Translations under genes and position numbers: made by a program
From: Macrostomum lignano
Lineage: Eukaryota
DNA: 38,005 nucleotides
Assembly (NCBI GenBank): GCA_002269645.1
Contig: NIVC01002713.1
Coordinates: 1-38,005, forward strand
Direction: 5' to 3'
The notes under the pieces: generated by a model
Told to the model about the DNA's origin: nothing
The model's input: only the letters and a program-made list of their open reading frames with translations
The model's database searches: none
Shown here: in pieces, positions 1 to 38,005 of the stretch
How the letters are laid out: every line of letters begins with the position of its first letter
Numbering within the stretch: position 1 is the stretch's first letter

Positions 1-399
1 AAGAACAAAAAGTTCTATTAAAAATGCTTTTATACTAACTATAGAAAAATAGTTCCAATAGTAGTTTTGAAAAAAGTTTTGCCTATGACTATTGCCTATA
101 ATAGTAGAACCACTATTATAATAGGACAGTAGTATATACCACTTAGATAGATAGTATTCTAGGATGTGAATATATTTTAAGCTAACACTATGTTATAGCC
201 TACCAACAATGCACAAAATTGTTTTATATTTATTAAAAAGACATTTTTCTCAAATAATAGCATTCTTAGAAACCTTGGATTAAATATTTAATATTAATTT
301 AGTATAGAACTGATAAATAAAAGTAGGGTTTAATATATTCCCAAAGAAACCTAGATTTATATAGCATCACCCCCCCAAGACTTGACATTTCAATTCTTT

Positions 400-1950
400 A
401 GATGGATTCTTTCGATAATGTGATATTTTATATATGGGATTATTTAGATAGGGATTCTTTAGAGGGGGATTTTTTTGGATAGGGATAGATGGGGGATTCT
501 TTGGATGAGGGATTATTTGGATGGGGATTCTTTGGATAGGAGATTTTGTGGATGGGCGATTTATTAGATGGGGAATTCTTCAGATACTGTAGGGGGATTC
601 TTTGAATGGGGAATTCTTTGGATAGGGGATTCTATTGATAGGGGTCCTTTGGATGGGGATTCTTTGCATCAGGGATTCTATGGATGGGGGATTCTTGGAT
701 GAGGATTCTCAGGGTGGCAGAGCAGGAGGGCAGAGCAGGGGGGGAAGCAGGGTGGCAGAAAAATCAGGTAAATCAGGTAAAAAAGAAGAAGCATCATGTA
801 AAAAAGTGAACAAAGCCTCATGTCAGACAAAAAAGAAGTGTCATGTGAACAAGTAAAAAGAGTAATGTATAACATAATAAAACATCACATGAAACTGTGC
901 TGCAACTCTTGGGGAGAATTTCTAGGATGTCAAAGCTTATGGGAGTAATTTCTGAGATGTCAAGGCTTGTGGGGGGACTTTTTAAATGTCATGGCTATGC
1001 TAAGAAGCTATGAGCATTCATATGGTATGAGTATATTCAACTTTTTAAATTAAAACTTGAAATTTGAAAAGGATTATTGTACTAGCTGAGGAATTTGTTT
1101 CACTATCTTGCTAGGGGTACTTTCTATCAGGGGATGCTTGCTATTGGAAGGACCCTTGCTCTTGGAGGATGCTTGCTCAGAAGAATTCAAGATGTGAAGG
1201 CTTAAGAGGAAATTGCTGAGATGTCAAGGCTCAAGAGGGAATTGCTAAGATATCAAGGCATAAGATGAAATTTCTGAGATGTCAAGGCTTAAGGGGATTT
1301 TTGAGATGTCAAGGCTTGGGGAGGGGAATTACTAAGATGTCAAGGCTTGAGGAGAATCGCTGAGAGGTCAAGGCTTTAGACAGGAAGAAATTACTAAGAT
1401 GTCAAGACTAGAATTATTGAGATATAAAAGCTTACTAGGGGGGAATTTCTGATATATCAAGGCTTGGGGGAGGGAATTGCTGAGATTTCAAGGCTTAAGG
1501 GAGATTTCTGAGATGCCAAGTCTTGGGGAGGGATTACTAAGATGTCAAGGCTTGGAGAGGGGAATTACTGAGATGTGAAGGCTTGGGGAGGGGAATTACT
1601 GAGATGTCAAGGCTTTGGATAGGGAGTATTTGGTAGGATGCCAAGTTTTGCACTGGAATTGCTGAGATGGCAATGCTTGGAGGGAATTTCTGAGGTGTCA
1701 AGGCTTGGGGAATTTCTGAGATGTTAAGTCTTGGTGGGGAATTCTATGGATTAATGATTCCTTGGGTGAGGAATGCTTCTAATGGATGGGCAATTCGTTT
1801 GATGGGGAATTCTTAAGATGGGAATGGATCTAGGGAATTCTTTGGATTGGGGATTCTATTGATGAGGGGTTCTTTGGATGGGAGATTCTTTGCATGTGAG
1901 ATTCTTTACACTGGGGATTTTATAGATAGAGGATTTAATTGGGTAAATTT
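400..1950. repeat. Old, degenerate tandem repeats in OSBPL9 intron 1: ~19-bp GGGATTCTTTGGAT-type units (~400-700, ~1745-1950) flanking ~32-bp GAATTGCTGAGATGTCAAGGCTTGGGGAGG-type units (~915-1745)
   Basis: Recurring GATGTCAAGGCTT and GGGATTCTTTGGAT motifs with many substitutions. Confidence 0.8.
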
Positions 1951-3300
1951 TATTGCATGAAAAAACTGTGATTGGAGTTTGGATAGAAAGCCCCAATGGG
2001 GGTTGGAATTGGCTAGTCTATCTAAATATACTAAATCTCTAATATTTGTATGCTTGAATCCATATACTAAAAATGGTCTGTCAGTATCTATTTATCTAGA
2101 TATCTAAATATGTGATTGATTTTAGCAAACGGCACAACCAATCTTGTTTAAACTTTCACTGTTTGATCAGAATTTTTTTCTATGACGGTATATACAATGT
2201 GGCTAAGAAATGCTAAAGGGATTAAATATTTGAAAAACATGCTTTTTTTGCAAAGGTCAAGTAGCTCTTTTGACTTGAAAAGCATTGTAAGAATGCTAGA
2301 GAAAAAACTGACTGGTTGAATTCTGATTCTAAAATAGATTGCATGACAATAGACATTTATTTATTGTTGGTGTATACTGGCTAAATTTTGATACTGAATT
2401 GAATTGCATCACTGCATTAAAAATGCAGTGTGGAAGCATAACACAATATTTATTTATATTGCATAACTATATTGTTAACTTTAATAGAGACTGGTACTGA
2501 CTTATATAAATAAAGTGATTTTTAAAAGTGAAAAAGGAATTGGTTCTAAAGAAAAAATGCTTTTCTAATTGTTTTCCATGAAATATTTTTGCTCTTTGCT
2601 TATTGGGTGCCCCAAAGGGGGGCTGCACTAGATTGCTAGTATATTCCCTAATGTATACTAGGCCTAACTGTGCATTAATGTTCTGCCGTAAGGAGGGTCC
2701 ATGTACTGTAGCCGTAGCCATAAGCAAAACTATGGCTTATTCCAATTCTCCGTGTTCTGTAGTTGTAGGGACCCCAAAATTACCATATTCCTGTAGTTCC
2801 TGTAGCTGTAGCTGTAGTTTTAACAAAAAGTCTAGAAAATAAAATATTTTAAATCAAGAAGATAACCTAGTGCTTAAACAACTGTAAATTAAGTTAGAAA
2901 ATAAAAGAAACACTTGATTGCCCTTGTAAGATTATATTTTGTCTTTTTTCAGAGCAACAAAACTTAATCATTACTGAAAGTACTAATGCTAAACTTTTTC
3001 ATATTAATTAAAATTAGAGTTTTCTAGTGTTTTATTGTACTTTTTTAGATATATTTTATAAGTTTCTAGGTTGATAATACAGTTTACTAAAAGTATCTTT
3101 ATTTTATTCTACCTGTTTCTAATATTTTTTCAATTTTTTAATAGTAATAACTATAGATATGGGAATCTATAGAATATGATAGCAACTACCATATTTCCAT
3201 AGTGGTAGCCATAAGAGCAGCTAGCTACCGTAGGTGTATCCGTAGCTGCCATAGGCACCTATTTTACCATATTTGGTCTAGGATCCTATAGCTGTAGCTA

Positions 3301-3837
3301 CCCATAGTCAAAAAGGTGGCCTCTGAGGGAGAAAATTCCCATGCACACAAAGGGTCTTGGCACACATTGGCGCACAAGTGCGGCACACACTGAGGTCCCA
3401 GGCGCATGTGGCACACAATCATGGCACACACTGAGGTCCCTAGCGTATGCGGCGCATAATTGCAATGCATAAGGTCCCTAACATGCATGAAAATTATAAT
3501 GCAAATTAACAATTTTATGTAAAATAAAGGAGATTTGTATAGTCTAGAAAGTTAGTGATAAACTTGTTGCTTCTTAAAAATCAACAGTAAAAAAATAGTA
3601 TAAATTATCGCTAAGAACGTTAATTTTGCATTACTCTATTTGTAGGTATAATTTAAGTTTGTTTAAAATGCAAATATGCCAAATATTTTAAAAAAGACTT
3701 ATTGTACAAAAGCCTTTCTTAGAAAACTCTACTCGTGAAGAGTGACGCACAGACGGCGCACAAATGGCGCATAGACGGTGCACAAATTGTCCCAAAAATT
3801 ATTCTGGCGCACACTGTGCCACCTTCCTGACTATGGG
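3301..3837. mobile_element. Non-autonomous DNA transposon (MITE) with 20-bp TIRs and TA flanks
   Basis: Left end CCCATAGTCAAAAAGGTGGC (3301-3320); reverse complement of the right end (3818-3837) is CCCATAGTCAGGAAGGTGGC (18/20). TA at 3299-3300 and 3838-3839. GGCGCAC-type internal subrepeats. Confidence 0.75.
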
Positions 3838-4196
3838 TAGCTATGGCTACAGTGGAACACTACTGTGCATATCAAACTTTTGACATGCAAGGCCAATGCA
3901 AGCTAATTTTTTTGAGCATTTACTATAATACTACATGATCCAAAGCATAGAAAATATAGTTTTGTATCAATATTTAGGCTTAAGCCGCCTAGCTAATATG
4001 ATATAGCATCATTATTTTTTATATATTATTAAAGTGTATATACCTATTTATCAATGACATCAATAAATGTCTAAAATGTTAGCCAATGTTGGATTGATAT
4101 ATATATATATGAATAATATATAGCTACTATTTGATTAGCTACTAGAAACGTGACAATTATTATATAACGTTGAACTGAAATCTCAATTAAACTCAC

Positions 4197-4319
4197 TGTA
4201 TAATAAGTTAATAATGCAGTAGATCTATCCAATACAAACCAGCGAAATTGCCAACCATTCATAACGTTTGTCCATTTGCTTAGTGGACCTTCCATCAATA
4301 TACTGCCATACTCCATCAT
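4197..4319 (-). CDS. OSBPL9: First coding exon of an oxysterol-binding protein-related protein 9-like gene (N-terminal PH domain); the rest of the gene lies left of the window
   Basis: Translates [41 protein letters not shown], closely matching the ORP9 N-terminus as I recall it ([23 protein letters not shown]...LLSYYT). Ends at a phase-0 GTGAGT donor (+ strand ACTCAC 4191-4196). Confidence 0.85.
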
Positions 4320-6121
4320 TTCTGTTCAATCGAATACAAGTTAAAGAATGCTTCAGTTGAATTGAAATTTATAATAATTTTAGAGCAGTTCACGGGAGAA
4401 TGCTGCTGTAACTTTTTTTATGTTTTTCATTAAAAATTCGTTAGATTTTCATGAAGAAACGAAAGGCATATATTTGACGCAAAGAGACAACTGAAAAACT
4501 TTTGTGCTTGTTGTTATTAAGCTCTAGTATTGAAATATCGTATTGAATTGGTATTATATTGATTCAAATTTGATTAGTTTTTCTTGGAAAAGCACTTTAA
4601 ATTAGTACGTATTTATCACACGTTTTACACAATTTAACAACAAAAAATGAACTTTTAGAATATTTTTCAAAAACTTTGATCGAGCATAGCATCATTGCTT
4701 TTTTGAATTATCCGTAACTCTGCTGCTTAGTTAGATTATTTGTTTTAAATTGCCAAATGGCTAACGCTATACACTACCATACCGCTAACAGCTAATTAAT
4801 ACGGTGTATTTTGCAGTTGCGGCAAGCAAAGAAGGCATGAAAATACGTAGTTCATAGTGTGGTTCAAGTGAAAATTAATGACGGCAGTATAAAGGCAAAA
4901 GGCCGGTATATCCGAATATACTAGCTTTGCCCTCATCCGAAAACTGACTGCATCATGCAGCATGGCCGGGGCCATTACATTTCATTGTAGAACTCGTGGT
5001 GTGCTATATTGCGTGCTATACATGTGCATGCCATACATAACATTGTTTGCAATGTACAACAAATAGACACGGGAACCAAGAATGATTGGACAGAGGATCA
5101 CGCAATTAGGTGCGCCCCTTTAATTTATTTTGCAGCAGCCAATTGCGCCCTCAAAATTGTAAATTACATGTAGTGTAATAGCGCCCTAGTGTACTATAAA
5201 CCTTACATGCATGTATGTGGTCCTAACTAATTTCAGCGTATCACGCGGCCTAAAGAACGGAGTCGTAGATGGAATTATAGCAGCAATTACGGGCAGAGTA
5301 AACTCAATAATCTCCAATCCCCGGTCTTAAAGTGCATGTATGATGTAAAAAGCAGACCATAAGCATGCAGTTTTATGCTGACAGGATCCTCTAGCCAATC
5401 AAAACGCCCCTAAGTGCGCTTACTCGTTACATGTACCGTGCAACAGCGCTGCTAGGCCCCTATTAAATTTTCGTGATACATTTGATATTTTCCCCACGTT
5501 CGCCCAGCGCGATCCTAACCCTACTAGATATCTAGGCGCCTTCCACAGATTACTCACTGACTCATGATGATGACTCATTATCCCTTTGGCCTAGCCCTCC
5601 CCCCTTTCGGCCCACCTAAACCTCCGCTTCTCTGTTCAGTCACTGAACTGGAACGCATCAATAAACTCCCCCTCCTGCAATCTATTTTTCCCAAGTCATG
5701 TGATGTTCTTATTTTCCCTACCTAAACCGCGCACCCACCCTATCTTTTTATAGCCAATCACGGTACGGCTGGGCAAGGTAATGTCACTCGGTTGCTTGGC
5801 GACGCCGACCCCAGGGCAGTTCAAGGTCCAATTATGCATCAGATGAGTCTCTCATCCCAAACATCAGTTCGACTCGCCTTCACGTCAACAAGCGACGCCA
5901 TGGTGCCTATGCGGCTATGCCGCCTTGAATTGCCCGTACCGCCACAAGCACATCGAGAATTCACCTGTCGGTCTAGAGACCTAGTTAAGGTGCTTTCAAT
6001 CGTTCTATGCTTTTAACATTTGCTTTTCAACTCATTTGCTTCCAGACTTATTGGCCATCGTTTGACGAGTAATCATTGGATAATCAAGGATGTAGAGGAG
6101 GAATTGAGGTTTATGTGTCGA

Positions 6122-6829
6122 CAGGGTTTTTTTTGTGCGCAGAGTGTGCGTATGCACCCTAAATTTTAAAATCGCACCCTGAAATTAAAAAAGTAGGTGT
6201 GGTCTTATAACCATTTTTCTTTAAAGGCTTAACCATGCTTAAGGTATTTTTCATGCACTGCCTTTTTTTATTAGAGGCAGGGGGGGCTGTGTGCACCCTG
6301 GCGCACTTTAAGCGACATTGTCACACAACCGGCGAGAGGCATTACTGCCCATTCCGCCGACTCCCCTGAGCAGGCATACAAGCGCGCGGATACGTACGCA
6401 GGCACACACTCACACAGGAGTGTACAGCGGCCCTAACTTTATTTATCGTTAGGCATGTACACTTCACTGCGCCTTGGGGGGTTGGCTCTCAAGGCCGTTA
6501 ATTGCACGAGCAGAGCCAAGCCGAGATTCCAATTCAGCCCCAAATTAATGTGACTGCACTTGGAATCGAGCCTGGGTCGCTGGCACACCAGAGCAGCTGC
6601 GCTACCGCTGGGCTACGGCCCCCTTCATGCACTGCCTTAAAATATGAAACAAAATAACTCTTTAAATCCTATTAAGTCATATAGCCTATGGCTATAGCCT
6701 TATGTAAGATATGTCTATACAACATTCCCAGTTGTCTGAAACAAGACTTAAGAGAAATTGCACTCTGAGCTTTAAAAAATTTGGCACAAGGTGCGATTTT
6801 GCACCTTGTCTCTGACGAAAAAAACCCAG
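6122..6829. mobile_element. hAT-type MITE with 8-bp target site duplication
   Basis: TGTGTCGA at 6114-6121 and 6830-6837; termini CAGGGTTTTTTT ... AAAAAAACCCAG (1 mismatch); subterminal AAAATCGCACC(C/T)TG motif at both ends, inverted. Confidence 0.8.
6265..6623 (-). mobile_element. tRNA-derived SINE nested in the hAT MITE
   Basis: Minus strand starts GGGGGCCGTAGCCCAGCGGTAGC (A-box) ... GGCTCGATTCC (B-box) and ends in AATAAAAAAA; 15-bp TSD TTCATGCACTGCCTT at 6250-6264 and 6624-6638. Confidence 0.85.
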
Positions 6830-8589
6830 TGTGTCGAACTAAAATTAACACAAACAGCTCCGACGAGACAGCCGTGCATCTTTGTGGGGCCTGGATCGCT
6901 TATACTTAATCGAAAATGGATGGCCAGTTGATGAGGAAAACTAAGTTTAGCGCTGCCTCTGTCTCAGAATCAGAACCCTGGAAAACCAAGGAATAGCAGA
7001 GCCCTGCTCAACCGCTCTCATTCCAAGGTCAAAAGAATCCCCTATGTCTACTTTATTTGTCACCTCGCAGTCCCTTAGATCAGCCGGCACTACGACTGAA
7101 CATATGGCTCCAATAAATTCGTTGCCCGAAGCAGGCTTGGATCCCCGTCTCATTAGCGAAAGTTTTCCCGGGTGTACTTTCTTACGCAGGAGGCTAGTGC
7201 ATGGCGGCCACGCCTTTGGCGTGTACCTGGATAATAAGCACCCAGGGGACGCAAGTTAAGACCGAGGGAACATTACCTTGGCCACTCAGTCACATCACAA
7301 GCTTTGCCCAACTATCAGCTGAGACTATGAGAGAAGTAGTTGTACATGTAAGCTACATAGGCCTAGACCGAGTTACACTTTGCGTATATATTGTATGTAC
7401 GTGTGCGCGCCGAGGACTACTCGAGTAGAAGAACGAGAAACTAGCTCGTAAGTTTCTTGGAAAATTTTAGGAAGCAGGTTTTACCGAAAAAATACATTAC
7501 AGAGATGTAGGAGTTTTTCCGTTTTTTTAAGCACAAAAATGTTATTGATTTTGATAGAAAGGAGACCAAATTTGTTCATTCTAGCTATTTTATCATTCTT
7601 AGCTTATGGCTGTGTGACAAAATGTGATACATAATGATAAAACAGATTCAAGAAACCAATGCGTCCAGCCGTGCCATTTTTTTATTTTTAGGCCCTCGAT
7701 ATTTATACGTAGGATATATACAAAACTAATTGAATAGTTAAGTCCTTCTAATAAAGTATAGTCCTTGGTGCGTACATTACACAGTATACATTTCCTTCAT
7801 TTTCTTGTACATGCATGTCCTCAAAGACCACATTAATTTAATATACATTTACAGAGCTAAAATACAAGGTAGATACACCTTTCCTAATCTGCGTATTTTT
7901 CCGCAAAAAGTGTTCACACAATCTGCATGCATAATTAATTAAAAATGCGACAGGAACGCTGCATTTATACAGTTGAGACCACATTATGTGAGTTGTACTT
8001 CTTCTATAAGTGTTTCAATGCAGTTTGTATTGTGAGAGAATTCCCTTAAGTGTTGGGAAAGGTGCTTGGTGAACTGTAAAAAGCTTCTCAACTCAATCCT
8101 TTTTTAAGAAGAATGAAGACAGGAACTGAGGACATTTGATGGAATTTGAAACGGTCAGCTAATTAATATTTGGTTCAACACGCGGGTTTCACTGCATGCA
8201 TACCCATGCCCATGCAGTCACTCTAAAGTCCACATCTTTAATTCGATTTCTGAATCCTTTTGCAGGCCTGACTGTGAAGGGACTGTTTAGAGATCCCGGC
8301 GCACGTGCCATGTTAGGCAGGTGTCATCAATTTTGTTGTCCTCTTCGTAGTTGGTGTTGTTTTTCCTGTTAGTGCTATTGTTGTTGCTTGCAGTTCATGG
8401 TTTTGTTGTGCTGTGTTTGCTGTTTGGTTTCTGATCTGTAGCTAATCTTGTTTGTTAATCCATGTACATGAATGTGTCCATCTGTTTCCTCCAATACTGT
8501 GTCTGTAAAATATCAGTAATTAATGACTATGCAATAAATAATTAGAAATATTAGCTAATTGCAAATTTAAGGATGCCTCACCTTTAAAT

Positions 8590-9192
8590 GGCGAGTCGGC
8601 CTCATGCTGAACGCCCGGAAGACAGTGGTCTTCACGGTGCCCTCCGACCTGCCTGCCGAGATCAACTACCGAGGCACTGCCGGGAGGCAATCATGCTTAC
8701 CCGTTGCCAGCGGTTCCTGTACATCGGTGGCCTCGTGCCGGACGTTGCCGACGACCTGGTAAGACGACGAGGACTGGCCTGGGCCGCGTTTCGTTCTGTG
8801 CGCTCCGTGCTACATTCTGAGGCCTTGGATGACGGGCTCAAGGCCAACGCCAACGGAGACCAACGCCGTGCTCTACACGAGGGCACGCCTGATGCGGCCT
8901 TCTGGCCTGCTGCGCGGGCGGCGACTTTGACTGGCTGGCCACGTCATCCGGTCGGAGGCTCGCTGCCCTAAGCCGCTGCACGAAGTGCTGCTGCTCAAGC
9001 TGCAGGGACCGCGCAGGCGAGGCCAAGGGCGAACGGCGAGATATCCTGACAGGCTTTTGACCGATGCTGGCGCCTCGGACTAAGCTGAGGGTGTGACTTT
9101 CTGAGGGCTATGGCCCAGAGACGCGCTCTCTGACTTCTTCCCCCTTTCTGGCCACTGCGTGGCTGGCGGGTGAAGTACTTTGTTGTTGTTGT
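8590..9192 (+). mobile_element. 5'-truncated, internally deleted RTE-type non-LTR retrotransposon fragment (RT C-terminus and tail)
   Basis: Across frameshifts reads VGLMLNARKT ... RFLYIGG ... RRRGLAWAAF ... PTNAVLYTRARL...RRL*LAGHVIR...GPRRRGQGRT, typical of the RT thumb/C-terminal region of RTE-like LINEs; ends in a (TTG)n tail at ~9180-9192. Confidence 0.75.
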
Positions 9193-9971
9193 ATGGTAAC
9201 ACTGAAAGGCTATGAAAAACAGGCCTGTATTTTGATGTAAAACATGCACAAACACGTACAGCGTCATTGCCATCATAGCAATTAGGACAACACGTGAAGA
9301 GACAATGACAGAATGACATTTCCATTGTTAGTACATAGCAAATTAAAATACTCTAGCAAGAATTTCAGAGCAACCATCACTAGACAGAAGATATTAATTT
9401 AGGAATGATTTGGAACATTTTGATAAAAAATAAGGAAACATTCTTTCGACTGAGACAATCATAAAGCATCGAAATGACAAATGACAGCACAGAACGGCGA
9501 CCATGGATAACTAGAGTACAAAGAACGTTACACTCGATTTTCTAAGAAATGATCGCTGGAGAGAATGCATTGCTCTGAATGAGCTAGGTCTCGCCATAAA
9601 CGAGACGATGTGCAATACGGCAATTAACTATCCATCCCTTACCGGCCGCAGCTCATTTCAAAGAAAGTCCTGTGTAGTTTTCATGCATATACTTACCCCC
9701 TAATAGAAGTTTGCTTACCCAAACTTCGGTAAAGGCATCCATCGCCTCTCACACATTCATTTGAGGCTTGTGTGCACGAAAATTAGTGTACATTACATCC
9801 ATGACGATTAGAAAGTTATACAAAAGGGCTGCTGTACACCCTGTGTTCTTGTATGCCTTGGCGTTCTTGTATGTGCTCTGGGAGTCAGCGGAATGGGCAG
9901 CCCGAACAGTCACGCACTACATGCAGGCGACAAAGCTACCGACAAGATTGATTATAAAACGCAATTTTTCA

Positions 9972-17560
<7,589 letters not shown>

Positions 17561-17802
17561 GCTAGATGCTGGGCCAGGGATCCAACCCGCTTTAATCCTC
17601 GATCAACCTCAGAGGGGACGGCATGGAGGAGCCAAGTCTGATTTATGATGGACTGCAGTACGCCAGCCCAGCTTTCATTGCTTCAACTGTAGCTTAAGTT
17701 TTCACTGGGCGACGGGCCTCATCACTCGTTCCACAGGGCCTTACCAGAGCCTCCTGCTATTGGTTGGGGAAGATAATGAATTTCTGGCTGCCCATCTGCT
17801 GT

Positions 17803-17804
17803 CA

Positions 17805-17884
<80 letters not shown>

Positions 17885-17939
17885 TAGTGTCTGTCTGTCT
17901 TAGTGTCTGCCTGTCTGTCTGTCTGTCTGTCTGTCTGCC

Positions 17940-18024
<85 letters not shown>

Positions 18025-18074
18025 GTCTGTCTGTCTGTCTGTCTCTCTGTCTGTCTGTCTGTCTCTCTGTCTGC

Positions 18075-18150
<76 letters not shown>

Positions 18151-18151
18151 T
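17803..18151. repeat. (TGTC)n tract switching to its reverse complement (CAGA)n at ~18072
   Basis: ...CTCTGTCTGCACAGACAGAC... junction visible. Confidence 0.95.
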
Positions 18152-18439
18152 CTATAGCTTTTCTAGAATCTAATTTAGGGTTCACTGGTGAACACATTTT
18201 AAAATCAATATAAAGAGTAGCGTACATTTAGGGACTGTGCACTCAAGGACCACTAGAAGGTAGATTTCTTTTAATGGTCCTTGTGTGAAAGCACTCAAAC
18301 AAAGAAAATTGCGGTATATTTTCCATTTCTATCATACAAGCGCGTACACGTATGTGTAATCTGGGGTAATTAAAGCCAAAAAACGCAACGGTTAAGTTTA
18401 GTGATTTTTAATGCGTGCGGTAACTTGTATTTGTGGCTA

Positions 18440-18800
18440 TCTATCCCTGGGTGTGTGACAAGTCTATCCCTGGGTGTCTGACAAGTCTATTCTTGGGTGT
18501 CTGACAAGTCTATCCCTGAGTGTCTGACCAGTCTATCCCTGGGTGTCTGACAAGTCTGTCCCTGAGTGTCTGACAAGTCTATCCCTGGGTGTCTGACAAG
18601 TCTATCCCTGGGTGTCTGACAAGTCTATCCCTGGGAGTCTGACAAGTCTATCCCTTGGGTGTCTGACAAGTCTAGCCCTTGGGTGTCTGACCAGTCTATT
18701 CTTGGGTGTCTGACCAGTTTATCTTTGGGTGTCTGACCAGTTTATCTTTGGGTGTCTGACCAGTCTATCTTGGGGTATCTGACCAGTCTATCCCTAGGTT
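18440..18800. repeat. 23-bp minisatellite GTCTATCCCTGGGTGTCTGACAA
   Basis: About 15 copies. Confidence 0.9.
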
Positions 18801-18979
18801 CCTTACAATACTAAGGTAACAAAGGTATGATGCCTTCCCAATTGCTAAAGTAGATTGCACCAGCGCTGCCTGGTATTTTCTTGTTTCTAGGGCTCATAAA
18901 GCTCCTTATTAAGGTTTTTCCAAATAAAAAAATAAAATCAAAGCCACAGCGCAGCGGTGTCCATCATCAGTCCGTTTAA

Positions 18980-21900
18980 TCAGAAGAAATCGATATCTCT
19001 GGCCGACTGCACAGTGCAGTAGAGCTTCACAGGCACCTGTTTACCGTTGCGTGACAGCAGCGCCTCCTTGGGGGTGTCTTCAACGCAGTCTTTGTCTATG
19101 ATGGCCGCTGTGCCCACGAATTTTTTGGTGAACGAAATTGCCGATTGGCTGTAAACCTGCGGGATCGGATTGGGTTCTGACATTCTGACATTCTGATTCT
19201 CACATTCTGTTGAGATTGGCTAAACCTGACTAACCAGGTGACACTACCCTATCTAACAGGTGACACTACCCTATCTAACAGGTGACACTACCCTATCTAA
19301 CAGGTGACACTATCCTATCTAACAGGTGACACTACCCTATCTAACAAGTGAAACTACCCTATCTAACAGGTGACACTACCGTATCTAACAGGTGACACTA
19401 CCCTATCTAACAGGTGACACTACCCTATCTAACAGGTGACACTACCCTATCTAACAGGTGACACTACCCTATCTAACAGGTGACACTAACCTATCTAACA
19501 GGTGACACTAATCTATCTAATAGGTGGCACTACCATCACTCTACAATATGTACAAAATACCGCAGTCCTCACCTCAATATCTATGGGGTCAAGCAGCTGG
19601 TGTCGATACAGCAGCACTTTGAAGTCCACGTAGAACGTGTCCTTCTCTTTCTTGTCTTCGTACACAAATCCGCTCTGGGCGTTCACCAGGTCTGAGGCTT
19701 CGCAGTCAATCCGGACACTGGCGAGCAGGCCTGTAGGAGTGAATTTTATCATATTCCTTCAGCCCTACTTATTAAGTAGCTAATCATGCGCATAAAGTAT
19801 AAATTTAGGAGAAGTATGAATGACCGAATTCCCAATGATCCAGAAAGGAGCATAGAAAGGGCTAATTATACAATGAATTCACCGAGACCACCTTACCTTG
19901 CGTTCTCAAGTAGGAATTGACGCCTTTCACCTTGGTGACGATGAGGCGAGTAACGCCAAATAAATTCCATTCGCAGCAGGAGCAAGTGCCCGTGGGTTGG
20001 GGCACCAAATCCGGCAGTAGTCTGCGGGTTTCATGGCGCCGATATGTATCGCAGAAAACTTTATCAGGTAAGATTTCCTATCCCGCTCTTTAAACCACTC
20101 TCTGTCCCACTCTTTATCCCACTCTCTATCCCGCTCTTTATTCCACTCTCTATCCCGCTCTTTATCCCACTCCTTATCCCACTCCTTATCCCACTCCTTA
20201 TCCCACTCCTTATCCCACTCCTTATTCCACTCCTTATTCCACTCCTTATCCACTCCTTATTCCACTCCTTATCCCACTCCTTATCCCACTGCTTATTCTA
20301 CTCCCGAACCCACTCCCTATCTAAATCAAATCCCACTCCCTATCCCCATTTCCTATCCCACTCTCTATCCCACTTTTATTATCCATCTGTCTATCCTCAC
20401 GTCATCGAATAGTCGTCCTGGCTGAATGCTCTAAGCGTGAAGTTCTGCTGCTGCCCAGGCTCCTTAGTGCACGGCATCATCAAATAGTTGCCAGGCTCGA
20501 ATCTGGCCTTCATCAGCACGCCCGGCTGCCTCTCCGGCTTGACTCGAAGCGCCAGCCAGGCCTCGCGGGGCGCAGCTTTGATGCGACTTTTCCGATTGAC
20601 TTCAATGCGAAACAGATCCATGCCGATCTCCAGCTGGCTGTCCTCGAAGCAGGCGGTTGACGGGTCGCCCTGTTCCAGGTAGAAGGACACGTTGTTGGGA
20701 TTTTCTCCGGGTATGGTCAGCAGGTACTGCGGATTGGAGGCGTAGGTGTCCTTGTACTCGTAGCTGCCGCCAGCTGAGTAGTCCACGCTGCGCCGCCTGC
20801 CACCGCGGCCGACCTGCTCGGCGGTCCACTCGTTGTGGAAGGTGTAAATTAGCCAAGACCGGATGCTGCCAACGCCGGTGACCACGCAGATGTCGACATC
20901 CGTGAACTGCTTGAGGACGTCACCGATGCTCATCCTGGGAAAAGTTCCAGGCGCGATACAATCGTAGTCATGTTACGTTGACCTTCAGATAATCATTTGA
21001 CCTTAAGGGTTGATTTTCCGACAATAAAATCCTTTGGCTTTGGGTCAGAAACAGTGGACCCGAAATCTCACAAACCCGAAATCTCACAAACCCGAAATCT
21101 CACAAACCCGAAATCTCACAAACCCGAAATCTCACAAACCCGAAATCTCACAAACCCGAAATCTCACAAACCCGAAATCTCACAAACCCGAAATCTCACA
21201 AACTCGAAATATCACAAACCCGAAATATCACAAACCCGAAATCTCACAAACCCGAAATCTCACAAACCCGAAATCTCACAAACCCGAAATATCACAAACC
21301 CGAAATCTCACAAACCTGAAATATCACAAACCCGAAATCTCACAAACCCGAAGTATCACAAACCCGAAATCTCAAAAACCCGAAATCTCACAAACCCGAA
21401 GTATCACAAACCCGAAATCTCACAAACCCGAAATATCACAAACTCGAAATCTCACAAACCCGAAATCTCACAAACTCGAAATCTCACAAGCCCGAAATCT
21501 CACAAACCTGAAATATCACAAACACAAAATCTCACAAACTCGAAATCTCACAAACCCGAAATATCACAAACCCGAAATATCACAAACCCGAAATATCACA
21601 AACCTTAAATATCACAACCCTTTGTGAGCAGTTTTTTTAGTCATTTCGTAGTCAAGCTCACCAGAAAATACCGTCTTTACTGTCCACCAGTCCGATTTTG
21701 TCCTTGAACTCCAGAGTAACGGATCGCCACTCTGGCGAGCTGAAATGAGAGTTTGTTTGGTTGCCAACCAGGATATGTCAGGTGGAACAAGTTGAGAACA
21801 GTTATTTATACCCGTCACTCCAGGCTCCGGTCCACTCCATGTCGAACCAGGCATTCTGGAACATCATTAGCGTCACGGGAGTCTTGCCGTCCTTCAGCTT

Positions 21901-23946
21901 GGTCTGCTGGATGTCTGTGAGGATGTAGCCTCGGCCGTATACGAGACTCTCCTTGGTCCAGTCGCCCATGCGAGTGGTTCGGTTGTCAGGCTGTTTGGGG
22001 GGGGGTCAAAAATTCAATTTCAGAGCGTTTGAGGATAATGACTCAGTCCTTACGGAAATATGATTATGATTATGATTTTGATTTTGATTATGATTCTGAT
22101 TATTATTATGAGTACTCGGAACTTGGCCACAGACTATTTGTTACTGCTAATTGTTCTTGTTACTTGTTTGTTACTGTTAGTAGATAGTAGCGCCAATGGA
22201 GAATAATAATATTTTACGCAGTCCTACCTGCAAGCTGAACAATATCAGAGAGCGCCTGCTTAGATGAGTGTAAAACTGCTTAGCCAGCTGCGCCTGATCA
22301 TCGGGACTGTCTGGATTTATCCCATTCTCAGCGCCTGGCTGTCGCATCTGCCGCAAATCCCAGTGCTCAGGGATGCCCCGAACGAAACTGGCCAGGGCGT
22401 CTACGACGCGGCCTCGACTGAGACTGGCATAGTCTCCGTGCATCCTGTTGCATTGCGGTGTGTTGAGAATATAATGCTCGGAGGTGCTTGAGGTGGCTGC
22501 GGCTGGTAAGGTTTGGGAGGGAGGGGCGGTATGGCGCTAGTGGGGTTTGAGAGGGGGCTGGGGCTAGTGGGGTTTGTGAGGGGTCTGGGGCTAGTGGGGT
22601 TTGAGAGGGGGCTGGGGCTAGTGGGGTTTGTGAGGGGTCTGGGGCTAGTGGGGTTTGTGAGGGGCAGGGGCTAGTGTGGTTTGTGAGGGGCTGGGGCTAG
22701 TGGGTTTGAGAGGGGGCTGGGGCTAGTGGGGTTTGTGAGGGGCTGGGGCTAGTGTGGTTTGTGAGGGGCTGGGGCTAGTGGGTTTGAGAGGGGCTGGGGC
22801 TAGTGGGGTTTGTGAGGGGCTGGGGCTAGTGTGGTTTGTGAGGGGCTGGGGCTAGTGGGGTTGAGGGGGCTGGGGCTAGTGGGGCTTGAGAGGGCTGGGG
22901 CGATTGGGGTGAGAGGGCTATGGCTAGTGTGGTTTTGGGGGGGCTGGGGCTAGTGGGGTGAGGGGTTCTGGGGCTAGTGGGGTGAGGGGGCTGGGGCTAG
23001 TTTTACTTGAGAGGGCGCTGGGGCTAGTGAGGTTTTTAGGGCGTAGAATTTCCAGACAATAAAAAGCAACGCCTGATCATTAAACAAAAACTGACTTAGC
23101 GTAGGCTTTTTCGAGTAGAGCGCTCCAGAACTCGTTCTCCTCGCAGGAATGCGCGTAGACCAGACGGCCTTTCCGCGTCGGCAGCAGGTCGTCAATGACA
23201 ACCTCGTAGAGGCCGCCATGCCTGCTGAACAAGAAGCGAAATATTCCCGGATGAAAATCATCGCCGTAGTCTTGCTGAGTCCAGTTGGGCAGCACGCTGT
23301 TGAGCTGCCCGGGCCTCGAGGTCAGCGCGGCCGAGGCCGTCACGAACCATGCGTTGCCGCGTTCGCCCTGCATCACGTCGGAGCCACTGACGCCGTCAAC
23401 CACCAGGTGTGGATTGCTGACCAGCTCGGTCGGACGGCGCCACTCGATGTCTGAGCCGCGGTTGTTGGCGTCCAGACTGGACGCTTCCGGCGGAAATGTG
23501 GGGTCGACGAACTTGCGCTGCTCGCGGATCAGCTCGCGGTGCAGCCGCTGTTGAGAGAAACGAGCGGTTTTAGCTTTGGCTTTGGGGAGCGAGTGAGGAG
23601 GCAAATGCATTCAGTGAGCCTGTTCTGCTGACTCCTGAGCATGCGCTCACACAGGCCCTGACTTTCTCATTGTTGCAGTCAGTGTACACATTCTGTACAT
23701 TTTAGGGTTGGCCCCCAAACTACTGAGGAATCGAAGCCTAAAGTATATTTGTGAGGGAGTGGACTTTTTTCTTTTATCACAGAATTTTCAAGCTAGCTAT
23801 AACTACCCAAAAGTGCACGCAAGACGCTATCAAGTTACCGCGATCGCACATGATGAAGTCGGCAATCAAGACGGTAAATTATATGTATTACAATAGCTAC
23901 ATCTACTTACCCTGTAATCATGGTCATTGAATCTGATAGTGGCCAT
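18980..23946 (-). CDS. CAPN5: Calpain-5/TRA-3-type calpain (CysPc + C2L/domain III + C-terminal C2), predicted catalytically inactive; complement(join(18980..19156,19573..19730,19897..20021,20401..20934,21662..21739,21812..21990,22228..22444,23096..23547,23911..23946)), 651 aa
   Basis: MATIRFNDHDYR|RLHRELIREQRKFVDPTFPP...MQGERGNAWF...EVVIDDLLPT...NEFWSALLEKAYAK|MHGDYASL...WTGAWSDG|SPEW...DGIFW|MSIGD...NPQYLL...GNYLMMPCTKEPGQQQNFTLRAF...C2-like tail. All nine exons have GT-AG sites with compatible phases; total 1956 nt. The symbol marks the subfamily by architecture; orthology is untested. Confidence 0.88.
19235..19530. repeat. 22-bp minisatellite CCCTATCTAACAGGTGACACTA (calpain intron 8)
   Basis: About 13 copies. 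Confidence 0.95.
20085..20395. repeat. 12-bp minisatellite TTATCCCACTCC (calpain intron 6)
   Basis: Direct reading. Confidence 0.9.
21058..21615. repeat. 16-bp minisatellite CCCGAAATCTCACAAA (calpain intron 5)
   Basis: About 34 copies. Confidence 0.95.
22520..23030. repeat. G-rich ~25-bp minisatellite GGGGCTGGGGCTAGTGGGGTTTGTGA (calpain intron 2)
   Basis: Direct reading. Confidence 0.9.
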
Positions 23947-24584
23947 TAGAGGCCGCGTGGATTAGTAAGATTATTTGAAGCCACAAGAGTTATATAACTA
24001 TCAACATACGCTCGTATTATACAAGCAAGATGCTCAGTGCAAGGATAGCATGCAATGGAACATTTGCTTCATGGCATAAATAGAAAGCTATGTGCAGAGC
24101 GGGAGTTTAATCTGGCCCACTCAGATGCTCTCAACTATGAACATTATGGTCGACTCCACAGTGTACTACGACTGTACTTACTTCTTTTCTGGCTGTCTTT
24201 CTTCTTTTAGCACACAATTTCCATCTCGAGACAGGCCGCTCACGCCACCTCTACACATACACCTCTACATAGCATGGCAACTGTGCGGGCAGACGCAGCC
24301 ACCCATCTCCGACCAACACCCACTTCTTAAAGTGGGTAAAGTAATGCGCCAGATTCTGTGTTTGCTTTGACAACCGCGCTGCTCTGCCACTGCGGGCCCT
24401 GTGAGAAGCGGCTTGCACTCGTTATTGGTCTTATGCTCATAGAGACCACTGTATCTCGCTTTTACATGCATTCCCAAACTCGCGATTTGCGGACGGAATT
24501 TGCTTAGCTATCAGTAGCTACGGCCCTTGAAGGCGCAGCTTAAAGATTGCGCTTGTGATGAATAGTGATGACTCGGTTCTTAAA

Positions 24585-24874
24585 TAAGGGCTCAAAGAGT
24601 CTGCTTGTGATGAAGACACAGTCTTGAAGGCAGGTCTTAAAGAGTCTGCTTGTGAGGACAACAGTCTTGAAGGCAGGTCTGAAAGAGTCTGCTTGTGAGG
24701 ACAACACAGTCTTGAAGTCGGGTCTGAAAGAGTCTGCTTGTGAGGACAACACAGTCTTGAAGGCGGGTCTGAAAGAGTCTGCTTGTGAGGACAACAGTCT
24801 TGAAGGCGGGTCTGAAAGAGTCTGCTTGTGAGGACAACACAGTCTTGAAGGCTGGTATCAAAGAGTGTACTTGT
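24585..24874. repeat. 43-46-bp minisatellite, left half (interrupted by the Gypsy element)
   Basis: Units AAGAGTCTGCTTGTGAGGACAACACAGTCTTGAAGGCGGGTCTGA. Confidence 0.9.
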
Positions 24875-25131
24875 TGTCATGCCGCAGCCCTGCACTCGCT
24901 TGCTTTTGCTAAACGGGGTGCCTAGCAGTGTGGGGTGCTCACGCACTGTACTTAGTTGTGTACACTGTACCCCCGGCTTTCCTCCCCCTTTTTATGCCTG
25001 TTATGCCTACGCGGCCGCACGTGATTGGTCGAGACCTAAAGGCCCAAAAATATATATCGGCGCTCTCGCCCTACTTGGAGGGCCAAGCGTTTTCGCACTG
25101 CAAAATTGAGACTGACTTATGAGTCATTACA
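24875..25131 (+). repeat. 5' LTR
   Basis: Differs from the 3' LTR by two 1-bp homopolymer indels and one A/C substitution; contains CACGTG, ATTGG and an AAAAATATATA box. Confidence 0.95.
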
Positions 25132-25152
25132 TTGGCGTCGCAAGGCCGGACC

Positions 25153-26400
25153 ATAGCCTTTCTACAACTGCCGCCCCCAGGAACATTCAGTCTCAGAGAC
25201 GACCCTCACTCTGTGAGCAAGCGCTGGCAGGACTGGTCCGCCAACCTGCAGCGATACCTGGCGGCAACGGGCATTACTGACGAAGCCCAGAAGCGACAAG
25301 TTCTACTGTACACAGCTGGCAAAGAAGTGAGCGACCTGTACAACGAAATTTCTGCACAGACGCAGCCGACAAACCAGTCCGACCAGGGCACTGCTCAGCA
25401 GCCAACGGTCGACCAGCTCATCCAGCAGTTCAGCAACCACTTCAAAGACCGAGACAACGTAGTTTTCATTCGCTACCAATTCCGACAGTGCCACCAGGAC
25501 GAAGGAAAGCCCATAGACGCCTGGCACAGCCGGCTGTGGGGAGCCTCAGAGGCCTGCCAGTTCGAGGGCCTCCGCCAGTCACTCATCAGGGACCAAATCG
25601 TGGCCAGCTGCCGCAGCGAGTCGCTGAGAAAGAGACTGCTGAACGTGCCGAACATCAGCCTGGCGGACACTCTACAGCTGGCCAGAACGCACGAAGCCGC
25701 AGAGAAGCAGGCAGCCATCATGTCCAACACAGCGGCAATCCCGGAGGAGGTGGCACAGCTTCGACGCCAGCGCCATCCGCCACAAAAGCCACCACGCGAC
25801 CCGCAGTCCACCTCCAAGTGCGTCCGTTGCGGTGAGCTGGGCCACCGAAGCTGCAGCAGAGCCCAAGGCAAGCGGTGCAGCAGCTGCGGCAAAATGAATC
25901 ATCTGGCCAAGGCTTGCCTCAGCGGCCGCTCAAAGATCAACGCACTGCAGCCAGAGCAAGATCAGCCAGCCGACCAGTCGGTGAGCGAAGTGTTCTGCAC
26001 CCTCAGCGCCAAAGATGACGGAGCCAAATTCAGCATCAACATCAACGGACAGCAAATCCGCACCCTTATTGACAGCGGGGCAAGCTGCAACGTTCTGGAC
26101 AAGGCGACGTTCTGCAGAGTCTGCCGCCCTGGCACGCCGCTGACACCGTCCAACACCAGAGTCTTCGCACTCGGCGCCAGCGAACCGCTGGAGGTGGCGG
26201 GCCAGATCAAGCTACCAGTCAGTGCAAACCACCGCGAGTTGGAGGCCACCTTTATCATCATCAACAGCAGCTGCACTCCGATACTCGGCAGAGCGTCCAG
26301 CACCAAACTCGGCATGCTGAGGGTTGGTCCAGAGGTCGGAAAAAATCTGCGATGGTGGCCAGCCTGGCCAAGCCAGCGGACTGCGAGGACCGTCATCTGA
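25153..26400 (+). pseudogene. Gypsy gag + aspartic protease
   Basis: Zn knuckles CVRCGELGHRSC and CSSCGKMNHLAKAC; protease LIDSGAS...ILGR. No ATG at the 5' end; ACC-ATA-GCC at 25150-25158 looks like a mutated start codon. Confidence 0.85.
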
Positions 26401-29155
26401 CCAAGCAACTGCAGCTCCAGAGCATCCTGGCAGGCTTCAGCGACCGCTTCCAAGGCATCGGATGCGTCAAGGGAGTCAGCGTCACCATCAAGCTGAGGCC
26501 AGATGCCAACCCAGTCTGCCAGCCACCGTCCCGCGTACCAGTCCACCTGAGGGCAGCAGTTGTCAAGGAGCTCGAGGACCAACTGGCACAAGGCATCGTC
26601 GAGCGCGTGCACGGCCCAACAGCCTGGTGCTCCAGGATGGTGGCGGTCCCGAAGGCCGAGCAGGGAGAGGTGCGCATCACCCAAGATCTACGCCAGGTCA
26701 ACAAGTACGTGGTCCCGGAAAAACAACCGATCCCGACATTCGAGGAGGTGACTGATGAGATTGCCGGGTCTGAGTACTTCTCAGAGCTTGACGTCGCCAA
26801 AGCCTTCCATCAAATTGAAGTCGCCGAGGAGTCCAGGGACCTGCTGACGTTCTCCACGCCCATCGGCCTCCTGCGACTGCGCCGTCTCTGCATGGGCTAT
26901 ACATCCGCCTCGGAGATCCTGCAGCGGGTGATGACCTCCGTCCTGAGCGGTCTCCCGGGCGTACGCTGGGTGCATGACGACATCCTGGTGTACGCGAAGG
27001 ACATCAAGGAGCACAATCAGCGTCTTCGAGACTGCCTGGCTCGGCTAAAGGAGAGCAACATCACACTGAACGCCAAGAAGTGTCGATTCGCCCAGCGGGA
27101 GGTCGACTTCCTTGCCATGCGCCTCACGGCCGCCGGCATCCACCCGAGCAAGGAGAAGGTGGAGGCCGTCCGCAGCTTCAAGCGGCCAACCAACGTGACC
27201 GAGGTCCGCTCCTTCCTGGGCCTCGTCACCTTCGTGGCCCGCTTCATCAGCAACCTGTCCGACAGAGCTCGGCCGTTGCGGGAGCTGACGAAGCGAGCCG
27301 CCGAGTGGACCTGGGGCGAGCAGCAGGAAGCCGCTTTCAACGACATCAAGCGCACGATCTCCAGCAGCCAGGCGCTGGCGTTCTTCAACAGCGAACTGCA
27401 GACCCAGCTGATCGTCGACGCCAGCCCGACCGGCGTCGGCGCCATCCTGGCCCAGGTGCAGCCTGACGGATCGACACGGCCGGTGGCCTACGCCAGCCGC
27501 AGTCTGAGCCCGACGGAGCAGCGCTACTCCCAGACGGAGCGCGAGGCCCTGGCAGTGAAGTACGGCGGCCTGAAATTCCATCACTACCTCAGCGGCGGCG
27601 GACAGTTCAAGGTCATCATCGACCACAAGCCGCTGATCTCGCTGTTCAGCCCGGGATCTCGTCCACCGCCAAGGATCGAGCGAATGGCACTGCGGCTGCA
27701 AGACCTCGTGTTCCAGGTGGTGTACCAGCCCGGCGCCAACAACCCGTCCGACGTTTTGAGCCGCCAGCCGCTGCCGATGCCGCCCAACAACGTTGGTGAG
27801 CAAGAAGACGCCATCTACGTGGCCACGGCAGTCCAAGCGGCAACGCCGGTGTCCATCAGCCTGGCGACCATCAAAGCGGCCTCCGACCAAGATGCCACAG
27901 TCCAAGCTGCGCTCCATGGCATCCGCGGTCATCGCTGGGACAAGAGCGACCCGAACCGGAGAAGGCTGCACGGCGTCGCCCACGAGTTGTCCGAGCTCGA
28001 CGGCCTGCTGCTGCGTCAAGGCCAGATCTTCATGCCAACAGCACTGCGCTACCGATGCCTGCAGCTGGCGCATCAAGGCCACCAGGGCATCAGAAAGACG
28101 CTGGATCGCCTTCAAGCCAAGGTCTGGTGGCCCAGCATGCGAGCATCAGTCGAGTCTCACGTGGCGGCCTGCCTGAGCTGCCAGATCTGCACCGCGAGAC
28201 CACGCCGAAGGGGACGCCGCTCAAGCCGACCGAACTACCGGCGGCGCCCTGGCTGGAGCTCGGCATGGACTTCCTCGGGCCCGTCAACGGTAAGTCGCTG
28301 CTCGTCTGCACGGACCACTTCTCGCGCTTCCCACTGGTCGAGGTCATGTCTAGCACCACCGCCGCCGCAGTCATTCGCGTGCTGCGGAATTGGTTCAGCA
28401 TCTTCGGGCAGCCGATGAAAGTGACGACCGACAACGGCCCGCCCTTCGCGTCGGCCGAGTTCAGCAGCTTCCTGGCGGACCAAGGCGCCAGGCACCATCG
28501 AATCACTCCGCTGTACCCACAGGCCAACGGCGCTACGGAAAGGTGCAACCAGGGACTCAACAAGGCCATCCGTGCGGCCGTGGCCGAAGGCAGGGACTGG
28601 ACGGCAGCGATCGACGAGTACCTGGCCGCGTACAGACACACTCCGCACAGCGCTACTGGGATCGCGCCCGCCAGCCTCCTGTTCGGGCGGCAGATCACCG
28701 ACACGATTCCCAACCTCCAGCACTCGCAGCCGGTGGACGTGACGAGAGCAGCCATCAAGGACAAGGACCAGCAGTCCAAGGAGAAGATGAAGCACTACGC
28801 CGACTAAAGGGCCAAGGCAGCAGACCACGACATTCGGCCAGGAGACCGCGTCCTGCGACGGCTGCAGTCCAGACAAAAGGCCGACGCCTTCTACGAGTCA
28901 ACGCCGTGGGTCGTGTCCGAAGTGCTCGGCGACTCGCTGGTCATGCAGCGCGACGACACCACCTGCCGCAGGCACGCCACGCAGGTCAAGCGGCTGCCAG
29001 AACCACCAGACCAGCCAGCCGGGCCGGCGCCGCAGCCGCCTGGCATCCCAGGCAGCTCGGACGAGGTGGAGTCGCCGATCGCGGCTCGGCCGCACCCGCG
29101 CCAGGCCAAAGACGGAGACAAGAACTATAAAGAAGCTGATTTGCGCATGCGCTAA
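26352..29155 (+). pseudogene. Gypsy pol: reverse transcriptase, RNase H, integrase (frameshift at ~28195; in-frame TAA at 28805-28807)
   Basis: RT: ELDVAKAFHQI, VHDDILVY; RNase H: IVDASPTG, YSQTEREALAV, DHKPL; integrase: AHQGHQG...CLSC, MDFLGP, TDNGPPF, NGATERCN; after the stop the same frame continues RAKAADHDIRPGDRVL...RRHATQVKR (GPY/F-like tail). Confidence 0.92.
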
Positions 29156-29281
29156 CTGACTGTTTGATTTTCTTGCGAACTTTCGTGCGCGCTTCGCTAT
29201 TTATTTCTGGCAATCATGTTGCCTCCAATATTCCTTTTTTTAGTCCAAATCCCAATTATTTTTATTCCACTCGGGGAGAAT

Positions 29282-29538
29282 TGTCATGCCGCAGCCCTGC
29301 ACTCGCTTGCTTTTGCTAAACGGGGTGCCTAGCAGTGTGGGTGCTCACGCACTGTACTTAGTTTGTGTACACTGTACCCCCGGCTTTCCTCCCCCTTTTT
29401 ATGCCTGTTATGCCTACGCGGCCGCACGTGATTGGTCGAGACCTAAAGGCCCAAAAATATATATCGGCGCTCTCGCCCTACTTGGAGGGCCAAGCGTTTT
29501 CGCACTGCAAAATTGAGACTGACTTCTGAGTCATTACA
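29282..29538 (+). repeat. 3' LTR
   Basis: Near-identical to the 5' LTR. Confidence 0.95.
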
Positions 29539-29755
29539 CTTGTGATGAAGACAGCAGTCTTGAAGGCTGATATCAAAGAGTGTACTTGTGATGAAGACAG
29601 CAGTCTTGAAGGCTGATATCAAAGAGTGTACTTGTGATGAAGACAGCAGTCTTGAAGGCTGGTATCAAAGAGTGTACTTGTGATGAAGACAGCAGTCTTG
29701 AAGGCTGGTATCAAAGAGTGCACTTGTGATGAAGATAGCAGTCTTGAAGGCGGGT
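29539..29755. repeat. 46-bp minisatellite, right half
   Basis: Units CTTGTGATGAAGACAGCAGTCTTGAAGGCTG(A/G)TATCAAAGAGTGTA. Confidence 0.9.
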
Positions 29756-30644
29756 CTTAGATAGCGCTGGCGCTTGGAGTTGTTTATAAAAAATGTTAGA
29801 CAACTACAGGAGGCGTTAAGTTGGTGATCACAAGATCAATTTTGCCAACATGCTTCTTTCGCTCACAGGAAGTGTCAGGCGAGCCGCAGCCCGCATGCTT
29901 CGATTTTCAATTAGCTAATTTGTGCTTGCCGGTCGCATGTGAAGCTTCTTGGAAAATCTGTAGGCCCTCAAGGTTTCCGTCTTTAACTTCTGACTGGCCA
30001 TTGAACTGGCCTTGAGTTGGTGCCAATATCAGCCGAGCATCAAAGCATCATCGCATGGTTTCTATAGCAACAATTCAAGCTGTGCATGTGAAAAGCACAG
30101 CTCAAAAAGCTATGTAGCTCAACTTTTTAACGAAATTTAAACCAAAAAATAATACAGAATGAAGGAATCCTGTGCATCATTATGACGTTCGCAAAAGTAC
30201 TCGATATTCCCTAGACTTTCGCATTATGCCGACAGATGGCGAAAGCCGAACGTCTGTGCATTAAATCTAAATCTAAAAGCAAATCTAAAAATTCTGACAA
30301 TAACAACTGGATTCATGAATTTTTTTTGCAACGAACAGAGAATATTTAGTTTATAGACGGGGGCAACTGCATGGGACGTGGCGAACGAATGCATTTCAGC
30401 AAACTACGAAGCATTTTAATTCTTCGCTGAAATCAAGAATACACGAGCTAGACGGGCAAACATTAAAAAAGTGGAATTATATCGTATGAGAACGACTGAC
30501 GACTTGATAGTTACGACTGAGTTTTTTTACTGGGCGCTAGTAACGCATATCGTTTGACATTTTACAAAAGACCAAGATTCACTATAGCACTTTAGCTTTT
30601 ACTTTCCAAATATATTTGTGTAAAAGCCTACCTAACCTACAGTA

Positions 30645-30915
30645 GACTCTGCTCGCAGATCCTAGAAGTCACTCCTCTGATCATAAGAGTCACTCTTCGG
30701 ATCACAGAAGTCATTCCACAGATCATAGAAGTCACTCCACAGATCATAGAAGTCACTCCACAGGTTATAGAAGTCACTCCACACGTCATAGAAGTCACTA
30801 CACAGATCATAGAAGCCACTCCAAACGTCATAGAATTGTCACTCCACAGGTCATAGAATTGTCACTCCACAGATCATAGAAGTCACTCCAAACTTCATAG
30901 AATTGTCACTCCTCG
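30645..30915. repeat. ~21-bp minisatellite CAGATCATAGAAGTCACTCCA
   Basis: Visible tandem copies with variants. Confidence 0.9.
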
Positions 30916-31219
30916 GATTGAAAAACTTAAAAGCTTGACAAACTTGATCAGACTTAAATAACACAGGCTCTCCTAAATCTTTAGTGTCAGCCTCGCAGAG
31001 TTGAAGTATCCACTCCAATATGCAGTGAAGGTCATCCTCTCAGATCTCATGAATCTCCGCCGTAGCATCAGAAACTTCAGCAACCAGCCGATCATCACCA
31101 CTGACATCTGATTTCGGCTGAGCCACTTGCATCTGCTGCATCTCCAGCATCTCCAGCTATTCACAACTCCTGGAGATGTGAGTGTGAAAACAATTATTCA
31201 CAACTCCATCGGCAAAGAT

Positions 31220-32512
31220 TTAAGCTGCAACATAGCTGGCAAAAACCAGCGAGCTGAGCACAATTCTCAGCGGTATGAGCAGGAAGCTCAGTAGATAATT
31301 CTGCTGTGGTGACACGGGAGTCCTCGCCAACACAGACTGAGTCTTGACCAGCCCGGCAAGCGCCAGTGGTGGATAGCAGATCGCCACTAAGCACAGGTGC
31401 ACCGGCGTGGCCCAGGCGTCCAGTCGACGCGCAAGTCGCCGACTGGCAAAGACATCACCGACCGGCGCGGGCAGCGGCAGATTCGGCAGCCGGCAGCCTT
31501 GGAAGGCGAGGCGCCACATGCTGTAGGCGATGCAGAGACCGCAAGTGGCGCCTGGCAGGTACGCATTCAGTAGCAAATCCAGGTACACAGCCAATTTATA
31601 GATGGAGTGGAAGGACGAGATGCGCGGCTGGCTGGACTCTGCTGACGTGGTACACCCAGAGCAGATTGAGATAGGCCGCCCCGGCAACGGCTGCAGACGC
31701 GTAGGCCGCCATGCGGATGTTGCGCGGGCTGAAGCGCCGGCGCCAGGTGATGGCATTGGGCGCCAGGGTGGCGGCGCGCTCGGCCGCGAAAGCTGTTAGA
31801 ATCCACACCTTGGTTGTTAAGGCAGAAAAGGGGTTTGAAAGAGTTAAGGAAGGTCGATTAATAGTCCCGTACATATAGCTCGTACTATCCTAACCTGCTG
31901 TACACACTAGATGAATGCGTACCTCCGTATGTATCCTGCGTATTTGATCTCGGAAGTCCAAGCATTTGGAAGGCCTGCACTGCCCATTCCGCTGCTCGGG
32001 GGCCCAGAAAGATCCCTTTCCGCAGCTAATCTGATCTAATCTCATCAAAATCAGTTTTAAAGCATTGAATCAAAGACTAGCAAAGGGCAAAGCAGTACAA
32101 AGGTGCTGCAACAAACCTGAGCAGTGTTGATGCAGCTTTCGCTCAGCTGACGCAGCTTGCACAGCCAAGCCGCCGCTGACCAGCCAGTCTCGGCATTGTC
32201 CTGTTGCTGCTCGGCCGTCGGCTGGCTGAAAATGGCCAAATCGGCAAGGATCAGCGCCGCTCGGCAGGCCAGATTGGCCAGATCGATCGCGCAGCTCCAG
32301 CGCACGAGCAGCAGGCAGCCGAGATTGTACGGCGCCGACGTCAAAACGTTAAATTGTCGACGTCGTAGCAGATATTGACAGACTGCCAGGATCACCATGG
32401 CAACGCCGGATCCAATCAGCAGAGGAGCTCCAAAGTACTGCGTTAAGTCTTCATCAAGAAAATCGACAGCCTCTGACTTGTTGCGGTCGGATTGAGTAAA
32501 TTCGTTGGACAT
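31220..32512 (-). pseudogene. Divergent rhodopsin-like (class A) 7TM receptor, exons ~32117..32512 and ~31220..31808; frameshift near 31630, so a pseudogene or an assembly error
   Basis: Hydrophobic TM segments; TM3 AWLCKL...CINTAQ|VWILTAFAAERA (Cys and DRY-like ERA) joined by a phase-0 GT-AG intron; TM5 YLDLLLNAYLPGATC, TM6 LCLVAICYPPL and a TM7-like LLSFLLIPLRIVLSSLVFASY appear in a different frame. Confidence 0.6.
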
Positions 32513-33271
32513 TTTTGATTGATTCCTGTGCGTTGAATTGAACTGATCCGTGGTCTGTGAAATGTCAGACTTATGCAGCCGTTATCAGTCTTTTATGATT
32601 AACTGCTGCATGTACATGTATGCCATGGCCACTGCTCGATCATTGGTTGAGATGAATGACGCATGCAGAGGGACAATTAAGCAGATTGGGAAGAAAATTT
32701 ACGCCGAGTCATGTCATGCGCCGTCTCTACTAGTATAGAATTCGCTCATACAACACCTGTCGTGAACTGCCATTGTGATAATTCGGGGCATGCCTTTCAA
32801 AAAAACCATGCGTTCCAGCTGCTGTTGCATTCGACAATAACCAATTGTGGAAGATGCATGGGACAATATTTTTACATTCGAGAGATAAAAAATTCGAGTA
32901 CTGTCAAGTTAATTAACATCTTTACCAAAGTCTTTGCATTTTATAGCATATCAAATAATCGCTGCAGTTGCATTTTCCCGAATTTCATGCATGTACATGT
33001 AGATGTACATAAGTCTTAGCTGTTAGAAGAAAATTACTACTAATATATACATGTACAGTGTATGAGTCGGCTCCACGAGATTGAGGTTAGCCATAATTAA
33101 ATGGAGAAATTTGCTTTTATAAATTCGCTTAGGCCTACCTGCCATCAGTAAATGATTGCGACACATTGCAATTGCTTGTTGTACACACAGATACGCTCGT
33201 AGATGGATGGGCTTTAATTATAGGTTGCATGAAAAAAGCCCACTTAGCTTTTTACAACTACATGTGTAATA

Positions 33272-33308
33272 CAAGGACTTCTAGACTAGTCTAGTCTAGA
33301 AGTCCTTG
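33272..33308. other. 37-bp palindrome (18-bp arms, 1-nt centre)
   Basis: CAAGGACTTCTAGACTAG-T-CTAGTCTAGAAGTCCTTG. Confidence 0.9.
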
Positions 33309-33327
33309 GTATAATATTCTGCATATA

Positions 33328-33470
33328 TCCTCCAGATTAGCAACACTCCCTCCAGATTAGCACTGCTCCCTCCAGATTAGCACTACTCCCTCCAGATTAG
33401 CACTACTCCCTCCAGATTAGCACTGCTCCCTCCAGATTAGCACTGCTCCCTCCAGATTAGCACTACTACT
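33328..33470. repeat. 20-bp minisatellite CCCTCCAGATTAGCACT(A/G)CT
   Basis: About 7 copies. Confidence 0.9.
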
Positions 33471-35283
33471 GCATGATGTACATGTAACCGCTTGTTGTGT
33501 GTTATAAATATTAATCGATGAATTTACTACAATGACCATTTAGGTTATAGGAAACGTACAGCAGGTTAGAGTTCGAGACTTTTTGATAATTAACGGAAGT
33601 GCATGTGCATGCATGCATTTATATTCCACTTAGAACCGAAGAACTAGCATAGAACCGCGGGTTATAGCATGTATGCGATGGAAATCTTCATTACTACGGC
33701 ATCGAACTGCACATGCATTAGCTACACATAGATCACTGTAGCGTTGTAGCGAGCGAGGACTATAACTGAAGTTAATTTGACTTAACTTACTTCAGCCTCA
33801 AGTTACCACACTTGTATGTGGGAGGTGACTGTACACTTCAGCATCGTTTATCTTGCACTGTTAGTGATATTTTCTAAAAAATTGCTCAGAGGAATAGTTT
33901 TTAATATTTTAATGTAAGATTCCTTAAAAAGTAATGAAACCAGAATACACCATTGGAATAATATATAATGCTGTTATAAATACAGTTGACATGCCGCTAC
34001 TAACACAAAAAATCGTTTCGCAGAAATAAAAAATTAGCTATGAAATATTCCATATACGCGGTCGTCGCACCCGACGATACACCACAGGACCACAGCACAG
34101 CCGTTTGTCACAACTCACGATTGTATAAAGTATTGCAGGCTTGCAGCGTACGAAAATAACAAAAGTTTTTGTTTCCATCTAGAAACATAATTTGTCTTGT
34201 CTACTAGAGAAGATCCTAATAAAGCAAATTTTAAACGATCATTATTTGGCGTCGCCGCGTTGTAGGTCGTATCCGCCTCAGTCTTCAGCAGTTACGCTAA
34301 TTCCGTAGGCCTATTAACATATCCAAAGGCCTAGAATTAATTTTACCAGATAAGAGTAAGCCTAACCTAAAACTTGGGCTATAGGAATAGCTAAGAAGAA
34401 ACAATCGACGAAATGAATGCATATGAATTCTTGTTCTTCTCTGACAATCTTATTCCTTCACCTGACAAGGTTTGTATGTCATTGATATAATGATGCATCA
34501 ATTTGCCAGTAGTTATCTTTAGAAGCTATATTTAAAAAAATTAAACAAGTATTTTGGCCTAGCCCTACCTCTAAAGTATCCAGATGAAATGCCTAAGTCT
34601 AGCCATAAAGAAAACAATGTAAAAATGAATAATTTTTCATCAATGTTTTACAAAACATATTAAAAGCCATTCATTTTATAGTTTATCCTTTGGCTTAGTC
34701 CAAATGTAAGAATCTAATCCATTCTAATATATAATATATAATATATCTAATCTAATCTAATAACTAATATTGCACTAAAAACTTTTCTTATCCTATCACT
34801 AGGGCCTAGTCATTGCCATTGGGGTACTATATGATATTGATATTTTTTTCCTATTATAATCTCCAAATTGATTCAAACTTTGTTTTGTTTTTAAAATCCC
34901 TATTAATATTAAAGATGAGTTAAAAGGCAACATATGATATAACCCAGGCAGCAAAATTATGAATCTAATGGAAAGTTAGAGGTTGGACATCTCAAATATA
35001 TATATTTTTGGTTGTAGGAGCAAGGGCAATAAGAGCTTGCGGCACTGGGGAATATGCCCCTAGAAAATGAGTCCATGTGGCAATTTTTAGTGCTTTTTCT
35101 TATTTCAGGCCCCAATTAGCAACTTAGGTACCTATGCCCTCCTTGCCCTGTGCCCTCCTAAAATATTTGACTCCGCTGACCGCTGCCCTATATAGGAATA
35201 TCATTGATATATATATGTATCCTAGTTATCCTAGTATAGTTTGTTCAATAAAGACAAAGAGAATTTGAAACTAAGCAAAATTG

Positions 35284-37100
35284 TCAAATGTGAAAGCTAT
35301 TGTATGCAACAACAGCTAAAAGCAATGCATCTAGGAATTTGCTGTGCTGCATGGGCACACCATATCTCTACTAAGTTTGGGCAAAATTGCAGTACACACT
35401 CTCAAAGGCTTACTTGCTAAATATGCCTAGAGTGTTACTAGTGATGCTGTAGAAGGTTCCGACATAGTGTAGTAGCATATGCACTTTTGGGAAAAGTGGC
35501 AGACCAGGCAGCTCAAATATAGTCTTAAAATGCAAAGTGCAAAATTTGCTGCTAGAAATCAACATACAGCTGGGAATAAAGCAGCTACTGACAACGGCAT
35601 CTAAACTCATCAAACAGAAACTGTAAGGCTTCAGGTTTTGCAGCAGATAATCATGAAGCTCTGCAGATTTGTGAAGCAGTGTGGCAGGTGTTTCCTTCTA
35701 TGCTGCCACCATGGTATCTGATTTGCACAATGCTATCGTTGTATGCCCACCGATATACACAGTCAGTGCCCCATACCAAAAGATGTGGTTCGTGATGCCA
35801 AGCATCAGATGCAGCTCTGGTAGAGGCAGAACAAATAGAATCTTGGCTTCATCATCTGCCTGATGCAAAGGGGCCTCAATGCAGTTGTAGAAATCCTTTG
35901 CACTGCTTCTCTCTTTGCCACTGCTAGCAAAGTCCAAGGCCATCTGCCATATTCTTCCAACAGTTCTCATTGGGCACAGGTGTTCAGTGGTATAGGAGCC
36001 TCGCAATAGCAACATGAATGCCTAGATTCATATGCCTAGAGGCCACAAATGAGGTTCACAACCTCCATGTCGGCTGCCACTGCAATTACTGTTATTCCTC
36101 TGAGGCTCAAATGCTAAAATAGAACTTTGATACTATTGTAGTACTCGCTCATGTCTGGCAAAGCTGCTAGAATCAACAGCTTTTTCACTCCAGAACCAGC
36201 AAACTTCTGGTCCTTTGTCGACTGACTTTCTTGGCTCTTATCTTGATGCAGTAGGCTGGCACAAATTTTAAAAAAATCCACCACCTCCAACAAGACCAAT
36301 CTTTATGTCGACATCCCTGTAGCCCCTCTCAGAAACAACCTTCTCAATCAAGCCTTGCACATTGCTGCAGATTATAGCATTTTTAGTAGCCACTATGCTG
36401 CCAACTTTAAGCAGCTTGTTCACAAAAAAGTCCTTCAAATGCCAGCTTCTAACAATAAGGCTTGTATCAAGTTCAACTGCACAGCCTTCCATAAGCTAGC
36501 TCCTTTTCGCAGAATGCTGCCCACTTTCAGAGTTTGTTGGTTGCTGAGATTTAATGCAACTTTTAGCTGCAGCATCGTGTTTGCTATTGTTGGAGCCAGC
36601 TATCTTGTGTTGCAGGCTGTGTTGGCCACAGTGATGGCTAGAGGCTGCCTCCTTGCACTCTTCAGAGCAACAGTGCTTGCCCCAGTGACCTATAGCTTGG
36701 CAGCAACTGTGGTGCTAGAACTTGCTCCACTGTTCCAGGGCTGATCAAGCTGCTTAGATTTGCTAGCCAGGTTGTTTATTTGTAGCAATGCAGCTTGCTT
36801 TTGCCAATAGCCGAGTGGTAGCCAGAGCAGAACCACACAGGAGCCTGGGCTGCATCTGCCACTAGTCAAAAGTTGGCCTCTGGTACAGTTTAGTATACCA
36901 GTTGCATAAATGCTACGTGGATCTGCATTTTTATGCAGGTTGCTACGGGCAATCCTGTAGATCTTGCATAGGCAGTTTGGTTGTGATCTTTGAATCATTG
37001 GAATGCTGCTTAGATCTGCTAACATTTGCTTGTAGTTGAGTCTGGCGGCAAAGGACAGGTGCTAGGCCTCCAAGTGAAGAAATAATTTAATAGCAGCCCT
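35284..37100 (-). mobile_element. Fossil DDE DNA transposase, Chapaev/Transib(RAG1)-like fold, with many stops and frameshifts
   Basis: Ordered motifs: CLCKIYRIAR; KIGLVGGGGFFKIC; SGVKKLLILA; AADMEVVNLICGL*...HSCCYC; RTVG; LPLPELHLMLG; VVSSCF; PKVHMLLHYV; LGIFSK*AFESV; AVVAYNSFHI*. These follow the D...D..C-x-x-C...PxLH..LG...PKxH...SEQ..E layout. TIRs not found. Confidence 0.7.
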
Positions 37101-38005
37101 TGCAGACTCCAATTGGCAGAAGATGCCACACAGATGAATAGTTTGGAAGGACATACTGCTCAATAGTTGTGATATCATTCATTGCTTAATTTGAGGCAGT
37201 GAGTGAGTTCAACTAGTCCCTCACTTTGAAATTATTGACTATGCTTTGTCTCATAAACAATTATGCTTGAAGTTCTACATTTATACAATGTATTAAAGAC
37301 ACCTAAAATAGTAGAAGTGTTAAATTGGCTATATCATAACAAGCCAAGCACTTGTGATTCTTTTGAAATATGTTTTAGATAGCTGAGGCACTCTAGTTTG
37401 CAACATGAGTACCCATTTTCTTGGGCAATTTTTTTAGTCATTTTGCCATGTGGGAAGCACCATGAAAGGCTGTGTAATGACAGTGTATAATAAGGGTCAG
37501 AAAACTTTTTTCAGTGTGGGCTGGATTGGAAAACTAACTAGCTAAGGCAATAGGCTAGAAAAAATATACAACAAATTGTGGCTATTAATGACAATTTTAG
37601 ATAATTAGACCAAATAGAACCAACAATCTACAATTAAAACTGATATAAGAATGATAGGATCAAAGCTAATTTTACTTGTAAAATTGAATGCTTCATCACA
37701 ATATTAATTTGCAAGCTAGACTTGAAAGTGTTGTGAACTAGATCTGGTCTGCAGGCATTGTTAGATAATAAGAGTTTGTTGACCTCTGATGTATAGTACA
37801 TTAATAACTAATAACTAATTAGCTATAAAACATATAACATCTAGATAACCTAGCCAATTTAGCTAAGTGATAGGTGGCGAAGGCAAGTATGTTGCAAAAC
37901 CTATCAACTAAGCAGGCAAGCACAAAAATTATAAATAAGGTACAAACAACAAAGCATGAAAAATAAAGTAAAATAAAGCAAAGTAGTCAAAGCCAAAAAG
38001 AGAAA

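What the first reader, a model, noticed from the sequence alone, without database searches (positions are those of the whole stretch)
18980..23946. Intact calpain-5-type gene with a dismantled catalytic triad (pseudo-protease)
All nine exons splice in frame to a 651-aa protein. The nucleophile position reads QGERGNAWF (GCA at 23350-23352) where CAPN5 has GNCWF, and the His position reads SLVYGRGY (CGA at 21931-21933) where CAPN5 has GLVKGHAY. The oxyanion Gln and the Asn (QNAW) are kept. Each change needs at least two nucleotide substitutions, so these are not read errors. An intact frame with no catalysis implies a retained scaffold or regulatory role. Non-proteolytic calpains are known (eutherian CAPN6, Drosophila CalpC), but this would be a separate loss in the TRA-3/CAPN5 type.
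Basis: partly seen in the sequence, partly recalled or inferred. Interest (0 to 1): 0.72.

Follow-up and report, generated by a model that had tools for sequence, protein, structure and literature searches.

The report
Catalytically dead calpain-5-type gene, flatworm
This is an intact, transcribed and selectively maintained flatworm (Macrostomum lignano) gene for a calpain-5-type protein that has lost the cysteine and histidine needed to cut proteins. It is a real 'pseudo-protease', but of a kind already known, and probably one case among many in a wider invertebrate gene group.

Summary
Nine GT-AG exons on the minus strand (23946..18980) give a 651-aa protein identical to GenBank PAA55743.1 (Macrostomum lignano BOX15_Mlig011844g1, 'hypothetical protein'). 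The window is that gene's whole contig.

- **Active site.** Aligned to solved calpain-1 and CAPN5 cores, Cys is Ala78 (GCA 23350-23352) and His is Arg255 (CGA 21931-21933). The oxyanion Gln72, Asn281 and the Trp283 'wedge' are kept.
- **Fold.** AlphaFold gives a confident calpain core, a C2-like domain and a C-terminal beta-sandwich.
- **Not an error or pseudogene.** Three genomic copies share the changes. dN/dS against the copy Mlig012140g1 is 0.09 (27 synonymous, 9 non-synonymous differences).
- **The loss is old.** A 38%-identical paralog (Mlig010786) also has Ala and Arg, and is also constrained (dN/dS 0.19).
- **Wider group.** 35 mollusc, annelid, brachiopod and nemertean 'calpain-5-like' proteins ('Tra-B') mostly lack the Cys too; only 5 keep it. 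Likelihood placement and shared derived residues put the flatworm genes there. Distance trees do not.

It is a new member of a known kind, like eutherian CAPN6 and Drosophila CalpC. Its function is inferred to be non-catalytic binding or scaffolding.

The parts
18980..23946 (-). Whole gene (ATG to stop) for the 651-aa Tra/CAPN5-type pseudo-calpain BOX15_Mlig011844g1. It has nine exons and eight introns.
   Evidence: The translation is identical to PAA55743.1.
23911..23946 (-). Exon 1 (codons 1-12). It is followed by a phase-0 intron found only in the two M. lignano paralogs.
23096..23547 (-). Exon 2, the first protease-core subdomain (PC1). It holds Gln72 (23368-23370) and Ala78 in place of the nucleophile Cys (23350-23352).
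22228..22444 (-). Exon 3, the end of PC1 and the linker.
21812..21990 (-). Exon 4, the second protease-core subdomain (PC2). It holds Gly244 (21964-21966), Arg255 in place of the catalytic His (21931-21933), Asn281 (21853-21855) and Trp283.
21662..21739 (-). Exon 5. It holds Ile319 (21667-21669) in place of the Glu that binds Ca2+ at core site 2 in calpain-1.
20401..20934 (-). Exon 6, the end of the protease core and the C2-like (CBSW / Calpain_III) domain.
   Evidence: PF01067, residues 369-491, E 7.8e-14
19897..20021 (-). Exon 7, the linker and the start of the C-terminal beta-sandwich.
19573..19730 (-). Exon 8, the degenerate C2 domain. The loop-1 'DPY' motif of Tra C2 domains is replaced.
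18980..19156 (-). Exon 9, the end of the degenerate C2 domain and the stop codon.

Best explanation
The locus is a functional gene of the flatworm Macrostomum lignano. It encodes a TRA-3/CAPN5-type calpain homologue (protease core, C2-like domain, C-terminal C2-type sandwich) that cannot act as a cysteine protease, because the nucleophile Cys is Ala and the general-base His is Arg.

Shown:
- The protein keeps the calpain fold and 91 of 115 positions that are near-invariant in canonical relatives.
- It is transcribed and spliced as read.
- It has stayed under purifying selection since the catalytic residues were lost.
- Parsimony places the loss before the split from a 38%-identical paralog that carries the same two replacements, so the loss is old.

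Inferred:
- It works by binding rather than cutting, as a scaffold, a regulator or a non-cleaving binder of calpain substrates or partners.
- Its calcium response is probably altered. Core Ca2+ site 1 ligands are kept. One acidic ligand of site 2 is lost. The acidic loops of the C2 domain are lost.
- The best-studied analogue, eutherian CAPN6, stabilises microtubules and modulates Rac1 without proteolysis. A cytoskeletal role of that type is the leading guess, at about one chance in three.
- Most likely (about 65%) the gene is a fast-evolving member of a lophotrochozoan paralog group, here called 'Tra-B', in which the catalytic Cys has been replaced repeatedly.
For: - **Gene model and identity:**
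- **Domains:** Peptidase_C2 at E 2.5e-78 and Calpain_III at E 7.8e-14.
- **Active-site alignment** to calpain-1 and CAPN5 structures. All about 155 canonical Tra-type proteins fetched have C/H/N at these columns.
- **Structure:** AlphaFold mean pLDDT 90.4 and pTM 0.88. Foldseek hits m-calpain at E 5e-42 and the CAPN5 core at TM 0.89, rmsd 2.2 A.
- **Three genomic copies** share the replacements: g1 (the window), g2 and Mlig012140g1. So do older gene models from another assembly.
- **Selection:** dN/dS is 0.093 against Mlig012140g1 (Sd 27, Nd 9, binomial p 3.5e-11). Non-coding identity is only about 90%.
- **Paralog Mlig010786:** it has the same Ala and Arg, seven shared intron positions and dN/dS 0.19.
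- **Transcript evidence:** the public annotation derives from RNA-seq assemblies (PMC5730564).
- **Tra-B group:** 35 sequences, with T13 S9 C5 A3 G2 V2 R1 at the nucleophile position. NJ bootstrap for the group is 100%.
- **Likelihood placement:** the eight best placements are in the group or on its stem. RELL support is 0.90, or 0.83 without active-site columns. Both halves of the protein agree.
- **Shared losses:** all five positions that Tra-B has lost are also lost in both flatworm proteins.
- **CAPN6 precedent:** PMC3731218 and PMC13413365.
Against: - No enzyme assay exists, so inactivity is inferred from sequence.
- Expression level and tissue are unknown. Transcript support is indirect, through the annotation method.
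- dN/dS comes from recent within-genome copies with few differences (36 and 26) and a simple counting method.
- Membership of Tra-B is not settled. Best Tra-B versus best non-Tra-B placement differs by 13 lnL units, with z of about 0.9. NJ bootstrap for Tra-B plus the flatworm pair is only 4-17%.
- Two of the shared residues sit next to the dead His and could be convergent.
- The C-terminal domain is not recognised as C2 by Pfam.
- The cytoskeletal role is an analogy only.
Confidence: 0.8

Rival explanations
1. The protein has the same non-catalytic nature, but the loss arose privately in the flatworm lineage from a canonical CAPN5/TRA-3 gene. It is unrelated to the lophotrochozoan Tra-B group, and the shared residues are convergent.
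For: NJ trees place the pair as a long branch at the base of the Tra clade. NJ bootstrap for Tra-B plus the pair is 4-17%. Only 2 of 17 strict Tra-B diagnostic columns are shared. The likelihood preference is not significant (z 0.9). No other flatworm member was found.
Against: The basal NJ position is what long-branch attraction would produce. Under likelihood with gamma rates every placement outside Tra-B is at least 13 lnL units worse, and the basal ones more than 20. The core and the C-terminal half each prefer Tra-B on their own. Five of the five Tra-B-specific losses are shared, including two in the C2-like domain far from the active site.
Confidence: 0.3
2. The locus is a decaying pseudogene or a redundant duplicate drifting neutrally, with no function.
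For: The catalytic residues are gone. The genome is neopolyploid with much redundancy. The gene sits among tandem repeats and next to a retroelement.
Against: The 651-codon frame is intact across nine exons with canonical splice sites in all three copies. dN/dS is 0.09 while introns have diverged by about 10%. A 38%-identical paralog is also intact and constrained. 91 of 115 near-invariant fold positions are kept.
Confidence: 0.02
3. The protein is still a protease and uses non-canonical residues.
For: The fold, the oxyanion Gln72, Asn281, the Trp283 wedge and most Ca2+ ligands are kept. Non-canonical arrangements have been proposed for some algal calpain-like proteins (PMC13413365).
Against: There is no nucleophile at or next to position 78 (GNAWF) and no base at 255. 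Replacing the catalytic Cys with Ser blocks Aplysia calpain autolysis (PMC5650170), and Cys-to-Ser/Ala is the standard inactivating mutation for calpain crystallography (PMC7001764). The paralog has also lost Gln, Asn and Trp.
Confidence: 0.03
4. The dead triad is an artefact of assembly, sequencing or gene modelling.
For: Nothing specific supports this. The assembly is from long reads of a repeat-rich polyploid genome.
Against: The same codons occur in three separate contigs of the assembly and in gene models from an independent earlier assembly. No alternative exon carrying a catalytic motif exists in the window.
Confidence: 0.01

Closest known systems
Eutherian calpain-6 (CAPN6)
   Same: It has the Tra-type architecture (protease core, C2-like domain, C2, no penta-EF-hand). 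The nucleophile Cys is naturally replaced, it is maintained by selection, and it acts without proteolysis, stabilising microtubules and regulating Rac1/GEF-H1 (PMC3731218; PMC13413365).
   Different: It is not an orthologue. CAPN6 is a vertebrate duplicate, and bird, reptile, fish and monotreme CAPN6 sequences fetched here all keep C/H/N. Marsupial CAPN6 also retains the triad according to PMC3731218. CAPN6 has Lys at the Cys position. The flatworm protein has Ala, also lacks the His, and has a degenerate C2 domain.
Human CAPN5 and C. elegans TRA-3 (active Tra-type calpains)
   Same: These are the best structural and sequence match for the core (6p3q, TM 0.89, 35% identity). The domain order is the same. 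Seven of the eight introns lie at Tra-gene positions.
   Different: CAPN5 has Cys81, His252 and an active core (PMC7001764). Here the equivalents are Ala78 and Arg255. One core Ca2+ ligand equivalent is lost, and Pfam does not recognise the C2 domain.
Lophotrochozoan 'calpain-5-like' paralog group (Tra-B, defined here; possibly one of the two Aplysia Tra calpains of PMC5650170)
   Same: Loss of the catalytic Cys is the rule (30 of 35) and loss of His is common (17 of 35), while Asn is kept. Shared residues are Gly for the conserved Glu before the His motif, Gly after the His, and loss of a conserved Cys and Phe in the C2-like domain. Likelihood placement falls inside this group.
   Different: The flatworm proteins are far more divergent, at 30-36% identity against 50-59% within the group. 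They lack the Pfam-detectable C2 domain that Pfam records for 29 of 35 members. Distance trees do not join them to the group.
Drosophila CalpC and other non-proteolytic calpains (trypanosomatid, schistosome, nematode)
   Same: These are calpain-fold proteins with substituted triad residues that are retained in genomes (PMC5650170; PMC3731218).
   Different: CalpC belongs to the classical (penta-EF-hand) calpains, a different subfamily. The schistosome cases cited in the literature were not examined here.

Membership tests
Calpain superfamily (Peptidase C2 / CysPc fold) | The CysPc protease-core domain is detectable by profile and by fold. | tested here: met
   PF00648 at E 2.5e-78 over residues 25-337. 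Foldseek hits calpain cores with TM 0.85-0.89.
Calpain superfamily (as an enzyme) | A Cys-His-Asn catalytic triad. | tested here: not met
   The triad positions read Ala78, Arg255 and Asn281. The protein is a homologue, not a working cysteine protease.
TRA-3/CAPN5/CAPN6 (Tra) subfamily | A C2-like (CBSW / domain III) domain follows the core, and there is no penta-EF-hand. | tested here: met
   PF01067 at E 7.8e-14 over residues 369-491, with no EF-hand hit.
TRA-3/CAPN5/CAPN6 (Tra) subfamily | A C-terminal C2 domain. | tested here: inconclusive
   Pfam C2 is not found even at E<=10. A profile-profile match to Tra C2 regions gives probability 91% and E 1.3e-7. The model shows a confident beta-sandwich at 521-645, and Foldseek finds C2 domains. 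The conserved acidic loop residues are replaced.
TRA-3/CAPN5/CAPN6 (Tra) subfamily | The closest relatives and the gene structure are Tra-type. | tested here: met
   Nearly all non-self hits are calpain-5/6-like; the one named exception is P0005, a fused classical-calpain model. Seven of the eight introns lie at the positions and phases of the Owenia Tra genes.
CAPN6 orthologue | The protein groups with vertebrate CAPN6. | tested here: not met
   No tree or placement joins it to vertebrates; the stem of the deuterostome clade containing them is more than 19 lnL units worse in the first placement. In the larger set every placement outside Tra-B is at least 13 lnL units worse.
Non-proteolytic calpain (functional class) | The nucleophile is replaced and the gene is kept under purifying selection. 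| tested here: met
   Ala78 is in place of the Cys. dN/dS is 0.093 for this gene and 0.19 for the paralog.
Non-proteolytic calpain (functional class) | Protease activity is absent and there is a non-catalytic role such as microtubule binding. | not testable with these tools
   This needs recombinant protein assays and in vivo work.
Lophotrochozoan Tra-B paralog group (defined here) | Group-specific derived states: Glu to Gly at 244, Ala to Gly at 256, and loss of Cys378, Phe478 and Cys78. | tested here: met
   All five are shared by both flatworm paralogs.
Lophotrochozoan Tra-B paralog group (defined here) | Phylogenetic placement inside the group or on its stem. | tested here: inconclusive
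   ML placement gives LWR 1.0 and RELL 0.90 (0.83 without active-site columns), but z is 0.9. NJ bootstrap is 4-17%.

The most novel reading that the evidence does not exclude
The flatworm genes are the most derived members of an old paralog lineage of CAPN5-type calpains. This lineage arose before the split of molluscs, annelids, brachiopods, nemerteans and flatworms. Across it the calpain fold has been kept for a non-catalytic job, while the nucleophile was replaced again and again. Seven different residues occupy that position, and the full triad survives in only 4 of 35 sampled sequences. That would make it a phylum-spanning pseudo-calpain family, older and broader than eutherian CAPN6, and I found no description of it in the papers searched.
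Probability: 0.5. Interest if true: 0.5.

Novelty: new member of a known kind. Interest (0 to 1): 0.35.

Why it matters
Dead-enzyme homologues show which parts of a fold matter apart from catalysis. Here a calpain has had no nucleophile and no base for a long time, yet it is held under purifying selection in two paralog lineages. M. lignano has RNAi, in situ methods and stable transgenesis, so the non-proteolytic function of a Tra-type calpain could be studied genetically outside mammals. The by-product may matter more. A whole lophotrochozoan 'calpain-5-like' group, annotated in databases as if it were CAPN5, mostly lacks the catalytic Cys. That affects automatic annotation and any inference of calpain activity in molluscs and annelids.

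Tried and rejected
- **Wasted search.** My single exhaustive representative search was handed only the last exon (58 aa) by mistake. It returned the protein itself and two weak repeat proteins. It says only that this exon alone has no detectable relatives.
- **dN/dS against the g2 copy.** This was impossible, because the two CDS differ by one nucleotide.
- **Distance (NJ) trees.** The pair falls at the base of the clade. I read this as long-branch attraction, because it is more than 13-20 lnL units worse under likelihood. The conflict stands.
- **Strict diagnostic-column count.** Only 2 of 17 Tra-B columns are shared, no better than for arthropods or nematodes. The later test on positions that Tra-B has lost was more telling.
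- **Intron positions as markers.** The Owenia Tra-A and Tra-B genes have identical introns, so this test has no power.
- **Calpain-arrestin synteny between the two paralog loci.** Both have an arrestin-domain gene downstream, but the two show no detectable similarity. This was not used.
- **Profile search with the Tra-B alignment.** It added only one member. Searching with P0007 found the rest.
- **Literature.** There are no hits for the gene identifiers. Of the six papers that mention both calpain and Macrostomum, none names either in its title or abstract, and I did not open them.
- **Not testable here.** I could not check whether M. lignano also has a canonical Tra-A gene, and I could not identify the organism behind P0007 (run SRR24204647).
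Full report
**What is in the window.** Nine exons on the minus strand between 23946 and 18980 splice in frame through GT-AG introns. They give a 1956-nt CDS and a 651-aa protein. Pfam finds the calpain protease core (Peptidase_C2, residues 25-337, E 2.5e-78) and the calpain C2-like domain (Calpain_III, residues 369-491, E 7.8e-14). The translation is identical to GenBank PAA55743.1. [quoted passage not shown] The window is therefore a whole contig of assembly GCA_002269645.1. That annotation was built from genome-guided RNA-seq transcript assemblies (StringTie/TACO). Low-expression novel transcripts were discarded (PMC5730564).

**The active site.** HMMER alignments to solved calpain-1 and to the human CAPN5 core (6p3q) place Ala78 (GNAWF) under the nucleophile Cys. 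They place Arg255 (YGRGY) under the catalytic His. Gln72 (oxyanion hole), Asn281 and Trp283 are kept. Trp283 is the 'wedge' Trp286 of CAPN5 (PMC7001764). Among 166 full-length Tra-type proteins fetched in the first two searches, every canonical one has C/H/N at these columns. An AlphaFold model built on 68 relatives is confident (pLDDT 90.4, pTM 0.88). It matches m-calpain (E 5e-42) and the CAPN5 core (TM 0.89, rmsd 2.2 A). The fold is intact and the chemistry is gone.

**Not an error, and no hidden exon.**
- A second copy (g2, contig NIVC01000583.1) differs from the window by one nucleotide in the CDS.
- A third copy (Mlig012140g1, contig NIVC01000001.1) differs by 36 substitutions and a 9-nt indel. 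It keeps GNAWF, YGRGY and QNAW.
- Older gene models from another assembly show the same motifs.
- A six-frame scan of the whole window finds no alternative exon with a Cys- or His-bearing catalytic motif.

**Selection.** Between the window CDS and Mlig012140g1 there are 27 synonymous and 9 non-synonymous differences. This gives dS 0.064, dN 0.006 and dN/dS 0.093, with binomial p 3.5e-11 against neutrality. Introns and flanks of the same two loci are only about 90% identical.

**The loss is old.** M. lignano has a second lineage, Mlig010786 (three copies, 640 aa), only 38% identical to this protein. It reads GASAWF and YGRGY, the same Ala and Arg. It has also lost the oxyanion Gln, the Asn and the Trp. 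The two genes share seven intron positions and phases, including one intron found in neither Owenia gene. Copies of that paralog give dN/dS 0.19 (p 9e-5). Parsimony places the loss of Cys and His before the two lineages split, and both have been maintained since.

**A wider group.** In the first alignment several spiralian 'calpain-5-like' proteins also lacked the Cys. A search seeded with the closest of them (P0007) brought the set to 35 sequences. They come from bivalves, gastropods, a chiton, annelids, a brachiopod and nemerteans.
- At the nucleophile column they read T13, S9, C5, A3, G2, V2 and R1.
- At the His column they read H18, Q8, Y2, K2 and single R, L, V, F and N.
- Asn is almost always kept.
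- The full triad survives only in Owenia, Liolophura, Lineus and Mactra.
- Several of these species also yielded a canonical copy with C/H/N.

I call the two groups Tra-A (canonical) and Tra-B. Tra-B is monophyletic in 100% of NJ bootstraps. Hastings et al. recorded two Tra calpains in Aplysia without comment on their catalytic residues (PMC5650170). I found no description of this pattern.

**Do the flatworm genes belong to Tra-B?** NJ trees put them on a long branch at the base of the Tra clade. NJ bootstrap for Tra-B plus the pair is 4% with Kimura distances and 17% with gamma distances. I then wrote a likelihood placement, using a Gonnet-derived rate matrix and four gamma categories, with the backbone branch lengths optimised first.
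- **39 taxa:** the five best placements are in Tra-B or on its stem. The best alternative is 15 lnL units worse and basal placements are more than 20 worse.
- **51 taxa:** the eight best placements are all Tra-B and the likelihood weight there is 1.0. RELL support is 0.90, or 0.83 after dropping 33 columns around the active site.
- **Two halves:** the core and the C-terminal half each prefer Tra-B on their own.
- **Significance:** best Tra-B versus best non-Tra-B differs by 13 lnL units with z 0.9, which is not significant.

A separate test gives the same direction. Of 115 positions at least 93% invariant in canonical Tra proteins, Tra-B as a group has lost five (Cys78, Glu244, Ala256, Cys378, Phe478). 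Both flatworm proteins have lost all five, with the same Gly at 244 and 256. I put membership at about 65%.

**Other functional sites.** I use calpain-1 numbering from the alignment. The ligand identities come from my own knowledge of Moldoveanu et al. 2002.
- Core Ca2+ site 1 equivalents are kept (Val62, Gly64, Asp69, Glu151).
- At site 2, Glu287, Asp294 and Asp317 are kept.
- The Glu333 equivalent is Ile319, and Val in the paralog. Every other sequence examined has Glu or Asp there.
- The C-terminal 152 residues give no Pfam C2 hit even at E<=10.
- The same residues match the C2 region of Tra calpains profile-to-profile (probability 91%, E 1.3e-7). They fold as a confident beta-sandwich.
- The conserved 'DPY' loop and a conserved loop Asp are replaced.

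**How it most likely works.** Shown: the gene encodes a calpain-fold protein without nucleophile or base, and selection maintains it. Inferred: it acts by binding. Candidate roles are a scaffold or regulator, or a non-cleaving binder of calpain substrates or partners. Its calcium response is probably weakened or changed, and the Ca2+/lipid function of the C2 domain is probably lost. The nearest studied analogue is eutherian CAPN6, which stabilises microtubules through its C2-like domain and modulates Rac1 through GEF-H1 (PMC3731218; PMC13413365). A similar cytoskeletal role is my leading guess, and nothing here tests it.

**Comparison and novelty.** Non-proteolytic calpains are well known. Examples are eutherian CAPN6, Drosophila CalpC, trypanosomatid calpain-like proteins and some schistosome, insect and nematode calpains. 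This gene is a new member of that kind in the Tra subfamily. It is not an orthologue of CAPN6. It is already in public databases as an unnamed protein. The less expected result is the breadth of Tra-B.

**Limits.**
- No assay was done and there are no direct expression data.
- The dN/dS values rest on few differences between recent copies.
- The tree question is open.
- The one exhaustive search was wasted by my own input error.
- All three homologue searches are used, so I could not look for a canonical Tra gene or further flatworm relatives.

Noticed in passing
window 24956-29538 (+): A Ty3/gypsy-type LTR retroelement lies about 1 kb upstream of the calpain start codon. Its 176-nt LTRs (24956-25131 and 29363-29538) are 99% identical. 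Its ORFs carry zinc-knuckle/aspartyl-protease, RT, RNase H and integrase domains, and the reading frame changes inside the integrase. It is present upstream of the g2 copy but absent (empty site) at the Mlig012140 copy, so it inserted after those copies diverged.
   Followed up: partly
window 19230-19534, 20077-20379, 21058-21617, 22532-23035: Four of the eight calpain introns are largely filled by unrelated minisatellites with units of 22, 12/24, 16 and 26 nt. Array length differs between gene copies. Intron 2 is 651 nt here, 1200 nt in g2 and 810 nt in Mlig012140g1.
   Followed up: partly
window 9972-10943 (-); L002 18219-22051: An ORF with an Arrestin_C domain lies downstream of the calpain gene. 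The paralogous calpain locus also has an arrestin gene downstream. The two show no detectable similarity by tblastn, so the shared neighbourhood may be chance.
   Followed up: partly
window 10967-11231, 12691-13364, 14918-16074, 17795-18073: There are very long microsatellites: (ACTA)66, (GACA)169 and (TCTG)70. A 10-nt array of about 115 copies produces a GC skew near 0.7.
   Followed up: no
proteins P0007-P0198 (not in the window): Public 'calpain-5-like' or 'Calpain-5' annotations of 35 mollusc, annelid, brachiopod and nemertean proteins hide a paralog group in which only 5 keep the catalytic Cys and only 4 the full triad. These names overstate the likely enzymatic function.
   Followed up: yes
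L008 10001-24480 (Owenia fusiformis): The Owenia Tra-B gene (triad intact) has the same 11 intron positions as the Owenia canonical Tra gene. The look-up tool lists this one gene as several overlapping pieces, which at first looked like a tandem duplicate.
   Followed up: yes
protein P0005 (Prochilodus magdalenae, 974 aa): This is a fish protein made of two classical calpain units in tandem, probably two neighbouring genes fused in one gene model. Its first half was used only as an outgroup.
   Followed up: no
window 23920-23922 (codon 9): The only coding difference between this copy (g1) and the g2 copy is His9 (CAT) against Gln9. The more distant Mlig012140 copy also has Gln, so His9 is the derived state of this copy.
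   Followed up: yes
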